A stretch of 62,894 nucleotides of DNA from Bacteroidota bacterium. GTDB taxonomy: Bacteria; Bacteroidota; Ignavibacteria; Kapaibacteriales; NICIL-2. Positions 1 through 62,894 of the stretch are shown one piece after another; the stretch's first letter is position 1; every line of letters begins with the position of its first letter. The stretch is taken from positions 1 through 62,894 of the forward strand of contig JBJOLU010000227.1 of the NCBI GenBank assembly GCA_046052705.1. Reading direction: 5' to 3'. The notes below the pieces were generated by a model that was not told the DNA's origin, did not search any database, and worked only from the letters and a program-made list of their open reading frames with translations. A program made the translations under genes and the position numbers.

Positions 1-121
1 GCCTGAAGAAGTAGAAAACACATCCCCGCCACGAATAGGCTGTTTATCCACAGGCCGTCCCTCGTAATCAAGTACCCGAGGTTCAAGAGCTTGTTGGACT
101 TCTGGAGCTTTCCGCTCAATA
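1..121. repeat. Terminal direct duplication, copy 1 (identical to 62774..62894); circular-assembly overlap or terminal redundancy
   Basis: First 121 nt read identical to last 121 nt; a long minus-strand ORF is in frame across the join. Confidence 0.95.
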
Positions 122-2127
122 ACCGTCGTTTCTGGTACGACCGGCCCAACCGACGGTTCTACGCGTTGACGATCTTCCGCAACGCTAGGCTCAATGCCAC
201 CCTCCGGTCGTACGGGACGACCTTCTTCAACTCTTGGGCTGACGGGAGTTTCTTGGACGACTTGGCTTGGCGCAGTAACTTCTGCTCGTACGGGTTGGGA
301 TGGAACTTGTCCACGAGGTTTCCTTTCTTTGATAAGTGCTTCCATCGCCTGATTTTCGGCGAAGATATCTTGCTCTCTCACAGGTGGCGACGGCAATTTA
401 ACGAAATCCGTAAAGCCCTGTGCCATCGTCATGATGTTCTGCACACGAGCACGCTCGCTATCGTCCAGCGGTGCTTCACCGATCATCTCAAACTTGCGAT
501 TGATGTCAGCAATAGCGGTACTTGCGAAAGGAATGTTCTGATCGATCAGCGATTGCACACGGCCTAACAATCGGCCTTCTCGGACACGACGATCAGCATC
601 TTGAGTAGCGGCCTCAATCGACTCCAACTGGCTCATGCGCTCTTGATTGGCGCGGGCTAAATCGGAGACTGCTTGCATCTTCTTGTCTTGCTCAAGAAGT
701 GAATTGATAACTGCTGTCTCGTGATCGTCCTTAATACGTGCGATGTCTTCTTGCGTAGTCATCGGTGCGGTTTTGATAGCACCTCGCACTTCCCCAAGGA
801 TATCTTCCGCTTTCGGCTGGCGTGACGCATACATCTCTTGCTGCATAGCCAGTTCGCGCTGCTCTGCCGGGGACAAGGGCGCTGTCTGCTCTGGCCCTGC
901 TTCAGGCGTGCTGATAGGCGCCTCTGCCTTCACCGGAGCACCAGAGTCCACCATAATGGGCTCTTCTTGCTCTTCTCCCTGCTTCGCTTCTACCGGTTTC
1001 GTCTTGACACCGCCAATAGCACCAGGCACCACAGACATTGCATATGACGCCGCAACTGCGTTAATGTATTCGTCGATGGCCTGCTGATCGGACAGGGACA
1101 ACTTCGCCCCGAATCTTTCGGCAAGAGACTGGATGATCTCGGTAGGCGCTTCTTTGGTGCCGGTAATTGCGATGCCCTTTGCCATGTCACCGGCCGTTCT
1201 CACCGCCTTTTGCAGCACTGTGCGAGTGGTGTCCTCCACCGCATCTTTAACTTCTTTCTTAAGCCCTTTCAGAGCACCAAAAGCAAGCTTATCACTGACA
1301 AACTCTGCTGCTGTGCTGACCATCCCGGCGGGAATGACACGGGCAAGATCAATGTCTTCTGGGTTTTCACCGCGCTCGATAGCAGATTCGACTGCACGAG
1401 ATGCCGTCTGACCAAAACCATATCCAGCCGCTTGTCCAGCAAGTGCCGCGTTCATACCGACCTTGCGTGCCAAGTCTTTTGTTACCGATAGCGTCTGATT
1501 CTCCACGAACTGCTTAGCGGCATCTTCGCCCTGTTCTTTGGCTATCTTCAGTGCTGCTTCTCGTACACCTTTTTTGACCAGTTCTTTCTGAACAGCACCT
1601 GTAATAGCACCGACTGCTGTCCCCGCACCTGGAGCTGCCGATCCAACGAGCGCCCCTGCTCCCATAACACCCAATGTTTCAAGCAAATTTGCCGCCCCGG
1701 AGCCGATCTGATAGGGCAACCATTCCGTCAGTACGGTGCCAACTCCCTTGTCCAGTGCGTCCGTAAAACTCGCCTCGCCTGGGCGTGTTGCGGCTTGCTG
1801 TTCAGCGCCCGCCGCTTGAATGCGCTCCACCCCGCTCTTGATAAGCGATGCCCCCGTTTCAGGCGCGATTGTTTCTGCTAACGCTTTACCTGTGAGAGCC
1901 TGCAAACCGCCGAAGGTTTCTCTCAGTTGTGGCCCATATGAAGCTAGGCCACGACCGAATGAGGAAAAGATGCCTTCTGGTGGGGCTGGTGGTTGCGGTT
2001 GAGGGGCGGCTTGAGACTCCAATTGCACCGCTCGTTCCAATGCCTGAGCTACCGCATCAAAATCCGGCGTGCCCTTTTTATCTTCATTATTCACAATCCA
2101 TTGTGCAAGTTCACGAGCGGCGGCCAT
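1..2127 (-). CDS. N-terminal 709 codons of a wrap-around ~1901-aa virion (internal/ejection-type) protein; continues at 62773
   Basis: ATG at 2127 overlaps TGA of upstream ORF (ATGA). The minus frame was spot-translated at five places without stops (MAAARELAQWIVNNEDKKG ... IERKAPEVQQALEPRVLDYE) and is open to base 1. 2127 nt = 709 codons, so the frame joins ORF 59195..62824 exactly. It is missing from the ORF track because it runs off the edge. Contains a Gly/Ala-rich hydrophobic stretch. Confidence 0.8.
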   Translation of the reverse strand, partial: MAAARELAQWIVNNEDKKGTPDFDAVAQALERAVQLESQAAPQPQPPAPPEGIFSSFGRGLASYGPQLRETFGGLQALTGKALAETIAPETGASLIKSGVERIQAAGAEQQAATRPGEASFTDALDKGVGTVLTEWLPYQIGSGAANLLETLGVMGAGALVGSAAPGAGTAVGAITGAVQKELVKKGVREAALKIAKEQGEDAAKQFVENQTLSVTKDLARKVGMNAALAGQAAGYGFGQTASRAVESAIERGENPEDIDLARVIPAGMVSTAAEFVSDKLAFGALKGLKKEVKDAVEDTTRTVLQKAVRTAGDMAKGIAITGTKEAPTEIIQSLAERFGAKLSLSDQQAIDEYINAVAASYAMSVVPGAIGGVKTKPVEAKQGEEQEEPIMVDSGAPVKAEAPISTPEAGPEQTAPLSPAEQRELAMQQEMYASRQPKAEDILGEVRGAIKTAPMTTQEDIARIKDDHETAVINSLLEQDKKMQAVSDLARANQERMSQLESIEAATQDADRRVREGRLLGRVQSLIDQNIPFASTAIADINRKFEMIGEAPLDDSERARVQNIMTMAQGFTDFVKLPSPPVREQDIFAENQAMEALIKERKPRGQVPSQPVRAEVTAPSQVVQETPVSPRVEEGRPVRPEGGIEPSVAEDRQRVEPSVGPVVPETTVIERKAPEVQQALEPRVLDYEGRPVDKQPIRGGDVFSTSSG

Positions 2128-3743
2128 CATTTGCTCCCAATAATCTGCAGACCTTTGGCGACTATCGGATCAACTTCCGACGCCCCCTGCGCTAACTGCG
2201 GATAGAATCTTTTTGCAAAGTCCTCGAATGTCTTAATGTTCGCCTGCTCCATTGCTGCTTTCTGCATCGGATCAAGCATGGCCTTGCGATATTCCGTCTG
2301 TGCAGCTTGCAGTCGACCTTCACGAGTCAGGTCTGCCTTAGCTCCAGTCTTGGCGCCATAAAGTTTCTCTGTGCCTTCCAAGTATCTGTTGGGATCACCT
2401 TGTGCATAACTTACCAGCCACTGTTCGTCTGGCGTGAGTTCGCGTTTTTGCTGCGCCTTGAGTTCAAGTTTGCGCAACTCCAACTCTGCCTGACGCAACT
2501 CCCGTTGCTGGGCTGCTCTGAACATTTCCGAAGCCGCGCCCGCTTGCAGTTCCCGCGCTTTACCAAATTCTCCACGAGCACGTTCCGCTCTTGCTTCCAT
2601 CGCTGCACGACGTTTTTCTTCCGTGCCAGCCATCAGCGCATCCATTTGTTTGCGGAACTCAAGATCGGATGCCCGTTCCGCTTCGATGGCTTGCAAATAC
2701 GCAGGACCTGCGCCTTCTAAACCACGACCTGCAATACCCCCCAACACGCGCATCAGACGTTCCATACCGCGCGGCTCCAGCATCTTCTGGCGTTCCGCCT
2801 GCATCTCTTGGACACGTTTCATGCGCTCATCGCCATAGGGCTGATCGATGCCGTAAACCTTAGCGATTTCCCGTTCTGTGCCGATCGCTTGTTGTGGAGA
2901 AGGCTCGGCCATTCTCTGTCGCATGAATTGAGCTGATTCTTCTGCGCCGGGCAACGCGGCAATACCTACAGCGGGCATCGGTCGTGCTGGCTGTTCGGGC
3001 TGCATGACCGGCGGACGCTGTGGTTGAGCCGTTTGCAGTTTTGGATTTCCCGCCGAAATTTCCTGTTGAAACTGCTCCTGAGCACGTTGCCGATCTGTCG
3101 GGTCTTGAATTGACGCAATCTGCCTAGTGATATCTGCTACGTTTCCCTGGAACCCAAACTCAGGTGCTTGTTGAGGGGCTTCCATCTCTGCAACAGGCAC
3201 TGAAACCGTTTTAGGCTCCGACGGTTGACGTTTCTTTATCACTTCTAAAATTGCATTCGCCACTACTGGCTTCCCCGCCCGGAGAGCACGTTTGTACTGT
3301 TCCTGTAATTCTTCAGTAGTAAGCACTCGTGACTCATAATCCGGTAGACCCCCAGCGGCATAACCGATAATTCCGCCTTCAGCAAAGTTGTACATACCTT
3401 CTGTCGGGAGTTCCGAAATTCCCTCAGCTTCGGGCTGACGCTGCGGAGTGGGCACTGGCGGAGCTGGTTGTGCGGCACCTGTCAGTGCCTGAAGTCCTTT
3501 GGCTTGCGCTTGCTTTTGGAGTGCTGCCAATCCTGCGGCCTGTTCCACTTGCTCTTTGACACTAGGTTGCTGGCCTTGCGCCATACCTTGTTGATTGGCG
3601 GCCGCTTTAGTAATGGACTCACGGCGCTGCAATTCTGCCAAGGCCAGATAGGGCGGAACCATCGGGTTCATCCCGTTGGCATATTGCATCAGGGCCGGGG
3701 TGGGTGTGTCTTTGAGACGTTCTTGAATTTGAACCAGATTCAT
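2127..3743 (-). CDS. Large virion-associated protein, Q/A/E/R-rich coiled-coil (putative internal/ejection protein)
   Basis: 538-aa ORF; stop overlaps next start; low-complexity Q/A-rich; motif MYNFAEGGIIGYAAGG shared with neighbouring virion proteins; sits in block of giant post-tail genes. Confidence 0.55.
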   Translation of the reverse strand: MNLVQIQERLKDTPTPALMQYANGMNPMVPPYLALAELQRRESITKAAANQQGMAQGQQPSVKEQVEQAAGLAALQKQAQAKGLQALTGAAQPAPPVPTPQRQPEAEGISELPTEGMYNFAEGGIIGYAAGGLPDYESRVLTTEELQEQYKRALRAGKPVVANAILEVIKKRQPSEPKTVSVPVAEMEAPQQAPEFGFQGNVADITRQIASIQDPTDRQRAQEQFQQEISAGNPKLQTAQPQRPPVMQPEQPARPMPAVGIAALPGAEESAQFMRQRMAEPSPQQAIGTEREIAKVYGIDQPYGDERMKRVQEMQAERQKMLEPRGMERLMRVLGGIAGRGLEGAGPAYLQAIEAERASDLEFRKQMDALMAGTEEKRRAAMEARAERARGEFGKARELQAGAASEMFRAAQQRELRQAELELRKLELKAQQKRELTPDEQWLVSYAQGDPNRYLEGTEKLYGAKTGAKADLTREGRLQAAQTEYRKAMLDPMQKAAMEQANIKTFEDFAKRFYPQLAQGASEVDPIVAKGLQIIGSK

Positions 3744-3751
3744 GTTTTACC

Positions 3752-5545
3752 TCACTTGGATGCAGGGGCTTGACCGAGGCCAGCTAGTGCCTGATAGAGA
3801 GCCAACAAACCTGTGCCGGAGCCGATGATGTTCTGCAACGGGCTCGTGTCCGCCGTGTATGAAGTCGCGGTAATCGGCAGTCCTTGGAGGAACGACTGCT
3901 GGTACTGGAGCATCTTGTACGGCCAATCGCGTTCTTCTTTGAACCGGTTGTAATCCGCCGCCAGCCCTTGCGACTCGATATCACGCTGCTGTGCGCCTGC
4001 GCCCAACTGGGCTTCAATGTTTCTCAGTCCTGCCGCTTGTCCGGCTTGTGCAAGATTCGCCCGCTGTGTTTGCGCTTGCAACGCGCCTTGGAGCCCTTGC
4101 ATACCGAACGTCGAACCAAACTGACGAGACGCTTCCGTAGCTTGTTGTGCGGCTGCTTTGCGTGCTTGATCTGCTTGGAACTGATTCGCTGCTTGTTGAT
4201 AAGCCTGGTTGTATCCTTGGCCGGTGATGTTTGCCAGATTCTGTTGCAGGTTACGCGCCAGTTCCGATTCCATGATTGCTTGACGTGACCCGCCAAATGC
4301 GCCTGCTTTGGTCAAACGCCCCGCTTGTTGAGCCCGCTGAATCTCAGCCTGACGACGGGCTTCTTCCAGTTGTGGATTCAAGGCCGCTTGAAGGTACGGG
4401 TTCATATACTGCTGAGCAGCGGCAGGAGTAAATTGCTCGTATCCGAACGTAGTAGGACGGTATGTCTGAGCGGCCATCTGTCCACCCAGACGTGCTGCTT
4501 CTTGCTCGGCTGCTCCGATCCCAGTCGGCGTAGTCAAACCTGATAACCCGGCAAATGCCTTCTGCTGGAGCCCGGATGCTTCAGGCGTAAGCGCACCGGT
4601 GTACGGCGTATACGGCATTTCTGCCAAAGCGCGCGCCCTGCCAAGCATGTCCGTGACGTATTCACCAGCCCAAGGTGCCAGCGTGCCGACCGTGCTTGTG
4701 CCTGTCTGCCCCACTTGTGTAGGACTGCTTAGACCCGGAATGTTCCCCGTCGCACCGGTAGTCGTGGCTGTGGGGACCAAGGCTCCGTTTGAAAATGCCA
4801 CGATGCCACCCTTGTTGTACTTGGGCATGTATTTCTCCGCTTTGATTTCTGGTGCTTGTTCCGTCTTTCCGGTACGCGCTTTTCGAACTCGATCCATCAT
4901 GTCGTAGAGTTTCTTGGCGCCCGCTTCGCTATTCCCATCTCCCAGATGTGACACCACATCGGCGGGCACAACGAACTCGCCGTGGCTCAACTTCGCTGGC
5001 TGTTGGTCGTCAATGGTTGTGTCTAACTCGTCCGCCATTCCACCTGTCGCGCCACGGAGATACCCACCTCCGGCACGGTACTGGACATCTGTCAGATATC
5101 GACCACGCGGCCCACCTGGTCTGCCTGCTGGTTGCTGTACGGCTTGCTGAGTCGCGGTGTAACGAGGGATATTCCCGGCATATCCGGCTGTTTGTTTCTT
5201 GTTCCCACCCATCAGAGAATACAAACCAGCAAGAGCCGTGAGCATGCCTGCGTTGTTCTGCAAAACTCCGGGCAGCGTGCTGCCGCCCAACAGCCCACTC
5301 AAACCTCCCGTACCGGAGGAGCCAGAACCGGACGATGTGCCGCCCTTGAAAAGACCGGAGAGCCAATCCTTGATCGTCGAAGACGAACCACCCGTTTGAG
5401 TAGGGTCATACGCGAAATTAAGAATATCGCCATATGTTGTACCTTCGGGCAGTTTGATGTTTGCCCAATCGATCACCGGTACATCTGGGTTATCGACCAC
5501 GATTTCCGTATCGTTTCCACCGCTGTTGTTAGACTCATCCATCAC
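3752..5545 (-). CDS. Large virion-associated protein (putative internal/ejection protein)
   Basis: 597-aa ORF; Gly/Ser-rich N-terminus, motif LSHGEFVVPADVVSHLGDGNSEAG and KYNKGGIVAF, Q-rich C-terminal half; start overlaps upstream stop. Confidence 0.55.
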   Translation of the reverse strand: MMDESNNSGGNDTEIVVDNPDVPVIDWANIKLPEGTTYGDILNFAYDPTQTGGSSSTIKDWLSGLFKGGTSSGSGSSGTGGLSGLLGGSTLPGVLQNNAGMLTALAGLYSLMGGNKKQTAGYAGNIPRYTATQQAVQQPAGRPGGPRGRYLTDVQYRAGGGYLRGATGGMADELDTTIDDQQPAKLSHGEFVVPADVVSHLGDGNSEAGAKKLYDMMDRVRKARTGKTEQAPEIKAEKYMPKYNKGGIVAFSNGALVPTATTTGATGNIPGLSSPTQVGQTGTSTVGTLAPWAGEYVTDMLGRARALAEMPYTPYTGALTPEASGLQQKAFAGLSGLTTPTGIGAAEQEAARLGGQMAAQTYRPTTFGYEQFTPAAAQQYMNPYLQAALNPQLEEARRQAEIQRAQQAGRLTKAGAFGGSRQAIMESELARNLQQNLANITGQGYNQAYQQAANQFQADQARKAAAQQATEASRQFGSTFGMQGLQGALQAQTQRANLAQAGQAAGLRNIEAQLGAGAQQRDIESQGLAADYNRFKEERDWPYKMLQYQQSFLQGLPITATSYTADTSPLQNIIGSGTGLLALYQALAGLGQAPASK

Positions 5546-8500
5546 GATCCCCTAATAATTTTCAACAATTCATCAATTGAGCCGCCTTCGGCCATTTTCG
5601 GTTTATATACGTTCTCAAGCAAATTTGTGCTGAACTGATAGGGCGTGATATTGCCTACTAACGGCAACGGAATCTCTGGCTGTTCCTTCTGCTGACCAGC
5701 GAGCCCTAGAATTGACAACAAGTTACCGAAATTAGCCTGTTGCTGCGCTTGCTGTATCTGTCTGTTGGTTGCCGACTGCGACAACGCTTGATTGATCGCG
5801 ATGCCAGCAAACCCCGGACCGAGGATATCGCGCAATTCTTTGAGAATGTCTGCACTTGTTCCGCCACCGATACCCGTTCCGGGCCCTGTGCCTGTGCCAG
5901 TCCCAGTACCTGTTCCGCCTCCAGTTCCACCGCCTGTGCCACCTGTGCCGCCGGTCCCAGTTCCACCTCCACCAATACCGCCGCCACCTGTACCTGTGTC
6001 AATTCCGGTGCCTCCAAGACCACCACCCGGCGTGCCACCAGGCTCTCCGCCTGTAGTACCTCCGGGAGTACCCCCCGGCGTGCCACCTGTAGTACCTCCG
6101 GGCTCTCCACCTGTTGTACCCCCCGGCTCTCCGCCTGTTGTACCACCTGTTATACCTCCGGGCGTGCCGCCCGTTGTATCGCCTGTCGTGCCGCCTGTCG
6201 TACCACCTCCCGGTGTAGGTGGAGGTGTAGGTGTTGTGCCTGCACCGCCTGATCCGCTACCAGTCTCCGGTGTTGGCGTGGGCACCTGTGGCGTTACCGG
6301 CGTGATGTTTGTATCGCCTGCACCCGGAGTTGGTGTAGGGGTAGGTGTCGGAGTTGTCGCTTCACCAATCGACCCTCCTCCCGGCGTAGGCGTAACCGGA
6401 GTTGGCGTAGGCGTTTCCGGAGTTGGTTGTGTCGTGCCTTCTCCACCCGTGGGCTTTTCCTCTGTCGGAGGAGTCGGAGGTTGCGTTGGCTGCTCAGGCA
6501 AAGGAGGCAGTTGCGGTTCTTTGCCTTCCAATATGTCCCGCAGCGCCTGAGATATAGCTTGCTGTTCTTTCTGTTGTTCGTTCAGAGCTTCTGACAGGGA
6601 TACCGTTTCCTCACCGTCTTTATCTTGGGTTTCTGAAACTTCCCGTCCAATATACGTTATGCCTCCCTTACCATCTGGAACCAGTATATTGAGATTGCCA
6701 TATAACGGCTCTTTTCCGACGAGGTTATATGCCTCCGCATTGGTCAACTTTCGGCCCGACGCATTTACATAGCCGGAGAACCCATTCGGATTCGTTCTGT
6801 TTGCCATCACCTGAGAATCGGTCAAAAATTCTCTTACTTTTTGCGAGTTATATTCTTGACGGATAGTTTCCCTAGCCACCGGCGCTATCCCAGCAGCTTC
6901 TGCCGACGGAATGATCGCTCCCAACGCGCTTTCCGCGATGCCCTTGATACGGTCCGTTAATGACTGTTCTGAGTACCTGCCCGCGATGCTATTGATCTGA
7001 TCTTTGGTCAGAGTAATGCCTAGCGCCTTCGCTTCTTTGGTAATGTCTGCTGCCGACGGGATAGTGCCGATTGTTCGTGGGAACAGCCCGGACAGCGCAT
7101 TCTTGGCATCTGCCAACAATCCAGATGTTGACACCTCTGAAATTGATTTCAGCGTTTCTGGATCAATCTTGGCGCCAGTCGTTGTGACAAACGCACCGGA
7201 CTCATCCTTTGTAACGCCAAATCCACCGACCTTGGCTTTGTATTCCAACACGTCGCGCATGGCGGCTATAAACTCTGGCGAGTTTCTACCGTATTTAGCA
7301 CCAACTTGATTGGCATACAGCGTCTTTTCATCTGCCAGTTGTTTCTCAACTGACCGAAGTTGCGACAAATACTCCTGCGCCCGTCTCTGCGCTACTTCTG
7401 GTGTCTCGCCGCGATCCGTGAATTTTTTAATCAGACTATCCGTAAGCGTTTGCTCTCGGACGAGCTTCGTTTGTTGATCTTTCTTTGATACCTCACCAAG
7501 TTTTTGCAAGTCTGCTGTGACTTTAGCTTGGTCATTTTGACCGATGAGTTTCTGTCTTTGGGCATCCGTCAGCGTTATCCCGGTTTCTTGCTCTAGCCGT
7601 GCGAGTTCGCTTTGAGTTACGGTTTTCTGGTCGTACCACTGCGCCAGAAACACGTCTGGGTTTGCCGAATCTTTTAATCCTTTGGCAACTTCATTTACTT
7701 CTTTACCCGACGCCGAATACCCAACGGATTTTAGTGCCTCATCCGCACCAGCCGCGTAGTTTGTAGGCAACTTTGCCTTGACGCCTTGCTCCAAAAAGTG
7801 AGCAAACGGGTCGCCCGCCACGTCATTCAGCTTGGCATAGGCTTCGGCATCAAACTTTGGATCAATGCTTTTGACCTGTTCGCGTTCTTTGGCGCCAACA
7901 GGCGTGATGGTGTCGCCGTAAGCTTTGATCGCGGCTCGTTTATCGGCTAAGTCCTCCCAACCCTGTTGCCGGGCTTGGTAATCCGCTGCCGTAATCTTGG
8001 GCCCGTACTGACTCTGCGCCGCCTGTTGTTGCGCGTAGTCTGCCCACCCTGCTTTTTGCGCGTTGGCATCATTGACCTGAAGCTGAATACCTGCCTTGGC
8101 TTGGTTGAGCAGTGATTTTTGCAGCACTGAATCCAATGGTTTGCCTTGGATGCCGCCTACGATCAAGTCCTTCGCAAACTGACGTTGCGACGCTGACAGC
8201 TTCATCGACTTGCCGAGCGTTTCCAGCGCCGATTCAGCGAATACTTCAGTCGCAAAGTTCTTAATCGTTTGTCCAACGTCCAACTTACCGCCTTGTGCCG
8301 CTCCCAGTGCGGCACTCGTAATGGCCTTCTGCTGCGTTGCGCTTAGATTTTTCCAGCCCGGTGCTGATTGCAGAGCAAGCGGAACCGCCGTGTTGATAAA
8401 CGCGTTTTTAGTAGCTGCTGGAATATCCTGATTCAACAGCATGGCACGAGTACCCTCTTTGGATACCGCCGTTGCAATCTGTTGCAATCCCTTAAATCCC

Positions 8501-9651
8501 GCTGTTTCGACTAACTGCCCTACGTATTCACCAACATTGAGCCCCGCCACATTCGCTGCGACGGTCTTCAGCACATCTTTAATATCACCGCCCGATGCTA
8601 ACGACGTGAAAGTTCCGCCTACGATTGCACCGGCCGTTGCAGCGGAAACGCCCAATACCTCGGATACCGTTTTCACGGACGAGGCAACTGCTGGAATTTC
8701 GAAAATGGTGCCTTCAACCGCTGACGCTCCGTCCGCACCGGGGATATTTGCCAGCGCAATCGATAGTGCGGCCTGCCCCCAGTTTCCGGTCACTGCCGAA
8801 CGGCCGATAGCCGAGCCAACAACGAACGGAACCCCGCCAACAATAGCGCCAATAATCTGTGTGACTGGGTTACTGAATAATCTTGGGAAAAAGCCGCTGC
8901 TACCTGACTTCCATCCTTTTGACTGATATGTATCTGCGTAAGTAGTAAGTTCTCCGGCGCTCTCTCCGCCGCGCAAACCGTAATACTGAAGCTTGCCATC
9001 GATTTCGGCCATGCCTTGTATGGGAACCGAATCCTTGGAGTTGCCTTTTACGCTGAAGGTGCTTTTGCGAGCGTATACTTGATTCGGGCTAAATATGTTT
9101 TTCCAAACATCCTTTTCGATTAAATACCCCGTGTTGGGGTTGTCTAGGTAATCATACCGAAACTTTCGACCCGGATCGCTTTCTGGAACCACATCAGATT
9201 CCAATTGAACTGGCTTCAAATACTGCCAATTATCTTTGTTCAAAAAGGCTTTGTTGTAGAACTGAATATCGCCTACCAAAGCACCTTTTTGGACATATGA
9301 TTCAGGTACAAAAATAGCGGGAACGCCGTTATATTGTAGCTGTACCGCGCTTCTGTTATAAAGGTCATCCTTGGACCAGCGTGACCAGTATTCAGACGCG
9401 TTCTTAGCCGCGCTTGAGTCAATAATGATCTGTTGACGCGGCGGCGGAGGCGGCGGAGGGGGTGGAGGCGGGGGTTCAGGTGTGGGCGGACGATACCCCA
9501 TAAGGGCGTTGTCGTCGCTCACCCAACCCGGAGGAGGTCTCCAACTACCTCCTTCTCCGCCCGTCCATTCCCAACCCGCCAGGTTCAGTTGCGCTTGGCT
9601 TGGGCCGCCCGATTCACCGGTAAGTTGCTCCCACCACTCAGACATAATCAA
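5542..9651 (-). CDS. Giant virion protein (1369 aa) with poly-Pro tract, hydrophobic Gly-rich segment and ~220-aa T/P/G low-complexity region (putative ejection/internal protein)
   Basis: Long ORF; 12 consecutive Pro codons; hydrophobic stretch IIGAIVGGVPFVVGSAIG...; TPTPTP and TTGG/GTG repeats; C-terminal KMAEGGSIDELL motif. Confidence 0.6.
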   Translation of the reverse strand: MIMSEWWEQLTGESGGPSQAQLNLAGWEWTGGEGGSWRPPPGWVSDDNALMGYRPPTPEPPPPPPPPPPPPRQQIIIDSSAAKNASEYWSRWSKDDLYNRSAVQLQYNGVPAIFVPESYVQKGALVGDIQFYNKAFLNKDNWQYLKPVQLESDVVPESDPGRKFRYDYLDNPNTGYLIEKDVWKNIFSPNQVYARKSTFSVKGNSKDSVPIQGMAEIDGKLQYYGLRGGESAGELTTYADTYQSKGWKSGSSGFFPRLFSNPVTQIIGAIVGGVPFVVGSAIGRSAVTGNWGQAALSIALANIPGADGASAVEGTIFEIPAVASSVKTVSEVLGVSAATAGAIVGGTFTSLASGGDIKDVLKTVAANVAGLNVGEYVGQLVETAGFKGLQQIATAVSKEGTRAMLLNQDIPAATKNAFINTAVPLALQSAPGWKNLSATQQKAITSAALGAAQGGKLDVGQTIKNFATEVFAESALETLGKSMKLSASQRQFAKDLIVGGIQGKPLDSVLQKSLLNQAKAGIQLQVNDANAQKAGWADYAQQQAAQSQYGPKITAADYQARQQGWEDLADKRAAIKAYGDTITPVGAKEREQVKSIDPKFDAEAYAKLNDVAGDPFAHFLEQGVKAKLPTNYAAGADEALKSVGYSASGKEVNEVAKGLKDSANPDVFLAQWYDQKTVTQSELARLEQETGITLTDAQRQKLIGQNDQAKVTADLQKLGEVSKKDQQTKLVREQTLTDSLIKKFTDRGETPEVAQRRAQEYLSQLRSVEKQLADEKTLYANQVGAKYGRNSPEFIAAMRDVLEYKAKVGGFGVTKDESGAFVTTTGAKIDPETLKSISEVSTSGLLADAKNALSGLFPRTIGTIPSAADITKEAKALGITLTKDQINSIAGRYSEQSLTDRIKGIAESALGAIIPSAEAAGIAPVARETIRQEYNSQKVREFLTDSQVMANRTNPNGFSGYVNASGRKLTNAEAYNLVGKEPLYGNLNILVPDGKGGITYIGREVSETQDKDGEETVSLSEALNEQQKEQQAISQALRDILEGKEPQLPPLPEQPTQPPTPPTEEKPTGGEGTTQPTPETPTPTPVTPTPGGGSIGEATTPTPTPTPTPGAGDTNITPVTPQVPTPTPETGSGSGGAGTTPTPPPTPGGGTTGGTTGDTTGGTPGGITGGTTGGEPGGTTGGEPGGTTGGTPGGTPGGTTGGEPGGTPGGGLGGTGIDTGTGGGGIGGGGTGTGGTGGTGGGTGGGTGTGTGTGTGPGTGIGGGTSADILKELRDILGPGFAGIAINQALSQSATNRQIQQAQQQANFGNLLSILGLAGQQKEQPEIPLPLVGNITPYQFSTNLLENVYKPKMAEGGSIDELLKIIRGS
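5860..6515 (-). repeat. Low-complexity coding repeat (TP, GGT(T/E)PGG, GTG units) inside the 1369-aa ORF
   Basis: Translation reads ...TPTPTPTPTPGAG...TTGGTTGDTTGGTPGGITGGTTGGEPGGTTGGEPGG...GTGTGTGTGTGPGTG...; the mirror plus-strand ORF 5792..6550 is P/V-rich for the same reason. Confidence 0.9.
9439..9474 (-). repeat. Run of 12 consecutive proline codons near N-terminus of the 1369-aa ORF
   Basis: Plus strand cgg cgg cgg agg cgg cgg agg ggg tgg agg cgg ggg = 12 x CCN on minus strand. Confidence 0.95.
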
Positions 9652-10997
9652 TCCGTCAAATCAATAAATGCAAGTCCGCCAATGGCGTCTCCCGTGCCCG
9701 ACAATACGCGCACGCCGATTGTGTAGATGTCGCTTACCCCGGCAAGGCTGGCACCTAGTTGCAAATCAAAGTTGTACCCTGTATCTCCTGTGGAGGAACC
9801 ACCTGATTGGTTTGTCGCTGAGGAGTATTCGACCTGCACCGTAGTGCCACCACTCATGGCTGTTGCTGTGATGTCGTATTCCACATTATTGAAGCCACTT
9901 GTCACCCACGATGCGCCAGTGAGGGTCGTGTTTTTGACCAACTGAATTTCGTAGTTGCCTGCACTTGTTGGGAACACTGACATCAGTTGAGGTAGCACAA
10001 TCGCCCCGAGCCTTGTGCTTTTGAGCCGAATAGATACCAGCGGTAGGAGCGTAGTGCCAATTGTTGCCAAGGCCGTCGTGCGCCGGGCAATCTGCTGTTT
10101 GACTTGCTGCTGGTAGCCGCCTTCTGACACGACCGTCGAGCAAATCTGCTTCATGGTCGATGAAGATGCAGTCACGCCTGTATTTGTAATCTCATACCTG
10201 ACCGGCAGAATAGCCGTGGTCATGTACACCTTATTGATGTCGTTCGCGTTGTTGAATGTGTGGCAGATAACGAATCGCCCGTTGATGACAAAGCCACACC
10301 GCACACTGCCTACGCCCAGCCACTCGAAGTCGGCAAAGAAAATTTGCGCTTTCGTAATGTCGAGCGTATAGCCGCTATCGCCGGTTCCATCCAACTTGTC
10401 ACCGTTCCAGTCTGCCTGATTTACGGTTCGTGTGTCGCTGGCGGTGCCGCTGGTGTAAGTGCGCAGCACGAAGGATTTCGTTGTTCCGTTCTGCTGGAAG
10501 AACACGCCGTTTTCGGTGTTGAAATAGCCTACGCGTTGCCGAAGGTTTTCTTTTCCGGCGTTCATCACAAATGTCGCCATGACTTGCAGGCTCTTACCCG
10601 GCTGATATGGCATGGAACGATAGGTCTGTCGCACCACTTCACTACCGGAGCTTGTCGTCACATTGAGATCGACCGTGCTCTCATTGGCTTGATACGTTGT
10701 GCTGCCGCCTGTAGCCGTAGAGGTGTCGAACTGGTCATCGGCCGCAAACCGATTCTGGCTATCGAATAATGTATACGGCTCGCTAAAACGAGCGCGTCCG
10801 AACGCATCAATGGCTCCGCCGTAGAAGCCAACTTCATAAGGGCCTTGGTTTGCCACGAGCTGATCCACCACGTAGTTGAGTTGATTGAAATACAGCCGCA
10901 AGACGTTTGCGAACTGATCCATGAACTTTTTGTCGTATTGCACCGGACCTAGTGGCAGGCTCGGCACAGCGGGCATGCGTGCATCTACGAGAGCCAT
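9648..10997 (-). CDS. Virion structural protein (putative tail tube/nozzle-associated)
   Basis: 449-aa ORF, beta-rich, overlaps downstream start; adjacent to 624-aa structural ORF upstream of the giant proteins; function by position only. Confidence 0.45.
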   Translation of the reverse strand: MALVDARMPAVPSLPLGPVQYDKKFMDQFANVLRLYFNQLNYVVDQLVANQGPYEVGFYGGAIDAFGRARFSEPYTLFDSQNRFAADDQFDTSTATGGSTTYQANESTVDLNVTTSSGSEVVRQTYRSMPYQPGKSLQVMATFVMNAGKENLRQRVGYFNTENGVFFQQNGTTKSFVLRTYTSGTASDTRTVNQADWNGDKLDGTGDSGYTLDITKAQIFFADFEWLGVGSVRCGFVINGRFVICHTFNNANDINKVYMTTAILPVRYEITNTGVTASSSTMKQICSTVVSEGGYQQQVKQQIARRTTALATIGTTLLPLVSIRLKSTRLGAIVLPQLMSVFPTSAGNYEIQLVKNTTLTGASWVTSGFNNVEYDITATAMSGGTTVQVEYSSATNQSGGSSTGDTGYNFDLQLGASLAGVSDIYTIGVRVLSGTGDAIGGLAFIDLTD

Positions 10998-10999
10998 GT

Positions 11000-12874
11000 T
11001 TACCGCCTGCCGTCAGGTCTGAGGTCGATTCGCGGGGCACCCAACTGCCATTGCACACCCAGCCCAGTGCTCTCCATCTTGATCGACATCTGCCTGCCAC
11101 GTACCCGCGTAAATACTTGGCCGGTGAATTGTTCAATAGGCACTGTTGCCGTACGCGTTACTGCCGCAGAGTTACTACCCCCGACTGACGCGGGGTTGTT
11201 ATAGCCCGAGCCCGAGTTGGCGAGAGGCAACAGATACATGGTTGCGCTTGGACTCACGGCCGTCGATCCTCGGAATGTCACGTCCGGCAGCATGCGGTAG
11301 ATGAACGCAAAGTTATGCCCGTCGTCGATGTCGAATTCCGACGAGGTAATGTAGGCGTTGATGGGCGCGGGCACGCCAGTGGAATTGTCATCCACTCCAG
11401 TTTCGTGATTCACCAAGTTGTTCAGGTATGTCGCTGCAACTGGGTAAGTGCGCAACCCGCTGTCGATCCAAGCTGTGCGCGCCATGGTGCCGTAGTACCA
11501 GACATCTTCGAGGTAGTTGTACACCACGTACCGGTCGATTGTCGTAGAGTTGGCGCTGCAATAAAACCACCAGACTTCGTTGAAGCCTTCGTTTGTACTG
11601 GCAAAGACTTGGCCGCGCTGCGCCGCGTTGAAATCGCTGAATACGAACTGCTTCAAATCGCAACGTAAAGTGTCGACCCGGCCGTCGTATTTGTAAAACT
11701 TGTCGATGCCCATCCAATACACTACGCCGCTGCCGATTGCTCGGGCGTTTTGTCCGGCCAAGGATAGGTTGTCGCCCAGAAGCTGTGTCCCCCAGACTTC
11801 GGGTGCGCCTAGGTACTGCAACGCGTAGAGCGCCGAATCAGTCCAGACGAGAATTTCCTGACGAGTTTGCAGGCACGTCACAATCTCTGACCCATGCGAC
11901 AACCGCACACTACCTGCTTGGTTCGTGGCAGCAGGCGTCCAATTCACCGCGCTTTCCTGATCTGACCAACGAATCAGCATCGGATCATAAGTCGATGACA
12001 AATAATCTGTCGTTCCGAAAGCGAATACAAACCGGCTCGTGTCTGACACAAACACAAAGTTGGCTTGCGTGGGTACGTTAGACGCCCCGGATAAGGAAGA
12101 CAGCGCGACGCCTCGGGTTGTAAGACCTGCCGATGCGTCCCAATAGTAGATGCCACCACCGCGCGGATTGAAGATCAGGTCCTCGCCAAAATTGTTTTGG
12201 CTCCACACACGCAAGCTGTCTGGCAACGCGGACGCCGTGATGCCCCACGAACCACTGCCCCATGTTCCCGCGCCCCAGCCGGTTAGTGGTACTGTAAAAG
12301 CTGGGCCTGTTGGAATCTGATACGCTGCCGACACGGACGCCCCGCCGCCGGGCGACCCCGCCACGTCTGTGGCATTAGCCGTAGCCGCTACGGTAATCGT
12401 GTAGCTGTTACTGTTGATTACGGTAACTTGATATTCCTGATTCAGCACTGATGCACTGATGTTCCCCCCTAGCCCGACTGCGCTACTGAAGGTCACAAAG
12501 TCTCCTGTGGAACAGCCATGCGCCGTGTGCGCGACGGTAATTACCGATGAATTCAGTGTGGCCGTGAAAGGATTATTCAGCGTAACTGTGGCCCGGATCG
12601 GCGTGATGTCGTAATACGCCCCGCCCGACTCGATATAAAACTTGAGATTAGTGCCGACGCCCATCAGGTTCAAATTAGCGAGCGTGACCCAATTCCACAG
12701 GCTCCGGCACACCCCTAAATAGGTGTTGGCGGAAATACGCTCCCACCCACCGATCTTTTCGGGCGTACCTTGGCGAAACCGGATTTTATCTCCGTCATAC
12801 CAGCCGCCCTCCGCCGTATATCGCGTTCCTTCTCTCCACATGCCCGGTCGCAACTGTAACTTCTTAAGAGCCAT
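11000..12874 (-). CDS. Virion structural protein (putative tail tubular/nozzle protein)
   Basis: 624-aa ORF. The N-terminus MALKKLQLRPGMWREGTRYTAEGGWYDGDKIRFRQGTPEKIGGWERI is a motif I recall from podovirus tail proteins; position supports the call. Confidence 0.45.
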   Translation of the reverse strand: MALKKLQLRPGMWREGTRYTAEGGWYDGDKIRFRQGTPEKIGGWERISANTYLGVCRSLWNWVTLANLNLMGVGTNLKFYIESGGAYYDITPIRATVTLNNPFTATLNSSVITVAHTAHGCSTGDFVTFSSAVGLGGNISASVLNQEYQVTVINSNSYTITVAATANATDVAGSPGGGASVSAAYQIPTGPAFTVPLTGWGAGTWGSGSWGITASALPDSLRVWSQNNFGEDLIFNPRGGGIYYWDASAGLTTRGVALSSLSGASNVPTQANFVFVSDTSRFVFAFGTTDYLSSTYDPMLIRWSDQESAVNWTPAATNQAGSVRLSHGSEIVTCLQTRQEILVWTDSALYALQYLGAPEVWGTQLLGDNLSLAGQNARAIGSGVVYWMGIDKFYKYDGRVDTLRCDLKQFVFSDFNAAQRGQVFASTNEGFNEVWWFYCSANSTTIDRYVVYNYLEDVWYYGTMARTAWIDSGLRTYPVAATYLNNLVNHETGVDDNSTGVPAPINAYITSSEFDIDDGHNFAFIYRMLPDVTFRGSTAVSPSATMYLLPLANSGSGYNNPASVGGSNSAAVTRTATVPIEQFTGQVFTRVRGRQMSIKMESTGLGVQWQLGAPRIDLRPDGRR

Positions 12875-13628
12875 TTGTTTTCTCCGCCCTTTTTTTGTCC
12901 CAATATGCTTTTTTAGCCGCGCTCAACCGGTCGCGCGTTTCTTGACTTACATTGCCTTTAATCTCTTTCAGCTTGGCAATGGTTTCTGCGCTGTGCTTGC
13001 GTCCGGTCATAATTTCCCGCAGTTTTTGTTTTGCCTCTTCGGGGTACGGCCCGCGTTTTGACCCGGTCTGTCGCGCCGTAACCGCTTGGCCGAACTCTGG
13101 AGGTCGCTTCCATTTCGAGGATGCTTCGGCGATTTTCCGTTTCCACTCTTCAGAAAACGGCGCCCTTTTAACGCCAAGTTTTGATTGCCTAATTTTTTCT
13201 TTGGTTTCTTGGGACGTTGGCTGGCGGCTTTCTGCACTCCAGCGTCTTAATGCCGCCAAATGTTCGGCAGAAAGTTTTTTGCCTTTGTTTGCTGCGCTGA
13301 TTTTTTGGCGCACTTCTTGGGTGTAGACAACAGCGCCATTCACGTTGAGGTTGTAACACGCTATTCCCTCATCTAACATTTTACGGATTAATAATGACTC
13401 AAATTTCCGACAATCGTCATATGATCCGATAGCAATAATTTGTCGTGAAAAATCTTGAGGTCGAATTTTATACTGCGCTTTAACATGCTTTGATGAGCAA
13501 ATGTAACCATCATCTACGCTCCCCTTGTGGAAGCCGACGTATAGCTTGTCACTTTCTTTATCCGTCCAGCAATAAACAAAACAATTTTGCTCTTTGGTTT
13601 GGAAGTTTTGCATGTTTTTTGCCGGCAC
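12864..13628 (-). CDS. Free-standing GIY-YIG homing endonuclease with NUMOD3-type repeats
   Basis: N-terminal FVYCWTDKESDKLYVGFHKG (GIY-YIG-like); C-terminal repeated S/T-x-E-x-K-x-K-I/L units (NUMOD3-like); GTG start preceded by AAGGGGG; wedged between endolysin and tail genes. Confidence 0.75.
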   Translation of the reverse strand: MPAKNMQNFQTKEQNCFVYCWTDKESDKLYVGFHKGSVDDGYICSSKHVKAQYKIRPQDFSRQIIAIGSYDDCRKFESLLIRKMLDEGIACYNLNVNGAVVYTQEVRQKISAANKGKKLSAEHLAALRRWSAESRQPTSQETKEKIRQSKLGVKRAPFSEEWKRKIAEASSKWKRPPEFGQAVTARQTGSKRGPYPEEAKQKLREIMTGRKHSAETIAKLKEIKGNVSQETRDRLSAAKKAYWDKKRAEKTNGS

Positions 13629-13637
13629 GTTGCCCCC

Positions 13638-14150
13638 TTATGCAGTCATGTCGGTGGCGTCATGTTTAACCTCGGCCACCCGACGGCCCCACCCTCGCCC
13701 GAAGGTGTCCCACGTAGGCAGGTCTTGCAAGAACGCTAGGCGGACGGCGTTATAGCCCACAACCAGAAGCTGTGGGTCGGCCGCTTTTGCGGCAGCCAGC
13801 GTTTTAGGGCCCAACGCCCCATCCTGCGTGACACCGAGAGATTGTTGAAGCCATTTGATCGCGCGGCCCGGTCCACTATTTACCGCCGCATCGAAGACGC
13901 AATAATCCACCCCGGCAGGCAGATCATCACCGCAGATTTTGTCCCAGTATTTGCGTTTGTAGAGCGGTTTCACCATCTCCGGGGTGAGCCCCCGCATGGT
14001 CCGCTCGTCTACCGCATGGCCGACCCACTCTTCCCACACGCGTTTGGTGACGCCGTACATTGTGACGCCCCCTTTATCTTGCGGATGGTTTGAGTAAGTC
14101 CCTTCATGCCGGATGAGCTTGGCAAACGCCTTGTCGAAGTTTTCTTTCAC
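13638..14150 (-). CDS. Endolysin, GH108 lysozyme domain + PG_binding_3 domain
   Basis: HEGTYSNHPQDKGGVTMYGVT motif (GH108 EGGY-type) and C-terminal peptidoglycan-binding-like half; next to holin. Confidence 0.85.
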   Translation of the reverse strand: MKENFDKAFAKLIRHEGTYSNHPQDKGGVTMYGVTKRVWEEWVGHAVDERTMRGLTPEMVKPLYKRKYWDKICGDDLPAGVDYCVFDAAVNSGPGRAIKWLQQSLGVTQDGALGPKTLAAAKAADPQLLVVGYNAVRLAFLQDLPTWDTFGRGWGRRVAEVKHDATDMTA

Positions 14151-14206
14151 TGGTCAGTCCGTGATCGTAGAAGGTTTAGTCCCACTGGCACGGCTGACTG
14201 CAAGAC

Positions 14207-14230
14207 GATGGGCAGGCCGGACTGCCCATC
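14207..14230 (-). promoter_or_regulatory. Perfect 9-bp stem hairpin between small ORF and endolysin start
   Basis: GATGGGCAG-gccgga-CTGCCCATC; no U-tract on either strand, so not a canonical terminator. Confidence 0.4.
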
Positions 14231-14243
14231 GCTATTCTACCGC

Positions 14244-14399
14244 TTACTCCGCCTGTGGCTGTTCCGCCGCAGGTTGCACTTGAGGTTGCGCTTGCGCCTT
14301 GATCTTGTCAATCAGCCCAGCTACCGCTTCATACGGCAACTTCGATACACCGACCAAAACAATTTGGGTTTCTTCCAACGACAGTTCCAGCTTAATCAT
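14244..14399 (-). CDS. Small hypothetical protein (51 aa) between holin and endolysin
   Basis: ATG 14399 just after holin stop; MIKLELSLEETQIVLVGVSKLPYEAVAGLIDKIKAQAQPQVQPAAEQPQAE; below ORF-track size cut-off; no TM segment. Confidence 0.35.
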   Translation of the reverse strand: MIKLELSLEETQIVLVGVSKLPYEAVAGLIDKIKAQAQPQVQPAAEQPQAE

Positions 14400-14402
14400 G
14401 AA

Positions 14403-14585
14403 TTACTCCACAGTTTGACTTGCACGTTTCTTATCATAAATCGACCAACCGACGCCAGCAGCGGCAGCCGCGCCACCAACGAGGGCGTCCATGGTAGCGC
14501 CATCGATACCATATTTCACAGCAAACCCGCCCGCGATTGCGGTGAGGATGTGCCTGACCAATGCCTGAATCAGTACCGGGTTCAT
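14403..14585 (-). CDS. Putative holin (2 TM segments, charged C-terminus)
   Basis: 60 aa, LIQALVRHILTAIAGGFAV and LVGGAAAAAGVGWSI hydrophobic segments, KKRASQTVE tail; upstream of endolysin. Confidence 0.6.
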   Translation of the reverse strand: MNPVLIQALVRHILTAIAGGFAVKYGIDGATMDALVGGAAAAAGVGWSIYDKKRASQTVE

Positions 14586-14595
14586 ATCAATCTCC

Positions 14596-17061
14596 TTAAG
14601 CAGTCACCGCTTTAACCACCGCAAAACTGAATACTGGCTGCTCTGTCGTGGTGCCGCCCGTAGTAGCAAACGTGATTTGAAAACTTCCTGCGGCAACATT
14701 GGTCACGGACAAAATATATTTGTCTGTCCCCGATTTCTGGCATACAAACACCACATCAGTCGCTGCCACGGTCGAGTTCGTAACCGTGAAAGTCTGGTAT
14801 GAAGTAGTCCCCGCCGCACTTACCAATGTAATTGCGCCATTGGTTTTATTCAACGTCACGCCTGTTGTGCGCGATGTCGCCTGTGTGACTGCGCCGCCTG
14901 AGCCTGTGCCGTAGCCAAGGCCGCCTACGCCGGTCACTAATACGTTCCCGGAAGTATCAATCCGCATCCGCTCGGTCGCGGTGCGCAGCGTGGTACCAGA
15001 TGCACCTGCCGCAGCCGTCGAAAACACAATCGGGCCACCGGCGCCTGAGCCCGTTGGTTGACCACCCCGAATCGTCAGCGTTGCGCCGGCAATATCGGTT
15101 CCCAAGCCGCCAGTTGCGGACAGCAAACCATTGGTAGGCGTAGACATGGTTTCGCCGTTGCCGATGAACACCGTGCCCGTTGAGTTGATCCGCATGCGCT
15201 CAACCGCCAACGTGCTGGCCGTGTTATCGGAGGTGCCGAAGATCATCGCTGTGTCGGGCGCTGTCGTTTCCGCGATGAGCGACAGATACCCTTTTACCCC
15301 TGCACCGGGCGTGCCTGAATCCGAACCATAGAATTCAATTGCACCGATTGGCTGCACCGCTGCCGATGATGTATCGGTATCTGTAATTCGAAAGACATTG
15401 GCACTTGCTGCGAATGCTGACACCGTGCCGCTCGCGACAGTCTGTGAATTGTTTATCGTATAAGTGCCCGTGCCGCCTGTGCCTGTACCAAGCGCGGTGA
15501 CTACGGTATTGAAGTCGATTCCGGCTCCGAAAATTCGATCGCCCACTGCTAATGTGCCGCTTGATACCGATGTCACATCCAAGGTCGTGCCAGTAATCGA
15601 AGCGGTGCCAATAAATGTCGTGTTTGTGGTGCCGCTCAACTCAAGCGCAGTTGCGGGTGTGGTGGTGCCAATCCCTACGCGTCCTGCCGACGTGATTCGC
15701 ATGCGCTCAGTTGCAGTGCGCAACGTCGTGCCTGCCGCACCTGCGGCCGATGTGCCAAATACTACTGCGCCGCCAGCACCCGATCCGGTGCTGTATCCGC
15801 CGTACAAATTGAGATTAACGCCCGCGATGTCTGTGCCTGAAGCTGCGGTCGGCAAGATTGTTACAGCGGACGGCGTTGCTGAACTTACGCCTTGCCCCAA
15901 CCAATAAGCGGTCAGCGGAATCGTATCGCTGCCGAACACCACTTGTTGAGTGTTAGTAGACGTGGCATTTCGACCAATCGCAACAGAATTGGTATAGGCT
16001 ATAGCACCGTAGCCGAGGGCCACTGACGATGACGACGCTGAAGTATCTCGGCCCAGTGCAACTCCGACGTTCCCAGCCGCTGAATTTTGCCCAACAGCCA
16101 CGCCCCCTGCCGCTGTTGCCGCCGCCGCATTCCCGATTGCCACTGCATTCGTACTCGTTACGGTCGCGGAGTTACCGACTACAGTACTGTTAGTCTGACC
16201 ACCTGTGCCAACAGTAAGTCCATCAATCAGGGCCGACGAAGCCACTGTAAGCATGGCGCTTGGCGCTGCGGTTCCAATCCCCACGTTACCGCTATTTAGG
16301 ATTCGCATCGCTTCTGTGGCGCCGTTATTCCCGGTCTGGAAAATAATGTCCGCGCCCGTGGTACCGACGCCCGATGTCGAGCGCAGCGTCAGCGTGCTAG
16401 TCGTGCCTGTGCCGCCGATATGCAGCGGGAATGTCGCCGAGGTGGTGAATGTCGGCGTTGCGATCGTGGGGCTGGTGGCGCGAACCACGTTTCCTGTGCC
16501 TGTGCTGGATACCCACTCTGGGGCCGTCGCGCCGGCATTCACTTGCAGAACTTGAGCGGCGGTGCCGAGGCTCAAGAAGGTCGTAACCCCTGCGCCTGTT
16601 TGATAGGGCACGGAGCCAGCCGCACCCCCTGCTAGGTTGGTGGCAGTAGTCGCTGTAGCCGGAGCGACTTCAACGAAGTCTGAACCATTCCAAATTACGA
16701 TAGCCGTCTTGCCGTTAGCCACTGTCACGCCAGTCGTAGGGCCTGCACCCACAATTTTCACGGCGAAGCCGCCGGTGGTGTTATTCACCACGGCATAAAT
16801 CTTGGACTGTGCCGGCGCCGTGATAGTCCGTTGCGCTGTCCGGGCGCCGGAGCACAGCAAAATCGCCTGACGCGCCTGATTAGACGCGCCTGTAGTGGTG
16901 CTAAGAGTGACGTCCGCATCAGTAGACAGCGTCGTGGTGCCCGCAATCGCGGTGTCCAGCAGCGAGGTGATGGAGTTATTTACCGTGTCGCCCCACGTGC
17001 CGGCCAATTCGCCAGTGACGGGCAAGGCCAGACCAAGGAGGGATGTGTAGGAAGTAGCCAT
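14596..17061 (-). CDS. Tail fibre protein 2 (821 aa), modular, shares two modules with the 1107-aa fibre
   Basis: T/G/S/A-rich beta-repeat ORF; repeated E-R-M-R-I-x3-G-N-V-G-I-G-T motifs; the last ~115 aa are a diverged paralogue (near-identical blocks interspersed with substitutions) of the C-terminus of ORF 18019..21342. Confidence 0.7.
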
Positions 17062-17070
17062 ATTTCGTCC

Positions 17071-18018
17071 TTATTGCTGCCAATTCGGTGTTTGTACATC
17101 ACTGACTGGAGTCCATCCAGCCACCTGTGCATCCGTCACGGTATTCCATGCAGGACTTTGCGTGTCATCGATTGTCGCCCAAGTACCCGACCCCGTGGCA
17201 ATTTGACTCCACCCTGCCGTCTGACTGTCGTCGATTGACACCCACCCCGTTGCAGGCGTCGTGATATGCGCCCAACCGGGGTTCTGAGAATCATCCACCA
17301 ACAACCATGTTGTAACCGGAGTTGAAATGCTAATCCATCCGGCGGTCTGCGAGTCTGTAATCGGTGTCCAGATACCCGATGGCGTTGTGATCGGCGCCCA
17401 GTTCGGTGTTTGGGAATCATCGATCACTCCCCACACATTGACCGAATGTACTGTCGCCGTGGCACTGACGCCTGTGACATAAACAATCTGGTCGACGGTT
17501 ACCGTGACGATTCCGACCGCCCCCGTCGCGCTTACTCCGGTGACGGGCACTAAAATGCCGATCGAAACCGTTACGGAATTTACCGTTGCGGTTGCTGCCA
17601 CTCCCGAAACAGAAACAGTCGCTGTGCCGGTTACGGATACCGATCCTACATTCCCGGTCGCGGACACTCCTGTCGCTACAACAACCGCATCGGCCTCAAC
17701 CGATACTGTTCCTACTGCCGCAGTAGCCGAGACGCCCGTTACCGCTACATTTGCCGTCCCTGATACCGCGACATTTCCAACAGCGCCCGTTGCCGATACG
17801 CCCGTCACTGCGACCAGTGCCGCCGCGCTGACTGATACTGTTCCTACTGCTGCGGTGGCCGAAACGCCTGTAGCCGTGACATTGGTGTCCCCCGACACTG
17901 TGTAGGGGCACGCGTAGCTAACTACATAACCGTCATCCCAATACCCAACCGCTACATACTCGGCAAACGTCGTGTATGCGGCGGGGACAGGCGCAAGAAA
18001 AACGATAACGTCAGTCAT
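17071..18018 (-). CDS. Tandem-repeat tail-associated protein (315 aa)
   Basis: Seven 22-aa repeats with TGVSAT core at exact 22-aa spacing, then ~5 DDSQ-x3-W repeats; located between the two fibre genes. Confidence 0.6.
   Translation of the reverse strand: MTDVIVFLAPVPAAYTTFAEYVAVGYWDDGYVVSYACPYTVSGDTNVTATGVSATAAVGTVSVSAAALVAVTGVSATGAVGNVAVSGTANVAVTGVSATAAVGTVSVEADAVVVATGVSATGNVGSVSVTGTATVSVSGVAATATVNSVTVSIGILVPVTGVSATGAVGIVTVTVDQIVYVTGVSATATVHSVNVWGVIDDSQTPNWAPITTPSGIWTPITDSQTAGWISISTPVTTWLLVDDSQNPGWAHITTPATGWVSIDDSQTAGWSQIATGSGTWATIDDTQSPAWNTVTDAQVAGWTPVSDVQTPNWQQ
17431..17877 (-). repeat. Seven tandem 66-nt (22-codon) coding repeats
   Basis: TGVSAT at residues 50,72,94,116,(138 SGVAAT),160,182 of the 315-aa ORF. 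Confidence 0.85.
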
Positions 18019-21000
18019 CTAGCTCGTCACTGCTTTGATTACAGAAAAATTAAACACAGGCTGCTCGGTTGTCGTGCCGCCCGTAGTCCTAAAAGAAACT
18101 CTGAAACTACCTGCGGATACCGCCGTAATGTGGATTTCGTAAAGGTTGGCCCCAGATTTTTGACCAATAATTACAGTATCTGTTGTCGCCACTGTGTTGT
18201 TAGTTACCGTAAAAGACGTCCAAGCGGTAGTTCCAGCAGCAGAAACTAACGTGATAGCACCGTTTGTTTTATTTAGTGTCACGCCGGTTGTTCGCGAAGT
18301 TATTTGCGTAACAGCGCCGCCCGAGCCAGTGCCGTACCCTAATCCCCCAGAGCTGGTAATTAGAAAATTTCCATTAGAATCTAAAACTACTCGTTGAGTT
18401 CCGCTGTTTAAAATATCGGTATTGTAATAATCTAAACCAGTCCTAAATGTAATTGGCAACGAACCTTCGGAGCCAATAACCATTTTTGACCCATCATTTC
18501 CAAAAAACGAAGTATTAACGTTCGTTTTTGAAAACGCAAAAATCATATTTTTAGTATTAACACCAGACCCAAACTGAACAACTGAGCCGGTTTCATTTGG
18601 TGGAGCAAAATTCTCGCCAAAAGTAATTCTGTAATCTGCGTTGTAATTAAAATTCGGATACGTGGTTGTGTTCGAACAAATTGAACCTACGACGTCCAAC
18701 TTAGAAGATGGCGAACTAGTGCCTATCCCAACGTTTCCATCAGCTTTAATCCGTAACTTTTCGGATACTGACGTTGTGTTGGTTGGTGTCGTAAAAAACG
18801 CTATATCCGTCCCGTTTGCGGTGCCTGTCCAATTTTGTGACGCTAAAATTGACATATATCCGCGCGAAGCTGTCCATGCCGTTCCTGTATACCCTCCGGC
18901 AGTAAAGTATGTAAGCGTATCATTAGCTAAAACTGCGGTTGGAACAGTCAAAGAACCCCTGGATTTTCGACCAAAATAAGCAGGGCCATCTGCTGTTGAT
19001 ATTGAAACGGTGGACCCAAAATTAAAGCCCCCAGATGAATTTGCAGACTCTAAAACAGCGACTGGATTTGTTGTCCCGATACCGATATTTCCATTATTAA
19101 GTATCCTCATTGCTTCCGTTGCGCCATTATTTCCGGTTTGGAAAATAATGTCTGCGCCTGCGGCGCCTACGCCGGAAGTGGATCGCAATCTCAGCGCGCT
19201 AGTGGTGCCGGTGCCGCCGATAATAAGCGGGACGGTTGCGGATGTGGTAATGGTCGGCGTGGCGATGGTGGGGCTGGTGCCAAATACTAATGCGCCGCTG
19301 CCAGTTTCGTCAGAAATTACGCCAGCAAGCTGTGAAGAAGTTGTGGGTGAAAATTGAGCAAGCGTACCTCCCGTGGTCGCCATCGTACCGGCTTGAAGCG
19401 TGGTATTACCGTCTGCGAGCGTTATGGTTCGAGACGCCGTGAGCGTCGTAGGTGTAAGCGTTACCGAATATGATGATGTTCCGCCGGAACGCCCTTGAAG
19501 CTGCACCCCGTCCTGCGTTGCCGCTGCGCGAACCAATACTGTGCCGCCGGTTGCAGCGAGCGAAGTGCCAGTTGCTGCGCCAATATTGGGCGTGGTCAAA
19601 GACGGGGTGTTTGCAAACACTAAAGAACCCGAACCAGTTTCATCTGTAACTGCGGCAGCCAGGTTAGCACTAGATGGCGTGGCAAGAAACGTATCGATGC
19701 CGGTGCCAAGGCCGGACACACCTGTTGAAATCGGCAACCCGGTGCAGCTTGTCAGCGTACCAGACGACGGCGTACCAAGCGCGCCGCCATTAACAACAAA
19801 CGCGCCAGCGGTGCCAGTATTAACGCCCAGAGCAGTTATTACACCAGTGCCGGTCGTGATAGTAGATGGCGCTGCTCCTGCGCCCCCACCAACCATAAGC
19901 GCGTTAGCAGTAAGCACTGCGGAGCTTGCCAACGTTCCGGTATCTGAGTAATAAAGAACTCCGCCTGACGTCCCGGCAGTAAGTCCGGTTCCGCCGTTGG
20001 CAACTGGCAAAGTGCCGGACACATGAGTTGTCAGGCCGATCTTGCCCCAGCTCGGCGCAACACCGACACCGCCCGAAATGAGGGAATTGCCCGTGGCGAC
20101 ATCCGCAAGTTTTGCCAACGATGTTGCTGTATTTGCATACAACAAATCGCCAACTGTGTAACTAGTTTGTCCAGTTCCACCAAGCGCCGCAGTTACTGGA
20201 GACGTTAAGCTAAACTGCGTTCCCGTGAGCGTAAGACCTGTTCCTGCCGTATATGAACTTGGCGAGGCAACTTGAACAAATACAAGAGAAGTTGTTCCGA
20301 TTGTGATTGGGAAATCAGTCGTTTGAACCCACTGCGTGTTTGCATTGATTGTCCCTTTCAAAATGTAGGTTATATCGCCAGGCGCAACTTCATTTTGACC
20401 TGTTCCCACTTGGTCAAAATCCGTTGCCCGAGTTAATACCCAATTTGTTGAGACTGACCCTTGATTAGTTAAAACATAAATGCCGTTTTGTGATGCAATG
20501 GATTGGTTTTTCACCAAAATACGAACTGCGTTGGTGACATCTGCCGCAGTCATGGTGTATCCATCAACAACCAACGCCGCTTGCGTACCAGCATTTGTCA
20601 AAGTTGCCCCAATGCCAGACGAGCCATTGTTGTACGTCACCGACCCCAAGTCAGCCGTCGTTGCGTAGCTAGACGCGGCGTGATAATTAGTGTTGCTTAC
20701 TGCTGCATCAACATATTGCTTTGTTGCGACTTGCAACGCTGATGTTGGGTCCGCCGTAAGCGTTACTGAATTTAAGCCAGAAATCGTTGTGCTAGTCGCG
20801 CCGAGTGCTACTGACGTCGTTCCAATTGTCACTGAACTATTAAGCAATGAAGAATTTCCAATATTGCTTAGAGTATTATTTGCTCCACTGATTGTTTTAT
20901 TAGTAAGCGTTTGTGTACCGGACAAAGTGGCGACTGTTCCGTCAATCGAGATTGTTACTGGAGATGAACCGTTATACGATGCCCCAGATAAACCTGTGCC

Positions 21001-21342
21001 GATTGTGAGCGCGTTGGCAACATTTCCTGATTGGCCTGTTGTGTTTTGATTAAAAGTCGGCCATGTAAATGTGCCAGTGCTGAAATTGCCAGACGTAGGC
21101 GTTCCGAGTGCAGGCGTGACTAATGCGGGGCTTACTGATAGCACCACTGCGCCACTTCCAGTGCTAGAAGTTACTCCTGTTCCGCCACTCAGCACGGGCA
21201 GCGCGGAAGCCAATGTCAGCGACGCCAATGACGCCGCTGACCCCGACTGATACTTGTCAGTATTTAGATTGGTAAAGTTTGAATCGACCTCGGCGTAGGT
21301 AAGCGCCGATCCCTTACCCGCTCGCGTAACGATTGTCGACAT
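18019..21342 (-). CDS. Tail fibre/spike protein 1 (1107 aa)
   Basis: N-terminus MSTIVTRAGKGSALTYAEVDSNFTNL (typical fibre N-terminus); T/G/S-rich; shares internal and C-terminal modules with ORF 14596..17061. Confidence 0.7.
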   Translation of the reverse strand: MSTIVTRAGKGSALTYAEVDSNFTNLNTDKYQSGSAASLASLTLASALPVLSGGTGVTSSTGSGAVVLSVSPALVTPALGTPTSGNFSTGTFTWPTFNQNTTGQSGNVANALTIGTGLSGASYNGSSPVTISIDGTVATLSGTQTLTNKTISGANNTLSNIGNSSLLNSSVTIGTTSVALGATSTTISGLNSVTLTADPTSALQVATKQYVDAAVSNTNYHAASSYATTADLGSVTYNNGSSGIGATLTNAGTQAALVVDGYTMTAADVTNAVRILVKNQSIASQNGIYVLTNQGSVSTNWVLTRATDFDQVGTGQNEVAPGDITYILKGTINANTQWVQTTDFPITIGTTSLVFVQVASPSSYTAGTGLTLTGTQFSLTSPVTAALGGTGQTSYTVGDLLYANTATSLAKLADVATGNSLISGGVGVAPSWGKIGLTTHVSGTLPVANGGTGLTAGTSGGVLYYSDTGTLASSAVLTANALMVGGGAGAAPSTITTGTGVITALGVNTGTAGAFVVNGGALGTPSSGTLTSCTGLPISTGVSGLGTGIDTFLATPSSANLAAAVTDETGSGSLVFANTPSLTTPNIGAATGTSLAATGGTVLVRAAATQDGVQLQGRSGGTSSYSVTLTPTTLTASRTITLADGNTTLQAGTMATTGGTLAQFSPTTSSQLAGVISDETGSGALVFGTSPTIATPTITTSATVPLIIGGTGTTSALRLRSTSGVGAAGADIIFQTGNNGATEAMRILNNGNIGIGTTNPVAVLESANSSGGFNFGSTVSISTADGPAYFGRKSRGSLTVPTAVLANDTLTYFTAGGYTGTAWTASRGYMSILASQNWTGTANGTDIAFFTTPTNTTSVSEKLRIKADGNVGIGTSSPSSKLDVVGSICSNTTTYPNFNYNADYRITFGENFAPPNETGSVVQFGSGVNTKNMIFAFSKTNVNTSFFGNDGSKMVIGSEGSLPITFRTGLDYYNTDILNSGTQRVVLDSNGNFLITSSGGLGYGTGSGGAVTQITSRTTGVTLNKTNGAITLVSAAGTTAWTSFTVTNNTVATTDTVIIGQKSGANLYEIHITAVSAGSFRVSFRTTGGTTTEQPVFNFSVIKAVTS

Positions 21343-21767
21343 TAACCCACCTGAATAATTGCCGACCCAGCCGTAGCTGCCGGGAAGTTAATTGTGAAAT
21401 CGCCCGATGTCGAAGTCTTATCCGACCCGAAGTCCAGCACAGCGATAGCCTTATTGGATTTGCTGCTGTTATAAATCAACGCGCCCCTCGCGGTAATCGT
21501 CGAACTAGACCATGTTGTGTCGTTGAAATCCACCACAGCCGTCGTGCCATCGAGCGTTACAGCCGCACCTGTCAGCGTGTTTCCACCTGCCGTGTAGTTA
21601 GTACCGGAGGAAGACACCTCATTAGACGTGGTGTACGCAGTGGTTGCTGCGCTCAGTGTCGCGCTGCTGGTGTACAACGCGATTTTGATTACATCAGTAT
21701 CCAGATCATGTTCGCCAAGCAAGATTTGCTGCTTGAACGAAGAACACATCGCCTGTGTGATAGCCAT
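21342..21767 (-). CDS. Small conserved tail/fibre-associated structural protein
   Basis: 141-aa ORF, stop/start overlap with fibre gene; beta-rich; family recognised only as a recurrent phage protein. Confidence 0.45.
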   Translation of the reverse strand: MAITQAMCSSFKQQILLGEHDLDTDVIKIALYTSSATLSAATTAYTTSNEVSSSGTNYTAGGNTLTGAAVTLDGTTAVVDFNDTTWSSSTITARGALIYNSSKSNKAIAVLDFGSDKTSTSGDFTINFPAATAGSAIIQVG

Positions 21768-21775
21768 ATTCCACC

Positions 21776-22426
21776 TTAATTAACTTGTACTCGGACTTGT
21801 CCATCTCTGTAGGCGTCTTGACGCTGCTTGCCATCACCCAGGTTCTTGAGCAACGCGATCGATTGCAGATACATATCCTGATATAGCTTGACCATATCAG
21901 GCTCGCCTTTCATATATCTGATGGCTTCTACCATTACACCGTTCAGCAACACTGAATCAAAATTGTCCCCGAGCCATGTTGTATTAGCTGTAACAATCGA
22001 CTCTGGGTAATAATAATAATGCAACTCTGTCGTATACGATGCGTTCGGTGTCGGCCCGACGATAAATGTCAGTTCATTGACACTACTGGAGTCTGGCCCA
22101 AACAAGGCATAGTGTCTAGGCAATCCCGTACTCGTTGGCGACGGGTATGCTTCTCGGATGAAGTTTACATCCTTGTTCAACAAATAACTGAAATTACCCG
22201 AGCCATCAATGACTGCAATCGAGTACACCGACAAAAAATCATTGGGCGCGGCTAAGTATTTGTTATTTGCTGTGAAGTTACCTTGTACGTTCTTCCTTAA
22301 ATTTGCAAGCTGAACTGTATTGTAAATACGTTGCTCGGCCTGACGGATCATTGTATTCATGTCCGTCGTATTAAACGTATTCTCGCAATAATCACTAACC
22401 GCAGTCACCAACTCAGAATAATTCAT
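21776..22426 (-). CDS. Putative head-tail adaptor/connector protein
   Basis: 216-aa ORF just upstream of fibre genes; helical N-terminus plus beta C-terminus pattern; assignment by position and general resemblance. Confidence 0.4.
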   Translation of the reverse strand: MNYSELVTAVSDYCENTFNTTDMNTMIRQAEQRIYNTVQLANLRKNVQGNFTANNKYLAAPNDFLSVYSIAVIDGSGNFSYLLNKDVNFIREAYPSPTSTGLPRHYALFGPDSSSVNELTFIVGPTPNASYTTELHYYYYPESIVTANTTWLGDNFDSVLLNGVMVEAIRYMKGEPDMVKLYQDMYLQSIALLKNLGDGKQRQDAYRDGQVRVQVN

Positions 22427-22430
22427 GGAA

Positions 22431-22688
22431 TCACCCCATCGGGCCGCGAGCCATTACACCTTTGGTAGCTGCACCTGTGCCACGAATCTTGATACCAGTC
22501 GTTTTGACTTCATCATTCAGGGTCAATGACACGCCGTCCATCGGTGTCCAGTTTTTCTTTTGGTTGAAAGGCATCTTGCGACCTGCCTCAACATTCGACA
22601 ATTTCTTACCTTGCATGGTATGTGGCTCCGCATATACGTTGGCTTGACCAACTTCTTTGCCCATTAGCTTATGGCTGTACTTAGGCAT
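22431..22688 (-). CDS. Small basic hypothetical protein (85 aa, start trimmed to MPKYSH...)
   Basis: Track ORF 22431..22757; ATG 22688 overlaps upstream stop by 8 nt. Confidence 0.45.
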   Translation of the reverse strand: MPKYSHKLMGKEVGQANVYAEPHTMQGKKLSNVEAGRKMPFNQKKNWTPMDGVSLTLNDEVKTTGIKIRGTGAATKGVMARGPMG

Positions 22689-22875
22689 TTGTCTTCTGAC
22701 CCTTGTAGGTGAAAGATGACTTTTTCTGGTTGGCAACTTTTGCCAAGCCACGGCCAAGCTGCTTGCGCTGAAGGCTCGTCACGCCGCCTTTGGCATAGCC
22801 CTTGGCGTGCATGGACTTCTCGTGCGCCTTCACAGCTTTCTTCGCTTCCGTCTTTGCAACTTCTTTCATGCCCAT
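22681..22875 (-). CDS. Lys-rich mini-protein with A-K-G-G motif
   Basis: 64 aa, ~25% Lys, HAKGYAKGGVTS. Confidence 0.5.
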   Translation of the reverse strand: MGMKEVAKTEAKKAVKAHEKSMHAKGYAKGGVTSLQRKQLGRGLAKVANQKKSSFTYKGQKTNA

Positions 22876-22884
22876 GATTTTCTC

Positions 22885-23271
22885 CTAAACCGTTACTGTT
22901 ACCTGCCCCACTCGGCCCCTAGCCACCAGATCATTCGGCGTGAGGCCAAATGCATTCAAGCTTGCACCACCAACCGGTGCCCATCCCCACTGGATAACAC
23001 GACTTCCTTCGCCAATTGATCCATCTGTTGTGATCCCGGACTGGATATAAGACAAATCTCGCCGTGGGTTACGCAACGCTTGTGGGTCTTCAACCGGATA
23101 CATCCCTAACTGAAGCTGAGGATGGTCTGGCGACCAGCACTCGGGACATGCCAACACGTTAATCTGCTTCGTCTTTACAACTTGCGTCTTCAATTGTTTC
23201 AGCTTGTACCGCTGTCCGCAGATGTCGCATTCCGCGATAGCAAACTTGCCGGATGCAAATCTGTTTGCCAT
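22885..23271 (-). CDS. Zn-ribbon (CxxC...CxxC) virion-module protein
   Basis: 128 aa; CDICGQ ... CPECW. Confidence 0.5.
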   Translation of the reverse strand: MANRFASGKFAIAECDICGQRYKLKQLKTQVVKTKQINVLACPECWSPDHPQLQLGMYPVEDPQALRNPRRDLSYIQSGITTDGSIGEGSRVIQWGWAPVGGASLNAFGLTPNDLVARGRVGQVTVTV

Positions 23272-23985
23272 TTAGAACACGCCACCAATGAACGACTGTC
23301 TCGGAACGAATCGGACCGGCGCCTTCTCTCTGTCCTCGCCCGCTGCCAGTTCGAACTGCTTCTCATATTCTGCTTGAAGCATGGGAACACGTTGCATCAA
23401 CTCTGGTGTTTTCAAGGCGATGTAGTACGCCAACCCCGCGATCAACACTGGCAGAAAACGGAAATTGACGTCCTGCGTCTCGATACCGCTACCTGCATCC
23501 TGGATTCGTCTCATACGCCAATAAACAAGCGTGTAGTACGGACTTGCCAGTGTGCCTTGGTCTGGAACAGGCCACACAGTAAATTGTGGGGCGTCTCTTA
23601 AACGCTGTATCCAAATCTGGATCGGTCGGGCTTGTACCAGTTTGTTCGGGATGCTGGAATAAGTCGATACACTAATCCGCGAGATTGTGATGTCTGCCTG
23701 TGAATTGGTAACACCTGGGCTGGTACGAATTACCTGATCGAGAAGATCAATCGTATCGGCTGGCAACGTATATGTTGCCACTCCTTGTTCCAAGGCTTTG
23801 GTGCCCTGCTCGATTGTCCACATGTTGATGCCACGATTAGCCAACTCAATCGTCATCATGTTCATGCAGAAACGGGCAAGTCTAAGGTCAAACCCCGAAC
23901 GCATCTCCCGGCCAGCCTGCGCCCACGCCATTTCCGCAATCTCTGTAAATTCTGGATTGAACGCAGTTGTACCGGATGTGGTCAT
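23272..23985 (-). CDS. Putative head-tail adaptor / head completion protein
   Basis: 237-aa ORF; N-terminal pattern EIAEMAWAQAG-x-E-x6-LRLARFCMNMMTIELANRGINMWT resembles podovirus adaptor proteins as I recall them. Confidence 0.4.
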   Translation of the reverse strand: MTTSGTTAFNPEFTEIAEMAWAQAGREMRSGFDLRLARFCMNMMTIELANRGINMWTIEQGTKALEQGVATYTLPADTIDLLDQVIRTSPGVTNSQADITISRISVSTYSSIPNKLVQARPIQIWIQRLRDAPQFTVWPVPDQGTLASPYYTLVYWRMRRIQDAGSGIETQDVNFRFLPVLIAGLAYYIALKTPELMQRVPMLQAEYEKQFELAAGEDREKAPVRFVPRQSFIGGVF

Positions 23986-24162
23986 TTACTTACCCATTTT
24001 CTTGAGAGTTTGGGCCAAACGTGCGCGTTTCCCTGTGACACCAGGCTTCTTCGCCGCTGCCGCCAGTTTTCCGGCAGGAATAGTCTCACCCTTTTTGACA
24101 CCCAAGGTCTTCCGCAGCGAGCCTTCCTTACCAATCGCCTTTTGAATCCATTTCTCAGCCAT
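23986..24162 (-). CDS. Small basic protein (58 aa), not in ORF track
   Basis: MAEKWIQKAIGKEGSLRKTLGVKKGETIPAGKLAAAAKKPGVTGKRARLAQTLKKMGK; fills the gap exactly; stop abuts next start. Confidence 0.5.
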   Translation of the reverse strand: MAEKWIQKAIGKEGSLRKTLGVKKGETIPAGKLAAAAKKPGVTGKRARLAQTLKKMGK

Positions 24163-24164
24163 AA

Positions 24165-24422
24165 CTATCTCTTTGCTGTAAGTGCTGACCGCTTGAATGC
24201 TGCCGCCGTGGGAGCGCCTTTTGTACCTGGCTTACGCATCTTCTCGCCTGAGCCCGCCGCGATACGCTCACGTTTCTTGTGAATGTTCTCGTACAGGCCA
24301 ACCTTGCCACCCTTCTGATACATCGTTACATCCTGCGGGTGATCCTTGCGCACAATCTTCTTCGCCTTCGGCATTTTGCTGGGGTTGATCGCCCCCATCC
24401 CACGGCTTGCCATCATCATCAC
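24165..24422 (-). CDS. Lys/Arg-rich mini-protein with Q-K-G-G-K-V motif
   Basis: 85 aa; YQKGGKVGLYENIHKKRERIAAGSGEKMRKPG, a motif I recall from aquatic podovirus small proteins. Confidence 0.55.
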   Translation of the reverse strand: MMMMASRGMGAINPSKMPKAKKIVRKDHPQDVTMYQKGGKVGLYENIHKKRERIAAGSGEKMRKPGTKGAPTAAAFKRSALTAKR

Positions 24423-24428
24423 ACCCCA

Positions 24429-24719
24429 TCAAATGATCTTGCCTTTGGTCTTGCCCCGCTGAGCAATACCATCCGCACGTTTGGAGGCAGAACCTACTTT
24501 ACCGCCTTTGGCAAATGGCCTGCTCTGACGCGGGGTAGATGATCGGACTGGTGCTGTTGGACCTTCATCAGGAGACGGTGGCGTACCCATATCGGCTGTA
24601 TAAACATCCGGCATAGGACGACGTACCATCGGTTTCTTGGCCGGCTTTTTCTTCACCGGTGCGCCTTCGTCCGGAGACGGGGGGTTGCCCATATCAGCAG
24701 TGTAGATGTCGCGTGGCAT
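24429..24719 (-). CDS. Basic mini-protein with internal duplication and A-K-G-G-K-V / ADGIAQRGKTKGK tail
   Basis: 96 aa; DIYTADMGNPPSPDEG and DVYTADMGTPPSPDEG duplicated. Confidence 0.55.
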   Translation of the reverse strand: MPRDIYTADMGNPPSPDEGAPVKKKPAKKPMVRRPMPDVYTADMGTPPSPDEGPTAPVRSSTPRQSRPFAKGGKVGSASKRADGIAQRGKTKGKII

Positions 24720-24720
24720 A

Positions 24721-25098
24721 TCAGCACTTCCCGCCTTTTTTCATGACAATCTGTTTGGCCTTGGTCTTGCCCTTTTTGGCAACGCCGTCAGCCGACTTGG
24801 TAAAGCCGCCAGCCGCGTAACACTTGCCGCCCGACTTCATGCCTTTGGCTTCCTTCTCTTCGTGCTTGACCATGGCTTTGGGAGCGCCCTTAGCTTTCAT
24901 AAAGGCCACTTCCTTCTTCATCATCGCTTTGGATTCTTTCATGTCACCGCCCTCTTTGAATTTGCGGCCTTTATCGGCCTTTACGAACTCTTTTCCCACC
25001 GACTGCGGAATGCCAACACGTTTAGCTGCCGCCGGATCGTTTGCTACCATTGCCATCAGATTATGCTGTTTAATCGATTTAGACGGCATCGTCTTCAC
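24721..25098 (-). CDS. Lys-rich mini-protein, DUF3008-like N-terminus, ADGVAKKGKTKAK tail
   Basis: 125 aa; PSKSIKQHNLMAMVA resembles the KSKAQQ-type DUF3008 motif (from memory); KEGG, AAGG, KKGGKC motifs. Confidence 0.5.
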   Translation of the reverse strand: MKTMPSKSIKQHNLMAMVANDPAAAKRVGIPQSVGKEFVKADKGRKFKEGGDMKESKAMMKKEVAFMKAKGAPKAMVKHEEKEAKGMKSGGKCYAAGGFTKSADGVAKKGKTKAKQIVMKKGGKC

Positions 25099-25273
25099 TG
25101 TCCTTTCGACCTAGCATGTTCTGCACCGTATCCGTTTCCCAGATACGGATGGCAGTCCAGACTATCGTAAATACTGCGGCAATTGAAGGCAGCATATCGA
25201 CCAGGGTTCCGACCACAGTCACAATTGATAAAGCATCAACTACATGCTTTATCGTTTCGCTTGTATCACTCAT
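25079..25273 (-). CDS. Small membrane protein (1-2 TM)
   Basis: 64 aa; ALSIVTVVGTLVDMLPSIAAVFTIVWTAIRIW. Confidence 0.5.
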   Translation of the reverse strand: MSDTSETIKHVVDALSIVTVVGTLVDMLPSIAAVFTIVWTAIRIWETDTVQNMLGRKDSEDDAV

Positions 25274-25542
25274 TTACAGCCCCACCGTTTAAGACTAGCA
25301 GCCTTGCGTGTCGGGCGCCCTTTCTCATCCTTCATCGGTCCGGGCATGCCGCTCATTCGCGCGCAAAAAGATTTCTTGCGACCAGCGTCTGCTTTGGTTT
25401 TGGGATTGGGCGCCGGGGCCTTGAGGTTTGACCCCGTGGCTGCGTTATAACGAGCACGTCCCTTGGCAGTTAAGCCAGCTCCCTGAGAAACCGGAAGTTT
25501 CTCACCTCGACCTACCGCCAAAGAGACGTTCTTCTTAGCCAT
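25270..25542 (-). CDS. Basic mini-protein (90 aa; start trimmed to MAKKNVS...)
   Basis: C-terminal KSFCARMSG-x11-GRPTRKAASLKRWGC motif recalled from phage/giant-virus small proteins; ATG 25542 overlaps upstream stop by 8 nt. Confidence 0.45.
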   Translation of the reverse strand: MAKKNVSLAVGRGEKLPVSQGAGLTAKGRARYNAATGSNLKAPAPNPKTKADAGRKKSFCARMSGMPGPMKDEKGRPTRKAASLKRWGCK

Positions 25543-25813
25543 AAAACACCGTGACTTTAGCGTTTGACAGCGTGGCATAAGCACTCGCCTCGAACAACAC
25601 GCCCTCGGCAGGGATGACCACGTTAAATGGCGCTCCCTCCGCTCTCGTGTTAATCGTCAGCACGGTTGTGCCGCCAGAGCCTCCATCTTTGAGCACCACA
25701 CTGCCGGCCGTCGCGCCGGGCTCGATTACCATGCCGCGCACGCGAGTGCGAGTATCGGTGATCGCCCCGGACGCATCCAGCGACTTCGCCTTTACATCAG
25801 TTTGCATCGCCAT
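25535..25813 (-). CDS. Small beta-rich head-module protein
   Basis: 92-aa ORF in structural block. Confidence 0.45.
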   Translation of the reverse strand: MAMQTDVKAKSLDASGAITDTRTRVRGMVIEPGATAGSVVLKDGGSGGTTVLTINTRAEGAPFNVVIPAEGVLFEASAYATLSNAKVTVFYG

Positions 25814-25826
25814 GATGCGCTCCTAA

Positions 25827-26360
25827 TTAGGCGTCAGCGAACGGCGTAGCGATCGTGCCAGAGCCAAGCAACACGCCTTGCACGAGGTATTCGAGCGAAG
25901 ACAGCGCGGTGATGGTGATGATCGAGCCAACAGCGCCGCCCGTGGTGCTGCCGTCGAGGTTGATGACGTCGTTAGACGCAGCAGGCGCGAAGCCAGTCAT
26001 TGCACCAGAAGAATCGGTATCAACCACCAGCAGGGAGCCGATGAACTTGTCGGTGCCGTTCGTCTTGATAGCAACAGCAGTCGCCGCTGTATCAATCACG
26101 ATGGTGTACGTGGTGCCGATGTTGTTCAGCGTGTTGGGGTCCGAGCCGGGGCCGGCACTAGCCGAATCAGCCGTGGCAATGATCGCGGGCAGCGTCAGAA
26201 TCAGCGTTGCGTCGTTGGTGCGAATCACCTTGCCGGCGTGAGCCGCAACGGTCAGAGAAAGAGTATTGGTGTTGTTAGCGACGTTAACAACAGAGCCGGG
26301 GCCTTGGGCATAGAAGCCGTTCAAGGAGCGTACCGGGCCTTGGAAAGTGGTAAGAGCCAT
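25827..26360 (-). CDS. Structural protein (177 aa; start trimmed to MALTTFQGPVRS)
   Basis: GAGGGA SD 4-5 nt before ATG 26360; beta-rich, T/A/S-rich. Confidence 0.5.
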   Translation of the reverse strand: MALTTFQGPVRSLNGFYAQGPGSVVNVANNTNTLSLTVAAHAGKVIRTNDATLILTLPAIIATADSASAGPGSDPNTLNNIGTTYTIVIDTAATAVAIKTNGTDKFIGSLLVVDTDSSGAMTGFAPAASNDVINLDGSTTGGAVGSIITITALSSLEYLVQGVLLGSGTIATPFADA

Positions 26361-26469
26361 ATTGTCCCTCATGCGGTTAGGTATATGCGTCTGCATGAAG
26401 TCAGCCGGGTCTGTCGCATATACCGGGAACTCCCGGATGGCCCATTTTTATCCCGCACTACAATTCATG

Positions 26470-27216
26470 TCAAGGAAATTCAGTACCTTTTTCCATCTGT
26501 GAGATTGTGCTCTTAATCATCGGTTGCAATACTTGTTTTCCAAAATGCCCTGTGAATTCAGTAGAGCCATAGTGTCCCAAGTTAATGTCTGGATCAATGT
26601 AAATCTTAAACCCCATCTCTCTGGCTCGGTCGCAGAACAAATAGTCCTCTCCCATATACCCCTGCTCCGTAACTGCAAAATCAAAGATGGCGTAGTGATG
26701 CTTGTGCTCTACATCTACCCAGTATTTCCATTCTGGATGCTTATCGCGCAACGTCTCTAATACGTGACGACGGATATACATAAAGCCTGTACCAATACGA
26801 TTGAGTCGCATTAGACCTTCCTCTGTGATTTCTATTCCGCCGTGTTCGTTGTAGTAAATGTCTGCAAAAAACATTTGATCCTTCGCACGTCTCGGATATG
26901 CCCCGGCCAGCACATCTTTGTCCCCACCCAGAGCCATAATCCGCAATACATCACGTTCAGTAAAGTTGATGTCTGCATCTACAAACAACATCTCGGTGCA
27001 GTCGGACTCCAGAAACTGATTGACCAAAGAATTCCTGGCCCTGGTGATGATTGAACACCCAGACAAGTGAGCAAGATGAATCTCGAAGCCATGTTTGACC
27101 GCAGCTAAAGCCAACTTCGGTAGCGCAAACGCAGCCGCGATGTTGATCTTGCCGTCATAGGCCGGAATTGCAATCATCAGCTTACGGCCAGCCAAGGTAA
27201 TTTTCTTCTCTGTCAT
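26470..27216 (-). CDS. GT-A fold (family-2-like) glycosyltransferase
   Basis: MIAIPAYDGKI ... MLFVDADINF (DxD) architecture; 248 aa. Confidence 0.7.
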   Translation of the reverse strand: MTEKKITLAGRKLMIAIPAYDGKINIAAAFALPKLALAAVKHGFEIHLAHLSGCSIITRARNSLVNQFLESDCTEMLFVDADINFTERDVLRIMALGGDKDVLAGAYPRRAKDQMFFADIYYNEHGGIEITEEGLMRLNRIGTGFMYIRRHVLETLRDKHPEWKYWVDVEHKHHYAIFDFAVTEQGYMGEDYLFCDRAREMGFKIYIDPDINLGHYGSTEFTGHFGKQVLQPMIKSTISQMEKGTEFP

Positions 27217-27251
27217 GCTTCGTCCTCGTTGTTGATGGAGAGTTGTTATTA

Positions 27252-27890
27252 TCAGGTAGATTCGGTGGGGTCAACAGCGTTTAGAAATGCCAAAGCCACG
27301 GAGTCATCTGGAATTGCGTTTGACTTACGCAAATTCTCCTCTCGCGTAATGACCCGTAAATTCCACGGCACATGTAACCCACATACGGTTTCTGATCGTA
27401 GGGGATAGATATGATCTACGACGTACAACTCTCCCGTGGTTTTAGACATAGTGATAGCAATCTGATACAACTCGCGCATCTCTGATTTCTGTTTGCGAGT
27501 TATCCATGGCGGGGTGGATTGTCTATGTTTACGGCGACGGGCTTTGGTATCTGCCCTAACCCACACAAGATTGCGCTCTTTCCATGCTGTCTGATACTGC
27601 CGTTTTTGCTCTCGCGTTTGCGTCTTTGCTCGTGCGATAACCTCCTCCCGGTGAGCTAAGTACCATTCGTGCTTTTTCTGTTTGACCGCCTCATCGCGGT
27701 TGCGTTCCGCGAAGTAGTCGGCTCGTTTCTCATTGTTTGTCATCCATTCCAAACGCAGGCATTCAACACAACTACCTTTTGTCTTGCGCGGCGCCACATG
27801 CCCGTGCTTGCAAGGTTGTCCCGTGAAATAGTGCGTTGCCCCGATCGCCTTCGCTTCAGCTCGTGTTTTTGGCAAAGTTTTTACGTCCAT
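27252..27890 (-). CDS. HNH homing endonuclease
   Basis: VVDHIYPLRSETVCGLHVPWNLRVITREENLRKSN (H-N-N/H core); GGAGGA SD. Confidence 0.8.
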   Translation of the reverse strand: MDVKTLPKTRAEAKAIGATHYFTGQPCKHGHVAPRKTKGSCVECLRLEWMTNNEKRADYFAERNRDEAVKQKKHEWYLAHREEVIARAKTQTREQKRQYQTAWKERNLVWVRADTKARRRKHRQSTPPWITRKQKSEMRELYQIAITMSKTTGELYVVDHIYPLRSETVCGLHVPWNLRVITREENLRKSNAIPDDSVALAFLNAVDPTEST

Positions 27891-27927
27891 GAGTCCTCCG
27901 AGATTTAGTTACTGGTAACGTCAATAC

Positions 27928-27956
27928 ACTGTAACAAAGTCTTTGCAAGAAATCAA
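27928..27956 (-). promoter_or_regulatory. Possible sigma70-like promoter for the HNH gene (TTGATT-17-TACAGT)
   Basis: Read on minus strand between MCP terminator and HNH start. Confidence 0.3.
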
Positions 27957-27963
27957 TAGGCGT

Positions 27964-27991
27964 AAAAAACCCCGCCTTTTTAGGGGCGGGG
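27964..27991 (-). terminator. Rho-independent terminator after the major capsid gene
   Basis: Minus strand CCCCGCC-CCTAAAAA-GGCGGGG followed by TTTTTT, about 28 nt past the MCP stop. Confidence 0.8.
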
Positions 27992-28018
27992 TTCCAAGCT
28001 AACTGCTTGATTTTACTA

Positions 28019-28930
28019 TCAGGACGAACCGGGCGAACCGAAGATACCGAGCGGGTCCGACGCACCAAAACTGTACCGCTCCCTCGCTTTATATCTTACA
28101 TTACCGGTGTCAAAGTCTCCATCCATTCCGGTTTGCATCGGAGTACGGACGAAGTGCTTCAGACCGTTGGGCACGTCGGTGATAAGGAACCACGCGTTTG
28201 TATCGGTCAGCCAATGGTTGATCGTATAGCCTTCGGGGATCGAGCCGTTGTTCTTCAGCGCGTTGATATCGTTGTCAGCCGTACCGACGCGGAGTTCGGT
28301 TTCCAGCAGACGGGTAGCAACGAACTGGAGTGCGGGCGGCACGACCAGCTTACGGGGCTTGGCGGCGATCAGCAGACCACGCTCGTCGGTCCAGCCGGCG
28401 ATCTGAATGACCGCATTTTCCAGCGCGGTTTCGTTCAGGTCGGTACCGACTGTAGGACGGTTGCTGTTGGTGCCACCGGAGATCAGCGGATGGGCTGTGT
28501 TACACAGTGTCACACCGTCACCGTAGGTCACGGCTGTGTTGAACGCGTTGTTCAGCACATAAGCGGCCTTAACTTGCTTGGTGTAGGCCATGGCGCGAGC
28601 CAGAGCCTTGGTGTAACGAGACGAGAGGCTGTCGTACAGATTGTCTTCGATCGCTTCTTCGGTGATCGAGAAACCCATAGCGATAGTTTCGTGGTTGTAA
28701 CGAGCCGTCCAAGCTTCTTGGGCGTTGTCGTAGGAGATTGCAGAACCTTCGTTCTTTACCGGAGCAGCGGAGAAACCGGACAGCTTGGTTTCTTCTTCGA
28801 AGCTACGCTCAGAAGTTTCGGTTTCGTAGATTTCCTTATGCTCTTCGCCATAACGATCATATTCAATACCGAACAGAGCGTTCAGGCCGGGGAGCAGTTC
28901 TTTGAGTAGCTGCGCACGAGAAATAGCCAT
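28019..28930 (-). CDS. Major capsid protein (HK97-fold inferred)
   Basis: 303-aa ORF after scaffold and before strong terminator; N-terminus MAISRAQLLKELLPGLNALFG typical of capsid families I recall; gene order. Confidence 0.75.
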   Translation of the reverse strand: MAISRAQLLKELLPGLNALFGIEYDRYGEEHKEIYETETSERSFEEETKLSGFSAAPVKNEGSAISYDNAQEAWTARYNHETIAMGFSITEEAIEDNLYDSLSSRYTKALARAMAYTKQVKAAYVLNNAFNTAVTYGDGVTLCNTAHPLISGGTNSNRPTVGTDLNETALENAVIQIAGWTDERGLLIAAKPRKLVVPPALQFVATRLLETELRVGTADNDINALKNNGSIPEGYTINHWLTDTNAWFLITDVPNGLKHFVRTPMQTGMDGDFDTGNVRYKARERYSFGASDPLGIFGSPGSS

Positions 28931-28941
28931 GACTTAGCTCC

Positions 28942-29538
28942 TTAGACACCAGTGGTGCTGTTGTACTGATGGGTGTTGATCTTAACAATGACTTCCGCGA
29001 ACGCATTCGCGCCAGTCGCTGTTTCGGGCACCACATCGATCACTCGCACCGGCAGGGTGTTTGTTGTCGATGTGCTTGTGGACAGAACCGCCACAGCCGA
29101 GTCACCGGTTGTGGTGGAGCCAGTGTTTTGCACCAGTTCCATGTTGGAGCCCACCACTGTACGACCCACGGTCGCCATGGTTGTGCCGGTCGAAACCACT
29201 GCCACCTTGAAGGCGGCCATAGGATCGTCGATCACATAGGCGATGGCGTTGTTAGCTGTCGTCGAAGCGGCAGCCGGGTAGAACTGGCCCTGAATCTTTT
29301 GGCCGGACGAATTGACATACTGACAGCCAACCAGCACGCCCACGGGGGTCGCGTTGTTTGTGCCGGTGTCTGCCACCAGGAAACCTGTGCTATCCAGTTT
29401 CACTGTGTCGCCATTGAAGATTGCTGTGGCATAACCCACCGCGATGGGGATTTGCCGGGTTTGACCCGCGTAGGGCAGGCCGTCAATACGATTGACGGGC
29501 ACCAGACCATACGGGGCAGAAACGGTCGGATAAGCCAT
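28942..29538 (-). CDS. Putative capsid decoration/auxiliary head protein
   Basis: 198 aa, beta-rich, immediately upstream of MCP. Confidence 0.4.
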   Translation of the reverse strand: MAYPTVSAPYGLVPVNRIDGLPYAGQTRQIPIAVGYATAIFNGDTVKLDSTGFLVADTGTNNATPVGVLVGCQYVNSSGQKIQGQFYPAAASTTANNAIAYVIDDPMAAFKVAVVSTGTTMATVGRTVVGSNMELVQNTGSTTTGDSAVAVLSTSTSTTNTLPVRVIDVVPETATGANAFAEVIVKINTHQYNSTTGV

Positions 29539-29554
29539 GTTTCGCTCCTAGAAT

Positions 29555-30004
29555 TTATCTTTGTCCAAATGTTGTCCGCGAGTCCCTGTTCTTGAACAGA
29601 GGCATACGCGGATCGCCTTCTCGCATAAAGTTGCTGTCTACGGCGCGCATATCGGATTCAGTCTTTTGCTCAAAATACTGACTCCGCTGCTCCATAAACT
29701 CCGCCGGAATCTTGCAAAGCAACAAACCACCGATTTCGATACTGTCCGGGAAGCGGTTGTTGCCCGCGTTGAACAGACGAATCTCAGGATGTTCTGATGC
29801 CTTGACCGGCTCCCAACCTTCGCCAAGACTAGTGGAAATGTTCTTTGGATCATCCATGCCAAGCATCGCAACACGAACCCAACGGAACGTATAGCCCGGC
29901 TCCGGATTCGGATTGGGCAACAGACTTTGCGGACGCCACGAAGTCGGGCGCTCGAAGGCTGCACGCTGTTCCTGTTCTCGCGGTGTTCTTACTTGCTTTT
30001 CCAT
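29555..30004 (-). CDS. Conserved head-module protein of unknown function
   Basis: 149 aa; PGYTFRWVR ... GEGWEPV motif recurrent in phage head modules. Confidence 0.45.
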   Translation of the reverse strand: MEKQVRTPREQEQRAAFERPTSWRPQSLLPNPNPEPGYTFRWVRVAMLGMDDPKNISTSLGEGWEPVKASEHPEIRLFNAGNNRFPDSIEIGGLLLCKIPAEFMEQRSQYFEQKTESDMRAVDSNFMREGDPRMPLFKNRDSRTTFGQR

Positions 30005-30924
30005 TAGACATTTCCTCTATTAAGTTTCGCAACCTCTTTGGCATAGGCTTCCGGAGAAAGACCCAGCCGGCGGGCGATATTGACCTGCGTTTGAGTCAGC
30101 ACGATCTTTTTGGACGCTGTGCTTCTCGTGGCAGGGGCCACAACTGTTGATTTCTTCGGAGGAGGCGCATCCGAATCAAACCTATCCGGGAATCTCTCAC
30201 GCATTTCTGCGTCGATTTTCCGATAGTATTCATCGCTGGTAGGATCAATATGCTCTACCGATGTAAGCTCATCGTGGAGTGACAAGGCATAAGCAGTCAT
30301 ACGACGGTCTTGCCCGAACCACTGATTGTCATTACGCCATTTCTCAGCACGTTGATCTGGCTGTTGTTTTGGCGCTTGAGGTATTTGTAACGCAGGCTCT
30401 TCTTGCTGTAAAGAGGGCAGCGTAAAGTTAGCAACTCTTTCTGCTTTAATCTTTGCCGATGTCAGGTTTTCCTGTGCGGAAGCCAAGGCTTCGGAATCAC
30501 CCATATCATAGGCTTTACGGAATTCCTCTTTGGCCTTCTCCAGCTCTTGCGCAGTAACCCGTTTTGCCTGCTCAAGCAATGCTTGCTGATTTTCGGATAC
30601 TGTGGATTTCAGTCGTTTATTTTCTTCAATAATTGACTGAGCCAGTTTTAATGCTTCCTCACGCTCGCGCAGTGCTGCTTCCTTTGCACGACGCTCTTCG
30701 TGATAACCCTTAGTAAAATGCTTGATACGTTTCTGGACGCTCTCATGGTATTGAGAAATCTCGTCCTCGGAAAATTCCTTGGGCGGTTCCTCCATGGGCT
30801 TACGGCCGCGATCCTTCTCGGGCGTGTCGTCAATAATTTCTAGCTCAGGTTCAGGCGTTTTTGTTTCCGTTTGAGATTCCTCGCTCTGAATCTCAAATTC
30901 AACTTTATCGTCACTCATAATCAA
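30004..30924 (-). CDS. Scaffolding protein
   Basis: 306 aa, acidic N-terminus, long coiled-coil, between portal and MCP. Confidence 0.6.
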   Translation of the reverse strand: MIMSDDKVEFEIQSEESQTETKTPEPELEIIDDTPEKDRGRKPMEEPPKEFSEDEISQYHESVQKRIKHFTKGYHEERRAKEAALREREEALKLAQSIIEENKRLKSTVSENQQALLEQAKRVTAQELEKAKEEFRKAYDMGDSEALASAQENLTSAKIKAERVANFTLPSLQQEEPALQIPQAPKQQPDQRAEKWRNDNQWFGQDRRMTAYALSLHDELTSVEHIDPTSDEYYRKIDAEMRERFPDRFDSDAPPPKKSTVVAPATRSTASKKIVLTQTQVNIARRLGLSPEAYAKEVAKLNRGNV

Positions 30925-31325
30925 GCCCTCTTGATACCGCGCGGATCGTCCACCACTGCTTCAACGGAATCGTCAACGATGATTCGGAATTCACGGCCAT
31001 GAATCTTGACGCGAGTGCCGGTATTGGGACGGACCAATACAAAATCACCAACCTTGCAGGACGGCCCTTGCGGGAATCGTGACTTATCGGCGTAGGCATC
31101 CGGACCCATCTTGACTACAAACAAAACTGGGGACAAAACTTCCTCAAAGTGAATACTCTGGGCGGATTTTAGAATCCCACCTTCAGTAGCTTCCTCAACT
31201 TCTGGCAAAGCACACAGCAAGTGATAGGTCACGGGGTCCGGCAACTGCTTAGCTTTCTCTTCAGGCGTATTTGGAAGCACCGTTTCGTTCTGACCGTCAC
31301 TGATTAACAGCTCACTCATCATCAA
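30921..31325 (-). CDS. GroES (Cpn10)-like protein
   Basis: HLLCALPEVEEATEGGILKS ... VVKMGP ... KVGDFVLVRPNTG-x-RVKIHGREFRIIVDDSVEAVV aligns by eye with GroES (RVIVKRKEVETKSAGGIVL...VGDIVIF...ILAIV). Confidence 0.5.
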   Translation of the reverse strand: MMMSELLISDGQNETVLPNTPEEKAKQLPDPVTYHLLCALPEVEEATEGGILKSAQSIHFEEVLSPVLFVVKMGPDAYADKSRFPQGPSCKVGDFVLVRPNTGTRVKIHGREFRIIVDDSVEAVVDDPRGIKRA

Positions 31326-31509
31326 AATCCCTTAGTTTGCGCACGAGGTCTTCTATTTCTGATTGTGCGAACGCAAGACCTCGGATCGTGCCGCACAAGT
31401 ACCGGTATTCGGAGTGGTCTTTAACCGCTCCGTCTGCCAGTGATTCAATCAATTGAGTTCTTCGTTCCTCAAGCCTTGAGGTAAGCAGCATCAACAGCTT
31501 GTTTTCCAT
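31312..31509 (-). CDS. Small helical hypothetical protein
   Basis: 65-aa ORF directly after portal. Confidence 0.45.
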   Translation of the reverse strand: MENKLLMLLTSRLEERRTQLIESLADGAVKDHSEYRYLCGTIRGLAFAQSEIEDLVRKLRDFDDE

Positions 31510-31512
31510 GAT

Positions 31513-33909
31513 TTACCGTGTCTCGGGTGATTGCATATCGGTAATACGATCGACAAAATCGCGTACCTGCTCGTCTTGCTGTTGTTGCGCCTGAAGCGCG
31601 ATGCGCAACCTGTCTGCTTCGGCCTGATTTGCCGCGCGCTGCGACTCCAAAGCCAGTCTTGCCTGCGCAATTTGCCCGTCTTGAGCGTCTTTCTGGGCTT
31701 TTCTCTGGATTTCCTGCGCTTTGATCTGCATTTCCTGTTGTTGCAACTGGAAAAGCGGGTCTTGTGCCTGTTGTTGGGCCTGTTGCTGTGCCGCTTGTCC
31801 CTTGCTTTGCGCCAAAACCTGTGTTGCAGCCTGGGCCACGAGTCTCGACAACTGGACTTCTACGTCTTCCGGTAGTTCTTCGTTGGGTTTTGGCATCGGA
31901 ACACCCAATTGTTCTTCCACACGCTTGCGATACAGGAATGCCAAGTGCTCTGCCACGTGCGACATAATCGCCGCCTGCATTTGTTGGGCCATTGGAGACT
32001 GTCCAATCTGCGCCATCAGCACCGGGTCTTGCATCATCGACATGTGACACGCGATATGCGCGTCGTGATCCTGATAAATGAACGCCTTCGTGGGTTTGCC
32101 GGACAGGAAAGCCATGTTTTCGCTGATCGGATCACGCGGTTTCATGTCATCTTCAAGCGGCACCAGCTTATCGGCGTTCTTGACACCCAAAACTTCGAGC
32201 ATTTGGCGGTGAAGTTGAGGAAGATCGTAGATTTGGGGCGCACCTTGAGCCAATTGGATAGCCGCTTGGTACTGCATAATCCGTTGCGCCATCGTTGCGC
32301 TGTTCGGATCGCTCACCGGAATTACTTCAACGAGGTCATAGTCCTCGCGTTTTGCCTTCCGGTCGGCTTTCTCCGGCGTGTATTCGTACTGGCTTGGGGT
32401 GAAATCACGAATAATCGCCTTGAGCAGCTTGAATTCCTGCTTCATGGCGAAATGAACACGAGCCTGAACCGCACTCATGGTCTTCAGTTGCCGTTCCAAC
32501 AATGCCAACGTCGTACCCACTGGGGCATTCGCTGACATGTCGCTAATCTTCATGTCCGAAATTGCACCCAATCTTCGGGCTTCTTCGGTGATATTGCCCA
32601 AAAGTGCCATCAATACTTGGCTTGGCTCCTTGTAGGGCAACGGCATGATGTTGTCCCGGATGCTCCCAGACGGCACATCCACATCACGGAACTCACCTGG
32701 GGCGATGGGCGTGTCGTCACCCTTGACGCGCAGGCCGCGAGATTTCAATCCGCCGGGCAAATTTGCCAAGGAACCGGCATCAATCAATTGCCGAATGAGC
32801 ATCGTGCCCGCTCGGGCATAGCCACCGATCAGATGGATCAGGCCAAAACCGTACGCACCGAAGCCAGGGATATAGGTGTATTGAACGAAGTGCTGACGTT
32901 TGGCGAAGGTCGGGTCATCTTCGGCGTAGTTCCTGCGAATTGCCAGAACTTTGTTGCTGCCACGGTCGATTGTAATTACATATGGCAGAGCAATTCCGTC
33001 TTCGTTCTCGTAGCCGGGGAGGTCGTAATCGACGTGGATTTCGAGAATCTGATAACGCTCGTCATCTGTGATTGAATAGCCTTCTTCCTCGGCTTTCTTC
33101 TTCTCGATATCAGTCGGAATCTGGATTGGCTCGCCAAGATCGATGTCGCGGTAGAAGCCTGCTACTTGCAGTTTGCGTATTTCGTTCTTGGTCTTGCGCA
33201 TCAGGTGGGTCACGCGCTCTGCGGTGAGAACGCCTGACGAGCCATACGGCATGATGATGTCTTCAGCCGGGATGTACATGGATACTTGTCGATCAAGCGC
33301 CGGGTCAAAATAGACCTTTTTGAACGCGGCTCCTGACAGGCCAAGATTAAACAGTGCGCGCTCATGTTCTGGGCGGTACTCTTGCATCACCTCCGTAAGC
33401 TGGTAGTTCATGTCATCTCTGACACGCTCTGACGCTTCGGTCTTTTGCTGGGTTATTTCCCCGATGATGAGGGTTTTAACAGGGCCGGCTGCTGGGAAGG
33501 TTTCGGTAATACACTCACTTTGAAACCGAATTGCCGCTTCGGTGAGCACAGTAGAAAACACACCACAGGCACCGTTCCATGGCTCTGTTCTTTCTTCATA
33601 CTTCATCCCCAGAACTTCTAAGCCTTTGACGAATGTCTCCGACCAGTCTTTGCGACTGCTTATGTCAGCATCCACCAGAGCAACAAGATCACCAGCAACG
33701 CTTTCAAGAGCACCTTCCTCCATGAACTCAGCCAAGTTGCCATCAAAATCATCCGCCGTTGTTTCTTCTGAAGAAAGATTAATCTCAAGGCCGTCAATCC
33801 CAAGTGATGTTTCAGGAAATTCGACTTCCACTTCGATTTCTGGCGCCTCTTCAGCCAGATTTAGTGGAGGCACGTCACTGTATAACGCTCGGTCAAAATT
33901 TGTTGCCAT
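31513..33909 (-). CDS. Portal protein
   Basis: 798-aa ORF immediately downstream of TerL; Q-rich C-terminal coiled-coil; size and position. Confidence 0.75.
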   Translation of the reverse strand: MATNFDRALYSDVPPLNLAEEAPEIEVEVEFPETSLGIDGLEINLSSEETTADDFDGNLAEFMEEGALESVAGDLVALVDADISSRKDWSETFVKGLEVLGMKYEERTEPWNGACGVFSTVLTEAAIRFQSECITETFPAAGPVKTLIIGEITQQKTEASERVRDDMNYQLTEVMQEYRPEHERALFNLGLSGAAFKKVYFDPALDRQVSMYIPAEDIIMPYGSSGVLTAERVTHLMRKTKNEIRKLQVAGFYRDIDLGEPIQIPTDIEKKKAEEEGYSITDDERYQILEIHVDYDLPGYENEDGIALPYVITIDRGSNKVLAIRRNYAEDDPTFAKRQHFVQYTYIPGFGAYGFGLIHLIGGYARAGTMLIRQLIDAGSLANLPGGLKSRGLRVKGDDTPIAPGEFRDVDVPSGSIRDNIMPLPYKEPSQVLMALLGNITEEARRLGAISDMKISDMSANAPVGTTLALLERQLKTMSAVQARVHFAMKQEFKLLKAIIRDFTPSQYEYTPEKADRKAKREDYDLVEVIPVSDPNSATMAQRIMQYQAAIQLAQGAPQIYDLPQLHRQMLEVLGVKNADKLVPLEDDMKPRDPISENMAFLSGKPTKAFIYQDHDAHIACHMSMMQDPVLMAQIGQSPMAQQMQAAIMSHVAEHLAFLYRKRVEEQLGVPMPKPNEELPEDVEVQLSRLVAQAATQVLAQSKGQAAQQQAQQQAQDPLFQLQQQEMQIKAQEIQRKAQKDAQDGQIAQARLALESQRAANQAEADRLRIALQAQQQQDEQVRDFVDRITDMQSPETR

Positions 33910-33917
33910 GCTTCACC

Positions 33918-36422
33918 TCAATAATATGCCTTTTTTCGCCGCCATCCGATTTCCTCGTCAGGCTCGTCGGTCTGTAACCGCAAAAATCCACCCTGCCTAA
34001 ACCGGATGAGGGCCTGCACCGAGCTATCCAATAAGTCATCGTGCTCCGCATTAGGAAATCTCGCCATTTCCTCAATTACTTCATCAGCCCACCTCGCGTC
34101 CGGTGCCCATACTTTACCCGAGGCAAACAAATCTGTAACCGAATTGAGACGCGCAAATTTGTCATTACCGCGCGATGGCGTATATTCACTAACCGGAATA
34201 CCCATACGCCTTAACTCAAATATCAACGGCGCCCCAGCTGCCTTCGCTTCAATAATAAATGCGTCAGGCTCCCATTCTTTCCACGAATTAAATGCTGCTT
34301 GTTTTAATTCCGGGAACTCCCATTTATCCTTAAACGCATCCAGCAATATGATATTCACATCATTGGGGTCTTCGTTAAGATTAAAAATACCCCAAGTCGT
34401 ACAGGCCGAATAGTCCGACCTCTCGCCTTTGGTAAAGGCTGTATCCCAAGACTGGATAATGAATTCACAATTAGGCGGACGATCTTTATTCCATATACGC
34501 CACCACTCACGCTTAATAATCGCACCCGCTTCGCCAGTCGGCTGTTGCTGGTACTGTGCGTTCCACTTGTAGGAAGGTAACTCTTCTTTAAGAGCAAGAA
34601 GCTCTTCGAGACTCCAGAACTCAGGCCATAGAGGTGCGCCCGATGGAAGGATGGCCGGTAGCTCGATCACTTCCCATTCGTCCTCGTGTCGTGAGTTCCT
34701 AATGATCTTGCCCGTTAAGTCCTTGTCACTCCAGCGAGTCATAATTACGACAATGGCCGCCCCTGGCTGGAGACGTTGCCGTGGTCCGGAGGTGTACCAT
34801 TCATACACGCCGTCAAATACGGTCGGGTCGCCTTGGGCTAACTTGGCCTCTTGCTCGCTGTGCGGGTCATCGATGATAAGAAGGTCAGCACCTTTACCTG
34901 TCACCGTACCTCCAACGCCGATAGCAAAATAGCTACCCCCACCCGAGGTATCCCAGCGTCCAGCCGCTTTGCTATCAGCCCGAAGATCAACACTCGGAAA
35001 CACTTTCTTATAGTGATCCGACCCAACCAGGTTTCGAACCTTCCGTCCGAAGCCAACAGCCAATTCCGCCGTGTTTGAACATTGGATAACTTTCTTCTCC
35101 GGGTACTTTCCTAAAAACCAAGCCGGCAAAAGAAACGAGCCAAACTCGGATTTGGTGTTGTGCGTACAAATGTAGCCTTCTCCGGCCAAAAACAAACCGT
35201 CTTGACGAGCTACCTTGATACATTGCGTACTGCCAGTTTCGTTTAGTTTTTCTACTTTGATGTACCTTCCGAATGCTGGCTTGTACTTGATCGTCCGATT
35301 TTCTTTCCTGTCTAAATGAGCAATGTTGGAAGCATAAAAGCTAATCCTCCATGTCTTGCCGTAGCTTTTGTCTCCAATTTTTGCCTCGGTAGAGATCAAT
35401 GAGTTCTTAATCCCAAGGCTGGCTAGAAGTTCGCGCACTTGATTGATGAGACTCAAGTTGCTTTGCGCGAAGAAACATTGACCTGCTTTTGACACGTTGC
35501 CATCCGTGTCCATCAGACCTTTGAGCAACCATCTACGTTGATCTACGCTACCCATCAGATACGCCTGCGGGATGTGTTTGTTCCCTAACACACCAAGATC
35601 GCGGAGTTTTTCTTTTAGACCCAAAACTCCGAACGTCATCGGGGTAGATTGGGCAGTCGTTCTGTACCCAAGCGCCTCGAACATTTGCCGAATGCCAACC
35701 TGATCGTCATCGTGACAGGTAATTACCCCTTGATTCTTGTGCCCATCACCGAGCCATACACCAAGAACATAGGGTGCTATCGGCAAGGATTGCCGTTCGT
35801 AAATGACGGGATTCACGTCAGGCAATCTTGGCAATCGTGGATTTTTGACATGCCCCGCCAAGAAGTGTGTGCTCCCACCTCTACCCATTCTCAGCACTTC
35901 ACCGTTCTGCCTACGCCATAACTCTTCAGTCGTGAAGTCGTGATAGACATCGTGCTTTCGGTGCAACCTAACCGTCCAAAGATGCTCGCCATCAACATCC
36001 AGGCTGAATCCATCATCCGTAGTCACGCGATAAATGTCTCTATCGTGAAACACTTCTGATTTTCCAATTACCTCTGTTGGAATCCCATCAGGCCCGAAAA
36101 CATAATCGCCAACCAATAAGTCGGCCATCGTTTTCCATCCGTTCAATGTTGGTATCTTCATATCTAACCTTATCGCGTGCCGAGGGGCCATGTTGATGAT
36201 GAGTCTCTTCACCTTCCCCGCCGCGATTTCCTCGAACTTCTTCGCCATCAAAGCATGGTGCCGACCGTGGATAAACGACGGCCACATCATCTTCACAAAC
36301 GCCATGAAGTCCGCTTGCGCCTTCTCCCGCTCCAGCGCCTCTTTATATGCGCCTACCTGAGCCAACAACTTCTGTTGCTCATTCTCAGGCAGCTTAGAAA
36401 TCAACGCGGCCAAGTCGCTCAT
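33918..36422 (-). CDS. terL: Terminase large subunit interrupted by a 340-aa intein
   Basis: Exteins: INMAPRH|TKSE (P-loop), LLIIDDPH (Walker B), C-terminal RNase-H-like nuclease motifs (QSWDTAF, IIEAKAAG, EHDDLLDS); 494 aa after intein removal. Confidence 0.9.
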   Translation of the reverse strand: MSDLAALISKLPENEQQKLLAQVGAYKEALEREKAQADFMAFVKMMWPSFIHGRHHALMAKKFEEIAAGKVKRLIINMAPRHAIRLDMKIPTLNGWKTMADLLVGDYVFGPDGIPTEVIGKSEVFHDRDIYRVTTDDGFSLDVDGEHLWTVRLHRKHDVYHDFTTEELWRRQNGEVLRMGRGGSTHFLAGHVKNPRLPRLPDVNPVIYERQSLPIAPYVLGVWLGDGHKNQGVITCHDDDQVGIRQMFEALGYRTTAQSTPMTFGVLGLKEKLRDLGVLGNKHIPQAYLMGSVDQRRWLLKGLMDTDGNVSKAGQCFFAQSNLSLINQVRELLASLGIKNSLISTEAKIGDKSYGKTWRISFYASNIAHLDRKENRTIKYKPAFGRYIKVEKLNETGSTQCIKVARQDGLFLAGEGYICTHNTKSEFGSFLLPAWFLGKYPEKKVIQCSNTAELAVGFGRKVRNLVGSDHYKKVFPSVDLRADSKAAGRWDTSGGGSYFAIGVGGTVTGKGADLLIIDDPHSEQEAKLAQGDPTVFDGVYEWYTSGPRQRLQPGAAIVVIMTRWSDKDLTGKIIRNSRHEDEWEVIELPAILPSGAPLWPEFWSLEELLALKEELPSYKWNAQYQQQPTGEAGAIIKREWWRIWNKDRPPNCEFIIQSWDTAFTKGERSDYSACTTWGIFNLNEDPNDVNIILLDAFKDKWEFPELKQAAFNSWKEWEPDAFIIEAKAAGAPLIFELRRMGIPVSEYTPSRGNDKFARLNSVTDLFASGKVWAPDARWADEVIEEMARFPNAEHDDLLDSSVQALIRFRQGGFLRLQTDEPDEEIGWRRKKAYY
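35157..36176 (-). mobile_element. Intein (residues 83-422 of TerL) with LAGLIDADG homing-endonuclease domain; Ala1, class-3-like WCT signature
   Basis: Starts AIRLDMKIPTLNGWKTMADLLVGDYV (block A with Ala1), DGEHLW (block B His+Trp), LGVWLGDG and LLKGLMDTDG (LAGLIDADG x2), TQCIKV (block F Cys), GYICTHN|T (block G, +1 Thr). Confidence 0.85.
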
Positions 36423-36694
36423 TTGCGAGACTCAAGAATGTCAGCCACCAACGTGGCATAGCCAGCAATGTCTCTCCACGAGTCGGCGTAATTCGGGTCG
36501 CCGCAGACAATCCTGGATAGTTTATTGGCGATCATGTCCAACGCTTCCCGCTGATAGTGGGAGAACGCTGCATTTCGCGGAACATTGTACAAAGTTGATT
36601 TAAGCAACTGGCTCACCATAGAGTTCTTTGAAAACTCGCCGTACTTGGAGCCACGCTCAGCCAACACTTCTTCCAGATCAGTCATCTCTTCCAT
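36419..36694 (-). CDS. Conserved small phage protein (DUF6378-like by recollection)
   Basis: 91 aa; ERGSKYGEF ... REALDMIANKLSRIV ... DSWRDIAGYATL. Confidence 0.45.
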   Translation of the reverse strand: MEEMTDLEEVLAERGSKYGEFSKNSMVSQLLKSTLYNVPRNAAFSHYQREALDMIANKLSRIVCGDPNYADSWRDIAGYATLVADILESRK

Positions 36695-36716
36695 TCCAAT
36701 TCACTCTTCGAGTTCA

Positions 36717-37139
36717 TCACTCAAACTCCCTAGCGTGAAATTTCATGTACGACGGCCTAACACTCCGCTCCATACCCGCTACACGCTTCACCACACCCAA
36801 CTTCACCAACGCATCCACCAACCGCTTCACATTCCCCAAACCCTTCACACCCCTCAACTGCTCCAACTCCCGGTACGTCGGACCACACCCAAACCGCTTC
36901 CAAAACTCATCTATCAAAATGTACATCTCCCGCTGAACCGGAGTCATACTCACCGCCTCACATTCCGCCGCCGTCAAAGACGAACGCGTCCAAGTCATCA
37001 CCGGGTTGTAATCAATCGGACGACCACACACCTTCCGCCACTGAATTTTCTTACCTACGCCTTTATCCATTCCACGGTTCCATACAAGGGGGGCACCCCC
37101 CATACAGCAGGGGTGGGGTAGCTCCCGAACAAAAAACAC
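36717..37139 (-). CDS. Winged-helix (LexA-N/MarR-like) DNA-binding protein; true start probably internal (ATG 37070, 36998 or 36947)
   Basis: MTPVQREMYILIDEFWKRFGCGPTYRELEQLRGVKGLGNVKRLVDALVKLGVVKR resembles LexA DNA-binding domain; first ~20 codons of track ORF overlap G/C-tract hairpins. Confidence 0.5.
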   Translation of the reverse strand: MFFVRELPHPCCMGGAPLVWNRGMDKGVGKKIQWRKVCGRPIDYNPVMTWTRSSLTAAECEAVSMTPVQREMYILIDEFWKRFGCGPTYRELEQLRGVKGLGNVKRLVDALVKLGVVKRVAGMERSVRPSYMKFHAREFE

Positions 37140-37464
37140 ACCCCTACCCCACCAAAACTATGACCTTCGGCACTAGTTGCCCGATACTCCGCTATTACAA
37201 AAGTCATACTCCACTCCAAAAACAGTGCCCAAAGACACTAGCAACGCACGCCGTCAGGCGACTCTCCTTACCCGTCCCGTCTGGGGGAATACACAGGCAA
37301 AAAACGTAAGTGATTGATTTTGTGGGAGATTTGTGTGGAGTTGGTAATCGTTTGTGTGGAGTAATATGTAGAGCCGAACACGGAGTCCCTTTGCTGCCGT
37401 GGGGGGTGGGGTGCCGGTGGGGATACAACCCCGTGTTTTTCGACACCCGTCCCTGTAGAATCAA
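37088..37464. promoter_or_regulatory. Non-coding TerS-TerL spacer with phased GTGGAGT repeats and G/C-tract inverted repeats (candidate pac/cos or late control region)
   Basis: TTTGTGTGGAGT at 37330 and 37351, degenerate copy at ~37319, inverted ACTCCAC at 37208; GGGGGGCACCCCCC 37088-37101; GGTGGGGTAG 37112 / CTACCCCACC 37144; G-tracts 37399-37422. Confidence 0.4.
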
Positions 37465-38190
37465 TCACTTAGCATTTGTGCTGTCGGTGCTGGCTGTGCC
37501 TGGCGTGTCTTGTGGTGCTGATAGCTCGGCCAGTAGCGATGAGGCGTCCTGTTCGATGCGCTCACCATCTATAGTCTTGCCCGACATCAATGCCTGTAAT
37601 TCGCCCATTATCTTTGTGCGCAACGCATCTGAGCTATGATGTACAATTGATTCTTTCCGCTCAGTAAATGCAGCGACTTCTGTGACCTGACCGAGCGTTT
37701 TTACAGCCTGAGTACGTATCGCCGGAGGTGTTTCGGGATCGATCACTTGCTGTACAAGTGTTTGAATTACAAGGTTTCTTAGCTGCTCAGGGGTGCGATG
37801 TTTCGCCGCTTCATTAGCTAGCTGATACGCTTCTATTTCCGCCTGTATTCGGGCATCGCGTTTCAATCGGCTGGCATGATCCCCGATTGTTTTTGGTTTT
37901 CCTGTGCAGTTGTACGCTTTCCTGTAGGCATCTGCGCCTGTGTGTCCCATTGCGACGTTGTATGCGTATGCTCTTTGCTTTGGTGTGAGTGTTGATTTGC
38001 TTACTCCTACGACGTGGAGCATTTGATCTGGGGACATCTCTTTAAGTGTCTGTCTTGTTTCTTGTATCTGTCTGCGTGTGAGCCGTTTCGCTTCGCTACT
38101 CTTTTTCTTTTCCGCGCCCTCACTCCCACCTGACAGCCCGCGCTTGCCCCTACCTGCTGGCTCGATCTTGTCCCACTTGTCTTCGCTCAT
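37465..38190 (-). CDS. terS: Terminase small subunit (Terminase_2/P27-like); start trimmed to MSEDKW
   Basis: LTPKQRAYAYNVAMGHTGADAYRKAYNCTGKPKTIGDHASRLKRDARIQAEI; GAGGGGGG SD before ATG 38190. Confidence 0.75.
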   Translation of the reverse strand: MSEDKWDKIEPAGRGKRGLSGGSEGAEKKKSSEAKRLTRRQIQETRQTLKEMSPDQMLHVVGVSKSTLTPKQRAYAYNVAMGHTGADAYRKAYNCTGKPKTIGDHASRLKRDARIQAEIEAYQLANEAAKHRTPEQLRNLVIQTLVQQVIDPETPPAIRTQAVKTLGQVTEVAAFTERKESIVHHSSDALRTKIMGELQALMSGKTIDGERIEQDASSLLAELSAPQDTPGTASTDSTNAK

Positions 38191-38313
38191 CTTTTCCCCC
38201 CTCTTGCCTGTCCTGTACTGCATCGCACTTGATCTTAGCATGAGAACGGAATAGGAACGTACGTAACAGCCCTAATGCACACAGGCACATATCACCTGAC
38301 CTGATAGGTTACA

Positions 38314-38342
38314 TTGACTATCATCAGGTGTGTATCTATCAT
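38314..38342 (+). promoter_or_regulatory. Sigma70-like promoter of the plus-strand early operon (TTGACT-17-TATCAT)
   Basis: Near-consensus -35/-10 with 17-nt spacer, overlapped by inverted repeat CACCTGA/TCAGGTG; downstream leader has CTGGTGGCGC x2 and GCCCC-TTCG-GGGGC hairpin (38441-38454). Confidence 0.55.
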
Positions 38343-38475
38343 CCATTCATGCGCTGCACCTGGTGGCGCTGGCATTCGGTGCTGTGTATGTCGGAGCGCA
38401 TGCCTATATCTGGTGGCGCATGGGCGCTCTTTAACCTTTCGCCCCTTCGGGGGCTTTCACTGGAGATACAAGAAA

Positions 38476-38688
38476 ATGAAAATCACAGTCACTCTCAAAA
38501 ACGTGTATGGCAACCAGTCCGTCTACCCGCTCGACGAACACGCCCACCGATTTGCAAAGATTGCCGGAACTAAGACACTTTCGCGCGATGCGCTGGCGAA
38601 TGTCCGCGCCCTTGGGTTCGAAGTGGTCTTCGTTGATCCTGCGGCCGTCGCCCTGAGTGAATCTATCAATGGGGGTAATAATGTATAA
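38476..38688 (+). CDS. Small early protein (70 aa)
   Basis: GGAGA SD; MKITVTLKNVYGNQSVYPLDEHAHRFAKIAG... Confidence 0.6.
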   Translation: MKITVTLKNVYGNQSVYPLDEHAHRFAKIAGTKTLSRDALANVRALGFEVVFVDPAAVALSESINGGNNV

Positions 38689-38938
38689 ATTTATTTCCGA
38701 TCCCGGCCATAGCTGGTTGGAAGTTCCCTTGACCGAATTACACGCTCTGGGCATCGCCAATAAAATCAGTAGCTATAGCTACCAAACCGGCGATCTAGTT
38801 TATCTAGAGGAAGACTGTGACGCTGCAATTTTCGCGCAAGCAAAAAAAGCGCGGAATGAGCCCCTGCCAATTGAAGAGGTGTTCCAAGAAAACACATTTA
38901 TTCGCAATCTGCCACGCTTTGCGGGGGTGCAGTCATGA
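38681..38938 (+). CDS. Small early protein (85 aa), MYKFISDPGHSWLEV family
   Basis: Start overlaps previous stop; recurrent phage family of unknown function. Confidence 0.6.
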   Translation: MYKFISDPGHSWLEVPLTELHALGIANKISSYSYQTGDLVYLEEDCDAAIFAQAKKARNEPLPIEEVFQENTFIRNLPRFAGVQS

Positions 38939-39210
38939 AACACACCCCCGGACCTTGGCTGTTTCAACAATGTGGGAGCCCTGGATACTTTGCCATTGTC
39001 ACTACTCAAGGGAAACCCGTTCCATTGATCGGACCAACGGCTATCCACAATGCTCGTTTGATCGCTGCCGCTCCCGACATGGCCGATTTGCTACTTGCTG
39101 CCCTACCCTATGTCGAAGAGGGCGAAGAGTTCAACAAACCCAACTGTCGCACCTTGTCCCGTGATATCCGGGCGCTGTTGCGCGTGATCGATCCTGAATG
39201 TGGGGTTTAA
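38935..39210 (+). CDS. Small early protein (91 aa), TPGPW...NARLIAAAPDM family
   Basis: ATGA overlap with previous gene; recurrent phage family. Confidence 0.6.
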   Translation: MKHTPGPWLFQQCGSPGYFAIVTTQGKPVPLIGPTAIHNARLIAAAPDMADLLLAALPYVEEGEEFNKPNCRTLSRDIRALLRVIDPECGV

Positions 39211-39211
39211 C

Positions 39212-39694
39212 ATGAAACAAATTTCCGTTTTCACTTTTGACGAATTAAGTGATGATGCTAAAGAGCATGCGCGCCAGTGGGGACGTGAAATGCTCGCGCT
39301 TAATCCTTGCTGGGTTGATGAGTCCAGCGATTCCATAGACTCTTTCCTCACCCACTTTGGCGCGCGCTTGCGTTCGTATGATTTCGACCGACTGCACTAT
39401 GACGTGGACGCACCGAATGACATTTTTCGTGGATTGCGTCTAAACGCATTTACGCGTGATGCGATGCCCACAGGATATTTCCTTGATTGTGTGCTGTGGG
39501 AGACTTTTTACGACAGTTTCAAACGTACCGGAAGCGCAAAAATCGCCTTTCATGATGCGCTACATGCTGCGCTTGTCGCGTTTCGTGATGATCTTGAAAG
39601 CCAACAATCGGACGACTACGTAGACGATTTCCTAATTGCCAACGAGTATTTTTTCTTGGCATCTGGTGATCGCGTTCCAGCCTCTGTTGCGTGA
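39212..39694 (+). CDS. Early protein (160 aa), FTFDELSDDAKE...ANEYFF family (unknown; seen next to anti-restriction genes in plasmid leading regions as I recall)
   Basis: ORF with start 1 nt after previous stop. Confidence 0.55.
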   Translation: MKQISVFTFDELSDDAKEHARQWGREMLALNPCWVDESSDSIDSFLTHFGARLRSYDFDRLHYDVDAPNDIFRGLRLNAFTRDAMPTGYFLDCVLWETFYDSFKRTGSAKIAFHDALHAALVAFRDDLESQQSDDYVDDFLIANEYFFLASGDRVPASVA

Positions 39695-39757
39695 TCCCTT
39701 AAAGCCCGGCGTGCTGGGCTTTCGGGGCGACATGCCCACAACTGGAGATAAAACAAA

Positions 39758-40273
39758 ATGGAAACACCATCTGTATACGTCGGCACCTATGCCAAATATA
39801 ACTCGGGCAGTATCAAGGGCGCGTGGATCAATCTCGAAGACTACGCAGGAGACCGCGAGGGCTTCTATGCCGCATGCGCCGAGCTGCATTCGGACGAAGC
39901 TGACCCTGAATTTATGTTTCAAGATTTCCAATGTTTCCCGCGTGAGTTTTACTCTGAAAGCGGCCTGCCCGAAGAATTGTTTGAATGGCTGGAGCTTGAT
40001 GACTATGACCGCGAGTTGCTGGAAAAGTACGCTGAGGCAACCGGGTACGACATCACCGAACTAACGATAGAGAATGCCCGTGAAGCATTCTGGGGCCGGT
40101 TCGATTCTGGCGCGGATGCTGCCCAGCAGATTGCAGAAGAGTCTGGCGCGGTTCCGAAAGACTTACCGTGCTGGATCGTCATTGACTGGCAAGATTCGTG
40201 GGACAGTAACCTTCGTCATGATTATTGCACGGCTGGTCGGCATGGCGATCTGTGGATTTTCTCGAATCGCTGA
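39758..40273 (+). CDS. ardA: ArdA-type anti-restriction protein (DNA mimic, anti type I R-M)
   Basis: VYVGTYAKYNSGSIKGAWINL ... EADPEFMFQDFQCFPREFYSESG ... acidic; matches ArdA signature from memory. Confidence 0.85.
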   Translation: METPSVYVGTYAKYNSGSIKGAWINLEDYAGDREGFYAACAELHSDEADPEFMFQDFQCFPREFYSESGLPEELFEWLELDDYDRELLEKYAEATGYDITELTIENAREAFWGRFDSGADAAQQIAEESGAVPKDLPCWIVIDWQDSWDSNLRHDYCTAGRHGDLWIFSNR

Positions 40274-40300
40274 CCACAACAATAAAGGGAGATAAAAACA

Positions 40301-40498
40301 ATGCAAGCGCAACTGATAGCACGTTTCACGAATCACCGCGACGGACTCGAAGGCCGTGTGTATCGTTTGAATGACGGCCGTTTGTCCGTAGTGTTGTTTG
40401 ACCTGGGCGCCTTCGAAGCGGTGCCCTCTTCCCGTATCTATTCGCCCGAGAAACTTGACGCGGCGCACACCTACGCTCGTTTGATTGCGGGGGTTTGA
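40301..40498 (+). CDS. Small early protein (65 aa)
   Basis: ORF in operon. Confidence 0.5.
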   Translation: MQAQLIARFTNHRDGLEGRVYRLNDGRLSVVLFDLGAFEAVPSSRIYSPEKLDAAHTYARLIAGV

Positions 40499-40499
40499 C

Positions 40500-40685
40500 A
40501 TGCTCTATCTTTATGGTTTGATCTTTGCATCGTCCCTCGCGGGGTCCTGTGTTACCGTTTTTCTGTGGGGGGAGTACGTCCTGAGTGATCTATCTGCCGT
40601 GGTGCTGGTGATCGCGCAACTGATGATTGCCAGTCTAGCTGCCGTTATCATCGACGAAAGGGAAAAAAAATGTTCTGGATTGTGA
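40500..40685 (+). CDS. Small membrane protein (2 TM)
   Basis: MLYLYGLIFASSLAGSCVTVFLW ... VVLVIAQLMIASLAAVII. Confidence 0.5.
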   Translation: MLYLYGLIFASSLAGSCVTVFLWGEYVLSDLSAVVLVIAQLMIASLAAVIIDEREKKCSGL

Positions 40686-40876
40686 CCGATGCCGGCATCT
40701 ATGCCTCCCCGAAAATCTCTCGCGCTCTTACGGGCGACATGATCGGGCACTCGTTTTTCATCGACGAACACGCCTTTTTAGTAGATGCTGCTGTGTCTCG
40801 GGAGCATGCTTTTGACGGAGCTATCTCGTTTCTTGTGCGCTGGCAAAAAAAGGTTAATGCGAAAAATGACAGATAA
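40670..40876 (+). CDS. Small early protein (68 aa)
   Basis: Last ORF before terminator. Confidence 0.5.
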   Translation: MFWIVTDAGIYASPKISRALTGDMIGHSFFIDEHAFLVDAAVSREHAFDGAISFLVRWQKKVNAKNDR

Positions 40877-40940
40877 AGAGAGCATTTTTTACCTTGTCAT
40901 CTTCGCACTTTTCCTATTATATGTTTTCCGATAATGCTTT

Positions 40941-40968
40941 ACCCCGCCATGCGCGGGGTTTTTCTTTT
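40941..40968 (+). terminator. Rho-independent terminator of the early plus-strand operon
   Basis: ACCCCGC-catgc-GCGGGGT followed by TTTTTCTTTT. Confidence 0.8.
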
Positions 40969-41072
40969 GGTGCCCTATGAATCCTAAAATCTTTACCATC
41001 CACCTCATCGAATCTGACGGATACATCACCGCTCACGCTGACTACACTGGCGAAGGTGAAGCGGTGCTAGAA

Positions 41073-41978
41073 CTAGGGCTTGACCTGATCGGACAACTGG
41101 CGGCACTTGATGCTGCTGGCGAACGTGTCAGGGTCTCTCCGATTCTCCGGTGCACGCTTGTACAGTGATCGCCAGAGGTTACTGGCTGCGCGAAACAGTC
41201 CGTGCTCTTGATGGTAGTCATTAAAATCCTGGCCGACTGTGGGACTGATCCAGTACGGCCACCCTGTTTTTTTGGCGATTGTCTCGCCCGTACCGCTTTT
41301 GTCATTATCCGCGACCACAAGACCCGGTTTCAAACGACTAGCGATTGTTAGCAGGTTGTTCGCACTGAAACATACGTGAATTTTCCATAGGTGTTTTAGT
41401 GACTGCATCGCGGCGCGGATAGATAAGCCTGTCGCGTATCCTTCACAGAGTATGTCTGGCCCTTGCCGTCCGATGATGAACTCTGCGCCTTTTGTGCGCT
41501 GTCCGTACAGGAACTTTTTATTCCCTTCGGCGTCGATTGTTTGCATTCCTATCAGACGGTTAAGCTCATCGTACATTGGAACTACAAAATGCTCCGTCTG
41601 ATCGTGGCACCAGATCAACCCCTTCTCGTCTGGAAATCCTTTCTTCCGAAGGTAGTCGTGTCTTCCATAGACGCATCGATTTAAGATCATCGAGGCCCGC
41701 ATCGCGGCGTTTTCCTGTAGCCGTTTGCGCTCTTCTTGGGCTTGGGTCAGGGCTTGCATGGTGACGCGCGGATCAATCTTGATCGGCTTGTCTTCACGCC
41801 AGAAGATTACCTCCGTGTGGACAGCGTGATCCTGTAGGAATCCGTGGTCGCCCATCCACTTCACGGCACCGTTCTTTTTCTTGGGGTGTGACTCGGTGGG
41901 GAACCGCTCCCACACTCCCAGGCGAGGCGGGTGCGTGATGATGATGCCGTGAGCACAGCAAAATTCGATGAAGGTCAT
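41073..41978 (-). CDS. Toprim-domain primase-like protein
   Basis: ILCEGYATGLSI (Toprim Glu) and VVADNDKSGTGE (DxD); 301 aa, upstream helicase. Confidence 0.7.
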   Translation of the reverse strand: MTFIEFCCAHGIIITHPPRLGVWERFPTESHPKKKNGAVKWMGDHGFLQDHAVHTEVIFWREDKPIKIDPRVTMQALTQAQEERKRLQENAAMRASMILNRCVYGRHDYLRKKGFPDEKGLIWCHDQTEHFVVPMYDELNRLIGMQTIDAEGNKKFLYGQRTKGAEFIIGRQGPDILCEGYATGLSIRAAMQSLKHLWKIHVCFSANNLLTIASRLKPGLVVADNDKSGTGETIAKKTGWPYWISPTVGQDFNDYHQEHGLFRAASNLWRSLYKRAPENRRDPDTFASSIKCRQLSDQVKP

Positions 41979-43447
41979 GCTGCCCTCACCTTCCGAAGGT
42001 AAGCCCTCAGAAGCTTATTTACGAACCGGTCAAACTCAATGTCCGGGACTAGGATTGTCTCGTTGTCCAAGAGCCGGGGCCATACCGAAAATCTTGCTCT
42101 GTACGTGTGCGCTGCTCGCCCAGGCGACCAACCCTCAATCATTACCTTGTATCGGCACATGGACCAGAACTTCTGTTTCTCGTCTTTACTTCCGACGGTT
42201 AGCTCTTCCATCTGGCCGGGGACGGATTCAACCATGCTCGGGCGCTCACGCATGAATCCGCAGTGCCCACAATTTCTCCAGCCCTTAACCCATAAGGTCT
42301 GACAACTGGGGCATTTACTGTCTTCCTTTTCCTTCGGCGTGGGCTCTTTCTTTACACGCTCTTTGTTGTCGTTCAACGAATCTACGCCATTTTCGTAGAT
42401 GTTTTCCCAGTCTTCACGGAACCGGAGATAGTTGCCGCTGAAGTCCAGCCAAACGCCGAAGGATTTATTGGGAGCGCCGCGCATGACACGCCCCATCTGC
42501 TGAATGTGTGAAGATAGCGACCGAGCGAATGGCCTTGCTGACACGCCCATGAGAACGTCGGGACAGTCAAATCCTTTGGTTAGAATGTCCGTTGCGATCA
42601 GGCCGTGTATTTCTGTATCCGGCTTCTGAAAATCTGCGATCAGGTCTCTTTTGAACTCCGAATCATCCCGGTATGAAACACAGATAAAGTTATACCCTTG
42701 CTCCTGAAACTTCCGAGACAACTCCGTACCATGTGCGACACCACTACTGAACACGATAGTCTTGACAGGCCGGCCGAAGATTTCGTGAGTCTTCTTGATC
42801 CACTCAGCTACTACGTCTCCGACGATCTTGATGCCGCGCTCGCCTGCCTCGGCACCCGACCACTCCCCAGCGACCTTCTTGGCTCCGGTCATATCAACTT
42901 CTTTTGATATGAACACCTTCAGTGGTACGAGCACGCCCTGATCGACCAATTGTTTCGTGGTGCAGGTACTGACGATTCCGTCATAAGTTTTTGCCAGCCC
43001 CTTGGTGAAAGGCGTGGCCGATAGACCGATTACCTTCACTTGTGGATTATTCTTGATCCACTCCAGCGTCTGCGCCCTGGTGCAGTGGGCCTCATCGACC
43101 ACCACGAGGGTGAGATTTTCCATCTGGCCTCGACGCTCAAGGGTCTGTGCTGAGCACACCTGGATGAACTCATAGGGCCGGTAACGCCAGTGTCCAGCCT
43201 GTAGGACACCGTGCTCGATGCTGTACTTATCCAGCCTCTCAGACATCTGATTGACCAGCACCACACGGTCCAGAATCATGGCTGACCTGTTGCCCTTCTC
43301 TCGGGCTTTGTCGAGCATGTAAGCCGCGACTTCGCTTTTGCCTCCACCCGTCGCCAAGTACAGCATCTGAGCCTTCTTGCCGGCGGCGAATCCCTCCCTC
43401 AGTTTGCGAATGGATTCTTCCTGATAGTCACGTAGCTTGAGGATCAT
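41975..43447 (-). CDS. SF2 DEAH-box helicase with C-terminal Zn-ribbon
   Basis: LATGGGKSE (Walker A), VVVDEAHC (DEAH), SAT-like, QQMGRVMRG; CPSC...CGHC. Confidence 0.85.
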   Translation of the reverse strand: MILKLRDYQEESIRKLREGFAAGKKAQMLYLATGGGKSEVAAYMLDKAREKGNRSAMILDRVVLVNQMSERLDKYSIEHGVLQAGHWRYRPYEFIQVCSAQTLERRGQMENLTLVVVDEAHCTRAQTLEWIKNNPQVKVIGLSATPFTKGLAKTYDGIVSTCTTKQLVDQGVLVPLKVFISKEVDMTGAKKVAGEWSGAEAGERGIKIVGDVVAEWIKKTHEIFGRPVKTIVFSSGVAHGTELSRKFQEQGYNFICVSYRDDSEFKRDLIADFQKPDTEIHGLIATDILTKGFDCPDVLMGVSARPFARSLSSHIQQMGRVMRGAPNKSFGVWLDFSGNYLRFREDWENIYENGVDSLNDNKERVKKEPTPKEKEDSKCPSCQTLWVKGWRNCGHCGFMRERPSMVESVPGQMEELTVGSKDEKQKFWSMCRYKVMIEGWSPGRAAHTYRARFSVWPRLLDNETILVPDIEFDRFVNKLLRAYLRKVRAA

Positions 43448-43692
43448 TTGCGCCCCTCCAAAGCTGCGATCCTACGCTTCAGACGCCTGTTGTCCGCCTG
43501 GAATGCGTCGCGGGACTTGGTGAGTGCGCTTACTTCTACTTCAAGTACTGCGATTACATCTCTCTGTTCATTGAATAACTGCTCCGCGTATCTCTTGTCC
43601 TCTTCGGTTGCATCCATGAAATGCAACGCGAGGCGCTTGCGCAGTTGGTTGTTCTCTTCGGTCAGTGCTTCAATCAAACTATCTTTATCCAT
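43444..43692 (-). CDS. Small coiled-coil protein
   Basis: 82 aa, heptad-like. Confidence 0.5.
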   Translation of the reverse strand: MDKDSLIEALTEENNQLRKRLALHFMDATEEDKRYAEQLFNEQRDVIAVLEVEVSALTKSRDAFQADNRRLKRRIAALEGRK

Positions 43693-43753
43693 TTTCGGCT
43701 CAGTTTTAATTTATTTATCGGTACTGAACTACTGATGAAGCGACGATGGTTTG

Positions 43754-44287
43754 TTACTTGATGGCCTCCAATATGAAATAGAAAGTATTTTCTTTTATAT
43801 CTGCAAACAAAATCTCGAAATCTGCTCGATAGCAGTATCTGAAATCGCTGATAGATGTTTTACCTACCTGCTCTTCGTATGTCTTTTGTCTCAGGAACGT
43901 AAGCCAGTTCGGGTGGAAGATTCTCGTATGACTCGGATCACCCCATGCCCATTCAGAATCCGGTGACGGAACTGAGGCGAAGAATTTACCCGACGGCGCT
44001 AGGATACGATGAAACTCCTCAAACTGGCGGAATAAAAACTTGTAATCTCCTTGCGTTCCTACGTGTTCCAGCACCTCATATGCGTGTATCTCTTGGAACT
44101 CATTATCTGCGAATGGTAACCTGACCAAGTTCAAATCCCATACTACATCCGGCTTGTGATGATGGTTGATATCCAGTGTTACTAGGTTATTCCATGTATC
44201 TTTGCCCGGCAAAAACAGTTTCTTTCTGTGATCCCTGCCACATCCGATGAGCAATTCTTTTGATATAACTTCTGAGTTATATGTCAT
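43754..44287 (-). CDS. Class I SAM-dependent methyltransferase (Methyltransf_11-like; substrate unknown)
   Basis: LIGCG...VTLDIN...PFADNEFQEIHAYEVLEHV...RILAPSGKFFASVP; no DPPY/NPPY DNA-MTase motif. Confidence 0.65.
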   Translation of the reverse strand: MTYNSEVISKELLIGCGRDHRKKLFLPGKDTWNNLVTLDINHHHKPDVVWDLNLVRLPFADNEFQEIHAYEVLEHVGTQGDYKFLFRQFEEFHRILAPSGKFFASVPSPDSEWAWGDPSHTRIFHPNWLTFLRQKTYEEQVGKTSISDFRYCYRADFEILFADIKENTFYFILEAIK

Positions 44288-44463
44288 TCGTCATCTACTC
44301 CGAAATTGAAGTACTCGCATATCTCGAACATAATTCCTTCTTCGATAAATCTTTTAATCTGTTCCGCCGTTGGTGTGGCTGAGTGCTTATGTGCTTTCCC
44401 CCACCCTCTGTTTATGCCAGCCTCGATGCAGTCCCGCAGGACTTGGTATTCATTCACTTTCAT
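44284..44463 (-). CDS. Small protein (59 aa; start trimmed to MKVNEYQ)
   Basis: ATGA overlap with upstream stop. Confidence 0.5.
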   Translation of the reverse strand: MKVNEYQVLRDCIEAGINRGWGKAHKHSATPTAEQIKRFIEEGIMFEICEYFNFGVDDE

Positions 44464-44735
44464 TCTTGCCCCCTGGCTCGGATGGTTTGCGCGAGTGCAT
44501 AGCCTTCGTCGCTCCATGCACCTGTGTAGTGTTCGACCACCTTCGCACACGCCTCTCGCTCAAATTCCATCGCGCACTGGATGGCGTGCTCTGCGGCTTC
44601 GAGCATTTCGTCACGCAACATACTGGCAAACCGTGTCATTTGCTCAATCACGGCTTCATGCGGCATGCCAAGATGGAAACTCATGCCGGACTCGCGGATC
44701 AATCGCGCTACTTCTTCGCGCGGCATATCATTCAT
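44460..44735 (-). CDS. Member (divergent) of the REAG...RFA...ERE.CA...IRARG paralogue family
   Basis: MPREEVARLIRESG ... MTRFASMLRDEMLEAAEHAIQCAMEFEREACAKVV ... TIRARGQE. Confidence 0.55.
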   Translation of the reverse strand: MNDMPREEVARLIRESGMSFHLGMPHEAVIEQMTRFASMLRDEMLEAAEHAIQCAMEFEREACAKVVEHYTGAWSDEGYALAQTIRARGQE

Positions 44736-44943
44736 CTGCCACCTCTAAGAGTGCTTTCTTTGCTCGCTCTAGCAGCCACAACATATCGCCTCCGTCGGCA
44801 TAAGAAGACGCGAATTATTCCTGCCCGTCTTTGTCGTAACCAAGGATGACTACCCCCTCCAGCTTGCCAAGAGCGGACTCGATGACATGATCGGCAGGCA
44901 TATCCAGCTTGGTGATGCCTGTGAATCGCACGACATTGGTCAT
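44728..44943 (-). pseudogene. Small conserved gene interrupted by an in-frame TAA (44815..44817)
   Basis: MTNVVRFTGITKLDMPADHVIESALGKLEGVVILGYDKDGQE * FASSYADGGDMLWLLERAKKALLEVADE; both ends translationally coupled to neighbours. Confidence 0.6.
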
Positions 44944-45203
44944 GCTCGACCCCTAATCATCCTTGCCACCATCTCATAACTCAGCATCATCTGCCGGCGC
45001 AGCGGGTCTTTTATGTATTGATCGTGCAACGCGTCCCACTGGCTTGCGATGCGCTCACGCTCGGCAGCAGAAACAAGGGCGGCGAAGCGTTCAAGGTCTT
45101 GCGTATTGCTGATAAAAATGTCGTCGCGCATTTCAGAATCAAATTCACGCAGGTCTTTACATCCAGCCTCACGCGCCATACGGATGATGTCATCGCGGTT
45201 CAT
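44940..45203 (-). CDS. Paralogue family member (MNRDDIIRMAREAG...)
   Basis: GGGGGA SD before ATG 45203; N-terminal ~40 nt closely similar to that of ORF 45190..45471. Confidence 0.6.
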   Translation of the reverse strand: MNRDDIIRMAREAGCKDLREFDSEMRDDIFISNTQDLERFAALVSAAERERIASQWDALHDQYIKDPLRRQMMLSYEMVARMIRGRA

Positions 45204-45471
45204 TTTGTCCCCCAATTCCATGCGCGCGCTCCACGGCCCGAACTAATGCTGCTCCATCGCATTCCCAATTTGCAAATACTTCGCCCTCAACCCAATGTTT
45301 TTTAAACGAGCTATATCTCGTAACAAGAAAATCCACGTCTTCTTGTATTAGCGGCTTGCGCGAAAGTACGGCAGCAGCGACAAGAGCGGCAAAGCGTTGG
45401 AACAAATCAGAGTCATACCCTGACAAAACCCCAGCTTCCCGCGCCATGCGGATAATGTCGTCGCGGTTCAT
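45190..45471 (-). CDS. Paralogue family member (MNRDDIIRMAREAG...)
   Basis: 93-aa ORF. Confidence 0.6.
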   Translation of the reverse strand: MNRDDIIRMAREAGVLSGYDSDLFQRFAALVAAAVLSRKPLIQEDVDFLVTRYSSFKKHWVEGEVFANWECDGAALVRAVERAHGIGGQNEPR

Positions 45472-45795
45472 TTAATTGTTCTCCTGATCCGTTTTTCGAC
45501 CTATCGAAATACTCCCTGCGTAGCGGCTGGTGTTGTCATAGACGCAGCCCCCGACGTGAATTTCGTAATCAATGTCCATTGAGGTGTCGTGCATAACATC
45601 ATGCTCAGCCCAATAGCGGTAATATCCTTTGACCGTGCCAAGAAGCTCCCCGGTTTCTAAATTGTATAAATCTTCACCGATGGCGAATTTTGCGTACTTT
45701 GGCATGCGCTCGTCGAGCCACGCAGTTCTCGCTTCAATTGCACTTTCTACCGCTTCGTTTAACAACTCTAATTGCTGCTCATCTTCGTCAGTCAT
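45472..45795 (-). CDS. Hypothetical protein (107 aa)
   Basis: ORF, tightly packed. Confidence 0.55.
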   Translation of the reverse strand: MTDEDEQQLELLNEAVESAIEARTAWLDERMPKYAKFAIGEDLYNLETGELLGTVKGYYRYWAEHDVMHDTSMDIDYEIHVGGCVYDNTSRYAGSISIGRKTDQENN

Positions 45796-46082
45796 TGTTT
45801 ACCCCTTGCTCTAATCGCATTTCTGCACAATTCCGCGCCGTGGGCTATACCATGGTTCCAATCGTCGTACTGATCGTCCGCGTTTTGGAATTTGTTTTGC
45901 ATTTTTATTTCATGACAGATAAGTTCACACGCCTGGCGTTCGGTGGCGGCACCAGCGGCGTAAGCTAATGAGGCAAAGCGCAAGAAGTCCTTCTCTTGCA
46001 TGGCAATTTTCATTAGAGGTTTGGAATAAATGCCATTCCACCCCGCCTCGCGCGCCCAGCGGATGATGTCTTCGCGGGTCAT
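45792..46082 (-). CDS. Paralogue family member (MTREDIIRWAREAG...IRARGKQ)
   Basis: 96-aa ORF. Confidence 0.6.
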   Translation of the reverse strand: MTREDIIRWAREAGWNGIYSKPLMKIAMQEKDFLRFASLAYAAGAATERQACELICHEIKMQNKFQNADDQYDDWNHGIAHGAELCRNAIRARGKQ

Positions 46083-46306
46083 TTCTTATCCTCCCAATCA
46101 CAGCTTATGGCTCTGTTGGCGTAGCCACTAACAAGCACCACAAGACAACGAGTTCCGTCAGGCATTTTTATTGGCGCGACATAGGTAGTCAAACTAACGT
46201 CACTTTCCAGCTTTATCCAATCATCGGGAGGGATTCGTGGAGGGCGAGATTCGCCGCAACCTGCCAACGCTGCGACACATAGCATCAAAAATATCTTGTT
46301 AGTCAT
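46079..46306 (-). CDS. Lipoprotein (75 aa; start trimmed)
   Basis: MTNKIFLMLCVAALAGCGES: signal peptide + lipobox LAGC; ATGA overlap with upstream stop. Confidence 0.65.
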   Translation of the reverse strand: MTNKIFLMLCVAALAGCGESRPPRIPPDDWIKLESDVSLTTYVAPIKMPDGTRCLVVLVSGYANRAISCDWEDKK

Positions 46307-46530
46307 CTCAACCTCTTCCCGCCGATCCCGGCCACGTAAGTATCCTCGCCGCACTTGTAAAACTGCATCAATCCCGCTGGCCCAACACCCCATGTGCCGT
46401 CGGACTGGAGATACTTAGATGGCCCGCTCTGCTCAATCACATGCTCACCCCCGCACGTTGGGCAGGTGATGGTGTCGCCAAGTGCGCCGCCTAGCTCGTC
46501 GTTACCGATAGCAATAAATGGCTCAGACAT
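46303..46530 (-). CDS. Small Cys-containing protein (75 aa)
   Basis: CPTCGG ... KCGED. Confidence 0.5.
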   Translation of the reverse strand: MSEPFIAIGNDELGGALGDTITCPTCGGEHVIEQSGPSKYLQSDGTWGVGPAGLMQFYKCGEDTYVAGIGGKRLR

Positions 46531-46850
46531 TGTTATTTTCTTTCTGAGTTTTAATAGATTGAATTGTCGTGTGAGATATATAACTTAATCAATGTTTTAT
46601 CATTTACTTGAATATTATCCACCCGACGACCGATCCAATGATCCAACCAATCAATCCGCCGGTTATTGCTATGAGAAAGTTGTAATACTCACACATCGTT
46701 TTTTCCCTTCAGCCCGATCTGCTTCAATCTCTGTTGTTTCCGACGCGCTCTCTGTGCCAGCTTCGTCATAAGCTTTTCCGTCTGGCGTCTGGCTACTTGC
46801 TTACGGCGTAGCCCGCTTCGACTGTGCCGGTTACGCCCTGCGCTCACGTG

Positions 46851-47024
46851 TTATTCCCCCTTTAGCCGCTCATATTCCGGCACCAGTGCGATTGCTTCCT
46901 CTGGTTTGGTCATGATCCACACGATCAGCTTGTTAAGCTCAAGCGGCAAAGTTCCGTAATCAATCTCAATGCTGCTTTTGCCGGGGATGCTGGCTTTGTA
47001 TTTAGCTTTTACGGTTTCGGTCAT
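46851..47024 (-). CDS. Small protein (57 aa; start trimmed to MTETVKAKYK)
   Basis: ATGA overlap with upstream stop. Confidence 0.5.
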   Translation of the reverse strand: MTETVKAKYKASIPGKSSIEIDYGTLPLELNKLIVWIMTKPEEAIALVPEYERLKGE

Positions 47025-47509
47025 GTGTTCTTTTCCTTTAGCTTGGATTCGATAGCGCGAGTTTGTGCTTGATAGTCGGCGTTGTACGAGTCCTGAACTT
47101 CTTCTAGCGTCAGCCCAACCCACTCGCGGCGAGATGGGCGGGTGTAATACGGAATCTCTTCCAGCCCCATATCGCGTGCTTCTTCCGGATAAATGGCTGG
47201 CTCCTGCTCCATCTCCTGCTGCACATCTGTAAGCCGCTGCATGGCAAGTTCAGACCTGAGCCGATGAATCTCGGCCATGTGCTCTCGCAAACTTTCGCGC
47301 AGGGCTTCTACTTCAGACCAGTCTTGCTGCGCATCCGTAAGCCCAACCCACTCGCGGCTCGGACGCAGCGGCAGGAGCAGCTTTGATAGATTAACCGAAA
47401 AGTCGTCGCATCCCGGCTGCCATCTCTGTGCTTGCGCTTCAATGTTGTCCCAGTAATAGGTTGTAGTGCCATCTGCGTTGATGCGACAAATTTCAGTGTT
47501 TTCCGTCAC
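47021..47509 (-). CDS. REWVGLT-repeat protein (162 aa)
   Basis: Two REWVGLT(D/L) units, ends AIESKLKEKNT; shares TDVQQEMEQEP block (28-nt exact repeat 47199..47226 = 47744..47771) with next ORF. Confidence 0.6.
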   Translation of the reverse strand: MTENTEICRINADGTTTYYWDNIEAQAQRWQPGCDDFSVNLSKLLLPLRPSREWVGLTDAQQDWSEVEALRESLREHMAEIHRLRSELAMQRLTDVQQEMEQEPAIYPEEARDMGLEEIPYYTRPSRREWVGLTLEEVQDSYNADYQAQTRAIESKLKEKNT

Positions 47510-47892
47510 GAGTTCTTTTCCTTCAGATTGGCTTCAATGGCGCGGGCAAAGTCTTCAAACTGCACATTAAGTGTTCCTCTAAACTCGCGCTTAATCCACA
47601 AAATATCGTTATCCGTCAGCTCAACCCATTCGCGGTGGGGTGGGTCAATTTCTTTCGCCCATGCTCCGCAGTGAATGCATCGAGACTGCCCCGGTTCCAT
47701 GCCGCCCGTTCTGAACCATTCGTGCTTGTGCTGCAACGCCACCGGCTCCTGCTCCATCTCCTGCTGCACATTCGTAAGCTGCTCGGCCTCGGCTATGGCG
47801 GCGCGAAGGGCGGTGATTTCATCCTTTACGTCGTATTCACCGTCAAAGTACTCCAACGCCTCAAGCGCCATCTTCATGGCTTCGATGCTCAT
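47506..47892 (-). CDS. REWVELT-motif protein (128 aa), paralogous to previous
   Basis: TNVQQEMEQEP, REWVELTDNDI, ends AIEANLKEKNS. Confidence 0.6.
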   Translation of the reverse strand: MSIEAMKMALEALEYFDGEYDVKDEITALRAAIAEAEQLTNVQQEMEQEPVALQHKHEWFRTGGMEPGQSRCIHCGAWAKEIDPPHREWVELTDNDILWIKREFRGTLNVQFEDFARAIEANLKEKNS

Positions 47893-48242
47893 TTCTTGTC
47901 CTTCAAGGCGTATGAGATGCAGGTATATGCGGCGAGGAAGTCATACGCCCTAAGCCCTTCGACTGACCACTCATCCGTGCGCTCGGTGCGATCCATTTTC
48001 GTATGAATGGTGCCGTAGGGCTTGCTGCAATCGCTTATATGCACTTTCCAGCGCCATGACTGGCTCGGCGTCGATACACTCCACTGCGCGACCAGCAGTT
48101 TGTTTTCCATCCGCATGGAACTGGGCATCAGGGTGAAGGTCGCATCCTCAACGGTGAAGGTGTGGAATTGATCCGCCTGTGCCCAGCCAGACGTGGGGAT
48201 GAACAGCAGTGCCAGCAGGCAGTGTCTAATCGTAAGACTCAT
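47889..48242 (-). CDS. Secreted protein (signal peptide)
   Basis: MSLTIRHCLLALLFIPTSGWA|QAD. Confidence 0.6.
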   Translation of the reverse strand: MSLTIRHCLLALLFIPTSGWAQADQFHTFTVEDATFTLMPSSMRMENKLLVAQWSVSTPSQSWRWKVHISDCSKPYGTIHTKMDRTERTDEWSVEGLRAYDFLAAYTCISYALKDKK

Positions 48243-48409
48243 CTGAGCCTCGCTTGTTCTTCCTCAAAAACCGCTTTCCACTTTTTGTATCTTTCTTGGC
48301 ACTTCTCACAGTCGCACTCCCAGAGCAATTCATCGGGGTTACGAATTCCCCCTTCGAATTTCACCGGCATCAGCCCAAACCCAAACATGTTGTCTTCATT
48401 CATTCCCAT
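48239..48409 (-). CDS. Small protein (56 aa), not in ORF track
   Basis: AAGGAGAGA SD; MGMNEDNMFGFGLMPVKFEGG...; ATGA overlap with next gene. Confidence 0.5.
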   Translation of the reverse strand: MGMNEDNMFGFGLMPVKFEGGIRNPDELLWECDCEKCQERYKKWKAVFEEEQARLR

Positions 48410-48530
48410 CTCTCCTTATTGCCTCTGCGATAGTGTTGGCATCAAGCCCTTGGCACATGTCGGCTACCCATGAGGCGATGATCTCGCGCTGATCGTCCAA
48501 GGCAAGATTGATTGTTGTATTCATCCCAAT

Positions 48531-48722
48531 TCATTTATCAATCTCCAAACCGTTTTTGCAAACGTCCAGTATCCGATTGCGCTCGGCCTCAGCTCCAGCG
48601 GCGAATACCATGTCGGCAAACTTAAACATCTCGTGCGGGTTGCACACTACTACTCCAAGTGGGTGTCGCAGGAAACCAGCTTCTTTTGCCATTCGCACTA
48701 TTTCATTTTCATTCGGTTTCAT
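48531..48722 (-). CDS. Paralogue family member, short (IVRMAKEAG...FADMVFAAGAEAERNRI)
   Basis: 63-aa ORF. Confidence 0.55.
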   Translation of the reverse strand: MKPNENEIVRMAKEAGFLRHPLGVVVCNPHEMFKFADMVFAAGAEAERNRILDVCKNGLEIDK

Positions 48723-48972
48723 CGTTCGACCCCTTCACTTCTTTATAAAAATCTCCAAACCTAATCCGCTCATCAATCAAGGTGTCCACATCTTCTCCTT
48801 CCTTGCCTTGCAGTAGATACAATAAATTTGCTTCGAAATTAGCCATCAAGTACGCATACCGTCGAGCCATTACCAACGTATCCATTTGGTAGCCCAGCCA
48901 CTTTTCCTGTTTCTTAAGCACTTTCTTGCGAAGCTTCTTTTCGTGAAATGAGTCCTTAGGCGTTTTCATCAT
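48709..48972 (-). CDS. Hypothetical protein (87 aa)
   Basis: ORF. Confidence 0.5.
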   Translation of the reverse strand: MMKTPKDSFHEKKLRKKVLKKQEKWLGYQMDTLVMARRYAYLMANFEANLLYLLQGKEGEDVDTLIDERIRFGDFYKEVKGSNDETE

Positions 48973-49315
48973 TCACTCCTTCCAGCACAATAGAAAAGCC
49001 GCCGTAGTATCCGTTGTGCTCATTATGGGTAGCAATTGTGAAACAGCCTTTGCTGGTCTTTATTTCGAGGAATTGCACTTCGTGCGTATTGCCGTCTACA
49101 TCTTCGGTATAGGGCGCTTGCTTGATCTCAAGCCCTAGAAAGTCAGCCCCGGCAAAATCCTGCAAGTTATCGTCAGTGGTCATGTACCTGTGCTCACAGC
49201 AGCTCTGTCCGTCGTCGCTAATCTTTAATGCACCTCGCCATTTAAAATCAATATAAAGCGCGTCGTCCTCGCCCAACCGCACTGATTCGATAGTTTCGCC
49301 AAAACCTTTAATCAT
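48956..49315 (-). CDS. Conserved hypothetical phage protein (119 aa)
   Basis: QSCCEHRYM ... NEHNGYYGGF motif recurrent in phages. Confidence 0.55.
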   Translation of the reverse strand: MIKGFGETIESVRLGEDDALYIDFKWRGALKISDDGQSCCEHRYMTTDDNLQDFAGADFLGLEIKQAPYTEDVDGNTHEVQFLEIKTSKGCFTIATHNEHNGYYGGFSIVLEGVNDENA

Positions 49316-49482
49316 TTCTCAATCTCCACTTCTGTCCATGCTGCTAGGTGAACTACGTTGCCGGCATCGTCGGTGCAATAGCTGTACATGCCATCGATGT
49401 GGCTAAAGTTCAGTTTTTCTACGGTGCCATCGTCTAGCTTGACGGCGATGCGTGTATCTCTCGGGACGTCGTATAGTTTCAT
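49312..49482 (-). CDS. Small conserved protein (56 aa), not in ORF track
   Basis: MKLYDVPRDTRIAVKLDDGTVEKLNFSHIDGMYSYCTDDAGNVVHLAAWTEVEIEK; ATGA overlaps at both ends. Confidence 0.6.
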   Translation of the reverse strand: MKLYDVPRDTRIAVKLDDGTVEKLNFSHIDGMYSYCTDDAGNVVHLAAWTEVEIEK

Positions 49483-50030
49483 TTTGCTTTTAGATATTTG
49501 TTAGCCATCTTTAGATAAAGTTTTGCGTCAACTTCGAGCCCAGCACGCTCGTATTTCTTGGCAAGCTTAAGCATGTGTTGTGCTGCTTTATGCTTCGCCA
49601 TCTCATGCTGATGATTAACTTGGGGTGGCTTGTGGTATTTCTGATACAAAAGACATGCGACAACATACGTCACCGCAAGCCCGGTGAATATAAATGACGC
49701 GGGCCCCATTGGTACAAACAAAGCCGCCGACACTAGGAATCCCGCGCAAAAAGCGGATACCATTTTATCGCCATCAATCATTAGTGCTTTTTGCCACCAC
49801 TTGTACTTCGGAGCAGTGAGTTTTATTTGTGGCGATACTCGTTCTATGGGCCGCACCTCGGCTGCTCTGATCTTTGCCTCGATGCGGCGTACTTCATGAG
49901 TGTTGAGCAACGGCTTTGTATCCCATTCGTGCTCGTTATATACCCGGACTTCTGGTCTTCCGAAATTAACCCTGGTCGGACTATTTCTGATGATGCCAAC
50001 CGGATATGTCTTGCTGACGCCGTTGCCCAT
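49479..50030 (-). CDS. Membrane protein (2 TM)
   Basis: 183 aa; FCAGFLVSAALFVPMGPASFIFTGLAVTYVVACLL. Confidence 0.55.
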   Translation of the reverse strand: MGNGVSKTYPVGIIRNSPTRVNFGRPEVRVYNEHEWDTKPLLNTHEVRRIEAKIRAAEVRPIERVSPQIKLTAPKYKWWQKALMIDGDKMVSAFCAGFLVSAALFVPMGPASFIFTGLAVTYVVACLLYQKYHKPPQVNHQHEMAKHKAAQHMLKLAKKYERAGLEVDAKLYLKMANKYLKAK

Positions 50031-50040
50031 AACTTTTTCC

Positions 50041-50466
50041 TTAGACCTTACAAGCTACGCCCAAGATAGCACCGCCGACGACGAACGCGCCCACCGCGAT
50101 TGCCAATCCGATCGGTCCGATAGCAATCACCGATAACGCCGCTGCAAGCGCCCCAGGCACCGCGATGAGCATTCCTAAGCCCATCAATGTAGCCCGTGCG
50201 ATCTTTCTCAACTTAGACTCTGTAGGCTGTGTGGTCTCGGGCTCTACAGGCTGTTGTGACGGCCGCTCTATGGGAGCCGTACCTCTTTGTGCGTTTACCC
50301 TGGACATCCTTAGCACCATGCGGATCGCATCGTTCGTAGGTGCCAGACTGTCTGAGTTTGTCCAGACTGTTGAAACAGATCGTTCCGGTTTAGCCGGGGC
50401 CTCTGGGATGTTGACTGACCATTCACTAGCCGCAGGTGCAACCGACAACGATGAGACTGATTTCAC
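50041..50466 (-). CDS. Membrane-anchored protein (C-terminal 2 TM)
   Basis: 141 aa; LMGLGMLIAVPGALAAALSVIAIGPIGLAIAVGAFVVGGAILGV. Confidence 0.55.
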   Translation of the reverse strand: MKSVSSLSVAPAASEWSVNIPEAPAKPERSVSTVWTNSDSLAPTNDAIRMVLRMSRVNAQRGTAPIERPSQQPVEPETTQPTESKLRKIARATLMGLGMLIAVPGALAAALSVIAIGPIGLAIAVGAFVVGGAILGVACKV

Positions 50467-50720
50467 TTTAGTTTCTCCTTAAGGTTTATTAAGCGCCGCA
50501 TGAATGCTGCCTCTCCGATGCGGCTCGGAGGATGGATGCGCAATAACTCAAGTACCGAATCAATTGCGTCATTCCAAATCTTCTTTTGCTCTTCAGTCAT
50601 CGAATCACCATTACGTAGAACAAACCAATACCGCATGTCAGAGCGATACCAAACAACACGCCTATCGCTACACCCGTTTTCATTCCCTCTTCGAAACCTT
50701 GTTCGAACAGCTCGTACCAA
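50463..50720 (-). CDS. Small hypothetical protein; start uncertain (50636 or 50600 more likely)
   Basis: Track ORF; N-terminal 28 codons Arg-rich and unsupported. Confidence 0.4.
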   Translation of the reverse strand: MVRAVRTRFRRGNENGCSDRRVVWYRSDMRYWFVLRNGDSMTEEQKKIWNDAIDSVLELLRIHPPSRIGEAAFMRRLINLKEKLK

Positions 50721-50735
50721 CCCATTGTGTTTTAC

Positions 50736-50936
50736 CTATTGTTTGTTGTTATTCCCCTCACGCACTTCCTCAACAATTCGTCCGGCATTTATCAACTTCA
50801 TCGTTGCCGATCTTGCTTCATCAACTGTTCCATAACTTGTATTCGTGGCAGGAATCCAGAACGGCCACCACCAATACTTAACATCGATACTGAAACTGCC
50901 TATCTCTGTGCTTTTGATCCGATACCTATTCTTCAC
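50736..50936 (-). CDS. Small hypothetical protein (66 aa)
   Basis: ORF. Confidence 0.45.
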   Translation of the reverse strand: MKNRYRIKSTEIGSFSIDVKYWWWPFWIPATNTSYGTVDEARSATMKLINAGRIVEEVREGNNNKQ

Positions 50937-50944
50937 CTATCACC

Positions 50945-51241
50945 TCAAATCAACCCCGCCATGCGTTGTTGTACCGCGTGCTCTGCCTCCGCAACTGCGG
51001 CCGTACCCTGTTCCTTCTCCATGATCCTCTTGAAGTGCTGCCACTTCGATGCCTCCCATTGAAGATGAGCCATCATGGGCTGCTGGCTCAAGATGATCGC
51101 GTGCTGATGATCCACGATATCCTGCAGCCGACGAACTTCATCCTGTAGCTTGTCACATTTCTGCCGCAACTCTCCGTATGTAAAGTTACGCTCTGGCTTC
51201 GACAGAACAGGGATGTTAGGTACTGACGGGATGCGGTTCAT
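50945..51241 (-). CDS. First gene of leftward early cluster, coiled-coil (98 aa)
   Basis: GGAGAG SD; ORF. Confidence 0.55.
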   Translation of the reverse strand: MNRIPSVPNIPVLSKPERNFTYGELRQKCDKLQDEVRRLQDIVDHQHAIILSQQPMMAHLQWEASKWQHFKRIMEKEQGTAAVAEAEHAVQQRMAGLI

Positions 51242-51345
51242 ACAGACTCTCCAAGTTCATGCCCCGTGGCATGTGTTGTAATGAGTAGCATGCTAACAGG
51301 TAGGAACACAGTAACAATAGTGCACTGTGGCACTCAGTACTTCCC

Positions 51346-51475
51346 CCAACACGGCTGGCGACTGGCTATCTGGCTCACCGCATCCGAAGAATACCTCTAG
51401 CGCCAGGACTTCGGACTATTGATGGGCTTACCAAGATTTCGCGCTATCTTAGAGTCCAATCGCCATGCGTGTTGG
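51346..51475 (-). ncRNA. Structured RNA candidate, copy U1 (130 nt, Y-shaped, 5 helices); family not recognised
   Basis: CCAACACG...CGTGTTGG closing stem; helices covary with copy U2; wobble pairs are G.U only on minus strand. Confidence 0.6.
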
Positions 51476-51476
51476 T

Positions 51477-51588
51477 TGTTGATGACGGGATTCAAACCCG
51501 CAACCGTCCCCTGCCGAGGCCGCTCTATCTTTCGTCTGCCGACTAGCTGGTTTCAATATATGCCAGCTTTCAGTTGAGCTACACCAAC
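51477..51588 (-). ncRNA. tRNA-like element / degenerate tRNA (112 nt)
   Basis: Acceptor GTTGGTG/CATCAAC (one G.U), U8, T-arm GCGGG-TTTGAAT-CCCGT. Between them there are ~45 extra nt, a 6-bp stem AGCTGG/CCAGCT with a 12-nt loop, and no canonical anticodon loop. The T-loop has U where C56 is expected. Confidence 0.45.
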
Positions 51589-51706
51589 ACGGCTGAGTAC
51601 TGGCTATCTGGTCAGTTTCATTCGAAGTTTCCTAGGACTGTCGGAATTATTAACTGGCTTACCAAGGGTTCGCGCCCCCTCGGACTCCAATACTCATGCG
51701 TGTTGG
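51584..51706 (-). ncRNA. Structured RNA candidate, copy U2 (123 nt), paralogue of U1
   Basis: Same architecture as U1 with compensatory substitutions; its 3' strand overlaps the tRNA-like acceptor stem by 5 nt. Confidence 0.6.
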
Positions 51707-51943
51707 ATGTTGGCGAAATAGGACTTTCTTAACGCGCCATGACAGCGCCCCGCCCCGTAACGCCAACAAGGAAGCAAGCCAGAAGCCACGAATTCTATCC
51801 CCTGTAGTTGAGGATACTCCTGACTTGCTTTCCTGTTAGCCCCCGTCTCTCCGGGGTGTCCGTTGTCATCTGTGGATCACACGCCTCGCCATGGTTCGAG
51901 TCCGACAACATGACATATTGTAGTACGTTAACCCACAAGTCTA

Positions 51944-52366
51944 CTACCCGTTGATGATCGACCTGATATGACTTAACTGCTCAGGACTGACTTCAACTCT
52001 AGCCCGTAGAACGTGTTCGCATTCCTCCCACGGCGGACACGAACAACCCGTGTCAGGTAAAGAGAAGTCCGTTCGTGAAGTCATCGGGCCAACAATCAGA
52101 CTCGCGTTCTTCTGTGCCAGTCTGTTCATGGCGTTCTCATAAGCCTTCTTAGACTTCACTTGCTTACTTCGTTTAGCCGTCTTGGTCTGTGCTGTAGGCT
52201 GAGTGTTCTTAACAGGCCGCTTAAGATGAGCAGGCATCCACTTCATGAACGGCCACAACTCCACAGCGTCGATCACATACCAAGTCTTTTTGATTGCATC
52301 CCATCTAGCGCCTAATCTTTTGGCACTCTCTTTTTCAGCATACGGTACGTTTAAGTCGACTCGCAT
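51944..52366 (-). CDS. DUF5710-like domain protein (140 aa; start trimmed to MRVDLNVPY)
   Basis: LNVPYAEKESAKRLGARWDAIKKTWYV matches the L-x-VP-x-x-EK-x-x-AK-x-LGARWD-x3-K-x-WY motif from memory; basic linker; C-terminal CSCPPWEECEH. Confidence 0.55.
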   Translation of the reverse strand: MRVDLNVPYAEKESAKRLGARWDAIKKTWYVIDAVELWPFMKWMPAHLKRPVKNTQPTAQTKTAKRSKQVKSKKAYENAMNRLAQKNASLIVGPMTSRTDFSLPDTGCSCPPWEECEHVLRARVEVSPEQLSHIRSIING

Positions 52367-52800
52367 ATTCAGTCTCGTCAGGATCACGTGGCATGCGGGA
52401 TAGGAAACGCATAGGAACTCTGGGCAAAACCTTCCCAAGGGCAGCCTACGAAGGCAACCCTCGGGATGTATCCAATGGCTCATGCTAGATTAGGTATCCG
52501 CTGAGTCACCCCATCGCTCAACCCCGGCCTAACCCGTGTTGAGTCGCAGTCTTTTGCCTATCAGGAGGCTCACACCGAGCACTGCGCCACTCGATACTTT
52601 GAGTGCATCCCGCTCTTGCTGGTCTGGTGCGATTGTTCCAGCTTTAAGCTACTGCCCACCGTTTCCATACGTCCGTCCTAAGGTACTACCCTTTCGCCGC
52701 CGCCATGACGCTTTACGGTTACTCAGTTCCTACCCGAGGTATCGGGACTTAAGTGACTCTTAAACAGAAGCCGAGTTGAAGCGAGCCAGAAAAGCAAAAA

Positions 52801-52932
52801 CCCCAGAGTGCTTAAGTGGGGCATGGCCCTGGCATGGGCAACCAACAATGCGATAGGAACAACGCACCACTGATTACACATGCCCCACTTGAACATTCTG
52901 GGGTAAGTTATTGTTCCTATAGACATTGTTGG
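52801..52932 (+). repeat. Two interleaved long inverted repeats (A/A' ~25 bp, B/B' ~21 bp): pseudoknot or mutually exclusive hairpins
   Basis: A 52801-52825 CCCCAGAGTGCTTAAGTGGGGCATG vs A' 52879-52903 CATGCCCCACTTGAACATTCTGGGG; B 52842-52862 CCAACAATGCGATAGGAACAA vs B' 52911-52932 TTGTTCCTATAGACATTGTTGG; order is A-B-A'-B'. Confidence 0.6.
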
Positions 52933-52972
52933 GATGCCGCCCAACAGGAGAAATCTTGCCTAACCTCACGTA

Positions 52973-53002
52973 TTACGTCAAGAGGGTGACGTAACTTTTT
53001 TT
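52973..53002 (+). terminator. Terminator-like hairpin + T7 on the plus strand
   Basis: TTACGTCA-agaggg-TGACGTAA-C-TTTTTTT; no plus-strand CDS upstream. Confidence 0.45.
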
Positions 53003-53005
53003 ACT

Positions 53006-53045
53006 TCTATGAGTCTCTATGGGAGTTCTATAAGGTTCTATGAGG
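53006..53045. repeat. Four iteron-like direct repeats TCTATRRG phased 10-11 bp
   Basis: CTAT at 53007, 53017, 53028, 53038 (TTCTATGAG, CTCTATGGG, TTCTATAAG, TTCTATGAG); adjacent to T7 tract; between convergent hairpins. Confidence 0.6.
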
Positions 53046-53064
53046 TTTCTGCTAGAACTTCAGA

Positions 53065-53086
53065 CCGCCCACCCGGAGATGGGCGG
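53065..53086 (-). terminator. GC-rich hairpin just 3' of the Cys-rich peptide ORF (weak U-tract)
   Basis: CCGCCCA-cccggaga-TGGGCGG, 8 nt after the stop. Confidence 0.4.
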
Positions 53087-53093
53087 GCGTTGC

Positions 53094-53249
53094 TTAGAAA
53101 CAGCGCGTGACGCACTGACCCTCTGGTGTGCAGCATATGGTACATGGCACCACACGATCTCCGACCATCATCGTGAAGTGAGTGCAGTTAGCCCATGCCG
53201 CCAGCGGGATGCCGACTAAGGCGAGGCCAACTAAGATTTTGCGTTTCAT
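53094..53249 (-). CDS. Secreted Cys-rich mini-peptide (51 aa precursor, ~31 aa mature, 6 Cys)
   Basis: AAAGGAAAATC-ATG; MKRKILVGLALVGIPLAAWA|NCTHFTMMVGDRVVPCTICCTPEGQCVTRCF; below ORF-track cut-off. Confidence 0.55.
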   Translation of the reverse strand: MKRKILVGLALVGIPLAAWANCTHFTMMVGDRVVPCTICCTPEGQCVTRCF

Positions 53250-53255
53250 GATTTT

Positions 53256-53328
53256 CCTTTCTCGGTTTCACTGGCAGATACCAGTGAGAGTAGGCACTGT
53301 GCATACTGACTGCGCATCCCGAGAAAGG
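53256..53328 (-). promoter_or_regulatory. Leader with 10-bp stem that sequesters the SD of the Cys-rich peptide gene
   Basis: CCTTTCTCGG (53319-53328 on minus) pairs perfectly with CCGAGAAAGG (53256-53265), which contains the SD; inner hairpin CACTGG-n6-CCAGTG 53269-53286. Confidence 0.45.
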
Positions 53329-53353
53329 ATTGGCGCACAATGCCCACTCTGAC

Positions 53354-53428
53354 TGGTGCTCCCTCTAGGAATCGAACCCAGATAAGCTGATTACAAATCA
53401 GCCGTAATAACCGTTATACGAAGGGAGC
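53354..53428 (-). tRNA. tRNA-Thr (anticodon UGU), CCA encoded
   Basis: GCTCCCT acceptor / AGGGAGC, D-arm with A14 G18 G19 A21, anticodon arm GCTGA-TTTGTAA-TCAGC, T-arm CTGGG-TTCGATT-CCTAG, ACCA end; 75 nt. Confidence 0.9.
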
Positions 53429-53534
53429 GGATCAAGCTGGACAGCATTCCCCCAGGCACCGACGCCTGGGGGGACACCGCTCTCATGGAGGACGAGATAA
53501 CAACGAGCACAACCGAAAGGAAAGTTGCCTCTAA

Positions 53535-53563
53535 AAGATAGCTTGAGTCCCTGTATCGGTCAA
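53535..53563 (-). promoter_or_regulatory. Sigma70-like promoter for the tRNA unit (TTGACC-17-TATCTT)
   Basis: Read on minus strand directly after terminator 53568-53595. Confidence 0.45.
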
Positions 53564-53567
53564 GAGC

Positions 53568-53595
53568 AAAAAAAAGGCCCTCAACTAAGAGGGCC
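53568..53595 (-). terminator. Rho-independent terminator after the VRR-NUC-like gene
   Basis: Minus strand GGCCCTC-TTAGTT-GAGGGCC followed by TTTTTTTT. Confidence 0.8.
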
Positions 53596-53631
53596 AAAAC
53601 TCACTCGAACCGGAGATACAACCCCACTACT

Positions 53632-53910
53632 TTACACCACGCCCTTCATAACTGCAAGGGCCGCCTGGATGCTATCTACTACATATGCCGGACCACCTGT
53701 CCACGTGTCGAAGAACTTCTGCTCGTTCTCTGTTAGCTTCCGCGCCGACGGTGGCTTGTTGCCATCTTTCACTTCAAACAACAGCGTTTTTCCCTCGTAA
53801 CCTACGATCAGATCACAGGGTTGATCGATGAAATACACCGTGGCGCCCGCGTCACGCAACGCTTTCACAATAGATGATTCGTTATCGTCCCGCCTCGCTG
53901 CTCTTCGCAT
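53632..53910 (-). CDS. VRR-NUC / PD-(D/E)xK small nuclease-like protein
   Basis: 92 aa; ESSIVKALRDAG ... CDLIVGYEGKTLLFEVKDG ... pattern. Confidence 0.5.
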   Translation of the reverse strand: MRRAARRDDNESSIVKALRDAGATVYFIDQPCDLIVGYEGKTLLFEVKDGNKPPSARKLTENEQKFFDTWTGGPAYVVDSIQAALAVMKGVV

Positions 53911-53942
53911 ATGTCTTAGGACACCATGTTACCAGATAGTTC

Positions 53943-53971
53943 TTGCATGATGCTGACTGTTGCCTTACAGT
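53943..53971 (+). promoter_or_regulatory. Possible sigma70-like promoter of the rightward recombination operon (TTGCAT-17-TACAGT)
   Basis: Divergent intergenic region; same TACAGT -10 as candidate at 27928. Confidence 0.3.
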
Positions 53972-53989
53972 GACGTTTCAGGAGGACAC

Positions 53990-54913
53990 ATGAAACTCAC
54001 CAACCGACATAATTTGCCAGAGACAATTATCAATGTCTTGAGGCGCCCACAGTATAGCAAGGGTGGTGCTCACGTAAGTGCCACTGAATTATTATCTTCT
54101 CCGCGAATCGTGCAGCTTCGTCGCCAGCACTGGAATGATATTGAAGAAGATGCCAGTGAGATGGTGTGGAGTTTGTTTGGGTCTGCGCTGCATAACGTCC
54201 TTGAACACGGCAAGGATCGCAACCACGTTGTTGAAGAAAGATTGTTTGCTGAAGTGGATGGCTGGTCGTTGAGTGGGGCCGTTGATCTTCAAGAGTTCTT
54301 TGACGATGGCATCGTCATCAGTGATTACAAGGTAACCTCTGTTTGGTCGGTCATGAACGACAAGCTGGACTGGCATCGCCAGTTGAATGTCTATGCTTGG
54401 TTGATCGAGACAATCAAACATCGTCCGATCAAGTCTTTACAGATCGTGGCGATCCTCCGTGACTGGAATCGGCGCGACGCCGAACAGAAACAGGATTATC
54501 CTTCGGCCCCGATTGTTGTCGTTCCTATCCCTCTCTGGCCGATTGAGGCTCGTGAAGAGTACATCCGCAAGCGTATCCATCTCCACGCCGAAGCTATGTT
54601 CCAGTCGGAGGTGGGGGGCGATCTCCCAGAGTGTTCGAGCGAAGAGATGTGGGAGAAGCCGACCACTTTCGCCATCAAGAAGAAAGGCAACAAGCGTGCG
54701 AATTTTGTGTTTGTTGAAGAAGATAAAGCCAACGCCAAAGTTCAGGAGATGGGTGAGGCGTATGTTATTGAAAGGCGTCCAGGTGAGAGAACCCGTTGCG
54801 AGAAGTTCTGCACAGTCTCTCCGTGGTGTAACCAGTATCAACTCTACAAGGAATCAATGAATGTCAGTGCACAAGAAGCTGATGAAAGCGCGAGTGAAGC
54901 TACAGTCGCGTGA
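53990..54913 (+). CDS. Cas4/RecB-like PD-(D/E)xK exonuclease with Cys cluster
   Basis: AGGAGG SD; GAVDLQEF...VISDYKVT core; CSS ... C-x3-C-x5-C (CEKFCTVSPWC); upstream of Erf. Confidence 0.7.
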   Translation: MKLTNRHNLPETIINVLRRPQYSKGGAHVSATELLSSPRIVQLRRQHWNDIEEDASEMVWSLFGSALHNVLEHGKDRNHVVEERLFAEVDGWSLSGAVDLQEFFDDGIVISDYKVTSVWSVMNDKLDWHRQLNVYAWLIETIKHRPIKSLQIVAILRDWNRRDAEQKQDYPSAPIVVVPIPLWPIEAREEYIRKRIHLHAEAMFQSEVGGDLPECSSEEMWEKPTTFAIKKKGNKRANFVFVEEDKANAKVQEMGEAYVIERRPGERTRCEKFCTVSPWCNQYQLYKESMNVSAQEADESASEATVA

Positions 54914-55502
54914 CCTGAAGAAAAGCGGCCATAACAAGTTCAGCGGTTATCACTACTTTGAACTGGGTGACTTCCTTCCCCACATCCAGTCGATCTTTTA
55001 TGACCTTGGCTTGTGTGGTGTTGTCACTTTCGGACGCGACTATGCCGAACTTAGCATCGTCGATACGGAAGATGGCAGCTTGCTGAACATCACCTCTCCG
55101 ATGGCCGCTGCTGAACTGAAGGGCGCTCACCCAATCCAACAGCTTGGTGCTGTCCAGACTTACCAGCGCCGTTACCTGTGGATGACCGCCTTGGAAATCG
55201 TTGAGCACGATGCCATCGATGCAGGTGATAGCAAACCCGAAGTTCGGCCCGAGCCTAAGCCGGAACCTAAGTCCGACAAGCCCGCCTTCGGTTCACTCCA
55301 CATTCCGCCCAAGGTGTCTAACTGGGCACAGGCTGTGGTGGATGCAACCGGAGTGGCTCTTGATCTGTGCAAGACTCCCGATGATGTGATGAGCGTGTTC
55401 AAGGTCAATCGTCAGACCTACGACAAACTCAAAGCTGAAGATGCCGACACGTATGAGAACGTGATGGCCCTGTTCAAAACCATGAAAGAGAGTTTCAAGT
55501 GA
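54861..55502 (+). CDS. erf: ERF-family single-strand annealing protein
   Basis: KKSGHNKFSGYHYFELGDFLPHI ... GAVQTYQRRYLWMTALEI. Confidence 0.8.
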   Translation: MSVHKKLMKARVKLQSRDLKKSGHNKFSGYHYFELGDFLPHIQSIFYDLGLCGVVTFGRDYAELSIVDTEDGSLLNITSPMAAAELKGAHPIQQLGAVQTYQRRYLWMTALEIVEHDAIDAGDSKPEVRPEPKPEPKSDKPAFGSLHIPPKVSNWAQAVVDATGVALDLCKTPDDVMSVFKVNRQTYDKLKAEDADTYENVMALFKTMKESFK

Positions 55503-55786
55503 CCACGCTTTACCCTAACTCTGGTGCCCTGTTTCAGAATGACCGCAAGGTTCATGAGAAATCCCCTGACTTCCAAGGCGATGTTTCAATCGAAGTGTCT
55601 CTGCTTCAGGACCTCATCAAGAATGCCGATAACGGTCTTGTCAAGATTCGTCTCGGTGGCTGGCGGAAAGAATCTTCGCGCGGCTGGTTTGTGAGTCTTA
55701 AGGTCGGTGCACCTTTTGTGTCGCCTAACCGTCCTGCACCTCAAACTTATTCGCCCCCTCAACAAGACGAAGACGTGCCGTTCTGA
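55499..55786 (+). CDS. Small phage SSB-like protein with acidic DEDVPF tail
   Basis: GALFQNDRKVHEKSPDFQGDV...GGWRKESSRGWFVSLKV and C-terminal QQDEDVPF (SSB-tip-like). Confidence 0.55.
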   Translation: MTTLYPNSGALFQNDRKVHEKSPDFQGDVSIEVSLLQDLIKNADNGLVKIRLGGWRKESSRGWFVSLKVGAPFVSPNRPAPQTYSPPQQDEDVPF

Positions 55787-55787
55787 T

Positions 55788-56207
55788 ATGAAAACCTCAC
55801 AATTTGAAGCCGTGAAGATTGCCTTGAAACAAGATGCCAAGAATGGTTTCGTACTTTCTTTCGGCATTCACCCTGATGAACTCCCGGACGAAATTATCCG
55901 TGACTTCGTTGGGGCTCGGTATCAGGTTGTGATGGTTCGTCTCAATGAGGATGAACGCCCGATGGAACGTGAGAAAGAACTGTCTCATGATTACGTCCGT
56001 CTGGCGGGAATCCTCTGTCGAGACAAAAAGTTTCATCAGTTTTTAGTAGAAGCAAACCAAGTATTCGAAGCCTCCGAAGAGAGTGCTGCGCAGTGGCTGA
56101 AAGATGAATTGGGAGTGAAGTCACGCACGGAGATACCACAGCATCAACACGCCGTGAGTCGGCTTATTTCAATTCAACAGGAGTTTAATTTATGGAAAAG
56201 CGATTGA
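55788..56207 (+). CDS. Hypothetical protein (139 aa)
   Basis: ATG 1 nt after previous stop. Confidence 0.55.
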   Translation: MKTSQFEAVKIALKQDAKNGFVLSFGIHPDELPDEIIRDFVGARYQVVMVRLNEDERPMEREKELSHDYVRLAGILCRDKKFHQFLVEANQVFEASEESAAQWLKDELGVKSRTEIPQHQHAVSRLISIQQEFNLWKSD

Positions 56208-56467
56208 TCCCTTATTCTGTGCATCTTCCCGAACATATCTACAACCAGATCAAACAGGCTGCTGAAGGCCGCAAAGCATCTGGACTGGTAAGACAAGCCA
56301 TCACTGCATTCATTGAGAATGGCGACCTCTATAATCAAGGATATGCTACCGGCCTAGCTGATGCAGCCAATAAAGTCTCTAGCAACAAACTTGCTAAAGC
56401 ACTCGCTTATGAAGGACAAGTAGTTTCTGATGTGTTGGTGAAGGAAATCAAATCTCTTAACAAATAG
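56192..56467 (+). CDS. Ribbon-helix-helix (CopG/Arc-like) DNA-binding protein
   Basis: IPYSVHLPEHIYNQIKQAAEGRKASGLVRQAITAFIE. Confidence 0.65.
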   Translation: MEKRLIPYSVHLPEHIYNQIKQAAEGRKASGLVRQAITAFIENGDLYNQGYATGLADAANKVSSNKLAKALAYEGQVVSDVLVKEIKSLNK

Positions 56468-56475
56468 GAGCCGTT

Positions 56476-56688
56476 ATGAACGATCACATCTGGACCCCGA
56501 GTGGCACTGATATTACTGAACGCTGGAGACGCTTGGGCTGGCTGCCACCTAGCGAAAATCCGGTTTATCAAGAAAAGTGGTCGTCATACAAAGAACTCCC
56601 GCTCCGAACATTGAGCGACTTAGAAAGAATTGCATTCGAAAAAATGCTCAACTCAAACATCATTCCATATCCGGGGAGCCGTCGGTGA
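56476..56688 (+). CDS. Small hypothetical protein (70 aa)
   Basis: AGGAG SD. Confidence 0.5.
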   Translation: MNDHIWTPSGTDITERWRRLGWLPPSENPVYQEKWSSYKELPLRTLSDLERIAFEKMLNSNIIPYPGSRR

Positions 56689-56936
56689 TTCCCAAAGTTG
56701 TTATCAATGACGCCGCAGAGAAGGCTGGATTCGGTAGCATTCTGCGTTCTCGGCATTCCACATCTTTAGTACAGTTCGCTGTTTTGATCGCTCAATGGCA
56801 ACTAGAAAAAGACTCTGCCATCTGTAACGCGAAGGGCAATGAGTTCAGTGCTTTCCGGAATGACTTCATGGACGGCAAAATGGACGGCGCCTATATGTGT
56901 GCTGAACTTATCAAGGATCAATATGCGGGTTCTTGA
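56685..56936 (+). CDS. Small hypothetical protein (83 aa, GTG start)
   Basis: GTGA overlap, GGGGAG SD. Confidence 0.45.
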   Translation: MIPKVVINDAAEKAGFGSILRSRHSTSLVQFAVLIAQWQLEKDSAICNAKGNEFSAFRNDFMDGKMDGAYMCAELIKDQYAGS

Positions 56937-57120
56937 TCCTACCTTCGTTGCCTTGGCGGAAGCTAGTGGAATTGAAATTGATGAGAATCAACAGGTTAGC
57001 TTTGATGATGACCCTTTGATTAACTTAATCAATTTCTATCGAGCCGTTTATCGTAACGAGAGGCGGCAATTCGGTGATTTAATTACAAGGATGATTGAAC
57101 GTGAAAGGCAAAGTTACTGA
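56923..57120 (+). CDS. Small hypothetical protein (65 aa)
   Basis: Trimmed to MRVLDPTF. Confidence 0.45.
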   Translation: MRVLDPTFVALAEASGIEIDENQQVSFDDDPLINLINFYRAVYRNERRQFGDLITRMIERERQSY

Positions 57121-57250
57121 TCCTTTATCTTTGGCCGCAATGTTGATGCGCGTTCCAACTTTATCGCCCGTCGAATTATCCCGGCAACGGGAAAGAGAAC
57201 GGGAACGAGCTCGGTCTAAGAAACTACCTTCCAAAAAGAAACCGTCATGA
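57101..57250 (+). CDS. Possible small Arg/Lys-rich ORF (49 aa, GTG start)
   Basis: Fills gap; stop overlaps next ATG (ATGA). Confidence 0.3.
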   Translation: MKGKVTDPLSLAAMLMRVPTLSPVELSRQRERERERARSKKLPSKKKPS

Positions 57251-57510
57251 AACATCAATTGTTACGCGCCGGCTATTACAATATCCGGGAATTCCCTGTC
57301 GGGACGACTGCGCTTCGTGATTATGTGAACACCGTAGATATTGTTGTCGGAATCAAAGGCACTTCGTACCAACGTCGGTATAGTTACGATACTGCGTCAT
57401 TAGCGGAAGAAGCACTCAACAAATGGAATGGCGTTGGAGACCCTAGCGGGCCGTGGTTGAAATGCAAAGCCCCTGACGAATTGCGACTCGGGCCGGGGTG
57501 GAAGGATTGA
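57247..57510 (+). CDS. Hypothetical protein (87 aa)
   Basis: ORF. Confidence 0.55.
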   Translation: MKHQLLRAGYYNIREFPVGTTALRDYVNTVDIVVGIKGTSYQRRYSYDTASLAEEALNKWNGVGDPSGPWLKCKAPDELRLGPGWKD

Positions 57511-57511
57511 T

Positions 57512-57640
57512 ATGTCTTTCAGTCAGTCGTTTTATAGTGGTTCTTTGGTGTGTGGATGTTTGTTGTTCTATGCGTGCGTAGTAGCATTACCTTTGGTTGT
57601 TTTACATTTCCTCAGACGGAAAAGAGATACGAATGACTGA
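57512..57640 (+). CDS. Possible TM mini-peptide (42 aa)
   Basis: MSFSQSFYSGSLVCGCLLFYACVVALPLVVLHFLRRKRDTND; coupled to both neighbours. Confidence 0.35.
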   Translation: MSFSQSFYSGSLVCGCLLFYACVVALPLVVLHFLRRKRDTND

Positions 57641-57800
57641 AGAATGGTGGAATAATATCTATCGGAAAGCTGGCAACGACATCTTCGATGCCATGACTCA
57701 ACGACTCTTACAAGAATTCTCTGTTTTAGGCAACTGTGAGAAAACGATCCCGCCGAACGATGCGCCCAGTGATCCTTCCGCTGGGGATGAAAAGGCTTGA
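57633..57800 (+). CDS. Small hypothetical protein (55 aa)
   Basis: Trimmed to MTEEWWNNIY. Confidence 0.45.
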   Translation: MTEEWWNNIYRKAGNDIFDAMTQRLLQEFSVLGNCEKTIPPNDAPSDPSAGDEKA

Positions 57801-58101
57801 ACTGATCGAGATGCCAGGCCATGTTGGGCTTATGGCACTCGGTCAAGATTGGATGACAGAGCGGCATTACTACGATCTGATGACGGCCTGTTGTTTGGGA
57901 TATGATATGTCCCAGCCTGGAGACGAGATACATGAGTTGTCTCTGCGCGGCACCGAACTACTCACCAGCAAAAGTACCAACTATGATGAGATGCGTTCCG
58001 TCATAGGTACTGTCGTGCAGTGGATAGCGACACAACCGAATCAGAAAATTTGGAACGCCACGATGCGGCGCCTCAAACTTTCGAGGAAAGATAATGGATG
58101 A
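57787..58101 (+). CDS. Hypothetical protein (104 aa)
   Basis: Trimmed to MKRLELIEMPGH. Confidence 0.5.
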   Translation: MKRLELIEMPGHVGLMALGQDWMTERHYYDLMTACCLGYDMSQPGDEIHELSLRGTELLTSKSTNYDEMRSVIGTVVQWIATQPNQKIWNATMRRLKLSRKDNG

Positions 58102-58246
58102 GGCATACGAAATCTTGCAGGACTGCATCATCAAGCTGGAACATCTAGCCGACCAGCCGTTTATCGAAGCTACGCCATACGCTATGTGGTGTGCCGCAAT
58201 CGCTGAAAACTTAGTCACTGTTCTGGAAAAACTCGATTATGAATGA
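58094..58246 (+). CDS. Possible small ORF (50 aa)
   Basis: MDEAYEILQDCIIKLEHLADQPF...; overlaps neighbours by a few nt. Confidence 0.35.
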   Translation: MDEAYEILQDCIIKLEHLADQPFIEATPYAMWCAAIAENLVTVLEKLDYE

Positions 58247-58418
58247 TCCCGCCCTGCATGTTGTACGTATCGGACAGATTTCTAGGAAACTCAGAGACTT
58301 ATTCGCTGCAATGAGTCTCACTGCGAAACAGCGTGATGAGATTCGGGAACTTACTCAAGAGTTGAGACACTGTACTGATGAAATCAATCGTTGGCTCGAT
58401 GGAAAAGAAGTTCTGTAG
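58239..58418 (+). CDS. Possible small ORF (59 aa)
   Basis: MNDPALHVVRIGQISRKLRDLFAAMSLTAKQRDEIRELTQEL... Confidence 0.35.
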   Translation: MNDPALHVVRIGQISRKLRDLFAAMSLTAKQRDEIRELTQELRHCTDEINRWLDGKEVL

Positions 58419-58581
58419 TTCGTGCGGGCAGGATAAGCCTCTGAATGGTGGCGCACACATCTATCGCCGTGGGAAACATGTTCGATGGCGCTGTGCCGGA
58501 TGCCACAAGAATGCGATAGCGCATGGCGAGAAATCAATCCAAGATAGCTTTGTAATAACAAAGTCTAAAACAGAAAACTGA
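58399..58581 (+). CDS. Zn-ribbon mini-protein (60 aa)
   Basis: CSSC ... CAGC. Confidence 0.45.
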   Translation: MEKKFCSSCGQDKPLNGGAHIYRRGKHVRWRCAGCHKNAIAHGEKSIQDSFVITKSKTEN

Positions 58582-58643
58582 TTTACTTTTGAATCAAGTT
58601 TATTTTACAATCCGTTCCCCTTTAACCCTCTATGGAGAGTGCT

Positions 58644-58943
58644 ATGTCTAACTATCAAGAACTGAAAAATCAAGCTGAAGAACTTCTGCGTCAAGCGGAA
58701 CAACTCCGTGCCGAAGAACGTGCTCGCGTTCTGGCCGAAACCAAAGATGCTGTCGCTGAGTGGAACTTCAGTGCCAACGAACTCGGTCTCAAGCTGGGTC
58801 TTGTGGATAAGCGTGCGAAGGCTGCTGCCAAGTACAAGGACCCCGTAAGCGGTAAAACATGGTCCGGCCGTGGCAAAGCCCCTCAGTGGTTCTCTGCCCG
58901 CCTGAACGAAGGTGTGGATAAAGCTGAACTGCTGGTCGCTTGA
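58644..58943 (+). CDS. H-NS-family DNA-binding protein (xenogeneic-silencer-like)
   Basis: N-terminal coiled-coil, C-terminal KYKDPVSGKTWSGRGKAPQWF (TWSGRG-x-P-x-W motif); GGAGAG SD. Confidence 0.8.
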   Translation: MSNYQELKNQAEELLRQAEQLRAEERARVLAETKDAVAEWNFSANELGLKLGLVDKRAKAAAKYKDPVSGKTWSGRGKAPQWFSARLNEGVDKAELLVA

Positions 58944-59206
58944 ATAATCAGCTAACCAATAAACAACGGGAGCACTTGGCAAGAGTCAAGTCGCTCCCTT
59001 GTTCTGTATGTGATGCCTATCCACCTTCGGAGGCCCACCACATCAATCAAGGCGATCAATACACCTGTGTCGCCTTATGTGCCGACTGCCACCGAGGTAG
59101 CCTAAACGGACTCCATGGGCAGCGCCGGATGTGGAAAGTTAAAAAGATGGATGAATTGTCGGCGCTCAACGTCACCATCGAGCGCCTTCTGGACTCACTC
59201 CTTTAG
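58940..59206 (+). CDS. HNH-type nuclease resembling P1 Ref (RecA-dependent nuclease) family
   Basis: LPCSVCDAYPPSEAHHI ... ALCADCHRGSLNGLHG. Confidence 0.55.
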   Translation: MNNQLTNKQREHLARVKSLPCSVCDAYPPSEAHHINQGDQYTCVALCADCHRGSLNGLHGQRRMWKVKKMDELSALNVTIERLLDSLL

Positions 59207-62200
59207 AGCCACCCGCAGTTCTTCAGCCTGACGTGCGATCTCTGCGATGATGAGTTTCGCACGATCAATCTCTTGCCTCTTTTCTGCTCCCGTCATATTC
59301 GGATTGGCCGTGATGATGCTGATGTACTTCCGCATCCTCGACATGTCATCCGATGCTTTATCGTAGAACTTAGCCAGCTTGATCTTATCGGCCTGGTCGA
59401 TGGCGATCTTCTGCGCTTTCTCAATTTCTCCCAGTGTTGCATAGTGGCGCATGTCCGCCATGGCTTGTTGAATCTTCTGGTTATTGTCGTAGAACGAAGT
59501 AACAAACTTCGATTGAGTCGCCGGAAGTTCTTTGACGAAACCCATTGAGAACGTATCCGCGTACTTCATGTCTGGATACGCGCCCTTGGAGAACGGCATC
59601 GCTGCGTAATGGGCTGTGGAGGTAGCCATGGCTCCCAGCCATCCAAAGTATCCCTTGATGAGATATTCAATCTGGACGGGAGACAGTTCCGCTTTCTCCG
59701 TGGTCACGGTTGCGATGGCCTTACTTACCCCGCCAAGCCCTTTGCCGATCCAAGAAGTCGAATCTGCAACACGTTCTTGTTTGGACAATTTCTCCATGCC
59801 CGCCGTTTCAATCGGCGCACCGGTAAAGCTGTCTTTGTTGGCGTAGATATCTAGAACAGGCTTGAACATCTGCGGGATAGGATTAATCGCAAAGGTATCG
59901 GATAGCATCCGTGTCATCGCCTCACCGAACACTTTGCCTTCTGCCCCTTGATCGACAATCTGCTCCAGCGATCTTTCGACCAACGTCCCGAACGCACCCA
60001 GTTCGAACGGTTTGGGGATACGGAAGGCATGTTCCATCCCAGGGAATTTTATCCACCAGAAGTTGTCACGGTCCCACTGTTCGCGCTTCTTGAACTCTTC
60101 GTCATCCTTAAAGGCATAGTACAACGCGGCAGAGGCCAAACCTACTCCGGCCAGAACAATCGCAAATCTTTCGCCCTTTTTCTTGTCGGACTCACTGATT
60201 TCTTTGCCCGTCAGACTGCTGTAAATGAGCCTATAGGTCGGAGTAATCCCGTCACGACCCAATTTGTACAGCCCTTGGACTCGCGCATTCAAGAACGGAA
60301 TCACCATCGTCAAACGACGGAATGCCGGGAACGAACCATGCAGGGTGAAATCCATCAGGTCTTTGGCATGGAACGACGCTTCCAAGTGCGACATCCCTTT
60401 GGCTCGGGCCTGTTGATAGATCGCCAGACGGTTGGCGTTTTCCATCTTGTTGCCCCACTCTTCGTACTTGTTGTACAGGTACTTGAGCCCGTTCTTGATC
60501 TTCTCTGGGGAGTCCAGAATGGTATTGTCTGGGACACCGGCTTTGACGAGACGCTTGATATTCTCGGACATCCCGCCTTCCATCGCGGCCCCGAACTTCA
60601 TCATGCCACCACCCGCCAAGGCGCCGATGTAATTCGGGTCTTTCGGGTCGTAGAAGTTCATGCCTTCGATAGCATTCATCACCGGGTTCTTTTTGATGTC
60701 TGCGATCGAGATAGCCGACACCGAATCGCGGATCAAGTTACGAACCCGGAATGCTGGAGAAATGGTCACGCCGAACTGAAGCATGTTCTTGAAGTTCTTG
60801 GCGACATCCAGCCACTTTCCTTGTGGCCCTAACCAGGTGATGCCAGCGATGGAATCCAAGAGGAGCGGATCATTAACTTCGTAGTACACCGGCATCCCGT
60901 CTTTGATTACGCTGACTGTGCCTGGCTTCTTGGTTGTGTGCCCCGGCAACAACTTACCGAGTACTTCTCTGCCATCTTTCGTTACCTTGTAGACAAGCCC
61001 GTTTTCGTACTCATACTGCGCTTTCATACTTGGACGCACTACATCCAGCTTTGACTGCTCAGCGGCCTGCAATACTTTGGTAGCTGCGATGTTCTTCATC
61101 GAAGCTGAAAGGATGTGAGACCAGTTCTGTACGATGTTCTGCATCAGATCGCCAAAGGCCAACTCTTTATTGCCCTTCAATTCTTTGCTGAAGAATTGAT
61201 CGGTCAGCTTCTCCCCCGACGTGGGAACGAGTTCGCCTTCCTCTGTGATCTTGTACATAGGAACGTAGTACAAGTCGCTGCTGAATCTTTTGTATCCTTC
61301 TTTGTCGATGATTCCTGCTTCCTTGGCAACATCAAGCACGGACTTGTTTAGCGCGTTCATCTTGCGCCGCACTTCGTTGTAGACCTCTGCACGCGGCCGA
61401 CCGCCTACATCGCCTTCAATCATTTCATCCTTAGCCTGCAACGCCTGGCTGGAGAATGAACGCTTTTCTTCTGGCAGATTTGCATCACGGCTCATCGCCA
61501 TCCAGACCAAGAACCGATCAACCTCTTTCCCTAAAGGTCTGAACGCTTCGTAAAGTCCTTCCGTGTTGGGTTTGATATTCAGCGCACCGCCGTCATTGAA
61601 CACCTGTCCATGAAACAGAAGCCCTTCCACTGCACCATCCACGGTGTTGGACATCCGCGCCAGCATGTATCCTTCGTCGCTGTACTTTTTGATCGCGCGA
61701 TACTTATCTAAGAATCCTTGTGCCATGCGCTCCCAGAATTTTTCACGCATGGAATTGATGCGATCGACTACGGTCTCTGGCTTAGGATTAAATCGACGCT
61801 GGATTTCCGCTTTGAGAGCATCGCTCTTAATGTCGCTGAACGATTCTGTTTCGATCTTTTCTTTCGGCGGCAGAACTTTGGCTTCGACCTTCCGGGCGAT
61901 TTCTTCTACTTTGCCCGGAGCACGGAGGCTCTTTGCCTCGCTTGTTGCGCGCCGCTCACCCGTTTTCAACTCACCGCGCTCAACCTTGCCGAAAATTTGT
62001 TCCGGCGATTCCACCTTGGTGAGCGCCGACTTGATTGCTTGGAACAGATTACGCAAGCGCGTCAGCAACGACTGGATCAATCCTGACGGAGCTTTCTTGG
62101 CATCGAAGTCAGCGAAAGCATCGGCCACCGCTTCTTCGGTGATCTTCTCCATGTCGCCGTTGTACTCACGCATGTAGGCGTCGTAGCGAGACTCTTCTCC

Positions 62201-62894
62201 GGCTCTCAGTGGCTTTCCATCTACGTCACGTTGCTTCAGATACTGGTCAATCCACTTGTCCTTAGCCATCTTGGACAGCGTTTTCCACTGGGCATCGGTG
62301 AAGAAGCCTAGCTCCCGGAGAGCATGGATAGCTTCATGGCGCAGATCACGGATGGGGTTGGCAGAGTCCGACGCGATCTTGATAAGTTGCTGTGCGTAGG
62401 AGCCTGCTTCCTTCAAGCCATCCACAAGGTTCAGACCAACATCTTTCAGGCCGAACTTGTTGAGCGTGGTGCGGAGGGTTTGTTCGAAGTCTGCGACTTG
62501 TTGTGCACGCTCTCCACCGAGGGATTTCTTTTCTTTCGGTTGAATTGGCTTGAGAAATGGAGCTGGAACTGCGGGCTGTTGTCCAAATAGATATTCCTGC
62601 ATCGATGCAATACTTGCCGGAGGGATGGTTCCTCCTTTTCCCGGTGTTTCACTTTTGAATGCCTGTGAGTTGAACCGGTCGCCTCTTGATTCTGCTTCGG
62701 CAATGGCATTGTCAATGAGCCACTGTGTTGCGTATTTTTCGCTTTTCTGTTTTGGGTATGGCGTCGTAAATCTGCCTGAAGAAGTAGAAAACACATCCCC
62801 GCCACGAATAGGCTGTTTATCCACAGGCCGTCCCTCGTAATCAAGTACCCGAGGTTCAAGAGCTTGTTGGACTTCTGGAGCTTTCCGCTCAATA
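59195..62894 (-). CDS. C-terminal part of the wrap-around ~1901-aa virion protein (unique portion 59195..62773 = 1192 aa + stop; track ORF 59195..62824 starts at an internal GTG)
   Basis: Frame remains open upstream of 62824 to the window end and joins 1..2127. It is large, helical and polyvalent-protein-like. Its stop overlaps the convergent gene 58940..59206 by 12 nt. Confidence 0.8.
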   Translation of the reverse strand, partial: IERKAPEVQQALEPRVLDYEGRPVDKQPIRGGDVFSTSSGRFTTPYPKQKSEKYATQWLIDNAIAEAESRGDRFNSQAFKSETPGKGGTIPPASIASMQEYLFGQQPAVPAPFLKPIQPKEKKSLGGERAQQVADFEQTLRTTLNKFGLKDVGLNLVDGLKEAGSYAQQLIKIASDSANPIRDLRHEAIHALRELGFFTDAQWKTLSKMAKDKWIDQYLKQRDVDGKPLRAGEESRYDAYMREYNGDMEKITEEAVADAFADFDAKKAPSGLIQSLLTRLRNLFQAIKSALTKVESPEQIFGKVERGELKTGERRATSEAKSLRAPGKVEEIARKVEAKVLPPKEKIETESFSDIKSDALKAEIQRRFNPKPETVVDRINSMREKFWERMAQGFLDKYRAIKKYSDEGYMLARMSNTVDGAVEGLLFHGQVFNDGGALNIKPNTEGLYEAFRPLGKEVDRFLVWMAMSRDANLPEEKRSFSSQALQAKDEMIEGDVGGRPRAEVYNEVRRKMNALNKSVLDVAKEAGIIDKEGYKRFSSDLYYVPMYKITEEGELVPTSGEKLTDQFFSKELKGNKELAFGDLMQNIVQNWSHILSASMKNIAATKVLQAAEQSKLDVVRPSMKAQYEYENGLVYKVTKDGREVLGKLLPGHTTKKPGTVSVIKDGMPVYYEVNDPLLLDSIAGITWLGPQGKWLDVAKNFKNMLQFGVTISPAFRVRNLIRDSVSAISIADIKKNPVMNAIEGMNFYDPKDPNYIGALAGGGMMKFGAAMEGGMSENIKRLVKAGVPDNTILDSPEKIKNGLKYLYNKYEEWGNKMENANRLAIYQQARAKGMSHLEASFHAKDLMDFTLHGSFPAFRRLTMVIPFLNARVQGLYKLGRDGITPTYRLIYSSLTGKEISESDKKKGERFAIVLAGVGLASAALYYAFKDDEEFKKREQWDRDNFWWIKFPGMEHAFRIPKPFELGAFGTLVERSLEQIVDQGAEGKVFGEAMTRMLSDTFAINPIPQMFKPVLDIYANKDSFTGAPIETAGMEKLSKQERVADSTSWIGKGLGGVSKAIATVTTEKAELSPVQIEYLIKGYFGWLGAMATSTAHYAAMPFSKGAYPDMKYADTFSMGFVKELPATQSKFVTSFYDNNQKIQQAMADMRHYATLGEIEKAQKIAIDQADKIKLAKFYDKASDDMSRMRKYISIITANPNMTGAEKRQEIDRAKLIIAEIARQAEELRVALKE
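62774..62894. repeat. Terminal direct duplication, copy 2 (identical to 1..121)
   Basis: Direct comparison. Confidence 0.95.

Follow-up and report, generated by a model that had tools for sequence, protein, structure and literature searches.

A minus-strand structured RNA with a hypervariable pseudoknot, proposed as a leader and small RNA module in a family of uncultured phages

Results

An RNA-rich island in a phage-like contig

The window, by which we mean the whole stretch of DNA that was analyzed (62,894 nucleotides), is an entire contig of a 2.15-Mb metagenome-assembled genome and has the appearance of a complete phage genome, about 63 kb long. It carries genes for a large terminase, a helicase, a Toprim primase and a large polyvalent protein, as well as an exonuclease/Erf/SSB recombination operon. 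The element described here lies inside an RNA-rich, nearly ORF-free island (51.2-53.4 kb) that heads a long leftward gene array; it adjoins a tRNA-Thr gene and is divergent from the exonuclease/Erf/SSB operon. Within the island, a 600-nt ORF-free gap between two minus-strand ORFs contains the repeats discussed below. When the window was scanned with Rfam 15, two tRNA matches reached the gathering score and nothing was found over 52790-53002 even at E <= 10.

A sequence-only reading of this DNA had drawn attention to two interleaved inverted repeats, in the order A, B, A', B', and a repeat search bore out their location. A/A' was recovered as the repeat I1 (52800-52825 and 52879-52904), whose 26-nt arms are 88% complementary. 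The first part of B/B' corresponds to I4 (52853-52862 and 52911-52920), which matches at 10 of 10 positions (ATAGGAACAA/TTGTTCCTAT), and the second part is present as I7 (52842-52850 and 52924-52932, 9/9; CCAACAATG/CATTGTTGG). Taken alone, the 9 bp of I7 are by our estimate close to the level expected by chance in 600 nt; I7 is specific to the window, overlaps the 3' strands of two hairpins introduced below (P1 and P3) and may reflect either chance or a local alternative fold. The interleaved repeats as such are far beyond chance. When both strands were folded, the region proved far more stable than shuffled sequences (z = -4.97 for the plus strand and -5.49 for the minus strand). In the minus-strand MFE fold a long helix is directly followed by GGGGUUUUUGCUUUU, a feature that had not entered into the sequence-only reading.

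A family of homologous elements

The first homologous elements, L063 and L026, were matches to the A arm among loci that had been fetched via the neighbouring exonuclease. Both have the architecture seen in the window, with compensatory changes. Pattern scans of viral contigs, together with a covariance model (R1) and one metagenome scan, yielded 26 and then 76 matches, 64 of them distinct. Where the lengths of the source contigs are known, these are uncultured phage contigs, the longest of about 58-67 kb, and as judged from these sequences the RNA belongs to an uncatalogued family of uncultured phages with genomes of about 60 kb. An Rfam scan of 22 homologous loci gave no match on the element, and neither the window region nor two other members, when used to search GenBank phages at the DNA level, found a relative. 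A pattern scan of a genome collection gave at least 119 candidate loci; the model matched none of the first 80, all of which were due to chance. The covariance model found no match in 401 Burkholderiales genomes and, among 40 relatives of the window's assembly, it matched the window alone. Word searches of the literature did not return a description of this RNA.

Four helices of a folded RNA

Comparison of these sequences indicates that the repeats are helices of a folded non-coding RNA gene of about 155 nt, which would run on the minus strand from about 52946 to 52790. Model R1 matches this interval (52790..52946, with putative ends) at 119 bits and E = 3e-25. From 5' to 3' the order is P1, a single-stranded linker, the 5' strand of P2, the junction UGU(G/A), P3, P4, the 3' strand of P2 and a U-tract. 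P1 (GUUGGG-CGGCAU-CCCAAC, 52928..52945) is the 5' hairpin of the minus-strand RNA and is identical to the third hairpin of the sequence-only reading, GTTGGG-n6-CCCAAC, which was found at 52928-52945 as claimed. Its loop conforms to a family-wide YGGCA, in which G15, G16 and C17 are invariant and A18 is nearly so. P2 has 25 bp, with A' (52879..52903) as its 5' strand and A (52801..52825) as its 3' strand, as defined by the repeat search and by pair counts in the family, and it closes a three-way junction that bears P3 and P4. P3 (AAUCAGUGGUGCG/CGCAUUGUUGGUU, 52840..52875) contains five G.U pairs, as read from base-by-base pairing of the helix in the minus-strand MFE fold. P4 is the short hairpin GCCC-AUGCCA(A)-GGGC (52826..52839). 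The UGCC of the P4 loop and the GGCA of the P1 loop are complementary, and the two loops, which show no covariation at these positions, may be in contact. All of these features are on the minus strand.

Pair counts across the 64 sequences provide strong evidence for this architecture. Within the helices 91.8% of the cells are paired, as compared with 76.4% for column shuffles, none of which reached the observed value in 500 trials, and with 32-47% for controls in which the partners were slid. Of 47 pairs, 32 change on both sides; these comprise 6 of the 7 pairs in P1, 15 of the 25 in P2 (where 93.6% of the cells are paired) and all 11 in P3, and the four pairs of P4 never vary. The set of 26 sequences agrees with these counts. 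Because the alignments were fitted to our own model, the pairing percentages are somewhat inflated, but the slid and shuffled controls argue that this inflation is not the main effect. Invariant bases are found in the P1 loop (GGCA), at the junction (UGU(G/A)), in P4 and in the inner part of P2. These would lie close together at and around the junction, possibly as a binding surface, and the invariant motifs, including the UGCC of the P4 loop and the UGU of the junction, probably bind a conserved partner, most plausibly a protein. No conserved protein-coding neighbour that would hint at such a partner was found among the loci compared.

A minus-strand ORF of 73 codons (52723-52944) overlaps the element. 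It was rejected as a gene, since the family alignment contains 1- and 2-nt indels and the substitutions track base pairing rather than codons.

The strand of the RNA

The sequence-only reading had proposed a regulatory RNA of about 200 nt on the plus strand. A structured RNA of regulatory type, 150-200 nt in length, is indeed present, but the plus-strand assignment was not borne out. In the window, the covariance model scores 119 bits on the minus strand and 43 on the plus strand, and similar gaps in favor of the minus strand were obtained at every locus. G.U pairs occupy 296 of the minus-strand helix cells and A.C combinations 57; on the plus strand these counts are exchanged, so that the 296 G.U cells would become A.C mismatches. 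The strand is fixed as minus because of this excess. In addition, a promoter and the U-tract, both described below, are conserved on the minus strand only. The single wobble in A/A' that had pointed to the plus strand is real and works as G.U on that strand only, but the strand call drawn from it fails, since P3 in the window, with five G.U pairs restricted to the minus strand, is absent on the plus strand. A similar fate befell the hairpin followed by T7 (52973-53002), which had been taken for a plus-strand terminator. It was listed as terminator-like by a consensus scan, but it is not conserved in the homologues, and it coincides with the -35 box, the operator-like palindrome and the A-tract of the minus-strand promoter. 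These comparisons carry a caution of method: strand calls that depend on a single sequence, in this case on one wobble pair and one terminator-like hairpin, may be reversed by comparative data.

The P3 loop pairs with the P1-P2 linker

The interleaving of the repeats had been taken to mean that the two helices form either a very long pseudoknot or a switch, and it had been suggested that related phages be examined for the pairing that covaries. Both A/A' and B/B' are kept in the homologues and both covary. As the two helices share no bases and always occur together, they form a pseudoknot and not a switch; the first of the two possibilities was therefore correct, and mutual exclusion of A and B was not. 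In the window, the 5' strand of the pseudoknot, UCUAUAGGAACAA, is located in the P1-P2 linker (the first half of B', 52911..52923) and gives an 11-bp run that 0 of 500 shuffles reached (z = -5.4). Its 3' strand, UUGUUCCUAU, is located in the P3 loop (the second half of B, 52853..52862). Both are read on the minus strand. In every member of the family, complementarity between linker and P3 loop extends over 7-13 bp, with energies of -10 to -27 kcal/mol, and 51 different 5' strands are represented. All of the cognate linker/P3-loop duplexes are at or below those formed by linker shuffles (z from -1.4 to -6.9), and non-cognate combinations are much weaker. A loop that pairs outside its own helix, with covariation, is what characterizes an H-type or long-range pseudoknot; in the present case the P3 arm would thereby be folded back alongside P2.

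In evolution, the pseudoknot changes far more rapidly than the remainder of the RNA. At 98% identity of the scaffold the linkers are 72% identical, and at 95% they are 62% identical, the random expectation being 44%. Over about 565 nt, the loci L052 and L061 differ only by two substitutions plus a 3-nt indel at the far left end and in both pseudoknot patches, which change together from CUAUGGA/UCCAUAG to GAUAGGA/UCCUAUC. In L321 and L308, the 200 nt upstream are shared at 100% and the pseudoknots are unrelated, and the comparison of L276 with L118 gives a similar picture. Sequences that are fully replaced while their pairing is kept imply selection on base pairing and not on recognition by a protein. 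The swapping would fit either of two accounts, short recombination or diversifying selection. According to the former, short recombination tracts ending in the conserved scaffold would draw on a pool of drifted pseudoknots. In the 62.9-kb window, no third copy of the 13-nt pseudoknot strand was found at up to 1 mismatch.

Promoter, upstream repeats and terminator-like end

Upstream of the RNA on the minus strand there is a -35 box, TTGACG (52976-52981), followed after 17 nt by a -10 box, CAAGAT (52953..52958). The CAAGAT of the window is a weak -10 box. A -35/-10 pair with a spacing of 16-18 nt, ending 0-2 nt before the start of the model, was present in all 25 members tested, with examples such as TTGACA-17-TATTCT, TTGCAA-18-TATAGT and TTGACA-16-TACAAT. 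We propose that this sigma-70-type promoter, TTGACG-17-CAAGAT in the window, starts the RNA a few bases before P1. The -35 box overlaps a perfect 8-bp palindrome, TTACGTCA-n6-TGACGTAA (52973..52994), which is operator-like, occurs once in the window and is missing from the corresponding place in other members of the family. Upstream of the -35 box is an A7 tract (52996..53002, minus strand; the T7 of the other strand) that resembles an UP element and may act as one. Just upstream of the promoter are four phased direct repeats of about 10 bp, TTCTATRAGG-like (53005..53046), which cluster only here in the window and are a candidate regulator-binding array. At the corresponding place, L090 carries a different repeat, also in four copies (TTGTTCCA). 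Origin iterons were rejected as a trait of the family, since only some members have repeats upstream of the promoter.

At the other end of the RNA, the G+C-rich base of P2 is directly followed by the U-tract UUUUUGCUUUU (52790..52800, minus strand). On the minus strand the arrangement CCCCAG...CUGGGG and then UUUUUGCUUUU has the G+C-rich stem and immediate U-rich tract of an intrinsic terminator, and GGGGUUUUU, directly after P2, is likewise terminator-like. All of the 25 members examined have GGGGUUUU(U/G)CUUU after P2. The stem is not, however, the compact short-loop hairpin of an intrinsic terminator, as the domain inside P2 is branched and measures about 50-100 nt; P2 and the U-tract were not called by the consensus terminator scan.

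A probable helix with sequences beyond the U-tract

The 5' strand of P1 is complementary not only to its partner in the hairpin but also to the 7-10 nt that follow the U-tract, and we refer to this second pairing as helix P0. In an anchored run-length test, the cognate Watson-Crick runs average 5.98, as compared with 4.11 for non-cognate combinations, and at least eight covarying sequence combinations occur in the family (GUCAGAGC/GCUCUGAC, GUCAGAGGUG/CACCUCUGAC, GUCGGUG/CACCGAC, GUCAGCG/CGCUGAC, GGUCGGC/GCCGACC, GUCAGAU/AUCUGAC, GUCUGG/CCAGAC and UUGUUGGGCG/CGCCCAACAA). Positions that are U.U or U.G in P1 form perfect Watson-Crick pairs in P0. In the window, the candidate 3' strand of P0, UUCAAC (52775..52780, minus strand), pairs weakly with GUUGGG, with 4 Watson-Crick and 2 G.U pairs. 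A version of the test that allowed G.U was uninformative because the U-tract pairs with almost anything, and P0 pairs could not be counted reliably on the MAFFT alignment of concatenated ends, which was inconsistent. P1 and P0 are one real mutually exclusive pair, located in part outside the repeats to which the sequence-only reading had assigned a switch. The pair is not part of the terminator, and P0 would form only once the terminator has been read through; a conserved competitor for P2, as would be expected of the anti-terminator in an attenuator or riboswitch, was not found.

Directly after the U-tract there is always an ORF-free, structured-looking block. In the window this block, or "cargo", is located at 52484..52774 on the minus strand, is shared in part with L140, L275 and L277, and has no Rfam match. 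At least six unrelated types of downstream block occur, one at 25 loci, another at 20, a third, which the window partly shares, at 8, and others besides, and they are shuffled relative to the RNA. In L061, L058 and L052 the block is a Betaproteobacteria-1 RNA (RF02932), which begins 7 nt after the element and in L061 matches at 92.6 bits. Since P0 complementarity extends across different types of downstream block, P0 belongs to the RNA module, and the same complementarity implies that some transcripts pass the terminator; on these comparisons, read-through into the variable downstream RNA is probable.

The RNA is flanked on one side by the divergent exonuclease/Erf/SSB operon and on the other by ParB-like, helicase and Toprim genes, the latter three being found beyond the downstream blocks in many loci. 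In the window, the block is followed by a DUF5710 protein of 179 aa and, further on, by the helicase and the primase. A search for relatives of this DUF5710 protein returned one weak locus. The genes beyond the blocks vary and do not form the single downstream class that would be expected of an attenuator or riboswitch.

Discussion

A proposed leaky terminator at the head of an RNA island

The comparison of homologues establishes the strand, the helices, the pseudoknot, the promoter and terminator motifs, the family and the genomic context of this RNA. From these we infer how it may terminate and be read through, that it has a partner, and what its biological role may be. The likeliest roles are those of a leader or gate RNA, or of a small RNA that binds a partner. 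We assign a probability of about 0.7 to a reading that unites these, in which the element is a minus-strand structured RNA gene of a phage family and acts both as a leader or gate module with a leaky terminator and as a source of small RNA.

According to this proposal, the host RNA polymerase would make the RNA early in infection. Most transcripts would probably stop at P2 and the U-tract to give a compact, stable small RNA. A fraction would read through, and in these the 7-10 bases past the U-tract would displace the 3' strand of P1 and pair with the 5' end to form P0. P0 would in this way tie the module to the variable structured RNA downstream and to the early and replication genes beyond it, and the element would head the leftward RNA island as a leaky terminator. 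Several observations fit this proposal poorly. P2, with a branched domain of about 50 nt inside it, is atypical for an intrinsic terminator; in the window both the -10 box and P0 are weak; and a simple gate leaves the hypervariability of the pseudoknot unexplained.

The RNA may instead be a stand-alone small RNA that acts in trans, as a decoy, sponge or scaffold, with an efficient terminator, the P0 complementarity being either incidental or a property of the next RNA. This is unlikely, yet it accounts naturally for several findings. The RNA has promoter and terminator motifs of its own, carries invariant unpaired motifs at its junction and is followed by unrelated, shuffled blocks, as would be expected of independent genes in an RNA cluster. 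However, the bases past the U-tract covary with the 5' end of the RNA across downstream types, which is hard to understand if the RNA always ends at the U-tract. Moreover, the next block begins only 5-8 nt from the U-tract, with neither room for nor sign of a separate promoter.

The behavior of the pseudoknot raises the question of whether its strands pair within one molecule or between molecules, to which sequence data are blind. If the RNA were self-assembling, in the manner of phi29 pRNA or of ROOL and GOLLD, the strands would provide a hypervariable, private assembly code, and the occurrence of 51 unrelated pseudoknot sequences in scaffolds with 90-98% identity, as well as the swapping of pseudoknots between almost identical backgrounds, would find a ready explanation. 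We nevertheless regard self-assembly as very unlikely. In the two members that were measured, the P3 stem and the pseudoknot together amount to about 19 bp, which would roughly span P2 and fits an intramolecular contact, and there is a simpler account of the variability, in which neutral compensatory drift is combined with short recombination tracts that end in the conserved scaffold.

The compact three-way junction, locked by a pseudoknot around an invariant core and followed by a terminator, is also reminiscent of a ligand-sensing riboswitch or a self-cleaving ribozyme, with the core of the junction as aptamer or active site. A hammerhead candidate is in fact present upstream of the element in L061, L052 and L058, within RNA islands of the family. 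Against this interpretation, which we consider highly improbable, no riboswitch or ribozyme model of Rfam matches even at E <= 10, the 25 bp of P2 would form with or without a ligand, and the RNA has no conserved anti-terminator that opposes P2 and is followed by variable sequences instead of one class of gene.

The plus-strand RNA of the sequence-only reading, ending at the hairpin and T7 and with A/A' and B/B' in competition, can draw on the stability of the plus-strand fold, on the fit of its hairpin to the terminator consensus and on the one wobble in A/A', but it is hardly credible in view of the strand comparisons given above, the lack of any plus-strand promoter among the features found and the constant co-occurrence of both helices. 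A DNA-level element, such as a replication origin, a recombination site or a protein-binding cruciform, would suit the position at the border of the replication module and the phased short repeats and A-tract that adjoin it in the window, but only one strand shows the G.U excess, the promoter is conserved, as is the U-tract, and the phased repeats are not general in the family, so that its probability is negligible.

Comparison with known systems

The leader that also yields a small RNA has precedents in leader RNAs and small RNAs such as the riboswitch-derived SreA and SreB of Listeria. The window RNA resembles these in its sigma-70-type promoter, in a domain that ends in a stem and U-tract, in a transcript that would continue downstream and in a post-terminator sequence that pairs back (P0). 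It differs from them in that it has no known ligand and no anti-terminator for P2, in that a variable structured RNA and not a defined gene follows it, and in that its terminator stem encloses an entire pseudoknotted three-way junction.

With phi29 pRNA (RF00044) it shares a phage origin, a length in the range of 120-170 nt, a promoter of its own and a three-way junction, as well as two distant single-stranded segments that have covarying complementarity and differ in sequence between related phages. Unlike pRNA, it has no match to the RF00044 model and is found in phages of about 60 kb with a large terminase; and whereas intermolecular pairing builds the pRNA multimer, what is seen here is covariation of sequences, which does not distinguish intramolecular from intermolecular pairing. 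The c4 antisense RNA of P1 and P7 and the CI RNA of P4 (RF01695) offer another parallel, as small phage leader RNAs upstream of replication or early genes with short complementary specificity segments that differ between related phages. In contrast to these, the window RNA has no RF01695 match, contains both strands in one folded RNA instead of distributing them between an RNA and its mRNA targets, and shows no sign of processing by RNase P. An antisense immunity RNA of the c4/CI type was considered and is argued against by the absence of a third copy of the pseudoknot strand in the genome and by the lack of a model match. Finally, Betaproteobacteria-1 RNA, GOLLD and ROOL are likewise orphan structured RNAs that occur in phage RNA islands next to tRNA genes. 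Betaproteobacteria-1 RNA differs in sequence and fold, with no RF02932 match on the element or in the window, and the window RNA is much smaller than GOLLD or ROOL.

Implications

It is tempting to regard the hypervariable pseudoknot as a specificity code, whose strands either pair between molecules or are read by a partner, but this appears to us quite unlikely. If it were true, each phage lineage would possess a private "address", with its diversity maintained by selection. The pressure could then be the avoidance of mixed assemblies or of cross-regulation during co-infection or, alternatively, escape from a host defence that targets RNA, through the one part of an essential RNA in which change is tolerated. 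The full replacement of the pseudoknot between near-identical genomes would, if it were due to selection, point to an RNA-level specificity system in lytic phages.

As a whole, these results add a well-supported class to the few structured phage RNAs, with 64 distinct sequences, four helices, a pseudoknot and promoter and terminator motifs, three of the four helices showing covariation and P4 being invariant. They also show that the gene-free "RNA islands" adjoining phage tRNA genes are built on a common plan, in which a conserved, promoter-bearing first module is followed by interchangeable structured RNAs.

The phage contig and its assignment

The contig is probably complete, and circular or circularly permuted, because one minus-strand ORF runs off both of its ends (positions 1-2130 and 59195-62893, representing 710 and 1232 codons). 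This ORF encodes an LPD38 domain. Within the large terminase, also on the minus strand (33918-36422), residues 294-350 make up a LAGLIDADG-type domain, suggestive of an intein or of a homing endonuclease insertion. It may be that this phage contig has been mis-binned in its host bin. A covariance model of the RNA, the minus-strand non-coding RNA of about 155 nt, found it in none of 40 relatives of the host bin. The promoters of the RNA are of the classical TTGACA/TATAAT types, and in relatives a neighbouring RNA belongs to a Betaproteobacteria family, RF02932.

Elements upstream of the RNA and elsewhere in the island

Just upstream of the RNA promoter, the window contains four short direct repeats, TTCTATRAGG, at 53005-53046. 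In L090, one of the uncultured phage loci with a homologue of the RNA, four repeats of a different sequence, TTGT(T/G)CCA, precede the start of the RNA by about 35-70 nt. In both cases the repeats are phased at about one helical turn, and they look like binding sites for a phage-specific regulator. Such upstream direct repeats are absent from most members of the RNA family.

Three other homologous loci present an element of another kind. On the plus strand of L061, at about 9942-9986, and at the same place in L052 and L058, there is a candidate type I hammerhead ribozyme with the layout GUCCUU-CUGAUGA-GCCGUGAGUCGGC-GAA-ACCUACGGGU-A / AAGGAC, which precedes the start of the RNA by about 140-180 nt. 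The L058 candidate has a covarying stem II (GGCCUCAAUGGCC) and an insert within stem III. An Rfam scan at E <= 1 did not report the candidate.

Two further features belong to the RNA island of the window, the nearly ORF-free stretch that adjoins tRNA-Thr. A tRNA-like match on the minus strand (51477-51588) scores 31.2 bits, just over the Rfam gathering score; its acceptor stem and T arm are good, its D region holds an insertion of about 46 nt, and ARAGORN made no tRNA call there. A G+C-rich hairpin, CGCCCA-n-TGGGCG (53063-53090), directly follows a 51-codon ORF (53094-53249) that encodes a Cys-rich peptide with a signal-peptide-like N-terminus, and may be the end of a tRNA-Thr/peptide unit.

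Exchangeable sequences 3' of the RNA

In the window, the RNA is followed directly on its 3' side by a structured-looking, ORF-free minus-strand block of about 290 nt (52484-52774). This block has no Rfam match, and its core of about 60 nt (GGGUAGGAACUGAGUAACCGUAAAGCGUCAUGGCGGCGGCGAAAGGGUAGU) is common to L140, L275, L277 and others. Some members possess an additional hairpin cassette of about 125 nt, with an 18-bp closing stem (GACUGUUUGAUGGUGGUG ... CACCACCAUCAAGCAGUU), on the locus plus strand just 3' of the RNA (estimated positions, about 3740-3880 in L063 and 2500-2600 in L084). The cassette separates the RNA from the block that otherwise follows it, an insertion that shows how modularly the islands are built.

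In the three loci with the hammerhead candidate, the sequence 3' of the RNA matches Betaproteobacteria-1 (RF02932) on the plus strand (L061, 10279-10394; L058, 9776-9891; L052, 8086-8165), with 92.6 bits in both L061 and L058. In all three the match starts 7 nt past the U-tract of the RNA. RF02932, an orphan Rfam family, is thereby set in a phage context, with a partner RNA on its 5' side.

Follow-up and report, generated by a model that had tools for sequence, protein, structure and literature searches.

Results

Layout of the locus

We analyzed a stretch of phage DNA of 62,894 nucleotides (the window), on the minus strand of which a tRNA gene, a leader and a small peptide gene follow one another. 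These parts form a three-part module heading the ORF-poor RNA island of the phage, which spans about 2.2 kb. Every feature listed in a preliminary description of this DNA was recovered at its coordinates, all of them on the minus strand.

The context gene upstream of the module encodes 92 aa (53632..53910), and a Pfam search with it gave no match. In relatives, this slot of the genome is marked by homologues of the gene, and 73 related loci were found. An intrinsic terminator follows this gene (53568..53595); its G+C hairpin has a stem of 7 pairs, 6 of them G-C (53595..53576), and is followed by T8. The related loci L215, L197 and L004 carry a hairpin and T7 at the equivalent position. The module had been credited with its own promoter. 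The sigma-70-like site TTGACC-17-TATCTT (53535..53563, 9/12 matches) is indeed present, but it is weak and unconserved. One such site against 2.1 ± 1.4 in shuffled sequences is not above chance, and L215 and L197 show no equivalent site between the terminator and the tRNA or leader.

A strong G+C hairpin, CCCCCAGGC...GCCUGGGGG, lies 12 nt upstream of the tRNA (53441..53480). The segment holding it (53500..53429) has a folding energy of -33.2 kcal/mol (z = -3.35), and L156 and L197 have hairpins of other sequence at this place. We regard it as a candidate processing or stability element. The other end of the module was described as a GC hairpin after the ORF, and such a hairpin exists 5 nt past the stop codon (53089..53066; -20.6 kcal/mol, z = -3.0), with hairpins of other sequence at its place in L156 and L197. 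It does not have the character of a terminator, however: it carries no U-tract, UCUGAAGUU follows it, and it is not among the terminators that the scan called. A canonical terminator after the ORF was therefore rejected. As the promoter-like site is weak and unconserved and the 3′ hairpin is no canonical terminator, the boundaries of a "mini-operon" are unproven.

A tRNA-Thr(UGU) gene with encoded CCA

Both ARAGORN, which calls tRNA-Thr(TGT), and the Rfam model RF00005 (60.2 bits; gathering score, 29) recognize the cloverleaf at 53354..53428. The gene reads GCTCCCT...AGGGAGC-A-CCA. Its 3′ end is GCACCA, so the CCA is genome-encoded, as had been claimed for a canonical tRNA-Thr. In E. coli, the ThrRS identity pairs are G1-C72 and C2-G71. 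The window's tRNA has both pairs, the anticodon TGT at position 34 and the discriminator A73, and looks functional.

Searching the cultured phages of INPHARED, we found no near DNA match to the window and a distant match for the tRNA only. In relatives, Pro, His, Tyr, Met or Asn tRNAs occupy the slot of the window's tRNA. Two lineages carry differing tRNA-Thr(UGU) genes (62% identical) before the same peptide gene, and this recurrence of one anticodon in two unlike tRNAs hints at some link between the anticodon and the locus. Codon counts lend mild support to the idea that the tRNA serves ACA codons: the share of ACA among Thr codons is 28% in the structural half of the phage vs 18.5% in the early half, and the share of ACA+ACG is 56% in the phage vs 47% in the genome of the bin that holds the contig.

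The ORF belongs to a large family of phage peptides

The ORF downstream of the leader (53249..53094) has 51 codons, MKRKILVGLALVGIPLAAWA|NCTHFTMMVGDRVVPCTICCTPEGQCVTRCF. Codons 1-20 (53190..53249) encode the signal peptide and are followed by a mature part of 31 aa with six Cys (53097..53189). Comparing L156 with L165, we counted 9 synonymous to 1 non-synonymous change; between the window and L156, the differences at codon positions 1/2/3 number 13/8/24. In L156, L215 and L165, the signal peptide is conserved and its codons show many synonymous changes. Stops or frameshifts in relatives had been named as what would speak against the gene, and what we find is an ORF conserved with mostly synonymous changes. 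By this pattern of substitution, the ORF is a real, conserved, translated-looking gene.

Single-sequence searches with the peptide, covering 5.8 billion proteins and IMG/VR, returned only the peptide itself. Homologues were reached by tblastn against the loci of related phages and then by profiles. The family grew to 38 and then to at least 424 clusters at 90% identity, with 190 representatives at 50%, and the family profile scores 84 bits (E = 1.7e-18) against the window's peptide. The preliminary statement that no family with this sequence is known is thus superseded by a very large unannotated phage family. Searches of Pfam, NCBIfam, PHROGs and PDB sequences gave no family for the peptide, and our literature searches turned up no description of it.

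Family members have 48-51 aa and share the arrangement C-x13-14-C-x2-CC-x4-6-C-x3-C after the signal peptide; the spacing in the window's peptide is C-x13-C-x2-CC-x5-C-x3-C. All six Cys (C22, C36, C39, C40, C46 and C50) are unvarying in the family alignments A1, A4 and A10, and T37, G44 and T48 are likewise unvarying in the first ten homologues. Some members have two additional Cys, always paired, so that the total is 6 or 8. The family consensus core reads C-T-T-H-T-Y..N-G-R..T-C-T-T-C-C-Y-G-G-N-C-T-T-N-C-F. The window retains CT, the CTxCC block and the T of CxTxC from this core, and departs from it at many positions (THF, GDR, VPC, CTICC, TPEGQ, VTRC). Judged by these alignments, the window's peptide is a divergent member of the family, 29-60% identical to the others.

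Predicted export and fold of the peptide

The N-terminal part has the architecture MKRK-ILVGLALVGIPLA-AWA|N, and the same layout was seen in all family members read. The positive n-region of K/R residues, the hydrophobic core and the small-x-small site, as read from the sequence, are those of Sec export and signal peptidase I cleavage. The claim of a signal peptide followed by a six-Cys mature part is borne out, since the K/R n-region, the hydrophobic core and AxA are kept across the family. By all of these signals, the peptide is predicted to be Sec-exported, with a signal-peptidase-I site at AWA|N.

Modeling the mature part only, AlphaFold2 returned a pLDDT of 93.9 and placed beta-strands at residues 2-9, 12-20 and 26-30. 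The core of about 30 aa is thus confidently predicted to be a three-stranded antiparallel beta-sheet, in which the six Cys most likely form three disulfides. None of three Foldseek searches produced a significant match to a known fold. The best structural match in the PDB was a designed protein (E 0.07-0.2), laterosporulin3 appeared at rank 50 (E = 2.2, TM 0.40), and the only family-level match was a 49-aa member in BFVD, which collects predicted structures of viral proteins, auto-named "Lipoprotein". The peptide had no fold or sequence match to any characterized protein in the libraries searched.

The leader is a conserved structured RNA

The leader occupies the 104 nt between the tRNA and the ORF (53353..53250). 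Its MFE folds contain a long hairpin, P1 (53281..53356), and a short one, P2 (53269..53286, CACUGG/CCAGUG, 6 pairs), and leave the SD unpaired (MFE z-scores -3.0 to -4.2). The core of P1 pairs 53350..53335 with 53302..53287, and CCAGU (53356..53352), the CCA of the tRNA included, pairs with ACUGG (53285..53281) in a closing extension. The 5′ arm of P2 has an alternative pairing with CCAGU at the base of P1. When the leader is folded without the CCA, P1 and P2 persist, and only the 5-bp extension of P1 is lost.

The covariance model R1 finds the leader in four lineages. In the alignment of only these four independent lineages, which was fitted by the covariance model itself, the 21 pairs of P1 are paired in 95% of cells and 8/21 are changed on both sides, a result that 0/500 shuffles reach. 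The 6 pairs of P2 are 100% paired, with both-side changes in 3/6. Slid controls were 25-47% paired. The covariation identifies the leader as a conserved structured, functional RNA, and the fold that it supports is the 21-bp P1 plus P2. Searching Rfam 15, we obtained nothing for the leader at E <= 1; the tRNA alone passed.

The locus L004 carries a P1/P2 element without SD and without peptide gene, followed directly by another CAACACGCAUG...CGUGUUG element. This occurrence argues for a modular RNA element and against a dedicated riboregulator.

The window also contains, at 51940..51280, repeated P1-like long hairpins with similar closing stems.

A 10-nt complement between the P1 loop and the ribosome-binding site

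The apical loop of P1 holds a 10-mer, CCUUUCUCGG (DNA CCTTTCTCGG, 53319..53328), that is complementary at 10/10 positions to CCGAGAAAGG (53256..53265). Within the latter lies the ribosome-binding site, AAGGA, located 5 nt upstream of the ATG. The duplex has an energy of -15.7 kcal/mol, and a perfect 10-mer complement to the pre-start region arose in 157 of 200,000 leader shuffles (about 8e-4). Both arms are identical in the window and L156, the leaders of which are 73% identical overall. The anti-SD 10-mer is also unvarying throughout the L156 group and in L197, so that all three leader lineages with the peptide have it, and it is missing from L004, which has no peptide gene. Conservation of the arms in L197 and in four of the five loci of the L156 group (all save L156 itself) is not independent evidence, because these loci were found by a pattern that required both 10-mers. 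Scanning IMG/VR for CCTTTCTCGG-N40-70-CCGAGAAAGG gave 0 matches; the metagenome scan gave 57, of which 5 were true leader homologues and the rest chance palindromes.

In the predicted ensemble, the pair probabilities of CCUUUCUCGG:CCGAGAAAGG as a nested stem are about 0. Forcing this stem costs 6.0, 7.3 and 9.8 kcal/mol over the MFE in the window, L156 and L197, respectively. A pseudoknot between the loop and the SD is estimated at -0.6 to -5 kcal/mol, which is marginal. Of the proposed SD-sequestering leader, the non-random, conserved complement thus stands, but a favored nested stem does not, as its probability is about 0 and it is P1 that covaries. The further proposal that translation could depend on 3′ processing of the tRNA is not supported by the predicted folds, in which the leader without CCA keeps P1 and P2 and a free SD. 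According to these energies, SD sequestration could occur only as a marginal loop-to-SD pseudoknot or after refolding or processing.

Distribution and genomic context

Leader and peptide gene are present without the tRNA in L197, and in most of the family the peptide gene is accompanied by no tRNA and no leader. Thus, as far as the compared loci tell, the link between tRNA and peptide is facultative. The family appears almost only in uncultured phages. Scanning 185,579 species genomes with profile A9, we obtained 1 locus only, adjoining a terminase, and INPHARED lacked the family save for two uncultured "Manatee Spring" records (E = 0.08). Family genes stand in small early-gene arrays upstream of the DNA polymerase A gene (PolA), behind a PD-(D/E)XK nuclease gene, or facing a DnaB/RusA module on the opposite strand.

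The bin holding the contig is 94% complete, and it contains no gene of the DsbA family. The 4-mer correlation of the contig with the bin is 0.77 vs 0.92 within the bin. Contig and bin have equal GC content and no shared DNA, and most tRNA genes of the bin are without encoded CCA. The bin is a weak candidate for the host of the phage.

Discussion

Our best guess for the peptide is an early envelope-acting effector. The reading we prefer for the whole locus, to which we give a somewhat better than even chance, joins the tRNA, the structured leader and the phage-family peptide in a processed module that delivers such an effector. The tRNA and the peptide mRNA would arise from one precursor and be parted by cleavage in or near P1, whose stem of 21 bp matches RNase III substrates in size. 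The ribosome site would be open in the default fold; the anti-SD in the loop may damp translation only through the marginal pseudoknot, and it would be lost once P1 is processed. Early in infection, the peptide would be exported to the periplasm of a diderm host; there, it might serve superinfection exclusion or host take-over by binding a conserved component of the envelope. The tRNA would serve the ACA/ACG-rich late genes, probably as a separate cargo of the slot and not as the partner of the peptide.

The leader can be read in two other ways. It may be one unit of the structured-RNA cassettes, serving in processing or punctuation or existing as a stable RNA of its own, behind which the peptide gene happened to land; translation would then be constitutive and the anti-SD without role. 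L004, with P1 and P2 but neither SD nor ORF and with the CAACACGCAUG...CGUGUUG element next to it, fits such an origin, as do the recurrence of P1-like hairpins and closing stems at 51940..51280 and the absence of the leader from most family members. It leaves unexplained, however, why a 10-nt anti-SD stands in the P1 loop solely in the versions that precede the peptide, and we hold this reading to be possible but on the unlikely side. The other reading is a riboregulator in which the nested stem hides the ribosome site until tRNA 3′ processing or melting of the leader switches translation on. The perfect 10-bp complement with its low probability by chance speaks for it, and so do the arms that are unvarying between the window and L156 and missing from the peptide-less L004 element. 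Against it, the stem lies 6.0 to 9.8 kcal/mol above the MFE with pair probabilities of about 0, the competing P1 covaries and forms first during transcription, and the loss of the CCA removes only the 5-bp extension while P1 and P2 remain. The arms themselves never vary, so covariation is silent on them either way. We therefore consider a riboregulator of this kind unlikely.

Two other fates of the peptide compete with a periplasmic effector. A bacteriocin-like toxin acting outside the cell after lysis, a signaling peptide or a RiPP-type product with Cys/Thr crosslinks would suit the Thr- and Cys-rich core and the small, disulfide-stapled and probably very stable beta-sheet of the model, and there is the weak Foldseek match to laterosporulin, a defensin-like bacteriocin. 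Yet the gene has no constant neighbor for a maturase, immunity or receptor function, and no radical-SAM or other maturase gene is among the neighbors; SCIFF (six-cysteine peptide precursor family), ranthipeptide, RiPP and enterotoxin models of NCBIfam and Pfam gave no match at E <= 1 beyond signal-peptide noise; RiPP leaders do not take the form of a Sec signal with an AxA site; and the core is not hypervariable but strongly conserved between unrelated phages. A SCIFF or RiPP precursor was rejected on the missing model match and maturase neighbor, a known toxin family was rejected too, and an extracellular role as a whole seems to us very unlikely. It is still more improbable that the first Cys is lipidated after cleavage by signal peptidase II, so that the peptide is membrane-anchored like the exclusion lipoproteins of the Llp/Cor type. 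The automatic name of the BFVD member points that way, and the endings ...VWASC and ...ALAC of some members satisfy permissive lipobox patterns. The window has W-A-N-C, however, where the lipobox [LVI][ASTVI][GAS]C is not matched (A-W-A-N-C), and Pfam LPAM_1 reached no better than E = 0.61 in one family member. At the position just before the first Cys, the family shows S, G, N, A, D, T, E, Y or V, and in some cases there are two residues in that place; the Cys number 6 or 8, and lipidation of one would leave an odd number. On the W-A-N-C of the window, the variable -1 residue and the even Cys count, the lipoprotein reading was rejected.

The early envelope-acting effector that we prefer has counterparts among known phage proteins. 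T4 Sp and Imm, the lipoproteins T5 Llp and phi80/N15 Cor, and 'moron'-type units are early exported phage proteins that act at the envelope. Like them, the window has a small signal-peptide gene of a kind that lies in early or accessory regions and stands alone in many unrelated phages, and, as in a moron, the gene has a terminator on one side and a hairpin on the other. Unlike Sp, Imm, Llp and Cor, the peptide shows no sequence or fold similarity to them and, by its -1 residues, is no lipoprotein; it is also far smaller than Sp, Llp and Cor, a predicted 30-aa beta-sheet with three disulfides. It resembles the mini-proteins of laterosporulin or knottin type in its length of about 30 residues, its six Cys and the three-stranded antiparallel sheet of the model, whereas the structural match is not significant and the Cys spacing fits no Pfam or NCBIfam model.

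Units in which tRNA and mRNA are co-transcribed include the thrU-tyrU-glyT-thrT-tufB operon of E. coli and the tRNA cluster of phage T4 with its co-transcribed stable RNAs. As in such units, a tRNA, here also Thr(UGU), comes immediately 5′ of a protein gene of like orientation, no terminator separates the two, and the surrounding region is packed with other structured RNAs. In contrast to these units, co-transcription is here an assumption of ours, the space between tRNA and gene is taken by a conserved 21-bp hairpin that begins at the CCA and carries an anti-SD, and the tRNA is dispensable in L197. RNase III processes the lambda N and cIII leaders and the T7 early-mRNA hairpins, altering translation. 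The leader likewise places an imperfect hairpin of about 21 bp just 5′ of the ribosome site in an early phage transcript, and cleavage by RNase III, here putative, would detach the anti-SD loop from the mRNA. RNA thermometers and the pseudoknot riboswitches SAM-II and preQ1-II are cis-regulators that sequester the SD. The window shares with them a conserved complement to the ribosome site in the 5′ leader, and a loop-to-SD pseudoknot is topologically possible. It differs in having no Rfam match and a pairing that falls outside the predicted ensemble, and neither a ligand pocket nor a temperature-labile design is evident in its leader.

A bolder combination would make the six-Cys peptides widespread periplasmic effectors of phages and the RNA cassette a co-opted, processing-dependent gate. 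With P1 intact, the anti-SD of the loop would pseudoknot with the ribosome site, and the cleavage that releases the tRNA would free translation of the peptide; the peptides would bind a conserved envelope component and, for example, block the entry of competing phages. We think it quite unlikely that both parts hold together.

Small exported phage proteins rank among the least annotated viral genes, and here a family of hundreds of clusters is nameless in Pfam, NCBIfam, PHROGs and the source records. Its fold, very small, disulfide-stapled and confidently predicted, makes it amenable to synthesis and direct testing. The covarying hairpin at the CCA of the tRNA, with an anti-SD in its loop, makes a coupling between tRNA processing and translation directly testable, and the leader ties the locus to undescribed structured-RNA cassettes of the same phage group. 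If the peptides act at the envelope, they would give phages a new and compact means of excluding one another or of taking over the host.

Genomic setting of the peptide locus

The window is a phage genome of ~62.9 kb, in which genes for terminase, portal, major head and other virion proteins fill roughly positions 1-36,400. Searching cultured phages, we found none close to it. The same phage is present in two further public samples, and L001 is identical across the peptide-locus region. The phage contig has been assigned to a bin, a diderm MAG (2.15 Mb, 94% complete), in which no contig is larger and whose GC content (0.518) is the same. The 4-mer correlation was 0.77 between the contig and the bin versus 0.92 within the bin, and no DNA shared by the two was found; thus, the bin is a weak candidate for the host. 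A DsbA-family gene was sought in this 94%-complete bin and not found.

The peptide locus is on the minus strand, where the minus-strand early region diverges from the plus-strand recombination operon. In this operon, the PD-(D/E)XK nuclease and ERF genes overlap directly (53960-55502), while in many relatives the six-cysteine peptide gene immediately follows the nuclease gene. In the window lineage, the peptide gene has therefore moved to another place and strand.

The order of parts on the minus strand matches the preliminary description. First comes a 92-aa gene (53910..53632), closed by an intrinsic terminator that the terminator scan detected (stem 53595..53576, G-C in 6 of 7 pairs, then T8). 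Downstream lie a promoter-like TTGACC-17-TATCTT sequence (53563..53535), a strong hairpin predicted by folding (53480..53441), tRNA-Thr(TGT) (53428..53354), the 104-nt leader, the 51-codon peptide ORF (53249..53094) and a G+C hairpin, also predicted by folding (53089..53066). The proposed promoter is weaker than described: its 9/12 match is at chance level (1 site found versus 2.1 expected), and no counterpart was found in the relatives. The closing hairpin is present, but the U-tract is absent. Just after this hairpin, four CATAGA(A/G) repeats with 10-11 nt spacing (53010-53052) adjoin an A7/T7 tract and, on the plus strand, a hairpin resembling a terminator (52973-52994).

The ORF belongs to an unnamed peptide family by sequence comparison

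The preliminary description knew of no family for the peptide, and single-sequence searches indeed returned no match beyond itself. Performing tblastn against related-phage loci, we obtained 49-50-aa homologues directly after the PD-(D/E)XK gene; M1, K4, A20, the six Cys, T23, T37, G44 and T48 were invariant in this first alignment. Profile searches then yielded 38 and subsequently 424 clusters at 90% identity; at 50% identity (E <= 0.001), there were 190 representatives. All members are unnamed or labelled "hypothetical protein", and the Pfam, NCBIfam, PHROG and PDB sequence searches gave no match. The family consensus is signal peptide - AxA - x-C-T-T-H-T-Y-x-x-N-G-R-x-V-T-C-T-T-C-C-Y-G-G-N-C-T-T-N-C-F. 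The window peptide is a divergent member, with 29-60% identity to the others.

The coding signature of the ORF is clear at the sequence level. Synonymous to non-synonymous changes were 9:1 between the peptide genes of the related loci L156 and L165 and 8:3 between L156 and L215, and the window and L156 genes differ at 13, 8 and 24 first, second and third codon positions, respectively. The ORF thus passes the check set in the preliminary description, conservation in relatives, and can be taken as a gene of a family that is large and unnamed.

As the preliminary description had noted, the peptide starts with a signal peptide; it is of the classical Sec type and ends in A-W-A. One BFVD member is auto-named "Lipoprotein", but this reading is unlikely, as the Cys count is even and the residue before the first Cys is variable (N in the window; S, G, N, A, D, T, E, Y or V across the family). 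In an eight-Cys subfamily, the two extra Cys always co-occur, one on each arm of the first hairpin, the pattern expected for an added disulfide. AlphaFold2 modelled the mature part as a three-stranded antiparallel sheet, with a core pLDDT of 78-87 in the full-length model and 93.9 for the mature part alone. Foldseek against PDB and BFVD gave no significant relative except family members.

Essentially, the family is confined to phages. The one family locus found among 185,579 species genomes (L224 3058-3147) is on contig DAITMV010000016.1 of a Burkholderiaceae MAG and faintly hints at Burkholderiaceae hosts for part of the family. It sits between an HNH-type gene and terminase genes, and the contig looks like that of a phage.

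The tRNA lies in a variable slot

The window tRNA-Thr is canonical with an encoded CCA, as described earlier (ARAGORN; Rfam 60.2 bits), and carries Thr identity pairs of the E. coli type. It shares only 62% identity with the tRNA-Thr(UGU) of L156. In the relatives L009, L011, L013 and L024, the slot after the 92-aa gene holds Pro+His, Pro+Tyr, Met+Pro+Asn or Met tRNAs, located 300-1000 nt past the homologue of that gene. Since its tRNA sets are thus swappable, the slot is a general tRNA/RNA cargo site.

The suggestion that the tRNA supplies ACA decoding fits modestly for the late genes, as the ACA share is 28% in the structural half versus 18.5% in the early half. Over all kept phage ORFs, Thr codons were ACA 26%, ACG 30%, ACC 25% and ACT 18%; the long ORFs of the bin gave 23%, 23%, 39% and 15%, respectively. 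The peptide genes draw on each of the four Thr codons and so show no special codon link to the tRNA. The bin also encodes a tRNA-Thr(UGU), whose 17-nt anticodon arm is identical to that of the phage tRNA (e.g. C212:3491-3564). CCA is encoded in the phage tRNA, while it is missing from most of the 35 other tRNA genes in the bin.

Several other RNA elements were noticed on the minus strand. Two tandem units of ~130 nt each (51280-51940) start with CCAACACGCAUG and end with CAGCCGUGUUGG, the ends being complementary; they bracket a tRNA-like piece with D-arm, T-arm and ...ACCA end that neither ARAGORN nor Rfam called. L156 has the tandem-unit motif and a truncated tRNA-like element after its peptide gene. 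A non-coding, strongly self-complementary stretch (52680-52845) shares 85-90% identity with distant relatives (L026, L006, L008, L137, L100, L052, L007 and L004), being better conserved than the neighbouring proteins.

The leader shares a covarying fold

L156, found through the protein (59% identity), has the window's order of 92-aa gene, tRNA-Thr(UGU), leader and peptide. Its leader is 73% identical to that of the window and preserves both complementary 10-mers. Scanning for the pattern yielded four further loci of the L156 type as well as L197, a third lineage, where leader and peptide come after the 92-aa gene and its terminator, the tRNA being absent. L197 also shows a hairpin followed by the CAACACGCAUGAGGA motif, three times.

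The MFE folds of all three leader types (z-scores -3.0 to -4.2) have in common a long hairpin (P1) and a small hairpin (P2). With a covariance model of this fold, a further match was obtained in L004 (35.5 bits, E about 7e-7); neither an SD nor an ORF follows there, and the sequence runs on into another structured element. In the alignment, which holds only four independent lineages and is fitted to the model itself, 95% of cells were paired in P1 plus its closing extension, with both sides changed in 8 of 21 pairs, and 100% in P2, with both sides changed in 3 of 6. Slid controls gave 25-47%, and no shuffle attained the observed values. ACUGG (53285..53281) has two possible partners, the 5' CCAGU, in which the tRNA's CCA lies, and the 3' CCAGU in P2; both pairings covary. 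A second long, imperfect P1-like hairpin on the minus strand (51760-51870), CUAACAGGAAAGCAAGUCAGGAG ... CUUCUGGCUUGCUUCCUUGUUGG, has GGGGAUAGAAUUC in its loop in common with the L004 element; the covariance model did not detect it.

A loop anti-SD may damp translation

CCTTTCTCGG and CCGAGAAAGG are perfectly complementary, and CCGAGAAAGG holds the ribosome-binding site, just as first noticed; shuffling produced a complement of this kind beside the start codon only 157 times in 200,000. The nested stem proposed to sequester the SD is not supported, lying 6.0-9.8 kcal/mol over the MFE with a probability of about 0, and the SD is single-stranded in the MFE folds of all three leader types. From its position in the P1 apical loop, the anti-SD could instead reach the SD by forming a pseudoknot. 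Roughly estimated (opening cost, duplex energy and a 9.6 kcal/mol pseudoknot penalty), this pairing is marginal, -0.6 to -5 kcal/mol. The anti-SD occurs in all three peptide-bearing lineages, the evidence for two of them being biased by the search pattern, and is absent from L004. The 10-mer arms are invariant, which puts the pairing beyond the reach of a covariation test.

In the most economical model, P1 would be a processing or structural element common to the phage's other RNA cassettes, and the loop anti-SD a lineage-specific addition that would hold down translation until cleavage or opening of P1. The 21-bp stem starting at the CCA is of RNase III-substrate size, and a cut in it would separate tRNA and mRNA and remove the anti-SD.

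Possible role of the peptide

In other phages, the gene occurs in tightly packed early small-gene arrays upstream of the DNA polymerase A gene (PolA), in a module opposite DnaB/RusA, or in the recombination operon, with no constant partner gene across these contexts. The strong conservation of the whole core among unrelated phages argues for a conserved target. We infer that the peptide may act early, as an effector in the envelope, its most likely roles being superinfection exclusion or host take-over.

The preliminary observation is thus confirmed and its interpretation partly supported. The locus resembles moron-type accessory genes as a unit for an early protein, here predicted to be exported; known tRNA-mRNA operons in placing a gene behind a tRNA; and RNase III-processed phage leaders in its predicted hairpin. 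It fell within none of the named families that were tested. What is new is an unnamed peptide family together with a covarying leader that carries an anti-SD in its loop.
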